Under the pieces are notes generated by a model that saw only the letters and a program-made list of their open reading frames with translations, ran no database searches and had not been told where the DNA came from. Position numbers and translations under genes: made by a program. From Mantamonas sphyraenae STR306 (lineage: Eukaryota; Protista; CRuMs), in assembly GCA_026936335.1 (NCBI GenBank), contig JAPMXV010000063.1, positions 161,578 through 225,577 on the forward strand: DNA of 64,000 bases, given 5' to 3'. Numbering within the stretch: position 1 is the first letter of the stretch; every line of letters begins with the position of its first letter. This document shows positions 1-64,000 of the stretch, piece by piece.

Positions 1-3000
1 ACGCGCCTTGACTGCGCCCACTGTCTCGTGGATGCCAAACTGCGCGCTGAACGACTGGCCGGCCACGCTGCGCACCTGCACGTTGATCAGTGGGCCACGC
101 CAGTCCACACCGTGGCGCTGTAGCGGCGTGCAATCGTCGATGGCCCGGCAGTGAGCAGCCAACTTCAGGTCAAACTCGTCCAGGAAGGTCTTGAGCACGC
201 TCAGCGAGCGGCGGATCGGCAGTTCGTTGCTCGTCGATTGCGCCAGTGCCTTGCGCATGTTTTGCATGCAGCTGTGCACGTACTCTGCACGCTTGGCATC
301 CCTGTCCAGGCGCGCGTCCACACACTGGTGCAGCACGTTCAGCGTGGTGATGGCCGTGTTTCCAACCTCGGCATCTTCTGCGTTCAGTGCAATTTCCCAC
401 AGGTGATCCACGCCCATCAGCGAGTTGCTTGTCACGCGTGTGATCTCAGCCGTGTTGTCGTCGAAGCGCAGGTGCACGCGGTTCACATAGCGAAAGTAGT
501 AGATGAAGAAGCTCATGCCAGTGGAGGTCAGCGTGCGCACGTCCAGCGAACTCATCTTTTCCGTAAAGATGTACTCGGTGGTCTCATCTGAGAAAGGCGT
601 GCCCATTGTGTGTTGTCGCACACGCTCCAGCCAACCCAGGAACTGCTCCTGCTCGCGCACGTCCACCGCCTGGTTGACCAAGCACTGCCACAGCATGTCC
701 ACCTGCATGTCGTTCAGTTCCAGCTGCGAGTTGATCAGCACAAACTGCAGAAATTCCAGGCGTTCGTTCAGCTGGGCCTGGTGGTTGTGGCGCTTGCCCA
801 CGAGCAGCTTGCTGCCCAGATTTGTGCGTTCGTCCTCGCTCAGCGCCTGCACAGCTTTCGCTGCCTCTTCTTTGTACCACTGCAGGTCAAAGAAAAACTC
901 CTCGAGCAGGTTGTGCTTCTCCTCCAGGCCGACGATGACGTCGTCCTGCAGGATGAACTTTTGGCGTGGTTGGCCCTGCTGCGGCTGAGGCTGACGGAAC
1001 GGATAGCTCGTGAGGATGGTTTTGGCCACGCGCAGGGCAGCCACAACTGACTTGTGCTGGCCCAGGTTTTCCAGGCACAGCGCAAGGAACTTGTTGCGCT
1101 GCGAGTTGACCAGGGGATAGGCCATAAACTCTTGCAGGTGGTACAGGGCTGTGCCGGCGGCCGCTTCGGTGCACTCGCTCTCCTCCTGACCCAGCTTCCA
1201 CAGCAGGTCCAGGCCGTACCAGCGGAAATCGTCGAGCGCCACCTGCATGTTTGTCTGTGTGTTGATGCCATTCAGGGTGAAGTTGCGCACCATGTACAGC
1301 GAGGTCTGGTTGAACGAGCTCTCTTCCAGGGAGGCGATCTTGGGCCACAAGTAGTCAAGGTCGGGCACGCTGAGCGACATGGCCAGACGGTGGATCATGT
1401 CAAACACACTGTGTGCCACGGCCTCGTGCTTGCCCTGGAAGCAGTTCCAAAGGGCGTCCAGTTGCTCGTGCGTCAGGCAGTCGTGGATGGCATAAAACTC
1501 GGGCACAGCCACGGCGCGCTTGAGGATTTCCAGGTGCATGTTGGGGCCGATGAGATACTCAAAGATTTCGTGCTGTTGCAGCCACTGCAGCAGGTACTGC
1601 GAGTCGTAGCTGATGTTGAACAACTCAGGAAAGTTGTTGCGGTAGTTGTTCCTGTCCTGTGCCGTGCGCAGCTTGCTCTCCGTGTCCTCCTTGCTGCGGA
1701 TGCGCTGGATAAACTCGCAGATGTCGGCGATGCCCTGAAGGCGCTTGTTCATGATGTCCGAGTGGAACCAGCGACGCGCAAGCTCCAGTTTGAACTCGTC
1801 GATCATGCGGTTGGCCGTGACGCGGTCGCTCATGCGCATGTACAGCGACTGCATGTACATGGACACCTGGTTCAGGTCTTTCTTTTCCATCAGCTTCATC
1901 TCGACGTCGGACAGCCCCAGGATGCGTGGCAGCACCAGCGGCCGGAGCCTGTTCAGCAGAGGGATCAGCTCGGCGTCCTGCATGCACTCTTCGCACTGTG
2001 GGCAGACGTGCGTATGGTGGAATGTGTATATGGGTCAGTCGTGTCACGTGGTCCGTCGATGCCGTGGCTGTGTGCGCCACGTCGGGGCAAGCGCGAGAGT
2101 CGGGGGGGGAGAGAGGGGCAAACACAAACGCGCAAGAACGACACGTCGTCGACGCACTGCGTACGCGCATGCACGCGGCACGTGAACAACACAGGGTATG
2201 CGTGGCACATATGTGCAACCTACCGTGTAAAACGGGGCGACGAGGAGAGCGAGAAAGGCCGAGTTGGGCCTGGTTTCGGTGTTCTCGTCGGCGATGCGGG
2301 TCAGCAGAGTTTCAAAGCCACCCGCGTTGCCAAACGTGTTGAGGTTGATTAAATAGAACACAGAGGTGTCGTAGACGTCATTCTGTGGCACGGTGGTGTG
2401 TTGGGTGCGTGAGTGTGAGTGTGCGCCCCTGTGTGCGCGAGACACGTCCTGCTGCGCGAGAGGGAAAAACTGACCCCTGCGCCCGGCGCCAGAGCAAACA
2501 GACGCTCGCCCTCCTGCAAGGTCACAAAGCTCTCGTAGTTCTGTGCGGCACAAGGCAAGCGCCCCATCGATTGCGTCGTGATGCCTGTGTGTGTCAGTGT
2601 CCCTGTCCATGTGTCGTCGCTCCAAGGCGTCACGCGTGTTTGCGTGTTCGGCACGTGCGCACTTTTCTGATCACGTTCCCGCGCCTTCTTGCCAGCCCCT
2701 CCAAAACCCACCTGGTGCGTGCACTGTACCGTCCGCGTGTAAAAGTTGTTGCGCTGCTCGTCCAAGATGCGGCCCATCAGCTCGTACAACTCCAGCATGT
2801 CCAGCGGGGCCAGTGTCAACGTCAGCAGCAAGGCCTGGCTGACCACCACGTTCACCTGCACCACGAGCTCGTCCGAAAACGTCCTGCACACACGCAAACA
2901 CACGCATACACACACACACACCACACCAGGAGCCAAACGCACATGCGTCGGTGTCAGCAACACACGTCTCTGTGCACATCCCTTTGCCACACGCGCTCCT

Positions 3001-3320
3001 TGCGCTGCTTTTGCGCTCTGCGTCCGTCTCCCAAAACTCACGAGCGTCGCAGCAGCGCAGACACCAGGCGCGGCAACACCTTGCGCAGAAAGTCGTTCAT
3101 GTCTTTGTCCAGCGCAGCCGTCATGTCCAAGTCCTGTGCAAGCTGGATCCAAGACAGCAGCGTGTTCAGCTCATCCGTGGGCGCTTTGTCTGCGAGGCGC
3201 CCGTCTTTCGTTGTCAGTCGAATTCCCGCCACGTGGCCGCCTCCCTGCGCCTCACTGCGATGGATCGACACCCCGCACGCTCTTCCTTCTACACTCACCC
3301 GTCTTGAACGAGCGCTCCAT
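1..3320 (-). CDS. USP9X/USP24/USP34-like (fat facets family) ubiquitin-specific protease, N-terminal part; multi-exon, runs off the left edge of the window
   Basis: Manual minus-strand translation gives KRLQGIADICEFI, MHLEILKR and LDALWNCFQGKHEAVAHSVFDMIHRLA, resembling the USP9X N-terminal helical region (LDNIWAAQAGKHEAIV...). Candidate ATG at 3320 is followed by a GTGAGT donor. The catalytic domain is not in the window. Confidence 0.7.
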
Positions 3321-3441
3321 GGACAAGTAGCCTGCCGTAAAAGGCAATTTGCTTGTCATTGCGGGCTGCGGTTCGGTTGGCGGCACAGGCGCGCGATGCT
3401 TCATTTTCCTTGGCCACACTCCACACTCAACTCATCCCCCG

Positions 3442-5803
3442 TCACGCACTCGTCTCCAACTCGACAGTCACATTTTCAACGCCTGCGTTGGCAAAGAGGG
3501 TGTTGACGCGTTGCAGGATAGCACGCTGGTCAACACCAGACGCAACTTCCAGCTTGAGCGAGCCCACCATTTCCTGGTCCTTAAACACCCACAAGTGCGG
3601 GTTCTCGTAGCTCAACACCCCTTCAATCTGCGAAACCTTGGATAGCAGCCTGCTGAGCGCCCCCTCCATGTGCGGAGGCGTGCGCTGCAGCAACACCTGT
3701 GCGCTCTGTGACAGCAACGGCAGCGCAGAGCCAAAGATAAGCACGCCAATAATCATGGAGCAGATGGGATCGGCAATCATCCAGCCGTAGTGTTCGATCA
3801 GCAGCGAGCTGATGATCACTCCTACGCTACCCAAGGTGTCTGCCAGCACGTGCAGGAAGATGCCGTACATGTTTTCGTTGTGGTGATGATGATGATGTCC
3901 ATGGTCGTGGTCGTGGTCGTGATCGTGGCCATGATCGTGGCTGTGATCGTGGCTGTGATCGTGGCCGTGGTCGTGGCCGTGGTCGTGGCCGTGGTGATGA
4001 TGGTGGTCGTGGAACGCAAACAGGCCCACCAGGTTGACCAGGAAGCCACCGACACTCACCAACAACAGCCGCTCGGTCGTCACCTCGGGTGGTTCCATGA
4101 ACCGCTCAAACGACTCGTAGATGACCGTGACCGCAACAAAGACAAGGAACACCGCGTTGACAAAGCCAGACAACACCTCGTATCTCCCGTACCCGTACGT
4201 ATAGGTTGCGTTTGGCTTCCACTGCGACATGACTGCTGCGTACAGCGCAATGGCCAGGGCGGTGCAGTCAAACAGCATGTGTGCAGCGTCGGAAATCAGG
4301 CCCAGCGAATTGGTCCAGATGCCGTAGATAAATTCGATAAACATGAAGGCCAGGTTGACCAACAAAAAGTAAAAGATGCTGCGGCTCTTTTCGTTGTCCA
4401 CAATGTTGCGGACCACCGACACAAACACGGTCCAAGGCGAGCGTTCCGTGGCGGCGGAGTAGAACACGCCCTTGCTGCCTGCGTTGGGCAGCACATTGCC
4501 ACGCTGGGCAAACACCAAATGGAAGCCATACAACAGCAGGCCAAACGACACCAGCAGCAGACCCGACTTGTGTGAACCGCCGGCACACTGCTCCAGCAGG
4601 ACCGCCGTCGCAAACGACGCCCCAAGCGCAATCTTGATGATCCCACCCATGGACAGGTACGCAGCCACCACGGCCTCCAGATACAGCTCCGATACGACCA
4701 CAAAGGCCACAGACAGGACCAGCGCCAGCAGAAACGAGCTCGACCACAGCCTCGCGCGTACCTCGACGTCCGTCTGCACGCTCAGGTGTCAGTCTCATCA
4801 CTCAGGCTCTCCATCTGCCTCTCTCTCCATCTCTCGCTCATGATCCCATGTGTGTGTGTGTGTTGTTGTGTGACATGCCTGCCTCGCTTACCATAAAGTA
4901 CTGCACGAAGCCGACGGGTGCGCTGATGACCGTAGCTGCACACATGGCCAGTACATACAACCTGCGCATGCCACCAATGTCTGCAGAGAGCAGACGCGAC
5001 GCGTTCTTGCGCACAATGGTGAGGATGGTGGCAATGAGGAAGCAAAAAATGCCCGCCGTGGTGGGAGACATTTGCAGCAGCGCAAATTGCACCTCTTGGC
5101 TCTCGGCCACGCTCGGATGCGTGATATCTGCCTGCGTGGAGGTGTCCACAGATGCGTCGACGGTCGCAGGTGCTGCCACTGCACTCACGGTGGCGTTCTT
5201 TGCGCTCGCCAGCTGCGTAGCGGCCGTTGACGTGGCAGCTCCGCCTCCCCCGCCAAAGAGCATCGTGCTGTAGGCCAGCAAAATCAGCACCGTGCCCTGC
5301 AACTGGAGGTGTACAAGACCACCCGACGGTGGCTCTGTGTCAGTGTCATCGATGGTCAAGTGGACGGCATGTTGCTGTGGCTGTTGCACACTCACCTTGG
5401 TAGACGTGGAGCCGGCAAAGTTGACCACGACGCCCGCGACACACATGAGGGCAACGTCGGAAAAGTCCATGAGCACCGTGCGCACAGGGCCGCTGAACTG
5501 CAGACCCAGGTGCCAAAAGTAGAACGTAGCAACCATGAGCAATCCATGGATGGCCACACGCACCCACTGCTTGCTGGACACCTTTGTAAACAGGCTGAAG
5601 GGCCGTTCGAGGACCAGCAGCACAAGTGTGGAGAAGAACAGCAGCAGCGACAGGTACACCGACAACGGGAACCACACCACCGTGTTGCCCTCGCCTGTGC
5701 CGCTCAGGAAATGCAGCACAAAGAAGATGGCCACCGCTCGCAGCGCCTTGGATAGCGTCAGGGCGATGGGCCAGCGCGAGTTTTTCTTGCTCGTGGTTTG
5801 CAT
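3442..5803 (-). CDS. Cation diffusion facilitator zinc transporter, ZnT5/SLC30A5/Msc2-like (long N-terminal TM region); multi-exon
   Basis: [35 protein letters not shown], His-rich loop and [16 protein letters not shown] signatures; upstream hydrophobic exons start at MQTTSKK (5803). Confidence 0.9.
3881..4010 (-). repeat. 12-bp/3-bp coding tandem repeats encoding the His/Asp-rich loop (HDHG/HDHS)n of the zinc transporter
   Basis: Plus strand shows repeated atcgtggctgtg / gtcgtggccgtg units. Confidence 0.85.
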
Positions 5804-5879
5804 TTCTCCTGGGCTGCGCTGCGCATGGGTCAACGCCGCACACAGGCACACACACATAACACCGCACGCACACTCCTCT

Positions 5880-8800
5880 TTACGCCAGTTTGTTGTACAG
5901 GTCCCTGTAAATCTTGCCTTGGCGCGCCTTGCCGCGGAGATACAGCAAAGATTGGCGCAGGTAGGTGGTCTCCACCACTCCGGAATCGTACGCCAGACGG
6001 AACAGGCGCAAGGCCATCTGTGCGGCCGGCTGCGACATCTGCGCGTGCGCAAGCATGTAGTTGAACAAATCCAGGGCGCACTCCGCCTCTGCACGCAGCC
6101 TTTCCTGATCTTGCGTGTCTTCGCCAATGTCCGAGATGTGCGTCAGGATCTTGTCGAAAATGGTCTGCATGAGCTCTTCCAGCTCGTCGGCAAACGACTG
6201 ATCGCCTGCGTACAGGACGTCGTTCGAGTCCACGCGCTCGACGTGGTATGGCAGCTGCGCCTGGTAGAAGGACGACAACAGCGCCAGGGTGTGCATAAAA
6301 ATCTGGATCTTGGCGTCCGAGTGAGCCTTCCACTGGTAGGCTTCGACCACGTTGAGGAAGCCCCTCGTCATGTACAGCGGGCCCTGCTCCGGGTGTCCCG
6401 GCACCACCACCAGCAGCGACAGGAACGACTTGAGGAAAGTCACCAGACGAGCCTCTGTCTCAATGACCCCAATGCCCGACGGCGAAGGCATGACCGACGG
6501 CACGTCGGGCACAAGTGTAATCGCCGCTTTGAGAAACGCGTCTGCCTGCGACAGGCTCATGTTCACCAGTGACACCTGGGCACCTAGCTGGTAGAGGTAG
6601 AGACGCGAAAACACGTTGTCCATCGACGGGATGGTGATGTAGCAGTACGCGAGGCAAGCACGCGCAAAGTTTGCCGTTTTGCGCGTGTGTTTGCCTCGCG
6701 TCAGGCTGTGCGCTTGCATGGCCAGCGAGGCCACCCCGTGCACCAGCTCTCCCTTGACTGCGTCCAAGTTGGCGTACGCCTGCCTGCAGTCCACGTAAAA
6801 ACTCAGCTTGCCCTCCAAATCCGTGCCAAAGTCGATTTTGCGGATGAAAGCAATGATGAGGGCGGAGATCTGGCGGACCTCGTCCTTGAAGCTCATGGAG
6901 TTGATGGTCTCGTGGAGGGCCTTGGAGATGTCAAACATGGCCTGGATCTGCACGGGGTCAAACGTGACCTCTGCGTAGGTGCCAAAGTGTGCGAGCACGC
7001 GCTTGTACACCTCGATTTTTGTTTCGCCCTCGAGCAGGTCGAGGATGGGCATGAACTTGGACATGCTGAAGATCTTGCTAAAGTCGTGGTAGTGCACAAG
7101 CACCTTGTTGATGACAGACTGCAGCCGCTCCTGGTAGTCTTTGAAGGCCTTGTCCTTGACAACGCGCTTGTACAGGCCGGAAAGGAGGATGTTGGCATCC
7201 TTGTGGCTGAGGTAACGCAGCGGGTACTCGATGTACGTGTCTGCAATGGGCACAAACACCTCTGGGTCTGAGATCTTGTTGACAGTCTTCCACACCTGGT
7301 TGAGGATCTCGAGGCGGTCCTCTTCGGGGGGCGGCGAGAGGCACAGGTGGATCCCGAGGGTGTTGAAGAGCTCGTGCTTGGGGAAAGTATCTGTTTCCGC
7401 GTCTGCAATCAGGGTGCATAGGTTCTGTGCGTTGTTGCTAATCCAGGGCGAGGGGAAGCTCTGGATGATGGAGTTGAGGACCATGGCGTTCTTGGTGAAC
7501 TTGCGGTAGTTTTTGAGCACTTGAAAAAGGATCTTCTTGGGCGACTTGTAGGCGATGCACTGGAGCATCCACTCTGCGGCAGGCTGGTACAGGGTCAGGT
7601 AGGTGTCCATGTCGCATTGCCTGCGCGCAAGGTAGCTTGAGAAGCGCGGGTGGTCGAGCTGGCGCAGGGTGAAGAGGTAGTCGTTGAAGTTGTGGACGAG
7701 GTAGTCCTTGACGTCGGGGCACACCTGGTGGCCCTTGCGTGCAAGGTAGCAGCGAGCGTAGGCGGCCACGAGCGGGTCGCCGACGCCTCGAATCATGGAG
7801 GCGATGCGCTGCAGGGCGTTGACGTACTCGGTGTCGGAGTAGAAGCGGTAGCACTCGAGGATAGCCAGCTCGACGTAGAGGCGAGGCAGGAGTTCGCGGA
7901 TGCTTGCGATTTTGTAGAACCAGTTGCGGCAGGTCTCCTTGGCGTGGGAGTTGACCATGCTTGCGGTAAAGTCGTCGGGCAGGGGCTTTCGCTCGCCCGT
8001 GTGTGGGTTCTCGATGCTTGCGCGCGACTTGATGCGGTTGAACACGAGGGTGCCAAAGGTTTCGAGGATCTCTGTGATCAGCACAAACTGGGACGGGTAG
8101 AACTTGATGACGTCTGTGTTGCCCAGCAGCTTGGCGGCCTGGATGGCCATCTTGAGGGAGGTAACCTTGTCGTCGTGGGTCCATGCCGAGCGCAGCTCGT
8201 CGTTGAGGGACTCGATGTGTGAGACGTACTCGTTTTGTGACAACTCCATGTACTTCTTCTCCGTGTCCTCCTTCTCTTCCAGCTGCTCCAGGCGCGACTT
8301 GACCTTGTCGACGTTGACCTTGGCTGTGTAGGCAAGGGCAAGGGGGATGGGGGGAGGTTCATGGAGGTCGGGATCGAGCGTGTGGCACGGAGGTGAGGGG
8401 AGCTGTGGCGTGAGCAAAGGGAGGGAATTTTGGGTTCGGGGCGACGGGGGTGGGGTTTGGGGCGGGCGCACAGGAAGACGGAGCAAGGAAACGTACGGTT
8501 GGCAGCCTCGTCATCGGGAATAAAGTTGACTTGGATGGCGAGGAGGTCGGAGGTGGTGTACTTGTTGAGAATGGCCGACTTGCGTGTCTTCCACGGCACA
8601 AAGTCTTCCTCGTACTCGAGCTTGGAGACGGTGTGGGCAAGGGCGGTGGCGTCTGTCACAGCCTGGACATGGTCGGCAGAGAGGGCAGCGACCCCAGTGA
8701 GTGGGGCACTGTCCTTGGCCTTGAGTGCGCTGAGAGGGTCGATGGCGTCGTTGGAGGAGGCGCCAGCCGAAGAGAGAGGGTCAAAGTCGGCGGCTGCCGA

Positions 8801-9124
8801 GCTGCTGCTGCTGCTGCTGCTGCTGCCACTGCTGCCGCCACCCAGCTGCACGCCACCACCCAGTTTCTTGGTCTTGCGCTTGCCCTTGGAGGCGCCCTTT
8901 GTGTCGCTGGAAGAGACAGCGGAGGAGGAGGAGGAGCCAGCGCCCTGGTCAGCCTCCTGGTCTGCGCCACCTTCCTCCGCCAGCTCTTCTGCAGACAGCT
9001 TCATCATGGAACGACGCAGCGGATGGTCCTTTGTGCGACTGCCCTGCATGCTGGCAGCGACGAGTTCTGCCTCGTACTCACGTGCAATCGGGATCCAGCG
9101 CTTAGGCTTCTCCTTGCTTGGCAT
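5880..9124 (-). CDS. VPS35L: VPS35 endosomal protein-sorting factor-like (Retriever subunit, C16orf62); one predicted intron near 8330-8495
   Basis: N-terminal DHPL and DPL motifs, FYPSQFVLITEILETFG, AKETCRNWFYKIASIRELLPRLYVE, GVGDPLVAAYARCYL, GHPEQGPLY, YHVERVDSNDVLY. Confidence 0.92.
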
Positions 9125-9295
9125 GTTTGCGTGGATGGGCCAGGGGGAGTGGCGGATGAACATGGACGGACGATGGCCAGGAATGGAAGGAAGGCTGATA
9201 TGGAGGAGGGCAGGAGTGTGTGAGTGTGTGTGAGTGTGCGTGTGTGTGTGTGCAACAACAGGTGCATGGGTTGGCCCAGCAAAAACCCTGCGGCC

Positions 9296-11510
9296 ATGTC
9301 CTCGAACGAAGGTGAAGAAGACGTGCAGCACGATCGTGTGAATGCAACCAAGTACTACATCAAGAATTACTACGACAAGCTGTACTCGGATATCCAGCAG
9401 CGCGAACTGAGGTGAGTGGCACTCGGAAATCATGCCTGCGCAGCACACGCGGTGACGTGAATGGGCCAAAGTGGAGATACAAACGGCTGCTCTCGCCTCT
9501 GTGCATGTATATGGGTGTGAAATGCGAGGGCGATGACATAAATGCCTTGTCGTGGCCGGAGGTGGTGCGGATGCATGTTTGCGCACTTCCTGCGCGCGCA
9601 TCGAGAAGGCTCCGGACAGGCGGGCTATGGTCATCATGAGCCCAGGGTGCCGTTGATGAGCCCACATGTTCATAGCATTGGGTGGACAGGGTGGATATGT
9701 GACGCAGGAGCACAAGGAGGGGGCGGCGAGGCCGTGTCTCTCCTGTCGTGCGTTTTCCACGCGCACAAATTTGTGCGATCCCTCCTCCGCGCGGAGATGG
9801 CTGACACAGAGACACGACGGCACGTTTGCTGCTTCCTGGGCGCACGTGGGATGTCCTGGTGCTATGTGGCGGCTGCACACACAGGCGACAGGAGCTGGAA
9901 GATGCGATGCAGCAGAGTGAACTTACGGAAGAGGAACGCGATCGGCTGCTGAGCGTGTACCTGGAGAAGGAAAGCGAGTACATGCGGCTGAAGCGCAAGA
10001 AGATGACTATTGCCGACTTTCAGACCCTCAAGGTGATCGGCAAGGGCAGCTTTGGCGAGGTGAGTGCTTTTTGCCGAGAGCGGCCAGCTTTTCGGTTGGA
10101 GGGCGAGTTTCTCGACGACACAACAAGAGTGTTTCCCCGCGCGATAGAGCGGTGTGCAATGGGCGCGAGCTCACTGTGGCTCACACACGCATGCAAACAC
10201 ATACGTTTACACACATAAACACGCGCACGCACAGGTTCGTCTCGTGAAAGACAAGGAGACGGGCGAAGTGTTTGCCCTGAAGAAAATGAGCAAAGAAGCT
10301 ATGATCGAACAAAAGCAGGTGAGTGGCCACACGGGGACGGGGTAGAACGCACACCACGTGCAAACGCAACATGGGCGTGTGTTGCAGTCGCGTGCATGTG
10401 CATGTGGCGTGGCTCTGCGTGAGGGATGTGGAAAAAGGGTGGAACGTGCAGCTGTAACCCTGATCAGTTGGGCGGACGCACACTCACACGGCACGCACGG
10501 CACAACTAAAGATCAACAACATCCGCAACGAACGCGACATCATGACCATGTTCAACGACAACCCGTGGGTGGTGACACTGTACTACAGCTTCCAGGACAA
10601 CGACTTTCTGTACTTTGTGATGGAGTACTACCCCGGCGGCGACCTGTGGAACCTGCTGCAGAACACAGGGCTGAGCGAGGACGAGATCCGCTTCTACTTG
10701 GCCGAGGTGGTGCTGTCCATCGACAGCATCCACCAGATGCAGTACTTCCACCGCGATCTGAAACCGGAGAACATCCTGTTTGACCGCGACGGCCACATCA
10801 AGCTGGCAGACTTTGGCCTGTGCAAACCTGTGGGTGAACAGCACGAGCCACTGATCAACTCGCTTAAGGACAAGGAGGCGCGGGAAAAGGTGGCCAAGGC
10901 GCACGAAAACACCTCCACAAAGTACAAAATCGACACGTGGCGCAAGCAGCGCAAGGAGATGGCCTTTTCGGTGGTGGGCACGCCTGGATACGCGGCGCCA
11001 GAGGTTATGTACGAAACGGGCTACGGCAAGGAGTGCGACTGGTGGTCGCTGGGCGTGATGTTCTTTGAGATGCTGTTTGGGTACCATCCATTCCACGCCG
11101 ACAACATCGAGGAGCTGTGCATCAATGTGCTCAACTGGAAGACGACGCTGAAGTTTCCCAGCGACATCGAGGTGACGGAGGAGGCCAAGGACATGTTGAC
11201 GGGCCTGATCTGCGATGCCAAGGAGCGTCTCACCGTGGACGACATCAAGGCGCACCCGTTCTTTGAGGGAGTTCCCTGGGACGAGATCCGGTACTTGGAC
11301 CCGCCGTTCATCCCACGTGTGCAGAACATCACCGACACCACGTACTTTGGCGAGTTTGCCGACGAGGAGGTCGAAGACGACGACGAGCTGAGCGAAGAGA
11401 ACACCACTCCGCGCTACAAGCAGATGGATGGCGATCAGATGGCATGGGTGGGATTCACCTACAAGAGGTTCGACGCCGTTATGGACAAGCAGACGCGCAT
11501 GGATGGGTGA
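9296..11510 (+). CDS. NDR/LATS-family Ser/Thr kinase (STK38/Cbk1/Orb6-like); 4 predicted exons
   Basis: N-terminal MOB-binding region (KYYIKNYY...EKESEYMRLKR), GKGSFGEV, HRDLKPEN, DFG followed by the NDR-type insert, AFSVVGTPGYAAPE, hydrophobic motif WVGFTYKRF. Confidence 0.93.
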
Positions 11511-11574
11511 GGAGGAGAGGAGACAACAACAAGCCGACTGCGCCGCGGCCACCAAGAAAGCAACGTTTGAAACC

Positions 11575-12062
11575 ATGGAGAGTGTTAGTGAGTTGAACAG
11601 ACGGGATGGGATGGCAGTCAACGTTGGGTTGGGTTGGATGGGTATGTGCTGACTCTTGGGATGGGTGTGTCGTTCTCTGTGTTGCGTGTGTGATTGGCAC
11701 CAGACCCGCACGCTGAGCAGCAAAAGGTAGGTGCTCAATGAGCCACACCAAACGGGCCCATGTGTTGAAGGCACACACAGCCCAGGGAGGGAGGGTGGCC
11801 ACGGGGTGAGTGTGTGCGTGTTTTGTGAGTGGACGAGACGCTGACGGGTGGCCGTTTGGCGGATTTTCGCGCTTTTTGGCGCGCGCACGCACAGGTCCTC
11901 ATTGAGCGCATCATCATGAGCGTGGAAAAGATGAACGAGGTTGTGGACGAGGTGAACAACGAGATGGGCAAGCTGGAGCCGTATGTGGACGACATCCGAA
12001 CAGTGAACGAGCTGTGGTCGCGCTACAACCGCAACGTCGACTTTCAGCTGCGCTCGCTTTGA
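11575..12062 (+). CDS. DAD4: DASH/Dam1 complex subunit Dad4; 3 exons (11575-11587, 11704-11726, 11895-12062)
   Basis: Predicted spliced product MESVNPHAEQQKVLIERIIMSVEKMNEVVDEVNNEM...LWSRYNRNVDFQL matches the Dad4 pattern (MENPH.E.Q..LL.RII.NV.KLNE....N...Y..NV.F.L). Donors GTGAGT/GTAGGT and CAG acceptors are canonical. Confidence 0.8.
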
Positions 12063-12133
12063 GTGTGTGGCGCATGCATGCCAAAGGACAGGTGCGGTGA
12101 CAAATGTACAAACCCGTTGATTGAACTGGCTGC

Positions 12134-14044
12134 CTAGGCAAAGCCCAGACGGCGCATCTCCCTCTCCAGCTCTTGCTCTTGGCGTCGGGTGAGCGCCATG
12201 ATGCGATCATTGGCCTGCGACCGCTCCATGCCGTACTTCTCCTCCAGACGCTCACGTTGGGACTGAGACAGAGCCTGTTGCAGGGTGCGTTCGCGTTCCA
12301 ACTCCTTGTTCTGTTCGACCTCGAGCACTCGCAGCAGCTCTTCGTTCTGATGACGGCGGATGTCCTCCAGGATGCGTTCGGCCTCCACCTCGCTCACACG
12401 GGGCTTCCTGCTGGTTTGGTCGACGGTGCTGTTTGTGCTTCCGTTGCCCGTCTGCTTCTTGGCAGGGCGTCGTCGACTGTTGCCGCTCATCATTGGCTGT
12501 TCCCGTTTGATCTGCACCGTTTCCTTTTCCACGCTGTGCACCTCCTGTTCCGTCTTGCTCGGCGTTCTCGTCGACGACTTGCTTGCCGAGCCAGGTCCCG
12601 CCTGTGTGCGCGGCCCCTTGCGTGGTCCGGGGCTTGCTTTGCCGTCGCTGCCCCTGTTGTTGCGAACACTGCTCTTTGGCGTGCTGCCACTGCTTGGCCG
12701 AGTTTGCGTCTTCTGTGGCGTCTTTGATGGTGTTTTGCTCGCCGTACTGTTGCTGCCTGCTCCGCGACGCGTGCGTGGCTTGCCTGCACTCATTGGCCGA
12801 TCCTGCTTGATGGAAACCGCGCCTGGGCCGCCCGTCTTGCGCACCAGTGCACTCTGTGGACGACGTTTGGAGGAGGAAGACGACGACGAGGCCGTGCCGC
12901 TGCTCCTGCGTCGCTCCTGGCCGCCGCCCTCCAGATTGTCTGTGTCGATCTCCTTCAGAGAGTTGAAAAACATGTCCGCCACCTTGTCGTCCACGTGGTT
13001 CAGCTTCTTCCTTGAGATCTTCACTGTCTTGTTCTTCTTGATGGTTTCCACAAGTTCCAGCATCTGCTCCTTCTCCCGCTTGCTCTCGGCCGCAATCTGC
13101 TTCCGTTTCGCCACCAATTCCTCTTTCTGCTTCTTCAGCGCCTCCGCACGCTCCACCTTTTCCTCAATCTTCTTGGCCTGCATCTCTGCTTGATACTCCC
13201 GCTGTCTCTTGAGCCTGGCCAGCTTGTCCTTGCGCCTCTCCTCCTCCAGCAGCTTGGCCTTGCGTTTCTCCAGCAACTCCTTCTCCCTTGCCAACCGTGC
13301 CGCCTCCTTCTGCTCCTCCATCGCCTTGTTCCTGGCCTCCAGCTTCCGTGCCTCTGCCTCCACTCGCTCCTCTGCACGCTTCTTTGCCTCTTTCCGCTGT
13401 CGTTCGCGTTCCAGCTCCTGCTCGTGCCGCCGTGCCTCTGCCGCTTTGCGTCGCGCCTCTCGCTTCGCCAGTCGCTCCTTGGCCGCCTTTTCACGTGCCT
13501 CCAACTCCTCCAGTCGTTGCGACTCCATTGTGTCCACCTTGTTCTTGGCCTCTCGGATCTCCCGTGCCCGTTTCTCCGCCGCCTCTCGCTCTCGTCGCCT
13601 CTCTTCACGCTTCTTTGCCTCAAATTCACGCCGTCGCTTCTCTCGTTCCGCCTCGGTGGCTTCCAGTTGCTCCCTTTGCCGCCGTTCCTGCTCCATTTGG
13701 TGCTTGCGTGTCTGCTCCAGCCGCTTCCGCGTCTCTTCCTGCTTGCGGGCAAGCTCCTCCGCCTTGCGACGACGTGCCTCCTCCAGTTGCTGCGCACGTT
13801 CTTCGTCCTTGCGTGCCAACTCCTCCTCTCGTGCCAGAATCTGCTGTCGTTGGCGCTCCTGCATTGCTTCCAACTGCTTGCGACGCTCCTCCGCCTTTGC
13901 CAGTCGCTCCGCTTCCTGCGCCTGCCGCTCCTTCCGCTTCGCCTCGGCCTCTGCCTCCTCCTTCTTCTTCCGTTCCAGCGCCTCTTGAAAGTTGCGTGCC
14001 TCTTGCTCTCGGATGCGAGCCAGCTCAGCCTCCTGCGTCCTTCC

Positions 14045-14084
<40 letters not shown>

Positions 14085-14961
14085 CTGCTTGGTGGCCAAC
14101 GTCCTCTCTCCAAAACACAACACACATCGAATCCCCCCCCCTCTCCCACCGTTGCCTTTTGCCCACTCCACACTACGACTCACCTCTTCCTCTTTGCGTT
14201 GCTTTTCCATCTCCAGGCGCTTTTGCTCACGCTCCTTGTTGGCCTTGCGACGTCGTTTGGCCTCCTCTTTCTCACGTCGTCGCTTGGCATCGAGCCGCGA
14301 CTCCATTTGCCTCTCCTGCTTTGTGATTTGAATCTCGTGCAGCAGCATCTGTTCCAGCTCCTGTCTTTGACGCTCTTGCAACCGTGCGTTGCGCTTAGCC
14401 TCCTGTGAGATGTCCATGGGTGTCAGCAAGGCGTTTGCCAAAAAGCCACGGCCAACGGATTTCTGCGAGCCTCACCTTTTCCACCATCGACGACTCGACG
14501 TCGGCGCCCGTGGAGCCCAAAGAATGCACACTGCTGGCAGTGGATGCAAATGACGCATTCAGGGTCTCGCTCTGTCGCTGTAGTATGGGTACGCGTGGAA
14601 TGGAAGGAAAAGAGAGTGTGTGAGTGGACGATTGAAAGGGGTGCGAGGTGTGAGAAACATGACGCTTCATCGTCCCCCGTCTCTGCCACCCACACCCACG
14701 TACACGCTCTGCATCCTGCTCTTCCTGAATGATTTGCTTGCGTGCCTCGCGGATCATGCGAATCTTTTCGTGGCGCGCATCCTCGTACTGCTCGAAGCGG
14801 GCGCGTTGAAACTCGGCGTCAAAACCGAGCGACTCAAACGCAGACACCGGTTTGAAACGCAGCTCGTCGACAAGGATTCCCTGGCGGCGACACGCCTCCA
14901 CAGAACGAGGTGAGGTCAGCACCGCGTTTTTGCTTTTCGGATCAAAACTCTCGATGGACAT
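12134..14961 (-). CDS. Long coiled-coil protein of unknown function (possibly cytoskeletal/flagellar); multi-exon
   Basis: E/K/R-rich heptad exons; first exon MSIESFDPKSKNAVLTSPRSVEACRRQGI; C-terminal helical block QNEELLRVLEVEQNKELERE. Confidence 0.7.
14051..14081. repeat. (GT)n microsatellite in an intron
   Basis: About 15 uninterrupted GT units. Confidence 0.95.
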
Positions 14962-15013
14962 TGGCGCTTTTTGCGTGCGCTGGCGCTTGCGCTGCCACCC
15001 ATCCGCGGACTGC

Positions 15014-15472
15014 ATGAGCACACGACCCACGCTGCATGTGTACAAGCAACTGCTTCGAAAGGCCAGATTGCTGCCGGGGGGCAGAGACAAGGCACAGGCG
15101 GCCGTGGAGGAAGTGCGGCGAGAATTTCGGAAGCACCGAAACGTTGAGGAGCCTCAGGAAGTTGCAAGACTGATGCATGTGGCTCAGGACAAGCTCAGTT
15201 ACCTCAACATGATCACTCCTCGTGTGTACAGCCGCGTAGACCTCGGGTTGGCGAGTGAAAGTGCTGCCACGGGTGGCGGAAGCAGCAGCGACGGGCCTTT
15301 GGCCGCGCAGGGCAGCAGCCGCAGCTTTGTGGTGCGCGATGGCAAAGTGGTGGAGGCGGATACAGTTACAGACGAGTCGGGGCGAGTTGTCTCCGGCAAT
15401 GGAGTCGATCCAGACGCGTTGAAGCGTCACCAGCGATTGCTGCGGCGCCAGCACTTTATGGACCGGAGGTGA
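15014..15472 (+). CDS. LYR-motif mitochondrial protein (Complex1_LYR family)
   Basis: LHVYKQLLRKARLLP...VRREFRKHRNV...VARLM fits the LYR/LYK-F helical pattern. Confidence 0.8.
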   Translation: MSTRPTLHVYKQLLRKARLLPGGRDKAQAAVEEVRREFRKHRNVEEPQEVARLMHVAQDKLSYLNMITPRVYSRVDLGLASESAATGGGSSSDGPLAAQGSSRSFVVRDGKVVEADTVTDESGRVVSGNGVDPDALKRHQRLLRRQHFMDRR

Positions 15473-15602
15473 TAGAGAGAGACAGAGAGACAGAGAGGAA
15501 ATGGTTTATGAGGTAGGCGGGGTGAAGGGGAATGGTGTGGAGTTGCAAAATGGAATGTGAGCTGCGCGGAAGCGGCCAACCTGCCCTCTTTGTGCCGTTG
15601 TC

Positions 15603-16633
15603 ATGGCTCGAAAGCGAAAGCGAAAGCAGCGCATCTACTGTTACTACTGCGAACGCGACTTTAAGGATGAGGGCACACTGCTGACGCATCAGCGGGCCAA
15701 GCATTTCAAGGTAGGCGAAGTGGAGGGAGCGTTGCTGGCCACCGAGCCGCGGAGGGGTTGACACACAGACCATGCACACACACACAAACCCAAACACAGT
15801 GCCCGGTATGCCACAAGAAGCTGCAGAGTGTGACGTCGTGTGTGATCCATTTTGACAAGGTGCACAAGGAGGTGCTGAAAAGCGTGCCCGGAGCCATGGA
15901 GGGCCGCACAAGCGTGCAAGTGTCTGTGGTGGGCATGCAGGGCATTCCAGGGTCGGAAGAGTCTGGAAGCAGCGGGACTGACGCAGGCAATGGCGTGACA
16001 GACACGGGCATGGTTGAACCAGACGTCAAACGGATGCGCACAGAGTATCAACCGCCACTCCTGGGCATGCCCAACCCCATGGGCGGCGGAATGATGCCGC
16101 CGGCTCCAATGTACGGTGGAGGCATGGGTGCGGGCATGGGCATGGGCCCACCGCCGATGGCTCCGCCGCAGTATGGCTACGGCTACGGGTAGGTTTGTGG
16201 CAGCGGAAAGCGCGCGCCGGATGCAAGTGCTGACATAGAGGGTGCCATGGTGGCTGCCACCTCCCACAGGATGAACCCTCAGATGGGCATGCCGATGGGC
16301 ATGCCAATGCATGGTGGTCCTATGCCCATGCCCATGCAGGGGATTCCCCAGCAAGGGATGATGGGCGGCTACCCAGGGATGATGCAAGGCGCCGGCATGC
16401 AGGTCAACGGCAATGTGCAGACACAAGCAAACACAGCCAGCAGCAGCAGCAGCAGCAGTGGTTTGGGCGCAGGTACGATCAATGGCAATGGAAGCAGCAG
16501 CAGCATCAGCGGAGGCGCAGGAGGAGAGAGTGACACGCAGAGCGCAGCAGCTGGCAAGGACACGATGGAAACAGAAGGCAGCACGCAGACGCAGGCACAG
16601 AGCCAGGGAATGGGCTCGCAGACAACCAACACA

Positions 16634-16666
<33 letters not shown>

Positions 16667-16849
16667 GCAGGCGCAGGTGTAAACACAAGCAACGCAGAGG
16701 CGAGCAAGAGCACCCAAGACGGCGTCAAGAAGGATGGCAAGGTCGTGGTCATGGATTTTGATCCCGAGGACGAGGGCTTGTCCATGGAAGAGCTGCGCGC
16801 CATGATCTCTCGCTATTCATTCGTGGACGAAGAGGCCGACGACGAATGA
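15603..16849 (+). CDS. ZNF207: BuGZ/ZNF207/SUF4-like C2H2 zinc-finger protein; 3 predicted exons
   Basis: MARKRKRKQRIYCYYCERDFKDEGTLLTHQRAKHFK|CPVCHKKL...H...VHKE...VPGAMEGR...VVGMQGIP, a Pro/Met-rich middle and a C-terminal SMEELRA (GLEBS-like) motif. Confidence 0.92.
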
Positions 16850-17169
16850 AGAAGCACTTCCAATTCGCGTTCCAGCGCCTGTCGTTCCAGATCAGCCAGG
16901 TGGCATTGTGCACGCAGACGATTGAGCTCGTCCTCGCCTCCATCACCCAGCTCTTGGAGCACGACAACCTCGCGAGCGTGCTCCAACACGGCACAACTCA
17001 GTTCGTGTTCAAGTTCCTGAGTCACGCCTCGCAATTCAAGCAAACGGGCCTCTGCCTGTGCCACGAGGTCTTCCAGCTCGCCCACCTGCTGAACCCAGGC
17101 AGCGTGTGTCCGATGCAATGCCACTGCATCGTCGTCTTGCGTTTGGATGTCGTCGTGGTCGTGGCTCAT
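16813..17169 (-). CDS. Possible small coiled-coil protein (about 118 aa) overlapping the ZNF207 3' end
   Basis: E/L/A-rich heptad ORF starting MSHDHDD that fills the otherwise empty gap between ZNF207 and DNAL1; no family recognised. Confidence 0.4.
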   Translation of the reverse strand: MSHDHDDIQTQDDDAVALHRTHAAWVQQVGELEDLVAQAEARLLELRGVTQELEHELSCAVLEHAREVVVLQELGDGGEDELNRLRAQCHLADLERQALERELEVLLHSSSASSSTNE

Positions 17170-17209
17170 GCTCAATGCGACACAGACAAACCAGCCACCT
17201 CTTGTTGAC

Positions 17210-18315
17210 ATGGTAGGTGATGCGCACCACACGGACGAATCTGCTGTGGGCAACCCACTGACATCTGGCATGCATTGCACCACCACCCGTCCCATTCCAC
17301 AGAGCTCCAGTGGCCAGAAGGGTATCCCGCTGAAGGAAGCGCTGAAGGAACTCGCAAACGAGGGCTCCAACCCCAGCGATGAGCAGGAGATCCTGTTGTA
17401 CGGACACAACCCGCCCATTGACAAGATGGACAGCAGTGTGGGCCAGCTCTCGTCCTGTGTGTACGTTGTGCCTCGTCGCTGGCCCGTCGATGCTCGCCGT
17501 TGTGGCCGACCTCGATTTTGGCCGTTGGCGCCAACGTTGTTCTCTTGCGGCCTCTCACCGCCGCATGGACCCTCCTCATGCGCCGCACCGCAGCTGACAC
17601 GGTCCAATTCGACTCCTACCACAGAAAATTGTCGCTGTCCACAAACAACATCAAGTCCATCGGCCCGCTGAACGGCCTCTGTACGTTTCCAGCCGGCGTG
17701 GTCGTCGCCAACTGTGCCTCACCCCTACGCGCACACACATTTGCTGACGCCGTTGCTGTGTCCCCCGTCGTCCTTCCTACACAGCCAATCTCAAAATCTT
17801 GAGCCTGGGACGCAACCTGATCAAGAAGCTGGAGAACCTGGACGCCGTCGCAGGGACGCTGGAAGAGCTGTGGATCTCCTACAACCAGATTGAGCGCCTC
17901 AACGGCATCACGCCGCTCAAGAAGCTCAAGGTGCTCTTCATGTCCAACAACCTGGTCGACAAACAGTCTGAGTTTGACCGACTCGTACGTTTTCCCTCCC
18001 AATGTTGAGCGGTGAGCCGTTGTTTTGTGCAAAAGGCTGGAGGCTGACGTTCCCCCCCTTGTCCCCATCGACCTCGTGCCTCCACAGTGTGACCTGCCCG
18101 CGTTGGAGAATCTCCTCATGCTGGGCAACCCGATCATGACGAAACAGGACGTGAAGGACTGGCGCCGCATGGTGCTGAAGAAGCTGCCGGATTTGAGGAA
18201 ACTGGATGGTGACACACTGCTGGCCGATGAAGACGACATCGACGAGGACGACGTTGCGGAGTCGTCAGGCGCCGCTTCCTCTTCCTCCTCGTCGTCGTCG
18301 TCGTCCTCCAGTTGA
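17210..18315 (+). CDS. DNAL1: Axonemal outer-arm dynein light chain 1 (LRR); 5 predicted exons, first exon only ATG
   Basis: [73 protein letters not shown]. Confidence 0.93.
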
Positions 18316-18428
18316 TGGGAAAGATGGGATGCAGAACAGGACTTTTTTTGCACACGCTCTCTCCACCAACCACATTGTTTGCACACCTGTAGCATATCCA
18401 CACGTGCACACACACCCGTTATTTCATT

Positions 18429-18952
18429 ATGCCCGGTTTGAAAGGTCTGATCAAGGAGAAAGAGGCGGAAAAGTCGTTTTGGGAACGCGCATACGACACG
18501 GCGGTGTCTTGGATTGGTCCGCCGCAACGTCGCGCCAGGATGTACAAGCAGGTCAACGATTCGGTGGGCAAGGCCGCAGAGGTGACGTACAACTACGGCA
18601 GCTCGGCGCTGTGGTTTGGAGCCACCGTCTTTGTGGTCAGCGCAGTGCCCACTCTGTTTACGCACGAGCTCGAGGGGATCAAGGTGAGTGCTGACGCCAG
18701 AGAGAGTCCACAGTCGTACATTCGCCCATGTGTATGCCCTCCGCACGCAGGGGTGACATCGCAAATCCTCCGACTCTGCTTCCTGCCCCAGTCGGAAGGC
18801 AACGGACTTTGGCGAGGAAATGCGCACGACCCGCAAACACCTCCGGCGCGCTGACACGCAAGGCACCCTTTACACAGCGCGAGCAACGCATGCAGCTGAT
18901 TGAGTATGGACGTGCACAGGCCTCTGAGGCCCGCCGAGGATTTGTCATGTGA
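18429..18952 (+). CDS. TOM22: Mitochondrial import receptor Tom22; 2 predicted exons (last exon uncertain; alternative stop at 18854)
   Basis: SFWER...PP...ALWFGATVFVVSAVPTLFTHE resembles the Tom22 TM pattern (W..T.....P...E). Donor GTGAGT at 18684. Confidence 0.7.
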
Positions 18953-18961
18953 GCAAGTGCA

Positions 18962-21116
18962 TTACAGGGTGAAGGAAAGTGCCGCACACACACACACCGC
19001 CAACAAAGTCCACATGCCGAGGACCACACCGCTAGCTGCCGAGTACGTCTTGAAAGGATCGCTGGTGGTCGCCTTGACGGCGCTGGGGCAGGCACGGGAG
19101 TACTCTGGGCAGGTGATGGAGCCCTGAAGGCCGCCGTTGTTGACCTGCACCACGCCGCCCGCCGTGGGGCAATCCACGTAGTTGCTCGTGCCTGTGTCGA
19201 CCAGCACCTTGAAGGTGTTGCCTTCGCACTTGGTCTGGTAGCACTTGGGCTCGCTGTTGGCCTGTGCACCTCCGCTTGCCACGTTGCTCATCACACACTT
19301 GCTGCCGTCCACACCGTACCGTTCGCCGTTGTTGGTGCGCGAGCTGGAGCCTGCGCTGCTGTCTGCACACAGACGGTACGGCGTCGACAACGACGGGTAG
19401 CCACAGTAGTCATAGAAGGAGGACGAGCCACCTGTGGTTGGCGAGGTGTAATGCTGGTACCACGGAGGCAGCGACAGGTGTTGGGTCACATCACAGCTTG
19501 CTGCGCCATACAGATTTGCGTCGCAGTTGACTGCGCCGGAGCTGGAGCAAAAGTAGGCCGAGCTGCGGTCGTTGCAGTCCTTCTCCACAAAGTCGCACCC
19601 TGCGCCGTGGCCGTAGGGGAGCGCCTGGATATGCGACGAGTCCCAGTTGATACTGTAGTGACCTGTGTCCTGCAGAAACGCCAGTGGGAAGGCGGACATG
19701 ACCGGGTACACGCTGGTGGACGCCGTCATCATCTCAATACCCAGGATGCGCTTCTCAAAGTGGGACCCAGCCGAGCCCGTTCCTCCGCCATCCTCCAGCG
19801 CCACGCCGTTCACGAGTGCGCTGCATCCAAAGTGTTTCTGGGCCACATCCATCACGGCAGACGTCTTCAGGTACGACACCGTGTGCGACTGGCTGCCGTA
19901 CGTCGTCGTCACCTCCTTGATGACGCTCGAACGCGGCAGGAACGACGTGTACGACGACGGCGAGCTCGGGTTGCGGAACTTCTCGTACATGCTGGACGTA
20001 AAGCCCAGGGCGTGCATCACCTCGTGCATAATCACTTGGATGTCCCCTTCCTTCTCCTCCACGCCCGCCGAACTAGAGGCACCCGTCATGTGCTGCGGCC
20101 CCCAGTTGACGTGCCCTGCAATCGGTCGCGTACGAAACGCCAGGCACTGCGACGTCGTGTGTGCCACGTTTGTTTGTTTATGTGCCGTGTGGCGTGTGTC
20201 TGTGTCAGAGAGGTGCTACGGCGAGTTTGTGTCCTGGAACACTTTTTTGTGGGAAAAGCTGCAGGCGTTCTCGGGTTTCCCGGCTGCGGTGCGTGCCACC
20301 TACCTGTCCAGCGTAGGCGACGGTGCCTCCAAACGTAGGACGGCCTGTGAGGAAGAGCGCAATGTCGTAGGTGTCGAACGCGGTATCCTTTCCGCCGGTC
20401 ATGGCCGCCGGGACGGGAACACCGCCGTAGAAGCCGCAGTTTGTTCCGTCCTCAATCTGTGCCGCGTGAGAGATGCAAGGAAATCGTCAGCACATGTGAC
20501 AGAGAGAGAAAGAGAGAGGGCACAGATACTCAGCGGCACGTACCTTGATGCCACGGGGCGTGGGTTCGACCAGAAGCACATCTTCGAGGCGCTTCTCCAC
20601 TTCGGGCAGGATCTGGTTGACCACATAGTCGTGCTTGGCCTGGGTGAGCACAAGGGAGGAGGTACACGTGCCTGAGCAAGCGTCCTCAGTGCCGTCCGCG
20701 CACTGGGTGCTTCCGCCAGACCCGGACTTGTAGGTCTGCCCTGCGGTGTAGCAGGTGCGGTCGCCGTCACTGTTGAGCGAGAAACGGGACAAATCAAAGC
20801 GAATTCGGATTTTGCCGCGTGTCTTTGTGCTCATCAGCGTCAGCTCGCCGTCCTCTGCGGCGTCGCCGTTTTGGGAAAGCGCGCCTGCCGCGTCGCGTGC
20901 GTTCAACAGCTGCTGCTGCTGCGAAGGCTCACCGGCCTCCTTCACCTTCCATCCACTCTGTTCGTGCGTGTGCATCATACGGTCGTGCATGCACTTGTGT
21001 TCGCGCGGACGAGCGTCCAAGGGCTTCTCGCCTGCGTCCAGATGGCCTTGCACCTGTGCCACACACGCAACCATCAGCATCACTGCCAAAATCTGTCCCA
21101 CATTGTCCTTGTTCAT
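18962..21116 (-). CDS. Leishmanolysin/GP63-like metalloprotease (peptidase M8), secreted and probably GPI-anchored; multi-exon
   Basis: Signal peptide, propeptide HKCMHD, HEVMHALGF zinc motif, LEDGGGTGSAGSHFEKR, Met-turn EMMTA, Cys-rich C-terminus and hydrophobic tail. Confidence 0.93.
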
Positions 21117-21181
21117 GGCCACTTTGCAAGAGGATGGGATTTCGTTGGAGGCGATCGTGGACGCAACCCCCTCCAAACAAA

Positions 21182-23033
21182 ATGTCCGACGAGTACACCT
21201 TTGAGGACTTGCAGCAACGCATCGACGACCTCTCCAACGAGGACCCGTCCACTCTGTTCGAACTCACGGACCTGTTGGGACGTGGCTCCTACGGCTCCGT
21301 GTACAAGGCCCGCTACATCCCGACCTCGGAAATCGTGGCCATCAAGATGATTTCCCTCGAGGAGGGCGAGGAAGGCATTGAAGACATCAAAAAGGAGATC
21401 GACATCCTGCGCCAGTGCGACTCGGAGTACATCGTTCGCTACCGCGGCTCTTTCTTCAAAGGCTCCAATCTGTGGGTGCGTTACGGGCCCGAGCGTGCAA
21501 ATCTCCCTCCCGCTCCACACAAAATGACCCGGAACTCACACGGACATGCGCCACGCCTTGGATGGCCATGGCAACCAAAACCACACCTATCGCGGCTCCG
21601 CCGTGCCACACGTCCGCTGTGTGCTTCTCTTCTTTGTTCCACAGATTGCCATGGAGTACTGCGGCGGAGGGTCTTGCTCGGACTTGGTGCAGATCCTGGA
21701 GGGCCCCATGAGCGAGGACGCGATTGCGCTGATCTGCAGGGACGCGCTGCGAGGCCTGCAGTATCTGCACGAGCAGAAGAAGATCCATCGAGACATCAAA
21801 GGCGGCAACATCATCTTGACCGAGGAAGGCCGTGTGAAGCTGGCCGACTTTGGCGTGTCTGCACAGCTGGTCAACACGTTTAGCAAGCGAAACACATTCA
21901 TTGGGACGCCATTCTGGATGGCGCCGGAAGTGTTGCAAGAGTCGATGTACGACGGCAAGAGCGACGTGTGGTCGCTGGGCATCACTGCCATCGAGTTGGC
22001 CGAAGTGATTCCTCCCAAGGCCAACATCCATCCTATGCGCGTGATTTTTATGATCCCACGCGACCCGCCGCCCACCCTTACGGAGCCGCGCAAGTGGAGT
22101 GTCACCTTTCGTGACTTTCTCAGCAAGTGTTTGGTGAAGGATCCGAAGCGTCGGCCCACTGCGGAGCAGCTGCTGCGCCACAAGTTTGTCACCGACGTCA
22201 AGTCGTACGGCGTGATTGTGGATGAGATCGAACGCATGCGTGCGGTGGTGGAGGAGCGTGGTTACGGTCTGCAGGACGGTGAGGCGGACGAGGGCGAAGG
22301 CTTGGACGAGGGAGACCCGTCGGGCACCATGGTGCTCAACACAACCAAAACCGACGGAAGCGAGGACGTGTTTGGCACAGCGGTCAACTATGGCACGTCG
22401 CGGTTTGGGACGAGCGGCAGCGAAGACGAAGTGCCCGCGTTCATCGCCAACATCCGGCAGAACAAGGGGGCCAGCCGTACCTACGACGAGGAGGAGGATG
22501 AGGACGAGGAAGACGAGGAAGAGGACGAAGACAGCGACTTTTTCGGGGGAGGCACAGTGCGCATGACCTCGTCGGCGTCGTCGGGCAACACAGAGAAGCC
22601 GTCGTTTCTGCAGCGACTGCAAGCAAACGGAGGCTCATCGGCGTCGCTTGTGGCACCGACCACACCCAAAAAGGGCATTGCCGAGGATGCGTCCAAGGGA
22701 TTTGGGCTGGACGACAACCTGTATGGGATCTACCAGAAGGGCTCAACCATCGGCATCCCATTCCTCAACCTGACCTACCTGAGTGCAGAAAACATGCTGG
22801 CGACGGACTATGAACAGAACAACCTGACGTCGACCATCAACGAGCTGTCCAGCAACTACGAGGAGCTGGCTGAGGAGTTGAACGTGACACCGATGATCAG
22901 CAACCTGCTCAAAACGCTTGCGTATCACCAGCGTCGGCAGGAGGAGATCCCCATGACGGCCAAGGAGATGGACCAAAACCGACGAGTGGTCACAGAGCTG
23001 ACGACGGCTCTCAAGACGGTGTACAGGGTGTGA
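21182..23033 (+). CDS. STE20/GCK-family (MST-like) Ser/Thr kinase; 2 predicted exons
   Basis: GRGSYGSVYKA, HRDIKGGNI, DFGVSAQL, RNTFIGTPFWMAPEV, IHPMRVIFMIP. Confidence 0.93.
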
Positions 23034-23083
23034 AGAGGGGAATGAACACATTGCGATTGTGCTGCCAACGCATTGCCCACACC

Positions 23084-24447
23084 ATGGACGTCCGTCCCTT
23101 TCATCTCTTGTGCAAACACACACACCAGGCGTTGTGCCGGTGTCCAGAGGGGGCGTCTGCCAAGGAGCATGAGGCACGCGTGGAGAAGGAGAGTGCAGCC
23201 AACGCGCGGCTGCTGCGGCTGCTGGCCACCAACAGCACACGCGTGGCTCGCTTTGTACAGAACCAGGACTCTGGGGAGGAGCAAGAGTCGGCGCCGCGGG
23301 AGTTTGTCATGTTTGAGCCCAATCTGGAGGCGTACGTGTGCGAGCGGGTGCCGGGAGGGGATTGGGTCAGGATCAGCGCGTTGACACGGCCCACATACGC
23401 ACACGAACACACGCACACAGGACGCCTCCACCTGGCGCAAGTGAAGAGTATCCCGTGCCAAACATGACGCTGTCTGAAGCAGCCAAACAAACAAGCTTGG
23501 GCAGGCAGCCGCGGATCCCGTCGGGGTTCGAGCTGTTTGCGCGCGAGCTCGTGGAGCAGTTTGACGAGAAGGGCGCGGTGGCAGTGCGAAGCAAAGGACA
23601 AACAGAGGAACGACAGCAGTCGTCGTCGTCGTCGTCATCATCGTCGTCGTCGTCGTCGTCGTCGTCATCGTCATCGTCTGCGGCAGTTGTGGAAAGCGGG
23701 AGTGGAGACGACGCGGAAGACGCGTACCTGAGCGAGGAGGACCTGAGCGCGCAATGGATGGCGTTGAGCAAAGAGGTGCAGGAGGGATACACAGCACGTG
23801 CAAAGCTGCTGCAGTTGCAGGTGCAGCAGCAGGAGAAAGAGGCGCGAAGCGTGCTGGAACTTGCCAACTCGGGTCAGCTGGTGCCTCCGCCCGTGGAGCT
23901 GTCGCTGGAGCCACGAGCCACCAAGTTCAACCTGGCCATGAAGGCGGCGTCGAACAGGAGCAACAAGGAGGAACGGCTGCGCATGTACGAGGTGGTGGCC
24001 AAAGAATACTTTAGCAGCATTGACCAGGCCACGTACAATGCCATCAAGGTCAACGCCTCCCTCGACGTTTACCAGGAATATGAGGCCAAGTTCAACCAAG
24101 TGGCACGGGAGCTGCGAGGCAACGATCTGCTGGCCTTTGCTGTGCAATTCCCCACCGCTCGACCCTACCTGGCTTCCGTCGACGCCCGATATGCCCAGCA
24201 GCTGAAATCGCACCGCGAGAAGCTGGATGGCCTCAAGAAGCAGGCCAAACTCGGCTCGCTGGACCATGCAGGGGTCCAGTTTGTCATGCAGGGACCCACG
24301 CCGCAGAAACGCCAGCGCGAAGAGAGTGGCGGTGCTCAGGACGACGGCCAGATGGATGTGCAGGACACGAACGAGGCCTACGACCAAGCTGCCAAGAGGC
24401 AGCGTGTGGAAGAGAGCGAGGGTGTGGCCATGGCGCCGGCAATGTGA
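23084..24447 (+). CDS. HMG-box-like protein with poly-Ser insert; at least 2 exons
   Basis: PRIPSGFELFARE...LSAQWMALSKEVQEGY resembles an HMG box interrupted by a Ser tract. Start and first exon are uncertain. Confidence 0.55.
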
Positions 24448-24595
24448 CGCGGTTTCTTGTTCATTCCTGCCGAGCCGATTCTTCATCTTCTTACTGCCGT
24501 TGCGCAAACAGCGCGCCGGCGTATGTCTGGTTCTGGATAGTTACCTTGTTGCGATATGTGATGCTTCTGTTGTTGTTTAACACGTACGTGCTGGC

Positions 24596-27500
24596 TCAAG
24601 TGGCCTTGTCCTTGCTCTTGGCCCATGTGAGGCTGGCTGGGCGAGTGCCACGATCCATCTGCGTAAGGAATGCAATCAGAATGTTCTCACACGCAGATGT
24701 GTCTCGATCCTTGATGATTGGCCAGCCTGATGCATGCTGAAGTGTCGCTAGCATGGCTGCACCTGCCGTTCGGTCGTTGTACGACACGCTGCAGGCGCAC
24801 TTGACGCTGCGACCAAACTTGTTGATGTTCGAGCCGACTTCAGCGACACCCTGGACCTCGTACCCGCAGTTGGAGCAGCACTTTGTTGTGCGGTGCTCGT
24901 TCACGAGGAAGACCGGGGAGCTGCGTGCCAGGTCGTCCCTCACCGCAGCGTCATTTGCACATCCGCGTCTCCAGCCCTGCGTGTTGCCCATCACATACAC
25001 AATCACGCCTGAGTTGTCACCTGGTTTGTTTCCCGACAGCTCCTTTGCGGCTCGTTCAACGTTTGACTGCAGCCTCTGTGTCTCCTTCATGCGGCTCAGG
25101 TTTACGATGATGCGTCGCTGCCGATCCTCCTCGCTGCCGTGAGAGCGCGTTTGGTGGCCCCGCTGGCCTGTCAGATGTTGTCTCTTGGCATGAGTGTGCA
25201 CAGGCACATTGACCGCTTCGGCGTACACTTGCGCACCCCTCATCGTGGACTCCAATGGTTTGCTGATTTGCCAGTGCGTTTTCCAGCTGCCCGTGTCCGC
25301 CGTGGCCACCACAATGCTCTCGAGGGCCTTCTTGTGATTCTGCAGCTCCTTGGTCGTGGGTGGTCGTGTTTGGCTTGGTTTGATGACGCCTGTGAATACG
25401 CTCGCTTGGGGTAGGCAGCGCACAAACCAACTGGGCAATAGTTCTTCCAGCTCCTTCGGCACCCCACATAGCACGCTCAACTTCACACAGAACTCCGCCA
25501 GTTTGCTCTTCGACCAGTTTGTGGGTACGTGGTGTGCAATCCATCCGAGAGAACGCGACTCAGGGAGCACGACGTCCGCGAGCGTCAGCCCAAACTTCTT
25601 CACCTGGGCCTTGGTCATCACCACGCCTGCGACATGGCTGTCATATCTGAGGATGCGTTTGACGGAACCACACACCTGCACAGTGCCGGTGGCGTGTGCG
25701 AGGACATGGCCAGGAAGTACACTCAGTTGAGGTAGCAACAACGCCGCGAGGGCCACACGGCGGTGCCAGAACGACGTGAGCTGGGCATCTTGCTCGTCGT
25801 CCACGTCGCCCTCATGTTCCTCTTCGTCCAGCTTGTGCATCGTTTGCGCCACCCAGGGAGCCGAACGATGCAGCGTTGCCGAGTGGGTCTCCAACCATTC
25901 CCTGGCCGGCTCGAGGCCATCTTTGGGAAGGGTGGACAGCGTGTGCAACAGAGTACTCGTGCCGACTTCTGTGGTATCGATATGCGACAGCAGCCGGTGG
26001 ATCAGTGATGGGGTGAAGTTCACGCATGAACAGAGAGGCCGCTCACTTGGCATACCACGGCTTCCTCCCTTTTTCAGTCTGTTGGAAATGTACTGTGCTG
26101 CATGGTTGGTCAGCTCGGTCCGAGGTGCGTCCATGGTGTTGGCGAAAAAAGTGCTCTTGGACACGCCCTTGCACACCAGCTTCTTGGCCAGGTTCCTCAC
26201 CCTCGAACCCAAGGCCTCGTCCATCTCGCTGTCTGTGATCCACTTGGTCACCTCGTCGGGAATGCCATCGTCCACACGCTGGTGTTTCTGGCCAGCTTCC
26301 GCTTCCGCGGGCTCTGGCGAGCCCGAATCCATCTCTGATTTCTCGCTGCGCTCCCGCTTGCGCTCGTTGTGCACGCCTGTGCGCGTCTTTTGCGATGTCT
26401 TGGAACGATGCCGTGTGCTCCGTGATGTCTTGCCCTTCTGTGTGTGCTTGGCTGCTTGCTTCTTGCGTTGTTTTGGTTTCCGGGGGGGGGGTTTGAACCA
26501 GAATCGCTTGAAGTCGTCACTGTGGCCCAGTGTGCGGCGCACGCGTCCCATCCCGACGCCATACACCTTGCAGATGGTCAGAATGTTTTGGTTCTTGGTC
26601 AGCTCAGAGTCAAAGCACCCGACAAGCGCGTCAAGGGCGATGTCGCGCTCGATCTTGCTGGCAATTCCAGCCACCACGCCGTCAAACTCGTTTGACACCT
26701 CGATTGACATCCAGGGTGCGAGTTTCAGCGCCATTGTCATCTCCTTCAGTTCACCCCTCTCCCCAAGGGCAGCCACGAGGCTCTCATGTGTCATCAACTC
26801 GTGAAGAAGGGGGTCCGCGTCATTCTCGTCGTCTTCGGACAACGATGACGATGATGATGACGACGACGACGATGATGATGATGACGACGACGACGACGAC
26901 GACTCCCTTGATGCGTATGAGCGTGTTCGTCGCTGTTGAAAAACATCCGGGACCAGCAATCGCATCGCGTCTTGATCCTCCGTGGCCACCTGCTGCCATG
27001 GCTGGGCGAAGCCTGGTTTGCACTCGATGGCCAACTCCTTGATGTCGCCCGTATGGAGGTCGGCCAGGGAGCCACCCAGCTTCTTGAACAGCTTCCGTTG
27101 CGTAGCAGGTTCGCTCAGAAGTCCCAAGGCGTAATTACCCTGGGCAGCATCTTGCAAGGCGCGCCTGATGAGGCCGATCCCCATGTTCAACAGCACGTTG
27201 AAGACGACCGCGCAACACTCCATGAACAGTTCAACAGACTTGTCATCAGCGAGCTGTTGAGCTGTGTACGGTTTTCGGCGTTTCTGCTTGCCTCTCGGGC
27301 GCAGCGTTACTGACTTCAATCCACCCGCATCGTCCAGTACATCAGCGGGTTCAGGAAGACCATTGACCAGACTGTGTGCCTGAGCGTACACAACGGCCCG
27401 TTGGATGCCCGCTTTTGCCTTCGCTTCTGCCTGCAGCAGCAATTCGTGCTGCTGATCTGATTTCTGCCTGGACACCTTTTCGCTCTCCAACTCGCGCACC

Positions 27501-29407
27501 AGCCCCTGAAGATGGTGCTCTTCCACCAGTTTCTTCGCTTTCATCTTGGATGAGCTGTCCATCTTGTCCTGTGTCAGCATACTCTTCAGCTCGAGCTGTG
27601 CCTCGTGCGCGGCCGCGTCAAACCAAAAAAAGCGAGCGGCAAGGTGCTCGTACAGCGCAATGCCCACGTCATCTTGCCTCATCTTCCTCGTGCAGCTCAC
27701 TTGCACGTATGGCAGGTCGTCCTGTGTGCGAAGTTCTTTGACCCGCACGCCTTTGAGAAGATGCCCGTGATCTCCCACACTCTCACGCATCCAGTCGAGC
27801 TCTGCTTCCATATCACCCTTGCTCATGCGCACGCAAAACGTTCCGTCTGCGATCTTCTCGCTGGCAACCACTCCTTGCGTGCTGCATTGTTGCGCTTGGA
27901 GCAGTTTGCGCGTGGTTTTCAGAGCTGTGTTCCTTTTCTTTGCCCGAGGGCCTTGAAAGCGGGAGGCGTCGACTGTAAACAGGATGCGGTGCAGTTCATC
28001 GTCCTCACGCGCACCCACGTGTGCCGCAATGCATACACCTGCGTCATCCCTAACCACCATGAGCTGCCCGAAAATCTGGATCGTGCGGCTCACCCGCAGC
28101 AACTGAAACTTCTTCAGCATGTCCGGCATAGTGGTGTGCTTTTCGTGATACAGCTGCGATCGACACCATCTGTAGAACGTCCATCGCTCCGTACTACCCA
28201 TTTCACTGAGCGCTTCCGAGAATGCTTCCACACCGGCATCTTGCGGTGGGCTGTCCAACTGCCCTCTTCGCTTGCCACGGAACACTGCCTGCAGACTGCA
28301 ACCAGTGTAGCGCGCGACATCATGCAGGTGTGCCCTCAGCCGCCTCTTTCCCGAGGACGAGAACTCCTCAAACCTCGCCCTCAGTTTTGACTCCTTCCGA
28401 GTCGTCGATGATGCAGCGCTCACAATGGTGTCCAAGCTGGTCACACGCACGATGTCAAACTCCTGGTCGCCGAAACACTGGGGCTCTGGCTGCTGGGGTG
28501 ATAGCACGAGTTGGCGGCGGCCGTCGATGAGTTCGTGCACGCCACAACAACGTAGCATAGCATGACTGTACGTGGACAGCTGGAACGTGTCGTCGTTGTT
28601 AGGAACGTGGTCTGTCAGATCCAGCAGTGTGCTTGCGGACGCCACAGCGTGTCGAGTGGCCTGCGAGAGAAAAGCTGCCGTGCCATTGGACCTTACGAAA
28701 AGTTTTGGTGCTGCAATGCCACTCAAGCTTCGACAGTGGTCCGAGTCTATGCCCACGTCCACCAACATGGCCGTGTTCTTGAACACAGCGAACACAACCG
28801 CTTGGAACGAATGCACCAACTGTTCAGCCTCCAGACCCTTGCCGGCATCCTCAAACGCTTTGGATGTCAAGCAAAGCACGCACTTTTCCTCCAGGCCACG
28901 CTGCACCTGCCCACGTACATCCCTTTCCACCTTTTTGCCTTTGCGCACCTTGTGCGAACCGAAGTCGTCCAGATCCACAAACCCGTCCATATCGACTTCC
29001 ACGAACGCATGTTTCAACGCAGACATGAATTTGACGTACAACTGCCTGTCTTTCCCCCTTGGGGTGTCTGTGTCATCAATCTTGCCGCGTGCAGCGACGA
29101 CCGAACGCAGCCACTCGACTGTGTGCGCAGGGTCCTTCGCGTGGACTAACAACGACATCATCTTGGCCACGGAGGGGTAGATCTCGGTTGCTACGACCAC
29201 CAGTGCGTGCTTGAACACCTCTTGCAACCGCGTGGCCATCTCCTCGACTGCTTTCACCAAGCGCTGGCCCCAAGCCTCGACTGTCCTCAACCGCTCGTCG
29301 TCACTTTTGGCATAGTGAAGCCGCGGAGGAAAGAAGAGGATCCCGTCTGTGGGCAACGTTGGTGTGAGTGCATTAGCCCAGGGAACGGCAAACGGGAAAA
29401 TGGTCAT
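24596..29407 (-). CDS. Very large Fanzor/TnpB-family RNA-guided endonuclease candidate (Fanzor1-like), 1603 aa, single uninterrupted ORF
   Basis: The C-terminal ~240 aa carry RuvC-I VVATADTG (D at 25295-25297), VIVYVMGN, RuvC-II VFLVNEHRTTKCCSNCG with Glu directly before the zinc finger, a second Cys pair KCAC, RuvC-III DRDTSACENI (24681-24709) and a terminal RPASL. Confidence 0.85.
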   Translation of the reverse strand: MTIFPFAVPWANALTPTLPTDGILFFPPRLHYAKSDDERLRTVEAWGQRLVKAVEEMATRLQEVFKHALVVVATEIYPSVAKMMSLLVHAKDPAHTVEWLRSVVAARGKIDDTDTPRGKDRQLYVKFMSALKHAFVEVDMDGFVDLDDFGSHKVRKGKKVERDVRGQVQRGLEEKCVLCLTSKAFEDAGKGLEAEQLVHSFQAVVFAVFKNTAMLVDVGIDSDHCRSLSGIAAPKLFVRSNGTAAFLSQATRHAVASASTLLDLTDHVPNNDDTFQLSTYSHAMLRCCGVHELIDGRRQLVLSPQQPEPQCFGDQEFDIVRVTSLDTIVSAASSTTRKESKLRARFEEFSSSGKRRLRAHLHDVARYTGCSLQAVFRGKRRGQLDSPPQDAGVEAFSEALSEMGSTERWTFYRWCRSQLYHEKHTTMPDMLKKFQLLRVSRTIQIFGQLMVVRDDAGVCIAAHVGAREDDELHRILFTVDASRFQGPRAKKRNTALKTTRKLLQAQQCSTQGVVASEKIADGTFCVRMSKGDMEAELDWMRESVGDHGHLLKGVRVKELRTQDDLPYVQVSCTRKMRQDDVGIALYEHLAARFFWFDAAAHEAQLELKSMLTQDKMDSSSKMKAKKLVEEHHLQGLVRELESEKVSRQKSDQQHELLLQAEAKAKAGIQRAVVYAQAHSLVNGLPEPADVLDDAGGLKSVTLRPRGKQKRRKPYTAQQLADDKSVELFMECCAVVFNVLLNMGIGLIRRALQDAAQGNYALGLLSEPATQRKLFKKLGGSLADLHTGDIKELAIECKPGFAQPWQQVATEDQDAMRLLVPDVFQQRRTRSYASRESSSSSSSSSSSSSSSSSSSSLSEDDENDADPLLHELMTHESLVAALGERGELKEMTMALKLAPWMSIEVSNEFDGVVAGIASKIERDIALDALVGCFDSELTKNQNILTICKVYGVGMGRVRRTLGHSDDFKRFWFKPPPRKPKQRKKQAAKHTQKGKTSRSTRHRSKTSQKTRTGVHNERKRERSEKSEMDSGSPEPAEAEAGQKHQRVDDGIPDEVTKWITDSEMDEALGSRVRNLAKKLVCKGVSKSTFFANTMDAPRTELTNHAAQYISNRLKKGGSRGMPSERPLCSCVNFTPSLIHRLLSHIDTTEVGTSTLLHTLSTLPKDGLEPAREWLETHSATLHRSAPWVAQTMHKLDEEEHEGDVDDEQDAQLTSFWHRRVALAALLLPQLSVLPGHVLAHATGTVQVCGSVKRILRYDSHVAGVVMTKAQVKKFGLTLADVVLPESRSLGWIAHHVPTNWSKSKLAEFCVKLSVLCGVPKELEELLPSWFVRCLPQASVFTGVIKPSQTRPPTTKELQNHKKALESIVVATADTGSWKTHWQISKPLESTMRGAQVYAEAVNVPVHTHAKRQHLTGQRGHQTRSHGSEEDRQRRIIVNLSRMKETQRLQSNVERAAKELSGNKPGDNSGVIVYVMGNTQGWRRGCANDAAVRDDLARSSPVFLVNEHRTTKCCSNCGYEVQGVAEVGSNINKFGRSVKCACSVSYNDRTAGAAMLATLQHASGWPIIKDRDTSACENILIAFLTQMDRGTRPASLTWAKSKDKAT

Positions 29408-30150
29408 TGTGCCCTACAGAGAAACCCAAGGTCCACACCAATCACAGTCACGGCAATATCGGCATCGTTGTACTGAGTCTTGTATATGTCGTGCGAAACG
29501 GCTCCCTTGGCTGCCGTTTCCAGTTTGTCCAAGTACGTTGCCCCGGTCTTCAGCTGTGGACGCACCGCAACCCCACCAGCAGCGAGGCTCAATCCCCAAA
29601 GCCGCGACTTCTGCTTGTGCAACGTGCGCGGAGCGTCATCAAGGAACAATCCATCTTGCAGCATCGTCAGGTGCAGAAGGCCCTGTTCGTCCTCGTCGCG
29701 AGTGACAGAAACAACCGATGGATGCGACAGTGCGGCCTGCACCACGGTGTCCTCAACCGTTTCCGCCTTGCTGCTCTTCTTGTCCCCCGTGTCGGTGTCA
29801 CGCTCTTCCCTGATCGGGCACACACTCTCCAGATCTTTGCACAATTGCTTTAGGTCCTTTGCAGCCTCTTTGTACTCGTCGGGCAGGTGGCCAGCGAGTC
29901 TACGGGTAAATTCAACCACACGCATGCTCTCCAGGGACGTCGGGTTGCGGTTACAAGAGAGCTGCGTCTTGCACACCTTGTCGACGGCGTCCAGACCCTT
30001 GACGGCGGCATCTACTTCCTCTTCCGGCATGTCCGCATAGTGCAAACGAAGTCCAAGCACTGCGTTGTGCAGGCGCTCCGTGAGGCGAAGGCGCGATTTG
30101 CCCTTCCCTCGTTTGTTTCTGCTGTTTGAGCTCGAAGATGATGAAGACAT
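29404..30150 (-). CDS. Upstream ORF (248 aa) overlapping the Fanzor start by ATGA; possibly the frameshifted N-terminus of the same protein
   Basis: Intronless [21 protein letters not shown]...; ends in AVTVIGVDLGFLCRAQ*, a RuvC/RNase H beta1-type motif. Confidence 0.6.
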   Translation of the reverse strand: MSSSSSSSNSRNKRGKGKSRLRLTERLHNAVLGLRLHYADMPEEEVDAAVKGLDAVDKVCKTQLSCNRNPTSLESMRVVEFTRRLAGHLPDEYKEAAKDLKQLCKDLESVCPIREERDTDTGDKKSSKAETVEDTVVQAALSHPSVVSVTRDEDEQGLLHLTMLQDGLFLDDAPRTLHKQKSRLWGLSLAAGGVAVRPQLKTGATYLDKLETAAKGAVSHDIYKTQYNDADIAVTVIGVDLGFLCRAQ

Positions 30151-30401
30151 AGTCCAGGACAAGGGAAAGTAGTTGAAGAATCTCTGTCGTTCTCTCCTTG
30201 GGACCGTGCTTGCAATGCCCTCTTCCAAACCAATTTGGTGTGTCACGCCGCGCCCTCACATTGCCAAAGGAGGTTATCGTCGCTCGTGAAAGCACAGCAT
30301 GGAAATTGAACATGGTATATGTGCATGTGGATGGTGTCCTACGGACAAAAACTTCTTCATTGCCCCTCAATCGAAACGATTCGCTCAAACGAATCATCTT
30401 C

Positions 30402-31854
30402 TCACAGGCCATCGACAATGGAAAACACCTGTGCGTAGACGTCGTGCACCGCTTGCTTGCAAAAGAGAAAGTCCATGTGTTCGTAGGTGGGCACCTCAAA
30501 GAGCTGGAGGTTGGGCTTGGCCGGCTTGCCACCCGTGATGGCACGTACAACTGCAGCCGTGTCCGGCAGTGGGTCTTGTTCGCCGTAGAACAAAGCCATG
30601 GGCAGGTCGATGGTTGTGAGGTCGTAGGTGGGAGGCTCTGGGCTTCGGTAGGCGAGCATGTTTGCGTGCCTGCTGCCAAAGTCGTAGCGTGTGAACGAGC
30701 CCGACTGCATGAGCTGAAACCAATGGTGGACATTCTTGACAGAAGTGCCACTGTACAGGTGTGCGGCGTAGAGGTCCATGCGGGCCGGGTCGAGGTTGTG
30801 GCTGCGCCAGCCAAACAACACGCTGAAGGCCTTGCGGATGACCGCTGTGTACACTTTGCGAGGCAAAATACCACGGCAAAGACCGGCAGCAGACAACATG
30901 CGACGGTTGCCAAACAGGGCCGTCATCCAGTCCCAGGAAGCACCGGCCATTCTGTTGACCAGGGGATTGTGCAGCTCGTTGACGATGGCAGCTGGGGCCA
31001 TGGCCACAAAGAGGTCCACCTGCGCTGCCAGCTCAGGCATGGTGCTGAAAGCGGCGAATCCGAGCGATGTCCCCTGAGAGAAGCCCACATAGAGCAGGCG
31101 ACTGCCCCCGCTTGTTTCAAGCGCGTACTGCAGCATCTCCGGCAGATCAATCAGTGCCATCTCGTCCATGGAAAAGTCCCAGAACCGCTCGTCGTCGATG
31201 GAGAGAGTTTCATGCCTGCGGCTGCACTCGTTGCCGCGTGTGTTGCCTGCAATTGTCGCCAGCCCGCCGAAAACCCCCCGCCGAAGTCAGTTCTTTCTTC
31301 TCACGGGCCTCGCCCACGCGTTCATGTGTGAACGCGGGTGGGAAGAAAAACGTGGCAAACAGGCTCACTGTGTTTGTGTTTGTTCACACTCGGCACTTAC
31401 CCAGCCACACTTCGTGTCCGCGCTGGGCGAATTGGAACGCCAGCGACTCGCGGTTGCAGACCCAGGTGGCCGCGCTCTGGAAGCAGCCATGCTGCAGAAA
31501 CACCACGCGATGATGGTTGCGAGTCACATGCGCGGGGGGAAGAATGCGTTGCACTCCCAGCAGGTATCCGTCCGAGGTGCGCACTGTGTGCTCCTCGCAC
31601 TGGAAGCCCATTGCTTCCACCAGCTGGGCCACAGACAGGTCCAGCAACGACTCGACGCTGTTCTTGCTCCGTGAGCGCTTGTGTTGCCCTCTCCTCCTAC
31701 GCACACGTCCGTACAGAACGACCGCGTGTGTCAACAACGTCGTCACGGGCGTCCACACCGCCACATGGATGGCACGGAAGAGCAAGGCCACCACAAAGGC
31801 GGCGTATGTGCTGACCACATTGTGTAGCACTGTCAGCAAAGCCACCGTGCCCAT
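30402..31854 (-). CDS. Lysosomal acid lipase/steryl ester hydrolase-like alpha/beta hydrolase (LIPA/Tgl1/Yeh family); 2 predicted exons
   Basis: EEHTVRTSDGYLL, VVFLQHG, EVWLG|NTRGN, FWDFSMDEMALIDLP, nucleophile YVGFSQG, catalytic His YEHMDF. Confidence 0.92.
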
Positions 31855-31876
31855 GGCGTTTTGAAGAGAATTAGTT

Positions 31877-34099
31877 TCACTGGATTGCGCAAGCCTTGCT
31901 CTCGTCTGCACCGCCGCCCTTTGTCCCTCCACCATTCTCCTGTTTCTCTTCCTTTGCATCCAGCTGCTTGCTAAGCAACTCGTTTTGTGACTTGAGCGAC
32001 TCCAGTTCGTCGTGCATCTCTGCCTTGTCCTGGCCGGGCCGTTTTCGGCGCGGGGTCTGCGATGTCGTCTCACCGTCGCCACCTGTGCTCGACACGCCTG
32101 CCTGGGCGTTGGCTGCGTCCACACTTGCGTTGATACGGTCCACATGCTTCTGGTTCTCTTCTTCCAGGCGTGTGACGCGTGCCCGCAGTTGACGGATCAA
32201 CTCGTCCCGATCCTTCACTGCTGTCTCCATGCCTTTGCTGTACGCTTCCATCTCCTTCTGGAACATCTCTCGTGTTTGTTCCACCTCCTCCTGCAGCCGT
32301 TCGATCTCGTCTTCCTTCTCGTCCAGCTCGTCGTGCAGTTCCTCCGCCTCCTCCATCCACTCCTGCGCCGTCTTGACCTCCTCCGGCTCGTTTTCCATTG
32401 CACCTGTGCCCTCTTCGTCGTCGCTGCTGTCTCGTGCCTCCTGTTCCTTCTTGGCCTTGCGCGCTGCCCGTTCCGCCGCTCGTTTTTCCTTGTCCTGCGC
32501 AAGCACCATGGACGTCAGGGGCTGGTTGACCGTCGAGCCGCACTCAATCAGCAGATAGATGATTTCTGTGGCCTTGCATGCGGCAGCGAGTTGCAGCGGC
32601 GTCTTGCCCTCTGGATTGGGCATGACAAAGTCTGCGCCAGCGCGGATCAACAGCTTCACACATTCTTCGTGATTGCTGGGCACGGCAAGGTGCAACGGTG
32701 TGTATCCACTGTCGTTTCGTGCGTTGACGTCCACATCGCATGTCAGCAGGAACGACAGAGTTTCTTTGTGGCCCTCCTGAGCGGCCAAATGCAAGGCAGT
32801 CAGGCCCTTGGGGTCGCCTGTGCGCACTGCCACCATTCCAGTGGCCATGAGCACCTTGCAGCATTCCGTGTGACCGTGTGCCGCAGCCACGTGAAGCGCA
32901 ATGCGTCCGTCTTTGTCCTCCAGATTCACCTTTGCACGTGTGGTTTCAAACGCTCTGTTGGGATGGTTGACTGGGTGTGTGCGTGTGTGGGTGTGCGTGT
33001 GTCAGCTGGCTGTGTGCTGTGGACGTGGGTGGTGGCGTTGCGACGTACAAATGATGTTCATCAGGTTGGCGTGGCCCTCGCGTGCACACAGGTGCAGGCA
33101 GGTCTGTTGGTTGACGTCCTGAGCATAAACCTCTGCGCCGACGTCGAGCAGCAGATCGACAGTCTCTGTGTTGTTGGCCTTGGCGGCAAGGTGCAGCGGC
33201 CGCGTGCCGTGCTCGTCCTCCACGTTGCCATTGCCGTTGTTGCGCAGCAGCCACTGGGCACAGGCGAAATCCTGTTCCTGACAGGCCTTGAGCAACACCT
33301 TGTCCACCTTGGTGTCCTTGATGATGGTCGCACCGGCAGCAAGCAAGGCTCGCACGCAGCCCACGTGCTCAAACTCCAGTGCGTAGTGCAGCGCATTGTT
33401 CTCGAATGTGTCCAGGGCATGCACATCTGCGCCTGCACCCAACAGCAGGTCCACAATCTCTGCATAGCCACCCTCGGCGGCGTTGTGCAGGGCTGTGCGT
33501 TTCTCCTTGTTGCTGGCCACCTCCACCTCTGTGCCCTGCATCACCACCAGCAGCTTCACCACGTCTGTGTGTCCTCCTTTGCACGCCATAGCCAAAGGAG
33601 TCTGTACGTGTGCGCGTGTTGCGTTGGTATCGTCGTGTACGGCATGGTGGCCCGTGTCAGCCTGTGCCCCTCTGGTGCCCAAAAACGGCTACCTCTCTCT
33701 GCGCGGCTGCTGCGCCACACGGGGCATGGAAGGGACACACGCCACACATGAAAGCGCCCAAACAGGCCAAAGCCAGCGTAGGGCGGTAGGAACACGCGTG
33801 TTACCCACCTCGTTGTTCTGGTCGACGGCGTTGACGTCTGCACGGTACTCGATCAGCGTCGTCACCGCCTTGGAGGCGCCCACCTTGGCTGCATAGTGCA
33901 GTGCCGTGGTATCCACGCCGTCCCGTTGGTTCGGATTCTCGCCCTTCTTCAGCAGCTCCTCCAATCCAGCAGCGTCGTCGTTGCGGGCGAGGTACATCAT
34001 CTTTGCGCTGATGTCCTCGGGCCTCATCAAGGCTTCCACCACGACCACCTTGGTCTTGATCTTGCGCTTCTTCTTGCCCGTCTTCTTCTTGCTGGGCAT
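31877..34099 (-). CDS. Ankyrin-repeat protein with C-terminal coiled coil and CaaX box (CAIQ); 3 predicted exons
   Basis: Many TALH/TPLH ankyrin repeats, an E-rich coiled coil and terminal KACAIQ*. Confidence 0.88.
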
Positions 34100-34176
34100 G
34101 GGTCCTCAGACGTGTGAGTGTTCAGGTGTGTGGTCGAGCTGGGGCGCTGGCGACGCCACGACATCAACACGAAACC

Positions 34177-34723
34177 ATGAGCGGCAAGGGGATTGTCAAC
34201 TGGATTGTCAATGCGTCCATCAAGGAGCCTGTGCTGGTGCTGTCGGTGGTGACTGGTCTGGGAGGTGAGTATGGGACGGCGTCGGACGCTTCACACATGT
34301 GCTGGCGCCCTCTGGCGGCCCCGGGCATGCATACGAGCACGCACAGAGGCACACGCACACGGTGGTGCGTGCTGCTGACAGGCGTTTGGTCGGGTGGGAG
34401 ACATGAAAAACGGAAAAGCAACTCACACAGCGCGCACACCCGTCGTGGAACCCTGCAGGCTCGGCACTGGTTCTGGCCGGCGACGGACCAGCCAAGGCCA
34501 AGCACGACAGCGAGTCCAAGTATCCGAAGCCTGGTGAGTGACACGCGTGTGGAGAGTGTGTGTAAATAGGCGTGGGATGGGGCTACATGGCTCAGGATGT
34601 GTCAGGTGGCGTGTGGGCGGCGCGGAAGAGAGCGAGCGGTTTGGGAGGGAGGCGCGGAAAAGCGACGACGGCGGGTCTATTGACACGGAACACACATCAG
34701 CGACGGCCTACCGCACGTTGTGA
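34177..34723 (+). CDS. NDUFA3: Complex I accessory subunit NDUFA3/B9-like; 3 small exons
   Basis: Predicted MSGKGIVNWIVNASIKEPVLVLSVVTGLG|SALVLAGDGPAKAKHDSESKYPKP|ATAYRTL; KEPVLV+TM and YP are NDUFA3-like; GTGAGT donors at 34265 and 34534. Confidence 0.65.
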
Positions 34724-36270
34724 GGGAAGCCACGGGAGTGAGAGCATACGCAGGATGATAAACACCTGGAGAGAGAGCAGAATGAAGCTAGCAGGAACAA
34801 TCAGATGGCCAAAGGCATCGTCGGCGGCAAAGAGAGCGCCGACCATGGAGAGAAGGGAATGGGCAGGAGCAGCAGCCTGCTCTTGCATGTCCAGCGCGTC
34901 TTGCAATGGCACCGCTCGCAGTTGAGTGAACACAGCATTGGAAAAGGTGCTCCAGGCGTTGGCGACGTCGGCGGCACCCAGCAGCTGGAACACGGAGGCC
35001 ATGCGATCCACACGGATCACATTGGCTGTCCATGAGTGACACCAGTCCAGAAGTAGATACACAGGCAAGGCGAGCCAGCCAGAAAGGCCTGCGAGAACAG
35101 TCAGTGCAAACGCAAGCCAGTGGGACTGCCACAAGAAGAACTGGATGTGGACGCCACGGGACAAAGTGTAGCACACAAAATGGGGCACGATAAAGGTGGC
35201 AAGCAGCAGCACCTGTCTGTGCTCAGGCGTCCACACGCCGTTGTCACCGTTGCCGACCTGCGCCCACACCCTACGCAGCAGCACAAAGATCACTGCAAGG
35301 AGGACGACGGTGAGCAGGAGCAACAGGCGGTAAAACGCTGGCTCGTGGCGCAACGAGTCGCCTAGGAAGCCCCAGGCCATGTTGACGCGCGATTCAAAGT
35401 CCCGTCCAAAGTTGAAGGCCACCTGCAAGTAGGCTGTCGGATGGGCCTGCAGAAAGGGCAAACACAGCGCCACCTGCACAAAGCCCATGTAGGCAAAGTG
35501 GACCACGACAGTGGCCAGCGGAAGCAGGTGCAGGTAGGAAAAGAGGAGCGAGGGCCCGTAGAACAGGGCGTTCATCTTGAAGCCCACAGAGAGGGTGTAC
35601 AGGGTGGATGCCAGCCAGAAACGACGGCGCGTGAGGGCCCACAACATGCCTGCACTCAGCAAGGCGACCCACAGGTCGTTGGTGACGCGGGAGATGCCGG
35701 CGCGGTACACGTTCTGCTCGAGCAGAGGCAGCAGGAGAAGCACCAGACGCAGAGACTTGCCACGCGGGGCGTCCCAACGCACGGCAGGAAGGTAGGTGAG
35801 ACAGGTGAGCAGGGTGAGCAGCACCTTGGCTAGCACAGACACAAGCATCATTGCTTCCTTGCTTGCGCCGCCCGTCAAGCTGTACAGCACTCCGTACCAG
35901 TATGCAAAGCCAGCCGGGTAGTACATGCGTCCAAAGTCGCACATGTAGCTGTGTGTGGAATGGCGTGAGGTGAGTGTGAGGTAGAGGTCGTGCCTCTTGA
36001 TCCGGGGTTCGACACCTACTTTTCATAGTCAAAGTCACCGCTGAGCAGGCGCTGGGCAAAGGCGCGGTAGCAGTGAAGATCAATCTCCTGGTAAAACTTG
36101 GTGCTGTACCAGGAGCGAGCAGCGTCGAGGGAGCACACGACAAGCAGGAGGAGAAGTTCGGTGCGCGAAGCAAGGCCGGGCAAGGCTTTATGCCACGCAT
36201 CGGATTTGTCATCGGACGCGGATGAGGGGTTGCCTTTGGCCGCACCTGCCTTTTTGGGTGACGAGAACAT
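34697..36270 (-). CDS. ALG3: ALG3-like Dol-P-Man alpha-1,3-mannosyltransferase (divergent); 2 predicted exons
   Basis: YQEIDLHCY...GDFDY, YYPAGF, ND, SVGFKMNALFYGP, AFNFGR.F...VN, SRGVHIQFFLW correspond to ALG3 motifs (TEIDW, YPAG, KMN, RSLHYQF). Confidence 0.82.
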
Positions 36271-36313
36271 GATGCGGTGTGAGAGCCAGCGCAATCGCAG
36301 AGACCCGACGACA

Positions 36314-37133
36314 ATGCTCATGGACCTCGCCATGATTGTCGGCCCTGTGCTTGGGTACATCCCGCAGTACCAAGAGATTGCCAAGACGCGTTCCAGCAAG
36401 GGGTTCAACAGCCGTACGTGTTTGTGTGTGTGTGATGTGCGTGTCGTGCGTGTGGCGTGTGGGCTCACTCGGTCGGTTTGGCGCGCGCGCTTGATTTGTG
36501 CTTTGCTCGCGCCGTCCAGTGGTCAACTGTATTCTGTTGACATGCAACATCCTGCGCCTGGGCTTCTACATGGTGAAGCCGTTCGACAAGGTGCTGCTCT
36601 TGCAGTCTGGGGTGATGATTGTGGCGCAGCTGCTGCTTTTGGAACTGCTGATCCGCATCAAGCCCAAAGTGTCTGCGGACACGACGTTTGTGCACTACAA
36701 GGAGGCAGACGGGTCGCCATGGGACGTGAGTTCGTATCTGACGGAACGGTTCTGGAACTGGCGGTCGATGGAGCACTACGGAGTGTTTCTGACTTTGTTG
36801 ACGTTTGGTATGCTGCTGTGCAACGCCGTGCTGGGCAGCCAGCGTTGGTATGCAGAGGCACTTGGTATGTTTGCGATGCTGGTGGAGTCGTGTCTTGGTC
36901 TGCCCCAGCTGTGGACAATCATCGAGAACGAGAGTGCAGAGGGTGTCAGCAACACTCTGATTGCATCCTGGTTCTTTGGAGACGCGTTCAAAACCTGGTC
37001 CTTTGTGCAAAAGGCTGCGCCGTTCCAGTTCCTTATGTGTGGTGCTCTTCAGCTGATGGTGGACACGGTGATCCTGATTGTCACGGCCTCGTACCGCATG
37101 CAGAAGGAGGACCGCAAGAAGCGCACACTGTGA
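36314..37133 (+). CDS. PQ-loop membrane protein (PQLC1/SLC66A2/Any1-like); 2 predicted exons
   Basis: GYIPQY...SKGFNS, NILRLGFY, LLLQS, ESCLGLPQL, WFFGDAFKT, PFQFLMCG. Confidence 0.88.
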
Positions 37134-37253
37134 TTCACGCACAGTGTGTGGCATGGGACGTGTGGTTGGATGGAAGTGGCGTGGTGATGCTTGCCATGGT
37201 TGCCAGCGAGAGTGCGCGTGAGCCGCAAGCGAAACCGTGTTTGGGAGCGGAGC

Positions 37254-38510
37254 ATGAGCAATCGCAGCAACTCGTCTGGAGCCGGACAGGGCTTTGAACA
37301 ATACATCTTTTCGAGCCGGACACCCAGCCGGAGCAACTCGAGCTTCCTTAGCAATGACGGGGCGAGTGGAAGGTGAGCGCGCGATTTTCAACGTGGCGAT
37401 TGAGCCTGGGGTGGCCATTTCGACCATAGAGCACAAGGGCCGCAGAGTTGGGCCTGTACAGGGAGACCCAAGATACGGCGGTAGAGTGTGCAGACAATGA
37501 GCTGACGCGTGGGCGTGTGTGGGACTGGATACAGCGGCAGGAAGCGGAGCATGCTGCACGAAACGTCGAGGTGAGTGGGTGGGGAACAGGCAACAGCGAT
37601 GTAGAGGGGCCACGGGGATGACTAAGATTAGTCGACGTGCATATCCCTGTGTGCGAGAGAGTGGAAATGTGCCAGATAAGCCTGCTGACGCGGAATCCGG
37701 GTGAAAACGGTGATCAGGCGGAGCACAATGGGCGGCTCGACACGAGCGCCGCCGCGTACGTCGTTGTACAGCCCAGACACGAGCCGGCAATCGAACAAAG
37801 AGAACACATCGGTGGGTGTGCAGACTTGGGTGCGCGGAAGCGATGTGTGTGCAAAGGGGAAGCGTGCTGACGCTCAGCGTGTGGCACAGATGTATGGAAA
37901 GCAACTGGAGTCTAGTTTCAACACGCAAAGCACAAGTCTGTTCCTGAGCGGCACAGGCGTGGGTAGCACAACCACAACGTCGTCATCGTCGGGATCGTCG
38001 TCGTCATCGTCGTCGTCGTCATCGTCGGGGGCAGGGAACGAGAACAAGTCGTTCGTGGCAGGGAATGCAAGCACATTGAGTGCACACGGGGCAGAAGAGA
38101 GGAAGAACGAACGGTGGGTGACTGTGTTTGGGTTCACCCCATCGCAAGGAGCATACATTCTGAACCACTTTCAGAGCTACGGGGACATCATCAGCCACAA
38201 GGCGTTTGGACAAGCCAACTGGATGCACTTGCAGTACAAGACGGCGTACCAGGCACAACGGGCACTGAGCCAGCACGAAAAGATCCTAAACGGGAATCTG
38301 ATGATCGGTGTTCGTGCGTGCGAAAACCCTGGGGTGCTGCCCAGCGAAGAGAGCGAAAGCAGCAGGATCCTGACGCGGGAGTCGCTCAAGAGCACGACGG
38401 TGTACAAGCAGAACATGCAGTACGAGGTGGAGCAAGGGGAGGGTGTGCCGCAGAACGAGGGAGGCGAGTCGCTGCTGAACGCGGTGTGGGAGTACGTGTT
38501 TGGGTTTTGA
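37254..38510 (+). CDS. NUP35: Nucleoporin Nup35/Nup53; multi-exon, 5' exons uncertain
   Basis: MPPN-type RRM WVTVFGF...F.SYGDI...NWMHLQY...AQRAL...MIGV and C-terminal amphipathic helix LLNAVWEYVFGF. Confidence 0.88.
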
Positions 38511-38537
38511 AGACAATGCATTGCCCGTTTCAGCATG

Positions 38538-39239
38538 TCAGAACTCAAAGAAATGCGCGTAGAGGGAGGGAGTGTCCATGGCAAAGCCCTGTTCGTTGCC
38601 GTAGGTGCCCCAGGCAAACTGGCGGCCGTTGGCAAAGACGATCTTGTTGCACTGGGCGATCTGTTCCCAGGTCATCTCGTTGAGCGTGTCTGCGGTGACG
38701 CCGAGGATGGTTTGGTACATGCGTTCCGAGTCAAAGTCGCCCCCCATGCCTCCCTTGGAGTCGGTGAGGTCGCGCTCGGTGTAGGTTTCCGTGACGGAGG
38801 GGCTGTCGTCGTCGTCCGCGGAAGCCGAGGCGGAAGAAGAGGAAGTGCCCTTGGCGTCGCCAACCATGGTTTTGGCGAGGGCCAGAATGAGCTCATAGTA
38901 CAACGGGCGGCCTTCATCCTTGTCCACCTGGTCATGATACTGCATCCCTCTTCCCTTTGCCTTTCCGGCCAGGCAGGCTTGCGGGATGACGAGCAAGTCG
39001 CCGCCCGCCTCGTTGAGGGAACAGGCGTAGCCGGTTTCGGGGTCTTTGTCCAGCTTGGTGCTGTTGATGAGCTTGACGAGCTTGGGCAGCACTTTGTCGG
39101 TCGCATCCTTGAGGAACGAGACGTACATGATGAAACCGGAGCTGATACTTTTGAATTTGTCCTCGTTGTCGATGTTGATGCACGCCATGCGTGTGTGTTG
39201 GGTCATTGCCTTTGCATTGCGGTTTGCTTTGCTGCTCAT
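38538..39239 (-). CDS. DTD2: D-aminoacyl-tRNA deacylase-like protein of the human DTD2/ATD type
   Basis: GFIMYVSFLKDA, LLVIPQACLAGKAKGRGMQYH, EG..LY, GTYGN.Q and terminal H..EF parallel human DTD2 (PQATLGG..KGR.MQYH; GTYGNRQ; HLIEF). Confidence 0.85.
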   Translation of the reverse strand: MSSKANRNAKAMTQHTRMACINIDNEDKFKSISSGFIMYVSFLKDATDKVLPKLVKLINSTKLDKDPETGYACSLNEAGGDLLVIPQACLAGKAKGRGMQYHDQVDKDEGRPLYYELILALAKTMVGDAKGTSSSSASASADDDDSPSVTETYTERDLTDSKGGMGGDFDSERMYQTILGVTADTLNEMTWEQIAQCNKIVFANGRQFAWGTYGNEQGFAMDTPSLYAHFFEF

Positions 39240-39304
39240 TGTGGGGTGTGGGGTTGCGGTGGGTGTGCGGGGGGGGGAAAGAACAGTTCTGTTCATTCTG
39301 AGTT

Positions 39305-40847
39305 TCAGCCGTCGAGGAGGTCAAACAGATCTTCTTCCTCGCCATTCGCTGTGCCTGCATCGTTTGAAGGCGTATCGTTCATGTCGTCCAAGATGTTTGC
39401 GAGCTGGGCATTGACCTGGCGCGAGGAGGAGTGGGTCATCTTCTTGGACTCCATGACGGTGGTCTCGATGTCGATGGTGCCTCCGCCAAGGCTCATGACG
39501 TCGACAGTGTCAAAGTCATCTGCGTCTTTGAAGAGTTCGACCTGAAACTTGCTTCCTTCGTCAACCTGGCCGGCAAGGCTGCCGATGAGGGTTGCGAGGT
39601 GGTTGAGTTCCTCGCTGCCCGTGGTCCTGGAGGAGCCCGGAGAGTCTGTGGTGGAGGTAGAGTTGGATTTGGATGTGGAGTGTGCTGATGTGGACGACGC
39701 GCCCTTGCCGGCGTTCATGGTGTCCTTGTCCTTGTCGTTGTCCTTGGCGTCTGACTTGCGTTTGAGATACATGTTGATGCCGAGGGTGCACTCGTCGGAG
39801 CTGTTGTACGGCTCTGCGCCGCCGTTGTATTCAAAAGCTGCGGTGCGAATGTTGCCCGAGTCGTCGTTGTAGCGGATGAAGCCCGGGACCTCGGCGAGAG
39901 GTGGAACGGGGCCGTTGGCTTTGATGACAATCGTGCCGTTTGTGCGCTGGATGTTCTCCTGCAGGAAGAGAGAGACCTTGACTCGGCGGTCTTGGAAGAA
40001 GCGAAAGAGGCACTGGCGGAGGTGGCACTGGTTGCCTGCACGGAGGGAAGTGAAGCGTTCTGTGATGAGCTGGAGGGTGGTGGCGATCTGTGAGGTGATC
40101 TGTGTGTTGTGTTCGACCAATTTCATGAGGTTGTTCATGTGGTTGAAGGTGACGTCCATGATCTGGCCTGCATGGGTGCAGGAGAGGAGCTGGTACTTGA
40201 CGCCCATGGTCATGAGGTCGTACAGCTGGAAAGGCGGGTCAGTGTATGAGTACGGGTGGTGTGGTGTGGGTGGTTTGCGGCAAGTGAGAGCATACCTTGT
40301 CCATGCTAGACTTGCTAAGGCGCATGATGGAGCTATGGGCGAGGTGGTTGAAAATCCCGCGCGCTTTGCGGCTAGTGGGAAGTTCCGTGGACTGGAAGAG
40401 CTCCTTGACAAACTTTTCATGGAACATGGTGCTAATGACGTCCTCGAGCACTGTTGGGCCAGCAAGCGGGAGGCAGTGGGGGAACGATACGGAGTGTGAG
40501 CAAGGAGTGGGGGCTGGCTTGGAGCGTGGGCTGAGAATGGGGTGGTGGAAACCGCTGAAAGGCGAAAATCCGCGCGCGTGGCATGTGTATCGGGGGTACA
40601 GAGGACACGGACAAACGAGCAGAGTGGATGGAAGAAGGGAGTTGGGTTGGTGAAAGGGGAAGAGGTGCTGCAGGGGCAACAATGGGGAGCGGTGGTGGTC
40701 AGGGGGAAGGGAAGTCGGCGACGCACCCTTTGTGGATTTCTCGCCGGCAATCTTTTGGGCATCGAGACGCTGCTCGAGAATGTACACCATCTCGCCACCG
40801 AGGTTGAAGATGAGCAGTGGTACTGCGAGTTTAAAGTCACAGGACAT
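39305..40847 (-). CDS. OSCP1: OSCP1 (C1orf102) homolog; 3 predicted exons
   Basis: PLLIFNLGGEMVYILEQRL, LAHSSIMRL...SMDK|LYDLMTMGVKYQ, FFQDRRVKVSLFL, LGINMY. Confidence 0.92.
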
Positions 40848-40905
40848 GTTGGCAGGAAAGGGTCGTGTTTGCGTTTGGACCGACAACGCAAACAGCTGCT
40901 CGGCC

Positions 40906-42093
40906 ATGTCGTCGACGGACTACCACAGCATACGTCTGACGTGTGAGGAGCAGTTGGCAACGGCAATCGAGTGTGATTCGTGGGGGCAGATTGTGGAAGC
41001 GGATGAGCTGTACACAAAGTGGGTTGGTGGTGGTGAGAGAAGCAGCACCTGAAGAGATGGATGCAGATGCTGACGTGCAAGGCGGTCACGGCCACAGGGT
41101 TATGTTGACGTTGAGGAGTGTACAGGACGAAGTGAGCTCTGTGGACCAGGTGGGTGGGGAGGCGGGGCGATGCGTGGTGAGAAGGAAAGAGGGGCGGATG
41201 TTGTTGACACACGTGTCGCTCGCGTAGTTGGCTATCCAGAAGCTGTTGCTGTGTCTGCAAGCTAGGCAGGCGTACATAAACGAGGGGGGAAGCGAAATCA
41301 TCAGTGTGGATAGTATGGCCTTGCTGGGTGAGGTTGTGGAACAGCTGTTTACAGAGCGGCAGTCGACGATCGCGTTTCCAGTGAAGCTGAGCTCGTTTTC
41401 GGAGCTGGAGAGCGAGGTGTGGGGCAGTGTAGAGTCGAGCAGGAGCCCAATGAGCTTGCGGAAGCAGATACACTCGAGTGCAGTGAGCACGCCGCTGCGA
41501 AAGGCAAGCAACACGCCTCCGCCGTCGCCAAGCCATCTGCACAAGGACGGCGTGTCAGGCACGTTGCTGTCGATGCCCAGGCTGCTGGAAGACGGGGAGC
41601 TTGGGCTGAGCATCGAAGTGATGAAGATTGGGCTGAAGAACGCCGACACGTTTGTGGAACCGTTCATCACGGTGACGGCGCGCGACGGGAAGGGCAAGGT
41701 GATCCAGGGGGAGCCACCACAGGATACAACCAGCTCGAAAGAGGTGGAGGATAAGCATATCATATGTAAGAGAGGGAGGGATGGGAGCGGGTCGACTTGT
41801 GTGGGGTGTTTTGTTGACACGGTTGAACCGCAGACAACCAGACGGTGCACATGCAGACAGACATACGCAAGTACCCACAAGACGCGGCCATCTTTTTCGA
41901 GTTTAAGCACTTTAAGCCGAAAAAGAAGAAGATCAGCACACGGGCATGGGCGTTTATCGAGCTGGACGAGATCACAAACGGCCAACTTGCGCTCGAGGTG
42001 TACGAGAAGCCATGCGACCCTATGCGGAAAAAGTTGAAACTGCTCACGTCGAAGCCCCTGTACATGCACATTAGGCTGACGCTGCTGGAGTAG
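40906..42093 (+). CDS. AIDA: AIDA-like protein (N-terminal helical domain plus AIDA-type C2 domain); multi-exon
   Basis: DSWGQIVEA..Y, IQKLLLCLQAR, KIGLKNA..F.EPFITV, AAIFFEFKHFKPKKKKISTRAWAFIELDEI, KPLYMH. Confidence 0.9.
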
Positions 42094-42104
42094 GGGAAGG
42101 GAGG

Positions 42105-43034
42105 CTATGCGGAAAAATCGCCCGCAAACCCCCCTGAAGCGGCTCCCTCTGCAAAGACAGTGATGTCGCTGTCGTGTAGGGCATAATGGTAGCGTGTGGG
42201 GATGTCCTCCTTGCCCTTGTGAGTGTGGCAGGTGAGCTGGAGCTGGCCTTGGAGATCGCGTGTGTAGCCGGTCTCGAGCGGGGTGGTGGCGATGTGGAGG
42301 TCCGCTGAATGAATCAACGTGTTGACAAAGGTACTCCTGTCGTCGATGTCGGCCTGGGTGCGCACAAGCAAGCCAGACGGGTGGGTGTTTGCGTCGAGCG
42401 AGCCGCGGAGGGTATCGAGGAGGTCCAGGACGTCTCCCGAGTCGGCACAGACATCCAGTAGAGCGTCGAGGGAGTCGATGACAATGAGCACAGAGCCGTC
42501 ATGGGAATCGACGAGGTCTGTGAGGACAGTTTGGAGCGGTGTCAACGCGGCAGAATCGCCGAGCATGTCCGCGGGTACCGTGAACTGGTAGGTGTGTCTG
42601 TAAGTGGGTGCGTCGTTGCGCTTGCGTGTAGAAGGCGACGGTGAGGAGGAGGCGGAGGAGGAGGCTGTGGTGGTGGTGGTGGTGGTGGAGGTGGTCGACG
42701 TTGTGGAGTTTGATGAATCCGTGGAATCGGTGGAGGTGGAGGAGGTGTAGCTGACGAGAGATGTGCAGGCATCGATAAAGTCAAAGAACCCCGCATGATG
42801 GGCGTCTTGGAGACTAGTGCCCATCTTTCGGGCGACGGCGTGGTAATAGAGAAACGGGTTGTGAGCGCCGACAAAGACCAGCTTGCACTCGTCCTGCTTG
42901 GCGACAAAGGCGAGTAGGGAGTGGAGGATAAAGTCTGCGCTGGCGTCGTAGTGTTCTGTGAGCAGGGTGAGACGGTCGAGCCACTGGTCGGCCCAGGCCG
43001 AGTGGGTCAGGGAGAGAGCGTCTTCGAGCTTCAT
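42105..43034 (-). CDS. ELP6: Elongator complex protein 6
   Basis: ADFILHSLL, YHAVARKMG.SL, LIVIDSL..LL, L.H.AD....PLETGYTRDLQGQL. Confidence 0.82.
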   Translation of the reverse strand: MKLEDALSLTHSAWADQWLDRLTLLTEHYDASADFILHSLLAFVAKQDECKLVFVGAHNPFLYYHAVARKMGTSLQDAHHAGFFDFIDACTSLVSYTSSTSTDSTDSSNSTTSTTSTTTTTTTASSSASSSPSPSTRKRNDAPTYRHTYQFTVPADMLGDSAALTPLQTVLTDLVDSHDGSVLIVIDSLDALLDVCADSGDVLDLLDTLRGSLDANTHPSGLLVRTQADIDDRSTFVNTLIHSADLHIATTPLETGYTRDLQGQLQLTCHTHKGKEDIPTRYHYALHDSDITVFAEGAASGGFAGDFSA

Positions 43035-43165
43035 TTTTGGATGGTGGTGGTGGCGGTGTTGTGTGCAGATGGAGGAGGAAGATCAGGGGGCCGTGGGGGG
43101 GGTGGCGTGTGAGAGGGGAGGTGTGGGATGTGCGTCGCGGGAGGCAAGGGAAATTTCCAACCAGG

Positions 43166-45405
43166 ATGGCGCAGCAGTTCAAATCGCGGTACCTGGACGC
43201 TTGCAAGGATTACAACATTGCGCCACTGCGGTATCTGGAGTACATGGATGTGCCTGGGACGAACAATGAGGAGTCGAGTGTGAAGCTTGACCTGAACGGG
43301 CGCAATCTGGGGCTGGCACAGGTACAGGCGATTGCGAGTGCATTGCAGTACGACGGAAGTTTTACGAGCGTAGACATGGGAGATGCATTCCTGAACGACG
43401 ACGGGTGCCAAGTGCTGTGCGAGGCGCTGGAGGACAACACAGGGGTGGTGACGTTGGTTTTGCGCGGCAACAACATTCGCAGCGACGGTGCGGCGGCCAT
43501 TGCTGCGCTGCTGCGACACAACTCGATCATTCGCAGGTAAGTGTGGCGTGTGATGGGTGGGGTTGGATGGTTCAGCAGGGGCCACGGATGGGAGATCTGA
43601 CTCGAGTGGGTTTTCCCGGTGGGCACGCAGCCTGAATCTGGAGTGGAACAGCATCGGGATGTGGGACATTGGCGTCAAGTCCATCTGCGAAGCGGTGATG
43701 AGCAACACGACCCTGGTGGAACTGGATCTGCGCAACAACCGCATTGGCCCTGACGGGGCGGCGGCGTTGGCAAACGCGCTTCACAAGAACGACACGTTGC
43801 AGCGGGTGGACCTGCGCTGGAACAACCTTGGCGTGCTGGGAGGCAAACACATGGCAGACGCGTTCAAGTACAACTTTTCACTTGTGTCGCTGGAGGTTGC
43901 AGGCAACGACATGCTGGATGAGGCTGTGCAGGCGATTGGTACGTTGTGGATTTTTTTTGGCGCGCTGTGGAGAATCCGACAAACGGGAAAACTGACACGG
44001 GAGGACAGAGATCGGCCTGACGCGCAACAAGCAGATGGTGAATTACAAGGAGCAGCAAGACACACAGCAACTGATGGCGGAGAAAAGCCTGAAAGAGCTA
44101 CAGTGGCAGCACGAGGAGGAGCTTGGGGAACTGCAGCGAGAGATGACGCAGGTGCGTTCGCGAGAGAACAAGAGCAGGAAGCAGCTGGCAGAGTACAGCA
44201 GCCAGCTGCTGGAGGGCCAGGACGCACTGCTGGAAATGGAGCGGAAGTACGAGCACGCAGAGAGGTTGCGCACTCTGGCGGAGCTGAAGCTGCAGGATGT
44301 GGAGGAGCTGCGAGAGAAGGAGCGTGCGTCGATGAACGCAACGGTGCGGGAGCTGGAACGGGAGCTGCGTGGGGCGAAAGAGGCAAATCAGCGGCTGGAG
44401 GATCGGACGAACGAGAAGCGTGAGGATTTGAGTGACGTGGTGTCGCAGCTGCAGGCGGAGCTGCTTGCGGCGCGCAAGGAAACGTTGGAGAAGGAGAGGC
44501 TGTTGGGCATTGCTCGCAGTGACGTGGACAGTGTGAGTTTGCGTGAGGAGCAAAAGGTGCACGAGTTGCAGACAAAGCTGCGCAACGAGCAAGAGCGTGC
44601 ACGGAAGGCGTTGGAGCACGCAAAGGAGCAGCATGCAGAGGAGCTGGAAATGGTGCGGACGAGCCAAGAGAGCAAGTTGCGCATGCTGGAGAGCAAGCTG
44701 GGCCAGGTGGAGGAGGCACGGACGGCTGCGGACGAGGAGGTGGAACGGTACAAGGCCGAGATCATGCGGCTGAAGATGAATCACGAGGAGTATCTGAACA
44801 CGGCAACGGTGGGCCAGCGTGAGAAGGATCGTGAATACGAGCACGTGGCCGAGTCGCGATACAAGCAGGTGTGCGCGGCGAGAGACGAGCTGGCGTCGGC
44901 GCTGGACCGGGAAAAGGCAGCGCTGATGAGCGCGAAGCACGAACTGGGCCTGGAACGGGAGGCGCGTCAGCGTCTGGAGGCAGAAAACACGCGACAGAGC
45001 CAGGAGGTTGCGCGGATGCAGATTATGGTGGAGAGCGCAGAGAGGAAGCTGGAGGTGGCGCAGGGAAGCGAGGAAGGCCTGAAGAAGGAATTGCAGAAGC
45101 GGATCCGAGAGCACCAGGAAACAGTGTCTCGTATCCACGACGAACAGAACGCAGAGATGCGTAGGATGCACGATACACTGGGGATCCGGAACAGCACGAT
45201 CCAGGATCTGGAGAATGCGCTGCGAGAACGCAACCGGGAGCTGAACAAACTGCGAGAGGCTGAACACAAGCGCATGGTGATGAGTGCAGCGATTATCGAG
45301 AGCTACCAGCGCGCGGCGGGCGATGGCGGATTGACGGACGGGGTGGATTCTGCGCTGGAGACGAGCAGCGGGAGTGTGTACGGGACGAGTAGTGGGAGTG
45401 AGTAG
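43166..45405 (+). CDS. LRRC45-like protein: RNI-type LRRs plus long coiled coil; 3 predicted exons
   Basis: LVLRGNNI, LNLEWNSIG, LDLRNNRIGPDGA, VDLRWNNLGVLGG, LEVAGN, then about 430 aa of coiled coil. Confidence 0.8.
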
Positions 45406-45452
45406 GTTGGAATGGAATGGGAAAGATGGATTGTTTGTTGTGAGGGTGACGA

Positions 45453-47729
45453 TCATCGGCCAGGGGCGCGGACGCCTGCACCGCGAAGGGAAAAGTCGTC
45501 GACAACAAGGGAGGAGGCGCTGCCGGTGAGAGTGGCGTTGAAGTTTGGGTTGGGTGAGTCGTGGAGGTAGTCGGAGTAGTCGTTGAAGGGACGCTCGTAT
45601 TGCTTTTCGTTGGCCTCCTTGAACCAACGGTGGAAGGGCGGCAGCATGAGCATACTGTGCATATGTGGGTGGCGTGACTGCATGCTGCTGAGCTTGCTGA
45701 GGCTCTGTTCCCACTGCATGTGCTGTGCCTCCTTGAGCATCTTGTTGAAGATTTCGTTGTCCTTCCAGTTTGTGGTGCCTGTGTCCAGTCCGACGAGGCG
45801 CTGGACCTCTTCGGACTCTTCCTTGACACTCCAGGTGTGTGTGGTGGGAGGAAGGAAGCGGACAGCAGACTTGGGCAAGTGATCGTACGTGTCTGCAATC
45901 TCACCGAGGGCCTGTTTGCGCTTGTACGCCTTGACGCGGCGTTCGATGAGCTTCTGGCGCTCCTCTTCGTCCATCTCGTCAGCAAGGACCTCGCTGGCAA
46001 AGACCCCGCGCTCCCAGGAGCGCTTGGAGTGGCGAGCGATGAGTTGCTTGACGTGCTCCTCCATCTTGGCCAGAGTAGCCTTGGCCTTTGTCTCTGCACT
46101 GCGTGCAGCCTTGCGTTCGGCGATGGCGGCTTCACGTTGTGCGGTGAGGACGGAGGCAGAGGAGGTGTCGGATGTGTCTTCGACGCTCGCGCTTGAGCTG
46201 TTTGTTCGAGGGCGCTGGCGTGTGGTACGTCGGGAGGAGGAGGCGGTGGTGGAGGGGCCGTTGTTGCTGCTCGTCGGGTAGTGGAGGTGGTGTTGGGAGG
46301 AGGAGGAGGAGGAGGCTGTGGTGGTGTTGGTGGTGTTGATGGAGCGAGAAGGTTTTGTGGAAGAAGAAGAGGAGCTGGAGGAGGTGGTGGAGGAGGACGA
46401 GGAGCGAGTGGGCTTTGCCGGCGCGGTGCTTGGGCGGGGTAGGCTTCCGCGGTTGCGTCGGGTTGACATCTTGCGCTTGGGATTGGAGTGTGCAGTCGAT
46501 TTGGCCTTGGGCTTGGGCTTGGACTTGGTCTTGGACTTGGTCTTGGACTTGGTGGTGGTGTACTGGCGGACGACGTGCTGTGTGTAGTCCGAGAGGAAGG
46601 GTGGGTCTTGGATGGTGGTGCGCTTGCGGTTGACAGGGCGGGAGCGGGAGGACTTTGGCCTTGACTTGGTTGTGCTGGTGCTGGTGCTGGCGGTGCTGCT
46701 GCTCTTTGTACGCCTGCGCTTGGTCTTTGGCCTGCGGTGTTTGGGTGGGAGCTGTGCGGCGGCAGTGGTGTCGTCAATGACCTGGTCGTCAAATGCAAAG
46801 TCGCTGTGTTGGATAAATTGTTGCTGTGCAGCCTGCTGCAGTTGTGCAGAGTCGTTGTTGGACGGTTCGTCGTCTGCAGGTGCATTGTCGTCGTCGTCAA
46901 ACTCGTCGGGCCAGGCGTCGTCGGCTTCCTCGGCGCTCCAGCCAGCGAGGAAGGTGGTTGCACCCAGGGCACTGGAGGACCAGAGAGTAGTGACAGAGAG
47001 GCGCAAGGTAGGCTGGATGGGGCTGCTGCGCGCAGACTCCTGTGGGCAGGGTCGGGTGGAAAAGCGGGTCAGCGAGCCGTTGACATGGAAAAGTGAAGGT
47101 GTGGGGAGGATCCTCAGGGTCAAGAGACCGAGTGGATGGGCAGGTGGGTAGCAACCGAAGTAAATGCGGCAGCGATGGGAGGACGAGCACGTACAAGGAT
47201 GATGTTCAAGGTCTGGTCTTTGTGGGCGGTGGCAAATGACTTGCCGGCAAAGCAGACTCGCCAGATAGGCTGCTCCCAGGTGCCTAGGACGACCGCAGTC
47301 TCCTTGGCCTCGCCTGTGTTGGACTCTGTGTGGATGACCTGGACAAGGTCAACAGAGACGGTGTTTTCTGAGTGGGCGGAGCGGGTTGAGGGAATTGGAA
47401 ATCGCGGGGACGGTGTCAGCAAAGGGGGAGGAGCCAAAAATGGGGACAGGGGAGGCAAGGGTGCTGGCAAGCGTACCCAAGAGGAACCGCTTGATCTGTT
47501 TGGCATCCCAGTCAGCACGGAAGGTGAGGACAAAGCTGCTTTGGTCGTCGAGAGCCTCTGTTTGGGCGCCGCTCAGAGCGACGGAGGATTGTGTTTCGTC
47601 CATGACGGTGACGTAGATGTGGGTGGAGGTTTGGACATCGTTACGGGGCACGGGAGGAGTGCCCTGGATGTCCAGTTGCTGGAGGGAGATGAAGAAGGAG
47701 AGGCGCGACGGGACGTCTTGGTCCTGCAT
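45453..47729 (-). CDS. Hypothetical protein (possible N-terminal C2-like beta domain, Ser/Thr/Lys low-complexity middle, helical C-terminus); multi-exon
   Basis: Consecutive minus-strand ORFs 47349-47729, 47120-47533 and 45453-47123 with plausible splice sites; no family recognised. Confidence 0.5.
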
Positions 47730-47747
47730 GGAGATTTGTTGGTTGTG

Positions 47748-50700
47748 ATGGAGGGAGTTGTGGTGGAGCTACCTCTAAACAGGTGTGATGGGGGGTGGGG
47801 GCGAGGCGGATGGCGGTGAGAATGGGTTCAGGCAAGGTGGCGCGGGCCGAGGCAACACAAGCAGGCAATCCGCAACCATTCCAGCGAAACGTGCTCTGAC
47901 AGGCACCATTCCACGGCCGAAGCGCCATGGGGAGCGCAGCACGTCGCTAAAGACGTTGGGGGTGCGTGTGGTGCAGCAGGAGGCGCTGTCGTCGACGGTG
48001 ATGGAAAAGGCGGCGCTGCGATCGCAAGCGAGGATGCGAGAGGGGCTGAAATCTCAACTGGAAGAGCTGGGGACACAGTTGAAGGAGATTGAGGGCAAGC
48101 TGACGAATGGCGAGTACATGGACTCGCTGAGTGCTCGAGAACAAGAAAAGCTGGTGAAGCAGGCCAGCACGTTGATCAAGAAGCGGGACCAGGCCAAGGC
48201 GAACTACGCAAAGAGATTGCAGCTGCAGAAAGAACAAGAGGAGGCGCGGCAGAGTAGGTGGCGGAGAGAGGGCGAGCGGGGAGTCGGAGGGTTCCGTTTT
48301 GGTGCTCGGGAACTGACGCCGGACCGGCAGAAGCGGCCGCAGAGGAGGAGCCCCGAGACGAAGAGCGAGAGGAGTTGATGCGACGAGGATATTTGAACCC
48401 ATTTGAGGAGACACAGGTGGGGCGAGAGCGTATGGAAGCGGCGGAGGCTGTGCAAGCTAGACCCGAGCTGAGACACGCTCCGCCGAAAGTGGCACGTGCG
48501 CTGGAGGAGGTGACTGCGCTGGACGACGGAGACATGAATCTGTACCAAGCACGGCTGGCGGAGGCGGGGATTGACGAAAACGGGCATACAGTGGTTGATT
48601 CGGGAGGAGAGCGGAAGCGGCGCCGTAGGAGGAGAGGGGCGCGGGGAGGGAGGGCAAGCAAGAGGCAGAGGGTGGAAGAGGATGCACTGTTTGACGATGA
48701 AGAGGAAGAGTGGGAGGAAGGGTGGGGAGGAGGAGGAGGAGGAGGGAGAGGAGGAGGAGGTGGACGCAGGGGAAGAAGAGAACCATGGCGTGCTAAGGTT
48801 GACACAGGAGACGGTACACATTGCAGACGGGCTGCCAATACCAAAAGACACGCACGACCAGCTGTTTCCGTACCAAAGGACGTGCGTCAAGTGGCTGTGG
48901 AGCTTGCACCAGCAAAACGCAGGGGGAATTGTGGGCGACGAAATGGGCCTGGGCAAGACGATTCAGATCATTGCGTTTCTGTCTGCTCTGGAAAGCGCGC
49001 AGCTGTATCAACCAAGTCTGATTGTGTGTCCGGCGACGGTGCTGTCGCAGTGGGTGCGAGAGTTTCACCGTTGGCTGCCGCACTTTCGGACGGTGCTGCT
49101 GCACACGAGCGGCACACACCCGGGAACGACACGTGAGGTGATTCGAGACGTGGCAAATAATGGCCATGTGCTGTTGACGACGTATGCGGCGCTGAGGATC
49201 CACCAGGAGGAGATTTTGGAGCACAAGTGGCTGTACGTGATCCTGGACGAGGGGCACATGATACGCAATCCAGATTCGGAGGTGACGCAGGTGTGCAAGA
49301 GTTTCTACACGCCGCATCGGATTATCCTGTCGGGGTCGCCGATCCAGAACAACCTGACGGAGCTGTGGTCGATCTTTGACTTTGTGTTTCCGGGCAAACT
49401 GGGCACGCTGCCTGTGTTTAACGAGCAGTTTGCGACACCGATCCGGCTGGGAGGATATGTGAATGCAACACCGATCCAGGTGCGGGTGGCGTACAAGTGT
49501 GCGGTGGTGTTGCGGGACCTGATCGCGCCGTACCTGCTGCGGCGGCTGAAGCACGACGTGCGAAGCCAGCTGCCGAAGAAGACGGAGCAAGTGCTGTTTT
49601 GCAAACTGACGAGTACACAGAGGGAGGAGTACGAAAAGTTCCTGGACTCCAAAGACATCCTGGAGCTGGAAGCAAACGAGTCGCGGAACCAGCTGCTGGG
49701 AGCGATCGATGCTTTGCGGAAGATCTGCAACCATCCAGACCTGCTGCATGTAAACGACCGCAACGAGCGAATGCGTGCAGACTATGGCTCGTACCACCTG
49801 TCTGGAAAGATGAGTGTGCTGGCGAATCTGTTGCCGCTGTGGAAGGAGCAAGGACACAAGGTGCTGTTGTTTTCACAGACAAAGCAGATGCTGGATATTC
49901 TGGAGCGGTTTGTGCAGCAGCTGGACATGCACTACATGCGGATGGACGGGGACACGCAGATCAAGAGCAGGCAGCGGTTGATTGACGAGTTTAACGGGAA
50001 CGAAGAGATTTTTGTGTTTCTGCTGACGACGCGAGTGGGCGGCCTGGGAGTGAATCTGACGGGGGCGAACCGTGTGGTGATCTTTGACCCCGACTGGAAC
50101 CCGTCGAACGACATTCAGGCACGTGAGAGGGCGTGGCGAATTGGACAGCGGCGCGACGTGGCGGTGGTGCGCATGATCACGAGCGGGACGGTGGAGGAAA
50201 AGATCTACCATCGACAGATTTTCAAGCAGTTTCTGACAAACAAGATCCTTGTGGATCCGAAGCAGGGGCGGTTTTTCAAGAACAACGACCTGAGGGATCT
50301 GTTCTCGCTGACGGACCTGAACGACGAGGAGAACGAGACAGGAGTGATATTCGAGGACTCGCGCGTGGGTGAGGCGGAGGAGGGTGGAGGCGACGGGGAG
50401 AATGGTGAAGAGGTGGAGGAAGGGGACAAGCAAGTGCTCAAGGCGCTGTTTGGGGACGCCAAGGTGGATACGATCCTGAAACACGACAGCATCGTGGATG
50501 CACCTCGACCAGAGCGGGAACTGGTGGAATACGAAGCGGACAAGATTGCGTCGCGAGCAGCACGAAACTTGAGTCGTGCTCGGCGATCTCAGAGCGGGGT
50601 GCACCAGCCGACGTGGACAGGGCGCAGCGGAAGTGCAGGTAGGCCCGAGAACGACACGGGAATCAACTGGGCAGCAGAACTGAGGCGGAGACGTCGGCAG

Positions 50701-51425
50701 GAGGAGGAGGAGGCGATGCGTGAGGAAGCGGAACGGCGAGCGGAACGGCGAAAGGCGAAGCAGAAGCAAGAGGCGAAACCACGGTTTGGGCAGCAGTCGA
50801 TAGCGGGACATGTGCATGCACGAGGAGATGCACAGGTGGGCTTGGTGGGCTGCGAGGAACGAGCTCAACGACGGCGGTGTCATCCAGCGGGTTGCTTGCG
50901 CGGATGAAGGCGCGGCAGGAGCTGGAGGATGTGCAGGGCAAGTTTGACACAATGGACCGTGCAGCGTACAATGGAGAATCGTCCCAAAGCGGAGGGATCG
51001 AGAGCAGGGGCGGTCTGGTGGGCGGGAGCATCGGGCGGGACGGAGAGCCTGAGGCCGGGATCGACTATGCGCTGGAACCTGTGGACTACAATGCGATGCT
51101 GCACGACAAAGAGGCGATGCTGGAGGAGCTGCGTGCCTTTTTGCTGCAAAACCCGCAAGAGAAGGAGGGGAGTGGGAACGAGGTGGTGGTGGAGGAGGAG
51201 GACGAGCAGGAGATTGAGGTGGAACTGGACGATCACGGACGTGTACCTGTGCAGATGGTGTATCAGGCGACGACAAAGGAGATTGTGGAGCGTTTCAGCC
51301 TTCGCATCAACAAGGAGGAGGCGCTGCTGTTCCGTGCCCTGCTGAAGCAGATCTCGCGGTTCAAAAAGGTGCGCCGGGGCGACAAAGTGGTGGGTGTGTG
51401 GGAGCTCAAGGAGGAGTTTGTGTGA
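47748..51425 (+). CDS. ERCC6: ERCC6/CSB/Rad26 SNF2-family ATPase; multi-exon, start uncertain (47748 or 47788)
   Basis: [88 protein letters not shown]-terminal FRALLKQI...W.LKEEF. Confidence 0.93.
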
Positions 51426-51461
51426 TGGGTGGGGTTGTTTCATGAATCTGCAGTTTTGGGA

Positions 51462-54084
51462 TCACCCACGCCTTGCAGTTGTTTCTCGCCGTCTTGATCG
51501 ACGCTCCAGACGAGGGATTCGTACGTGACGTCGGGAGAGGGAGAGGGAGAGGGAGATTGGGAGTCCAATGAGGAGGAGGAGGAGGAGGAGGAGGTGTGCG
51601 TGGTGGACGGGCCTGTCCAGGTGACGTTCATGCCACTGACCATGCCGACGCCGTCGGCCCATGGGTAGGCGCCCTTGTTGCTTGCGGCCAGGGCTGATGC
51701 GGTCCTTGACGCCAGCGAGACCGAAGCCAGAGCCGTAGGCGTTTGCAGGACGGACCTGGTCGTCGGCATCGTCGTCCTGGTCCGCTGGAACCTTCATGCG
51801 ACGGACGTCAAGGAGGACGGAGGCGTCGTCGTCATCGTCCTCATGGCCAATCATGTCCTTGAGGACGACCTTGCGAGAGTTCATGGGCACGCCGCTCTTT
51901 CGTACGCGTGTGTCGACGCGTGGCTGGCGTGTGCTCGTTTGCGGGTTTCCGTTCATGCGATCATACTGCGGAGTCTCGAGGTCTCTGTCTTCTGGGTTCT
52001 CGCCATCTTCAGCTTCGTCTAGGCGGAAACCGGGTACACGCTGGCTGTCGAGGAGGCGCTCGCGGATGGGACTGGAGACACGGTGGTTGCGGCGAACTTC
52101 GCGTCGGAGGCGCAGCTGCTCGGCAGGAGACCACTTGACGACCTCACCACGGCCCTTTCCGCCTGTGCGCGGGCTGAGGCCTTGAGATTGTGAGGAGGAG
52201 CGGGACCATTCGACCTCGTAGCAAAAGAGGTCGTCGCGATCGGCGCCTTCGACAATGACCACCTCGCCGTCTTCGCCGCGGCCCGCTTGTTTGTAGCCGA
52301 GGTCCTGCATGAAGCTGCCGATGTGTTTGCCCATGTCAATGGCACGGAACATGGGGGCAGCCTCGTCGCCAGGGCGAGCGAGGGCTTCAAGGACATCTGC
52401 GGCGCGGTAGCCCGAAGTGGCGAGGACGCGTACGATGTCGCTCTGGGAGACGCGAAAGAGGTGCATGTTGAGGCGAAGGCGTGGTTCGTTGACGCGTTGA
52501 AGGCGAGAAGCAAGCTCGGAGAGGAACTGGGGCGCGAGGGCGCCGTGGGCAAGCGTGCGCTGGAGTGCGCCGGCACTGACTGCGCGTTGGCCCTGCTTGA
52601 CGGAGGGATGGACTATGGCGAGGGTGTCGTCGAAAGCACCCGCCTCGGCAAGGGCAATGACGAGGACACGGTCCTCGCAGGCACAGATGACGCGGCCGGA
52701 GGCTTCGTCCCAAGAGACGCCTGTGACGGCAGACGGGGTGTTGATCTGAAAGACGAGCTCGCCGTTGAGGACGCTCCACACACGCACGGTGGCGTCCATG
52801 GAGGCAGTGACGAGGAACTGGCCGCCCTGGGCGTAGAGGAGATCGACGCAAGGACCGTCGTGGCGGAGGACGTATTCGACGTCGCCGTGGTAGCCTGGAT
52901 CGACCTGGACTTCGGCATCATTGTCTTTGTCGTCGTCGTCGTCTGCATCGCCACCAATGCGTACGTAGGCGCTGGAGGAGCGAGAGGCACGCTCTTGAGC
53001 GCGTTCGTTCCACTGCTGGGTAATGCGTACGCTCTGGGCGTCCTTGAAGAAGGAGACGACGTCCCAGAGCTTGCAGGTGCCGTCCCAAGAAGCAGTTGCG
53101 AGCTGTCTGCCCGAGTCGGCAAAGGCAAGGGCACAGACGGCGCCGTCGTGTGCGTCGATTGTGCCGACGCGAACGTGGTCCTGGCCGTCCCAAATGGCGA
53201 CAGAACCGTCGTTGCAGCCGCAGACGAGCATTTTGTTTACAGGAGAATAGGCGATGCAGCGCACGGTGCTGCTGTGTTGCATGGCGTCCTGGTCGAGCTC
53301 GGCAAGCTCGAGATCCCAAGTGAGCACCTTGCCGTCGGCGCCACATGTGTAGAGGAGGGCACCACGGCGAGCAAACATGGCGCTGAGGACCATGTCGCGG
53401 TGACCACTGAGAGAGGTGACCGTTTGGCGGCTCTCTGTCTCCCAGATGACGACTTTGCCGTCGGCGCCGCACGAGACGAGGTAGCGTCCGGTGCGAGAGA
53501 AGGTGCAGCTGAGAACATTGTCTCTGTGTATGCCACCGCCCAAGCGGCCGAGTTGGCCGATCTTTTGCATGGATTCTGCGTTCCATAGTACGATGGCAGT
53601 TCCTGTACAGGCGGCAACGAGACCCAAGCGCGCGCAGTAGTCGATACGACCGACGCGGGCATCTGCCTGGGCGGATTTGTGGACCATGCCGCTGAGATGA
53701 ATGGAGGGAGCCTCCTGGAGGAGTTGGGTGTCTGTGGAGGAGTCCTGTGTGTACTGAGCCTCGAGATTCGCGAGAAGGGAGTCGACGTTGAGGACGCGGA
53801 CGGCGTTGGGGGAGGAGGACGGAGAGGAGGAAGGCGAAGGAGAGGTGGAATCGGATGTGGAGGGCTGTGTGTAGTCGCGTGTGGGGCGGTAGCGCTGGGA
53901 AATCATGTATTGGAGGATGGCTGCGTGTAACGGTTGGAATGTGAGCTGGGACGGGGAGGGGTGGGGAACGGGGGGGGGAGGAGGAAGGAAGGGGAAGGGA
54001 GTGAGGTAAAGGTGAAGGAGGGAGGGAGGAGACGGGTAAGCGTACCGCTTTCGTCGAGTTCTTCGTCTGGCGGTTGGTGGGCAT
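51462..54084 (-). CDS. WD40-repeat protein; both ends uncertain
   Basis: Multiple GH...WD/WE repeats (LVSCGADGKVVIWE, LATASWDGTCKLWD, LVTASMDATVRVWS). Confidence 0.8.
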
Positions 54085-54275
54085 CTTCTTGGGGCGGGTC
54101 TTGCTGAGGAGGTGGCTGTCCCAGGGAGTCGTCGACAAGGAGGTTGCCGCCCGGGCCGCGAGAGGCAAAGGAAACCCTGCGTTGCATGTGGGCGGGATCG
54201 GGGGTGGAGTGGAGGATGTGTTGGGTGGAGGAGGGGTGCGGAAGCCGAGGCACACGAAACTCGGACGGCCTCGAG

Positions 54276-55939
54276 ATGCCTCGCCTTTTGAAACTGGATC
54301 CCATTGGAGCGGACGCTGAGGAGGAGGACAGAAACACGCTGCTGGAGCGTGGCGAGCTGAAGGTTTATTCTCAGCGGTGGGTTGTGCTGCTGTCGTACTG
54401 GCTGCTGGCGCTGTCGAACAACTCGGCGCAAGGTTGCCTGGTGCCGGTGTCGAAGAAGGCGATGGAGTGGTACCAGATCAACCCGTACCAGCTGGACATG
54501 CTTGTGATTGTGTACTCGATTAGTGGGATCTCGTGGCGGTGGGTGTGCATGTATGTGCTGGACAGCGACAAGTACGGTAGGTTGTTGTTTGGCGGGAGGG
54601 GTTTTGCAAGGGGAAGTGTGCGGGAGGAGGGGCAAACAGGGCATGTGGGGAGGCGAATGGGGATGGGAGAGAAGGGAGTGGGAGCTGGAAGGGCGGGGTA
54701 CGGGGATTGGGGCAGGCGGAGACAGTGGGAAGGGAGGAGGAGGAGGCGGAAGAATCAGAAGAAGAAGGGCCTTGGTTGGGGCTTGTGGTTTTGCTGACAC
54801 GGGCGGGCGGAAACAGGACTCGGGTGGGGTATCCACGCGGGAGCAACGCTGAACGCGGCCGGGACGGTGGTGTCGTACATTGGATCGACGTCGCGTGACG
54901 GGTACCCGCTGATTCTGTTGGGCAGCTGCCTGGGAGCAATGGGGATGGGGTAGGTTGTGTGTGTGGGGGAACGGCTGGGACGTGGGTGTGCAGGGAGGGG
55001 GAGATGGTTCTGACGCGGAGAGGGTGCATGTGCAGCTTCATCGACATTGCGCCGACAAAGATCTCTGCGGCATGGTTCCCTGTGAAGGAGCGGTCGTTTG
55101 CGACGGCGATCGGAACATTGTCGATCATGCTTGCAGCCACGTTTTCGTACCTGTCTGCACCGTGGATCATCCGAGACGATCCGGCAACGGAGTTTCCGAC
55201 GTACTTTCTGGTGATGGCGATCATCGGTTGTTCTGTGTGCGTGTTTAGCTTCCTTGTGTTCCGTTCGAAGCCGCCGACGCCGCCGTCGCTGAGTGCAAGC
55301 CAGCCGCGCATGCGATTTGCAGAGACGGTGCGTGGCGTGTTTCGAAACCGCAACTACAACATTGGGCTGGTGCTGTTCTGCACGACGGCGGCGTCGTCGG
55401 CGGCGTTCCACACGCTGTTTGGACAGATTCTGGCGAGTGTGAACTACACGACGAGCCAAATCGGCATCCTTGGCGGAGCACCGATTGTGACGGGCGTGGT
55501 GGGCATTGTGTTTTCCGGATGGCTGCTGGACCGCACGCACCGGTACAAAGCGATCCTGATTACGTACGCAGCGGTGACGACAGGTCTGTATGTGTGGTTC
55601 ACTCTGGGGCTGCAGCCGAACAACTACTCGTCGCTGCTGGCGAACCGTGCGCTGTACGGCATCTTTGGTGTGGCGCAAGCGCCGGCAGCGTTTGAAACGC
55701 TGGTGGAGGTGTCGTACCCGTTCCCGGAGGCCACGGTGATGGGGATCACGTTCTTTTTCATGAACGTGTTCATCATCTTGTACACGTTTGTGTTCCAGTG
55801 GCTGCAGCTGCCGAACGGGTCGTTCTCGGTGACGATGTGGACGGTGACGGTGCTGAACGGGTTGGCTGTGTTTGTGGGCTCGTTCTTTGACGGGCAGTTT
55901 ACGCGATTGGAGTACGACACGGCGCCTGTGGAGGAGTGA
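54276..55939 (+). CDS. MFS transporter, FLVCR/SLC49-like; multi-exon
   Basis: KVYSQRWVVL N-terminal motif, APTKISAAWFPVKERSFATAIG, FRSKPPTPPS, GWLLDRTHRYK, FE..VEVSYP. Confidence 0.88.
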
Positions 55940-56014
55940 AGCATGGAAGGGTGTGTTAATGGGAAGGTGGTGCGCAGAGGTGGGCAGCGCAAAAAACAGT
56001 AGTAGTAAACGACA

Positions 56015-57145
56015 ATGTCTCAGGGAGCGCGGTTGAATGTGCTGCCTACACGCATGTGAGTGCAGGATGCGTAGTGGATGGGGAGGGAACGGGAGAGTGT
56101 ACATGGAGGGGAGGCTGACGTGCGTTGTGGGTGGGGAATGTGCACAACACAGGACGCTGAAGGCACTGAAAGTGCAGCTGAAGGGTGCAGTGACGGGCCA
56201 CTCGCTGCTGAAGCGCAAGTCGGACGCGCTGACGCTGCGATTCCGTGGGATTGTGAAGGAGGTGGCGGAGCACAAGCTGTTGATGTCGTCCAAGATGAAG
56301 GACTCTGTGTTTTCGTTGACTCAAGCCAAGTTTGCAGCAGGAGACTTTACGTAGGTGGCATGCAGTGGGGCGAAACTGGCCGAGTACAGCTGTGGGCGTG
56401 GTGTGGTGTGGGTGTGGACGACCGTGCGGGATCGTGTGAAGATTGGGAGGGGCGTGAAGAAGGATCGAGAGGGCTGACGCGCGTGGATGGGGCACGTGTG
56501 GGCGTTGTTTTGGGTGTGAACAGGTACACGGTGACCGAGTCTGTGTCAAACGCCAACACAAAGGTGCGTATGAGCACAGACAACGTGGCAGGCGTAATCA
56601 TCCCTGTGTTTCAGCAGCACGAGGAGGGAGCAGACGGTAGGTGGGAGAGAGGGAGAAAGAGCGAGTGCATTGCGGGCCGGGCGTAGGGGAGACGAGAAGG
56701 AGTGCTGACATGGGCTGGAACGGGCAACGCAGCGCAAGAGTTGATTGGTATGAGCGCAGGTGGACAGCAGATCGCTCGGGCCAAGGACAACTTCCACGAC
56801 ACGCTGGACGTGCTGATCAAGCTGGCGTCGTTGCAGACGTCGTTCATCACGCTGGACGAGGTGATCAAGATCACAAACCGACGCGTGAACGCAATTGAGT
56901 ATGTGGTGCAGCCGCGGCTGGAGAACACGATCGCGTACATCAAGTCGGAGCTAGACGAGATGGACCGCGAAGAGTTTTTCCGCCTGAAGAAGATTCAGGA
57001 CAAGAAGAAGGCGAAGCAGGCAAAGAAGGACGCACGCCTGGCGGCGCTGCGTGCGGCGGCTGGGGAGGACGAGTCGTCGTCGTCGAGCTCGCAGCCGTCG
57101 TCCATCTTTGACAAGGGGGCAAAGGATGAGGATGTGATTTTTTGA
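56015..57145 (+). CDS. ATP6V1D: V-type ATPase subunit D; 4 predicted exons
   Basis: [72 protein letters not shown]. Confidence 0.96.
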
Positions 57146-57176
57146 AATGGAACGAGTCCCTCCTCTTCTGTTGTGC

Positions 57177-58692
57177 TCAGTAGGCAGCCATGGGGCCGAC
57201 GCCCTCGTGCTCGGAAGTCCACTCCTCCATGAAACGGTTCTGCGGGCGGGTGAGGACAAACTGGACGTCGGAGAGGTAGCGGCACTGGAGCATGGCGAAG
57301 CAGGTGACGAGGTAGACATGCCACATGCGGTAGAAGCGTTCGTCAAACTTGCTGTCGCTGGCCTTGATGTCTTGCCAGTTGTCCTCAAAGTTGTGCTGCC
57401 AGAGCTTGAGGGTGCGTGCGTAGTGCTGGCCCATGTCGTCGAGCTGGAGGAGCTGGAGGCGCTTTGTGGTGCGCACAGCCTCGGCAATGCGGTAGTTGCT
57501 GAGGAGGCAGCCTCCAGGGAAGATGTACTTTTTGATCCAGTCGCTGGAGTGGACGTAGGAGGCGTGCATGGCATCCTGGTGAGTGATGGCTTGGATGACG
57601 GCGAGGCCGTTGGGTTTGAGGAGCTCCTCAATGCGCTGGAAGTAGGTGGGCAGGTTCTCGTCGCCGACGGCTTCAATCATTTCGATGGAAACGACCTTGT
57701 CAAAGGTGCCCTGGACGTGGCGGTAGTCCTCGAGGCGGACTTCGATGAGATGTTCGAGGCCAGCGGCGCGGATGCGGCGGTCTGCTTCAGCCTTTTGCTC
57801 GACACTCAGGGTGAGGGTGGTGACCTTGCAGCCAATGGTGCTTGCAGCACGGATGGCCATGCTGCCCCAACCAGAGCCGATTTCGAGGACATGGTCGGTT
57901 TTCTGGAGGCGGGCTTTGGAGATGATTGCGTCGAGCTTGTTCATCTGAGCCTGCTCGAGAGAGTCACGCTTGCTGAGGAAAAGAGCAGCGGAGTAGGTCA
58001 TGGATGGGTCGAGCATTTTCTCGTAGAGGTAGTTGCTGAGGTCGTAGTGGGCGGAGATATTGCGGCGGGAGCCCGCGATGGTATTTCTGTAGAGTGTCCG
58101 GACATGCGGGCGGGGAGAATCGGCGAGGGTGTGTGAGAGGGGGGCGCAGTGGAATGGGAAGTGGGGTGCACGTGGGAGCAGATAGTGTGGGAACAGGGTG
58201 TGTGGTTGCGGCGGAGAGTGGAGTTGGTGGGGAGGCGCCGGAGAGTTTCGGGCGGGAGGAGCATGATTTTTGTGTGGTGTTTTGGAAGTGGCCAAAAAGG
58301 CTCCGTAGGACGTACGCATTGTAGACGGCGTGGACAAAGTACTCGATCTTGGTGCCGATCCAGGAGAACCAACTGGGTTCATCGACCTGGTTTGCATTGG
58401 CCAGGAATGCAAAGAGGAGGTTGTCGAGGCTGGGGCTGACTTCAAAGTCACCGTCGACGAAGCTCTCAAAGAGGCCGACGTCGTGGTTGGCGGCGACCTT
58501 CCAGAAAAACACATTGTCCTTGACGTGGACAGTGGCGTGCTGGCGCTCGATGCCGCCGGGGGAGCCAAATGTGGTTTTGTCGCCGTCCGGGGTGATCAGG
58601 GTGATTGATCCGTGGGTGATGGAGCTGCGCAGCTTCTGGCAGACCAGGTAGCGGCAGACTGAGTAGATGATGGCCCAGAACCAAGCGAGCAT
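57177..58692 (-). CDS. Cyclopropane-fatty-acyl-phospholipid synthase-like SAM methyltransferase; one predicted intron
   Basis: NISAHYDLSN, LDPSMTYS, VLEIGSGWG, DYR, SIEMIEAVG, WIKKYIFPGG, HYARTL..W. Confidence 0.92.
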
Positions 58693-59078
58693 GTTTGGTG
58701 GGGTTTAATGGATTGTGGTGGATGAGGGAGGGGGTGAGGGGGTTGGCAAGCGCGGGGGAACCACGGATTTTTGTGGAGAGGAGTGGAGAGAGTGGGTGGG
58801 TGGGGAAGCGGGTGTGGAGGGGGAGAGGGTGTGGAGGGAGGAGGTGGGAGGAGGGAGGGGTGGAGAGGGTGGTGGGGGGGAAGGAAGTGTAGGCAGACCG
58901 GCTCACATCGGGCAACGCAGACGCAATGGCCTCGTTAGAGATGGTTGAATGGGTGGCTCTGCTGCAGAGTGGGGATCATGAACGGGTGTGCAGTGCACTG
59001 GAGGCAGAGGGAGAGGTGGGTTGGGGCTGGGACGCAGAGGGAAGTGCAGCACGTCAAGAAGTGGATAAAGGGCACCAA

Positions 59079-60174
59079 TGGAGTGTGCGCTGACACGTGG
59101 AGTACAGTGTTTGTGTATTAATGGCGAGTGTCTAGGAGACGACGAGGCAGTAGCGCTGGCCAAGGCGCTGGGAAGAACAGCAGGTTGCAGACACTGGACC
59201 TCGGCAACAACAGCATTGGGGCAGAAGGAGCAGCAGCACTGGCGCAGTGACTGAAGACGAACAGCAGTTTGCAGACACTGGACCTCGGCAACAACAGCAT
59301 CGGGGACGAAGGGGCAGCAGAAGTGGCGCGGGCACTGAGTGGGAACAGCAGCTTGCAGAACCTGAATCTCTGGGACAACAGCATCGGAGCAGAAGGAGCG
59401 ACAGCGCTGGCGCGGGCATTGAGTGGGAACAGCAGCTTGCAGACACTGAATCTCTGGGGCAACAGCATCGGGGACGAAGGGGCAGTGACACTGGGGAAGG
59501 CACTGGGAGAGAACAGCAGCTTGCAGACACTGGACCTTCAGTGCAACAGCATCAATCCAGAAGGAGCAGCAGCACTGGTGCAGGGGCTCAGTGGAAATAT
59601 CGGCTTGCAGGCGCTGGACCTCAGCTTGAACCGCATCGGCGCACTTCGAGTAGAAGTACCGGCGCAGGCAGTGGAAAACAATCGTTCGTGCTGGAGGTTT
59701 GACGGCGTTGACAGTGACGCATTGCAGTCTCTGTTGGAGCGGAACAAGAAGCAGCACGTGGCGTTTGTAGAGTGTGGGGATGTGGAAAAGATGAGAGAGT
59801 TGAGGGAGTGGGGTGTGCCTGTGGACACGTTTGCAGGGAATGGAGGTGAGGAGACTGCGCTGGAGAGAGCTGTGAGGGAAGGGGAGGAGAGGATTTTGGA
59901 GGTGTTGAGGGGGTGGGGTGCGAGACCAAGGATGAAAACGGTGGAGGTGGTGAGGGAGGCAGGGTGGGGGAAGGCGTGGCATTGGATTGGGTGGGCTGGA
60001 CGGGTGGATGAGGCGATGGAGGTGGCGTTGGTGATGAACGGGGAGGAGAGGGAGGCGATGTTTGCATGTGGAGGGATGGAGGGGTATGTGGAGGAGGGAG
60101 GGTGGGGAGGATGGGTGACACTGCCGGATGAGGTGATGGAGAGGGTGGTTGAGTGGGTGGGGAGGGGAGAGTGA
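59079..60174 (+). pseudogene. Disrupted LRR (RNI/NLRC3-like 28-aa repeats)-ankyrin protein with F-box-like C-terminus
   Basis: 1-bp deletion near 59173 relative to the repeat consensus and an in-frame TGA at 59248-59250; intact ORF from 59269 with LQTLDL.NNSIG.EGA repeats, TALERAV...LRGWGA ankyrin-like repeat and LPDEVMERVVEWV tail. Confidence 0.65.
59185..59640 (+). repeat. 84-bp tandem repeats (about 5.5 units) encoding LRRs
   Basis: TTGCAG unit starts at 59185, 59269, 59353, 59437, 59521 and 59605, with high nucleotide identity. Confidence 0.92.
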
Positions 60175-60204
60175 GTGGGGAGGTTGTGGGAATGAAAGGG
60201 TGGT

Positions 60205-63200
60205 TCATTCGAGGCGTTGGCGTTTGGAGGAGGAGGAGGAGGAGGAGGAAGGGGCTTTGCGCTTGGGCAGGGTGAAGGAGGGGATGGGGTAGGCGTTGAC
60301 GAGTGCGGTGGTGGTGGGGCGTGTGGTGATGTGGGGTGTGATGCGGTCGATGAGGGTGTGGAGGAGGGTGTGCAGCGTGGCGTCGCTGGGTTTGGGTTTG
60401 TCGAGCCAGGCGATCCTGAGGGAGAGGGAGGTGACGCCGCGGGTGAGGGTGGCGCTGATGGCAGGTTGCACCTGCTGGTAGGTGAGATGTGGCCTGAGGA
60501 GGCGAACAAAGAAGGCCAGGTCGACAGGGGGCACGGCAACGTTGCCCAGCGCCAGGATGATGTGCCGCAGCAGGAGTGCAGGCTGCCGTTGTTGATGAGA
60601 TCACGCAGTGCCTGGTGCTCGTGAGCGTGCTGATGGCGAGGGTGCTTGGCTGCGCGTGTCTTCATGTGTGCCAGCAGCGTCCGGAACTCCCGTGCCGTGC
60701 AGCTGCCACGCTCGTCGCCGTGAGAACCCTTGCTCCAGCCACTGCGCACAGACTCAGGATGCCACCTACCCACCGTGGTGGTGGTGAGGTGGTGGTCGTA
60801 GTCGCATTGTGTCCAGTGTGGGTCGCCGTCGTTGTCAGCAGGGCGTCGTGCTTTCTGCAGCGACAGCTGGGTCTGCTCGTGCTCCTCCCAGGTGGTGGGA
60901 TGGGCTCTGTCGCCAAGAGTGTCCATCTCTGCCATGAGCAGGTGGAGGAGGGCGTAGTTGGGGTCGCCGTGGTCGTGTGGCTCCTCCAGCCAGCACACCT
61001 TCAAACCAGCCTTTGTCACACCCATGGCCAGACCAGCGTGTCGATGATGGCATGGCTGCATGCATGTCGATCCATATCACAGCCGAGAAGGGTGAGGCAG
61101 AGGCCATGTCGCCCTGGGAGAGGGGAATGTTGCCCAGAGTGAGCAGAATCTGTCGGACCAGCGTGGTCGTAGTGCCATGGCAGACCACAACAAGCGCCTG
61201 CAGGAACATCAGGTCGGGAATGTCGTCGATGGGATGCTCATTGGCCAGGGTGTGCATGTGCTTCAGCAGTGCCGTGTGCTCCTTCTTGTTGCTGTGGCTG
61301 CGCTCGCTCTTGCCCCACTGAGTCCAGCCACTGCGCACAACGCCATCTGGCAGTCCATCCTCCTCCGCCATCTTCTCCTCCTCTGTGGGCTCGGGCAGAA
61401 CAAGCTCTGCGATGTCGAGGGTGTTGACGGCGTCGACTGTGGTGGGACGGGTGTTGATGTGGGGTGTGATGCGGTCGATGAGGGTGTGGAGGAGGGTGTG
61501 CAGTGTGGCGTCGCTGGGTTTGGGGTTGTCAAGCCAGGCGATCTTGAGGGACAGGGAGGTGACACCACGGGTGAGGTTGTAGCTGATGGCAGATTGCACC
61601 TGCTGGTAGGTGAGATGTGGCCTGAGGAGGCGAACAAAGAAGGCCAGGTCGACAGGCGGCACGCCAACGTCGCCCAGCGCCAGGATGATGTGCCGCAAGA
61701 GGGAACTCAGGTCGCCATTGTTGATCAGCTCACGCAGTGCCTGGTGCTCGTGTGCGTGCTGATGGCGAGGGTACTTGGCTGCGCGTGTCTTCATGTGTGC
61801 CAGCAGCGTCTGGAACTCCCGCGCCGTGCAGCTGCCACGCTCGTCGCTGGGAGTTCCCGTGCACCAGCCACTGCGCACAGACACAGGGAGCCACTTGCCC
61901 ACGTTGGTGGTGTTCAGGTGGTGGTCGTAGTCGCATTGAGTCCAGTGTGGGTCGCTGTCGTTGTCAACAGGGCGCCGTGCTTCCTGCAGCCACAGCTGGG
62001 TCTGCTTCTGCTCCTTCCAGGTGGTGGGATGGGGCCTGTCGCCAAGAGTGGCCATCTCTGCCATGAGCAGGTGGAGGAGGACGTAGTTGGGGTCGCCATG
62101 GTCGTGTGGCTCCTCCAGCCAGCACGCCTTCAACCCAGCCTTCGTCACACCCACGGCCAGACCAGCGGCGTGGGCGGCTTTGCTGCACGCATTGTGATCC
62201 ACGTCACGGCCGAAAAGGGTGAGGCAGAAGGCCATGTCGCCCTGGGAGAGGGGAATGTTGCCCAGAGCGAGCTGAATCTGTCGGACCAGCGTGCTCGTAG
62301 TGCCATGGCAGACGACAACACGCGCCTGCAGGGTCATGAGGTCGGAGATGTCGTCGTTGGGATGATCATTGGCCAGAGTGTGCATGTGGTTCAACAGTGC
62401 CGTGTGCTCCTTCTTGTTGCTGTGGCTGCGCTCGTCACTGCGCCAGTTCTGCGACCACCCTTTGCGCACAACTCCATCTGGCAACTTGTTCGTCTTGTCC
62501 ACGCCTGTGTTCCTCGGTGCGCTGGTGTCTCCGTTCCTGGCCCTCGTTGCGCGTGTACTCGACGTTCCTGTCTCTGTGCCACTGCCAGCCGTGACTTTGC
62601 GCCTGGGCTGTACGTTGCCTTTCATCTTTTGTGGATCAGTACGTCGGCTGGTCTGGCCTCTGCGACGCCGCGTGAGGCCTCTACTTGTGTGTCCGGGCTG
62701 CCATTCGTCCCTGTCCTCCTGCTCCATGTCGTTTGCGCCGATGTCGCTGTCGTCTTGCAGCATGTACTCCCCATCCATGGCATCATCAGTGTCTGCAATG
62801 CTGAGTGCGCCCTGAGTTTCCATCTCGTCGTCCATGGGCTGCTGGGTTGTGTTGTTTGCCTCGCCGTGTTCTTCGTACGCCTCCATCCATGAGCTGGTCA
62901 TCCACTCTGAGTTGCTGGACATTGACCGTGGTTCACGGTGGCCAAAGTTCAGGAACATCAGGTCCTCCACGTCGCCAGTGTCATGTGTGAGTGTGTCCTG
63001 GTCTGCGTCGTCGTCGTCGCTGTCTCCTGTCTGCGTGTGCCCTGGTGGGAGGAGGACGACGATGTGGTGGTGGATGTGGTCCGTGTGATGCCGACAAAGG
63101 CAGGACTGATGCGGTTGGGGACGCCGTTGTGGTTTGCGGTGGGTTGAGCAGGCGGAGGTTGCAACGGAGGCTGAGCGAAGTGCATCTGGGCGGTTTGTCG

Positions 63201-63780
63201 CGGCTGAGGAGGCGGCGGGGGAGGGTAGGCGTAGTATGGGTGACCCTGATGAGCATATGCGTGGTGTTGCTGGGAGTGGGTGTTGACAGGGACCCAGATG
63301 ATAGGTGGTTGTGGGTGCTGGTACGGGTTTTGTACGCCAGGGACGGGGAGCATGTTCGGAAACGGCTGGGCAGCCATGAGAGGGACCATGTACGCGTAGC
63401 TGTGGCGGAGACGGGGAGGGGCAGGGCGGAGTGCGTACGGTGAGCGGAAGGCGGTATGGACGCCGTCAGAGCAGAAGCGGGATGAAGGGAGGCTGGAACG
63501 GGCAAAGAGGGAAACGGAGGAGATTGGCAGACACGGAACTGGCAACGGGGAGGGCAGTGACAGGGGAGAGGGGATCGGAGAAGAGCGGAGGAGGCAGCGG
63601 CGGTAGTGATGGGGAAGTGAAGATGCAGGAGAGGAGTGCAAGGGAGCGACAGAGGCATGGAGGAGGCCAGGAAGCGGGAGAAGCTGGGCAGTCAGAAAAC
63701 GGAGTGGAAGGCAGAACGCACGCTGGGTAGATGTTGGGTGTGTGTTGTTGCTTCGGAGTGCTTGAGTAGTCGTTGTCCAT
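60205..63780 (-). pseudogene. Large hypothetical repeat-domain gene broken by several frameshifts (decay or assembly indels)
   Basis: Overlapping minus ORFs 63466-63990, 62958-63641, 60835-62970, 59538-61061 and 60205-60534 continue the same repeated peptide in different frames. Confidence 0.55.
60290..62485. repeat. Direct tandem duplication, unit about 1128 bp, two copies
   Basis: GATGTGGGGTGTGATGCGGTCGATGAGGGTGTGGAGG occurs at 60328 and 61456; matching text continues across both units. Confidence 0.92.
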
Positions 63781-64000
63781 GGCGGTGGAGATACTGGAGT
63801 GTATGTGGATTATGTTGGACTGGTGGAGGGTGTTGTGGGTGTTGGTGATACTTTGGTTGAAGGCGGACGGGCAGTGCTGACTGCACGGCGTTGCAGGACG
63901 ACGGCCACTCACCAGCGACATTTCCACTCCCGCCCATTGCCCACTGCCCCATGTCACCACCCAACTCAGCCACCCCGCCAGCAGACACAAGCACGACTCA

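Follow-up and report, generated by a model that had tools for sequence, protein, structure and literature searches.

Closest described systems

Published Fanzors have an average length of 620 aa and reach about 800 aa (PMC10530073, PMC10711439). Together with TnpB, they are described by the motif D-X(125,275)-[TS]-[TS]-X-X-[C4 zinc finger]-X(5,50)-RD (Bao and Jurka, PMC3627910), while a further Fanzor hallmark is a catalytic Glu six residues ahead of the zinc finger (PMC13565253). A TDG motif in the WED domain is regarded as a Fanzor1 feature (PMC10711439), and the occurrence of Fanzor1 within mariner elements is already known (PMC3627910).

The locus described here lies in a window of 64,000 nucleotides from the genome of Mantamonas sphyraenae (25,061,354 bases in 78 contigs, the longest of 751,365 bases; PMC10492846). 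Like the Fanzor1 proteins SpuFz1, PpFz1 and GtFz1, its product carries a C-terminal RuvC, a Glu just before the zinc finger and a terminal RP motif, and the spacing of 65 residues between the catalytic E and D is shared with SpuFz1 (E541, D606). A conserved non-coding segment from the stop codon to the right end, TA at the ends and the existence of elements with and without transposase are further common traits. In contrast to Fanzor1 enzymes of about 600-800 aa, however, the Mantamonas protein is predicted to comprise approximately 1827 aa and to include an N-terminal FEN-type nuclease, and in a quick tree the giant Fanzors form a long-branched clade of their own. The proposal of the sequence-only reading that this is an undescribed, oversized Fanzor class agrees with the published size range. 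Our literature search yielded no description of a Fanzor above about 800 aa or with a fused 5' nuclease, although the supplements of Jiang et al. may still list one, and no paper on a Fanzor in Mantamonas, on Fanzor1 combined with XPG or on a TnpB and PIN-like fusion; none of the fusion terms was present in the supplements of Saito et al.

Among Fanzor1-bearing Tc1/mariner elements, PUl-1, PUl-4 and PGv-1 (PMC3627910) resemble the Mantamonas family in having a mariner-type transposase upstream in some copies, Fanzor-only derivatives, TA duplications and terminal inverted repeats (TIRs). The Mantamonas TIRs, on the other hand, are imperfect and none is demonstrable in the studied copy, the cargo is a giant fusion, and PGv-1 possesses a separate GIY-YIG gene but no fused 5' nuclease. 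Exact 3' ends, 5' truncations and variable short duplications are also shared with the Fanzor1 elements CRe-1/2/3 of Chlamydomonas; yet these are of Helitron2 type, while the transposase linked to the Mantamonas copies is of IS630/Tc1 type and duplications occur in a minority of copies.

Gene structure

The sequence-only reading had reported an uninterrupted 4.8-kb open reading frame (ORF), and this frame of 1603 codons (29407..24596, minus strand) as well as all motifs quoted from it were confirmed. It is not a chance frame, since its RuvC triad D1371/E1504/D1569 (ORF numbering, to which 224 is added for the spliced protein) is identical in 20 of 20 paralogs spanning 18-78% identity, and dN/dS versus the nearest paralog amounts to 0.12-0.39 over the ORF length. 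The protein length of 1603 aa, in contrast, has to be revised, because the ATG of this ORF falls within a predicted spliceosomal phase-1 GT..AG intron of 71 nt (29417-29347, minus strand), the position of which is common to 10 of the 11 copies examined. In the same proportion of copies (10/11), the upstream frame stops at a common motif, after which comes T|GT; where copies are close, the downstream frame restarts after the AG, thereby completing a split Tyr codon.

As predicted from these features, the gene consists of two exons with a start at 30150 and encodes a product of about 1827 aa (1827 aa as computed for the spliced product from ATG 30150). Exon 1 (29418..30150, minus strand; 244 codons plus one base) encodes a basic N-terminus, a further domain and the first strand of a PIN/FEN domain (VDLG, D240), while exon 2 (24596..29346, minus strand) adds 1583 codons up to the stop. 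The paralog termed C29, which aligns from approximately 30370 to 24492, has the large ORF joined to the preceding one in a single frame; this copy reads through because its intron is 78 nt long and contains no stop. The possibility that the ORF start reflects a frameshift or an error of assembly was ruled out, the break being the conserved intron, as was a second RuvC at the exon junction, where the sequence represents the first strand of the PIN domain.

C-terminal Fanzor1-like nuclease

The end of a Fanzor1-like WED domain, the RuvC domain and the zinc finger were assigned to 24596..25750 (minus strand) by conservation and structure matches, with the catalytic codons at 25297-25295 (D), 24898-24896 (E) and 24703-24701 (D). 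An AlphaFold model of the C-terminus has a mean pLDDT of 60, which is higher across RuvC. Foldseek returned SpuFz1 and PpFz1 as best matches of this model (E 3e-5 to 2e-4, with 3e-5 for SpuFz1), which supports the originally proposed Fanzor identity, and comparison with 24 Cas12/TnpB/Fanzor entries gave Z-scores of 13.7-8.2; in the model, the secondary-structure positions of the triad (strand, end of strand, start of helix) fit RuvC. In direct profile searches against the PDB, the giant Fanzor matched ApmFz2 at a weak E of 9e-4, and the sole Pfam match of the 1603-codon ORF is a weak TNB zinc ribbon (E 0.0036). A profile built from the nearest database proteins matches the giant Fanzor with 99.4% probability and reaches E 6e-46 for SpuFz1 versus E 4e-8 for ApmFz2. 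The C-terminus is closer to Fanzor1 than to Fanzor2 or TnpB.

At the motif level, D1371 is followed after 135 residues by TT, a CxxC at 1511, a CxC as second pair and then RD. This second zinc knuckle, which is CxC in the studied copy in distinction to Fanzor1, is CxxC in several paralogs. E1504 precedes C1511 at the hallmark position, a placement that is invariant in 20 paralogs. A conserved TDG-like column was not found in the profile alignment, while the preceding L-x-P motif does align; the YDS that had been likened to the TDG wedge motif is not conserved in paralogs and is misaligned with the Fanzor1 TDG column, so that this likeness does not hold. The middle region (25750..28259, minus strand) is composed of a beta-rich linker, long helices, a serine run (~26835-26905) and a basic tract. 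It should contain REC and WED, but neither was placed with confidence, as model confidence is low ahead of RuvC and the global profile alignment is poor there, these domains being too diverged from Fanzor1 to align. Since no TDG motif was recognised and REC/WED are unplaced, the protein is named Fanzor1-like and not canonical Fanzor1, and for the same reason we infer its RNA guidance. Residue conservation suggests that the giant Fanzor may be catalytically active. The locus is eukaryotic, considering its intron and the protein kinase and lipase genes next to it.

N-terminal FEN-type 5' nuclease domain

According to fold comparison and motif content, much of the N-terminus is a FEN1/XPG/Exo1-type 5' nuclease with intact acidic motifs, and nuclease activity is predicted. 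This intron-split PIN domain (28260..29440, minus strand) was placed by fold matches and by its acidic motifs, which in spliced numbering are D240, E299, E417-A-E419, D445-S-D447 and D490. The first 360 residues of exon 2 hold an EAE/SAD/EAD motif, an invariant DSD and a later invariant D (11 copies), while the N-terminal Asp of the domain is located at the end of exon 1. Searches and folds were run exon by exon, and the PIN model (pLDDT 69) therefore lacks its first strand. Compared with 48,161 chains, the model gave exclusively FEN-superfamily members at ranks 1-15, comprising Exo1, T5 FEN, T4 RNase H, bacterial FEN, GEN1, XRN1, ExoIX, FEN1, XPG and Pol I, with Z 8.0-5.1 over 180-290 aligned residues, where the individual scores of 5-8 are middling; best was Exo1 (Z 8.0 across 222 residues). 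No match was obtained for the PIN model in Foldseek at E<=0.001, for the PIN profile against PDB sequences or for the studied PIN in the Atlas search. The best Pfam score is a PF02739 match in one paralog (E 0.004), and dN/dS of the domain is 0.13-0.17 in three paralog pairs. The FEN-type assignment is thus based on the unanimous top ranks, the motifs, the PF02739 match in one paralog and these dN/dS values. Hence, of the earlier statement that the N-terminus consists of unexplained extra domains, the extra domain stands, while "unexplained" no longer applies to the part that matches FEN/XPG-type 5' nucleases by fold; about 800 middle residues and most of exon 1 carry no domain assignment.

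In its fold and its order of acidic motifs (D, D/E, EAE or EAD, DSD, G-x-D), the domain resembles the FEN-like PIN group with FEN1/XPG/Exo1/GEN1, T5 FEN, T4 RNase H and XRN (PMC5499597). It differs in being too diverged to reach Pfam cut-offs, in not being assignable to a subfamily and in its fusion with an RNA-guided nuclease that is the cargo of a transposon. Two other roles for it were weighed against the end processing proposed below. FEN-family domains act on RNA too, and the PIN domain might serve as a 5'-3' exoribonuclease or RNase H-like enzyme, trimming the transcript to the mature omegaRNA or clearing R-loops, with RuvC alone cutting DNA. The top fold matches include XRN1, Rat1 and T4 RNase H (Z 6.2, 4.7 and 7.5, respectively), and as the omegaRNA would be the 3'-terminal part of a transcription unit of 5.7 kb, it requires 5' processing, which is established for Fanzors and TnpB. 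Ordinary Fanzor1 systems, however, mature their omegaRNA without such a domain, the best single fold match is the DNA enzyme Exo1, and the fusions outside Mantamonas bear a GCDD..GIG helix-hairpin motif that is typical of DNA-acting FEN/XPG enzymes. Overall, an RNA substrate appears unlikely.

Even less probable is a dual-nuclease effector in which the PIN domain makes one of two DNA cuts, as a flap cut at the R-loop junction, instead of acting as a resection helper. It is established that structure-specific 5' nucleases cut junctions of single strand and duplex as presented by an R-loop, and both active sites are under selection; but the Fanzor1 RuvC needs no help to cut both strands (PMC11423790), and no full-protein structure places the PIN domain near an R-loop. 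We consider this arrangement very doubtful.

Fusions outside M. sphyraenae

The closest protein stems from a transcriptome of Mantamonas plastica, and the longer isoform of this protein starts with the same PIN motifs; a second species hence transcribes the fusion. A FEN-type domain is also carried by three further, unrelated Fanzor1 contigs. It is present together with Fanzor1 in a single ORF of 1224 aa (contig P0048), joined via a predicted in-frame intron of 55 nt to give about 1449 aa (L069), or located in ORF pieces immediately upstream of Fanzor1 (L068). The PIN profile of these contigs matches the Mantamonas PIN weakly (E 3e-4). Since the outside fusions cluster with ordinary Fanzor1 and apart from the Mantamonas set (95% SH-aLRT in a quick tree with long branches), two origins of the fusion architecture are possible from these sequences. 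A word-index search for long homologs found none, and a search of viral contigs gave no match.

Transposon family in the M. sphyraenae genome

When the genome was searched for paralogs, as the sequence-only reading had proposed, the PIN profile recovered at least 27 loci, almost all of which precede a Fanzor RuvC by about 4 kb, while the C-terminal profile matched approximately 65 places, most of them within frames of more than 1100 codons; 13 copies were read near full length. An IS630/Tc1 DDE_3 transposase is encoded 1.6-2.9 kb upstream on the same strand in five of 27 PIN-Fanzor copies, and 19 transposase matches exist genome-wide. None was found in the studied copy or elsewhere on its contig, and the studied copy is non-autonomous because it has no transposase within. 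Copy pairs with 94.5-99.9% identity sit in differing right flanks. Six other copies have significant TA-ended, imperfect TIRs of 28 bp, observed in one subfamily and a single additional copy (19-21 of 28 positions matching, reached by at most 1 of 200 shuffles). In the studied copy, which has a right end with TA and a truncated left end, the TIR is not above chance (16/28).

These observations also bear on whether the gene might be a domesticated, immobile host gene. It has an intron, evolves under purifying selection, is intergenic between housekeeping-type genes and has a single close paralog with 74% identity. Such a fate is nevertheless highly improbable in view of the at least 27 dispersed loci, near-identical copies with different flanks, sharp ends and linked transposases, as well as a 3' segment that is 98% identical in the two closest copies.

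About 30 loci matched by the C-terminal profile have no PIN match (e.g. C14:90386, C40:129948, C17:164188, C59:153838); they contain giant Fanzor-like frames of 1600-2050 codons, and several have a DDE_3 transposase approximately 7 kb upstream. In a subfamily of about ten copies (C51:191800-198800; C29b/C29), the PIN-equivalent region is degenerate and the DSD lost, while the frame is open over more than 1700 codons. The C29 copy has a gene on one side and, on the other, a paralog of this gene that is reduced to its 3' half, as if a deletion or rearrangement had removed the 5' half at insertion. At C49:562678-562791 and C43:72334-72444, the left region holds an inverted short piece resembling the 3' end of another Fanzor, and the left end of these copies approximates the reverse complement of the right end of another subfamily. 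A 5'-truncated copy at C51:218742-219014 matches the 3' terminus of the C10 copy with 100% identity over 383 bp and is possibly a stand-alone omegaRNA locus.

Ends and candidate omegaRNA of the studied copy

Downstream of the stop codon, a conserved non-coding segment of 104 nt (24492..24595, minus strand) shares 98% identity with the C29 copy and terminates abruptly in TA at 24492. Its core motif GGTAACTATCCAGAACC (~24545-24529, minus strand) is conserved across subfamilies: it does not vary within the wider subfamily, and a second one with about 20% protein identity has it in slightly altered form. The segment folds no better than shuffles (z 0.0-0.5), shows no convincing covariation and has no match in Rfam. 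Because of this folding result, it is an omegaRNA candidate by position and conservation only. The adjacent right flank (24477..24491, minus strand) is the predicted guide, a role assumed by analogy with known Fanzor1 loci; other genomic targets of this guide are limited to 3-mismatch matches in purine-rich repeats.

At the opposite side, the left end and 5' non-coding region (30151..30393, minus strand) show homology to the C29 copy from near 30373 and carry the motif TTCGTTTGAGCG, which other copies also have at their left ends. A 9-bp direct repeat, AGAAGATGA (30402-30394, minus strand), directly precedes this motif and is identical to the first nine bases of the right flank (24491-24483). 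It overlaps the last base of the stop codon of the upstream neighbour, an intron-containing lysosomal-type lipase gene (30402-32145; Abhydro_lipase, Abhydrolase_1). By eye, the left end of the studied copy is without approximately ten first bases that are present at other left ends. Beyond the right end, a protein kinase gene is found at 21546-23033 on the plus strand (Pkinase E 2.5e-46). GC skew is positive (0.15-0.46) for more than 20 kb (39000-62000) toward the contig end, which is also the end of the window.

The shape of the ends raises the question of mobilisation without a transposase, whereby the ribonucleoprotein would cut a new site, the 5' nuclease would process it and the element would be copied starting at its right end, with 5' truncations of variable extent and duplications of 5-14 bp as the outcome. 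Right ends are exact and left ends variable, an adjacent transposase is found in just five of 27 copies, and 5-12 bases of right-flank sequence recur at the truncated left ends of the studied copy, C17 and C54, a pattern like that of Fanzor1-bearing CRe elements (PMC3627910). Most copies, however, lack such a duplication, complete TA-ended TIRs of the kind that Tc1 transposition should give are present in several, the genome contains 19 transposase matches, and a flank-derived guide alone cannot point to an unrelated new site. This route is therefore judged rather improbable.

Synonymous divergence from C29 is 1.35 across the PIN region and falls to about 0.2 in the last 850 bp, starting with RuvC. 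This points to a recent exchange of 3' sequence among copies, with constraint at the RNA level as an alternative for the low 3' value. As such a fall is expected from recombination between copies, it is counted in favour of homing. No empty target site was found in the haploid assembly, and the genome contains no ghost elements of the studied subfamily.

Proposed mechanism

Taking these data together, the studied element is best read as a non-autonomous IS630/Tc1-mariner-type transposon with a FEN-Fanzor1-like cargo that would combine RNA-guided homing with built-in end processing (probability roughly 0.55). At the sequence level, this reading builds on the presence of both domains, their intact acidic residues, purifying selection, the sharp and conserved right end and the transposase linkage in five relatives. 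Points that weigh against it are the poor folding and missing covariation of the candidate omegaRNA, the middling PIN Z-scores without a Foldseek match, the unplaced REC/WED lobe and TDG motif, the lack of a significant TIR in the studied copy and of an empty target site in the assembly, and the degenerate PIN region of the C51/C29b subfamily despite its long open frames. An omegaRNA would be made from the 3' segment plus approximately 15 nt of right flank, as in known Fanzors, and would guide RuvC to an element-free site, such as an empty allele or an excision site, to be cut there. The tethered 5' nuclease might then trim a 5' overhang or resect the cut ends to 3' single strands, a step newly proposed here. 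Ends processed in this way would channel repair into recombination with the copy that still holds the element, thereby restoring or spreading it, while movement to new sites would depend on a Tc1-type transposase acting in trans. Restorative homing has been shown for TnpB and IscB (PMC13565253).

More tentatively, and with somewhat less than even odds, the protein may be regarded as a single-chain RNA-guided nuclease and resection enzyme that forces homology-directed repair, with this architecture having arisen at least twice in eukaryotic Fanzor1-like lineages.

Significance

We know of homing only for bacterial TnpB and IscB, and what Fanzors do for eukaryotic transposons is an open question. 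Eukaryotic cells tend toward end joining of breaks, and the target would be destroyed in this way. A 5' nuclease built into the Fanzor would answer this end-joining problem, which is testable with one point mutant, and the DSD-less C51/C29b subfamily offers an internal control for PIN function. With at least 27 copies, several subfamilies and defined ends, the family is also usable for choosing guides. The giant fusion would more than double the known size range of Fanzors and add CRuMs to their hosts, and it would be a natural counterpart of engineered Cas-exonuclease fusions.
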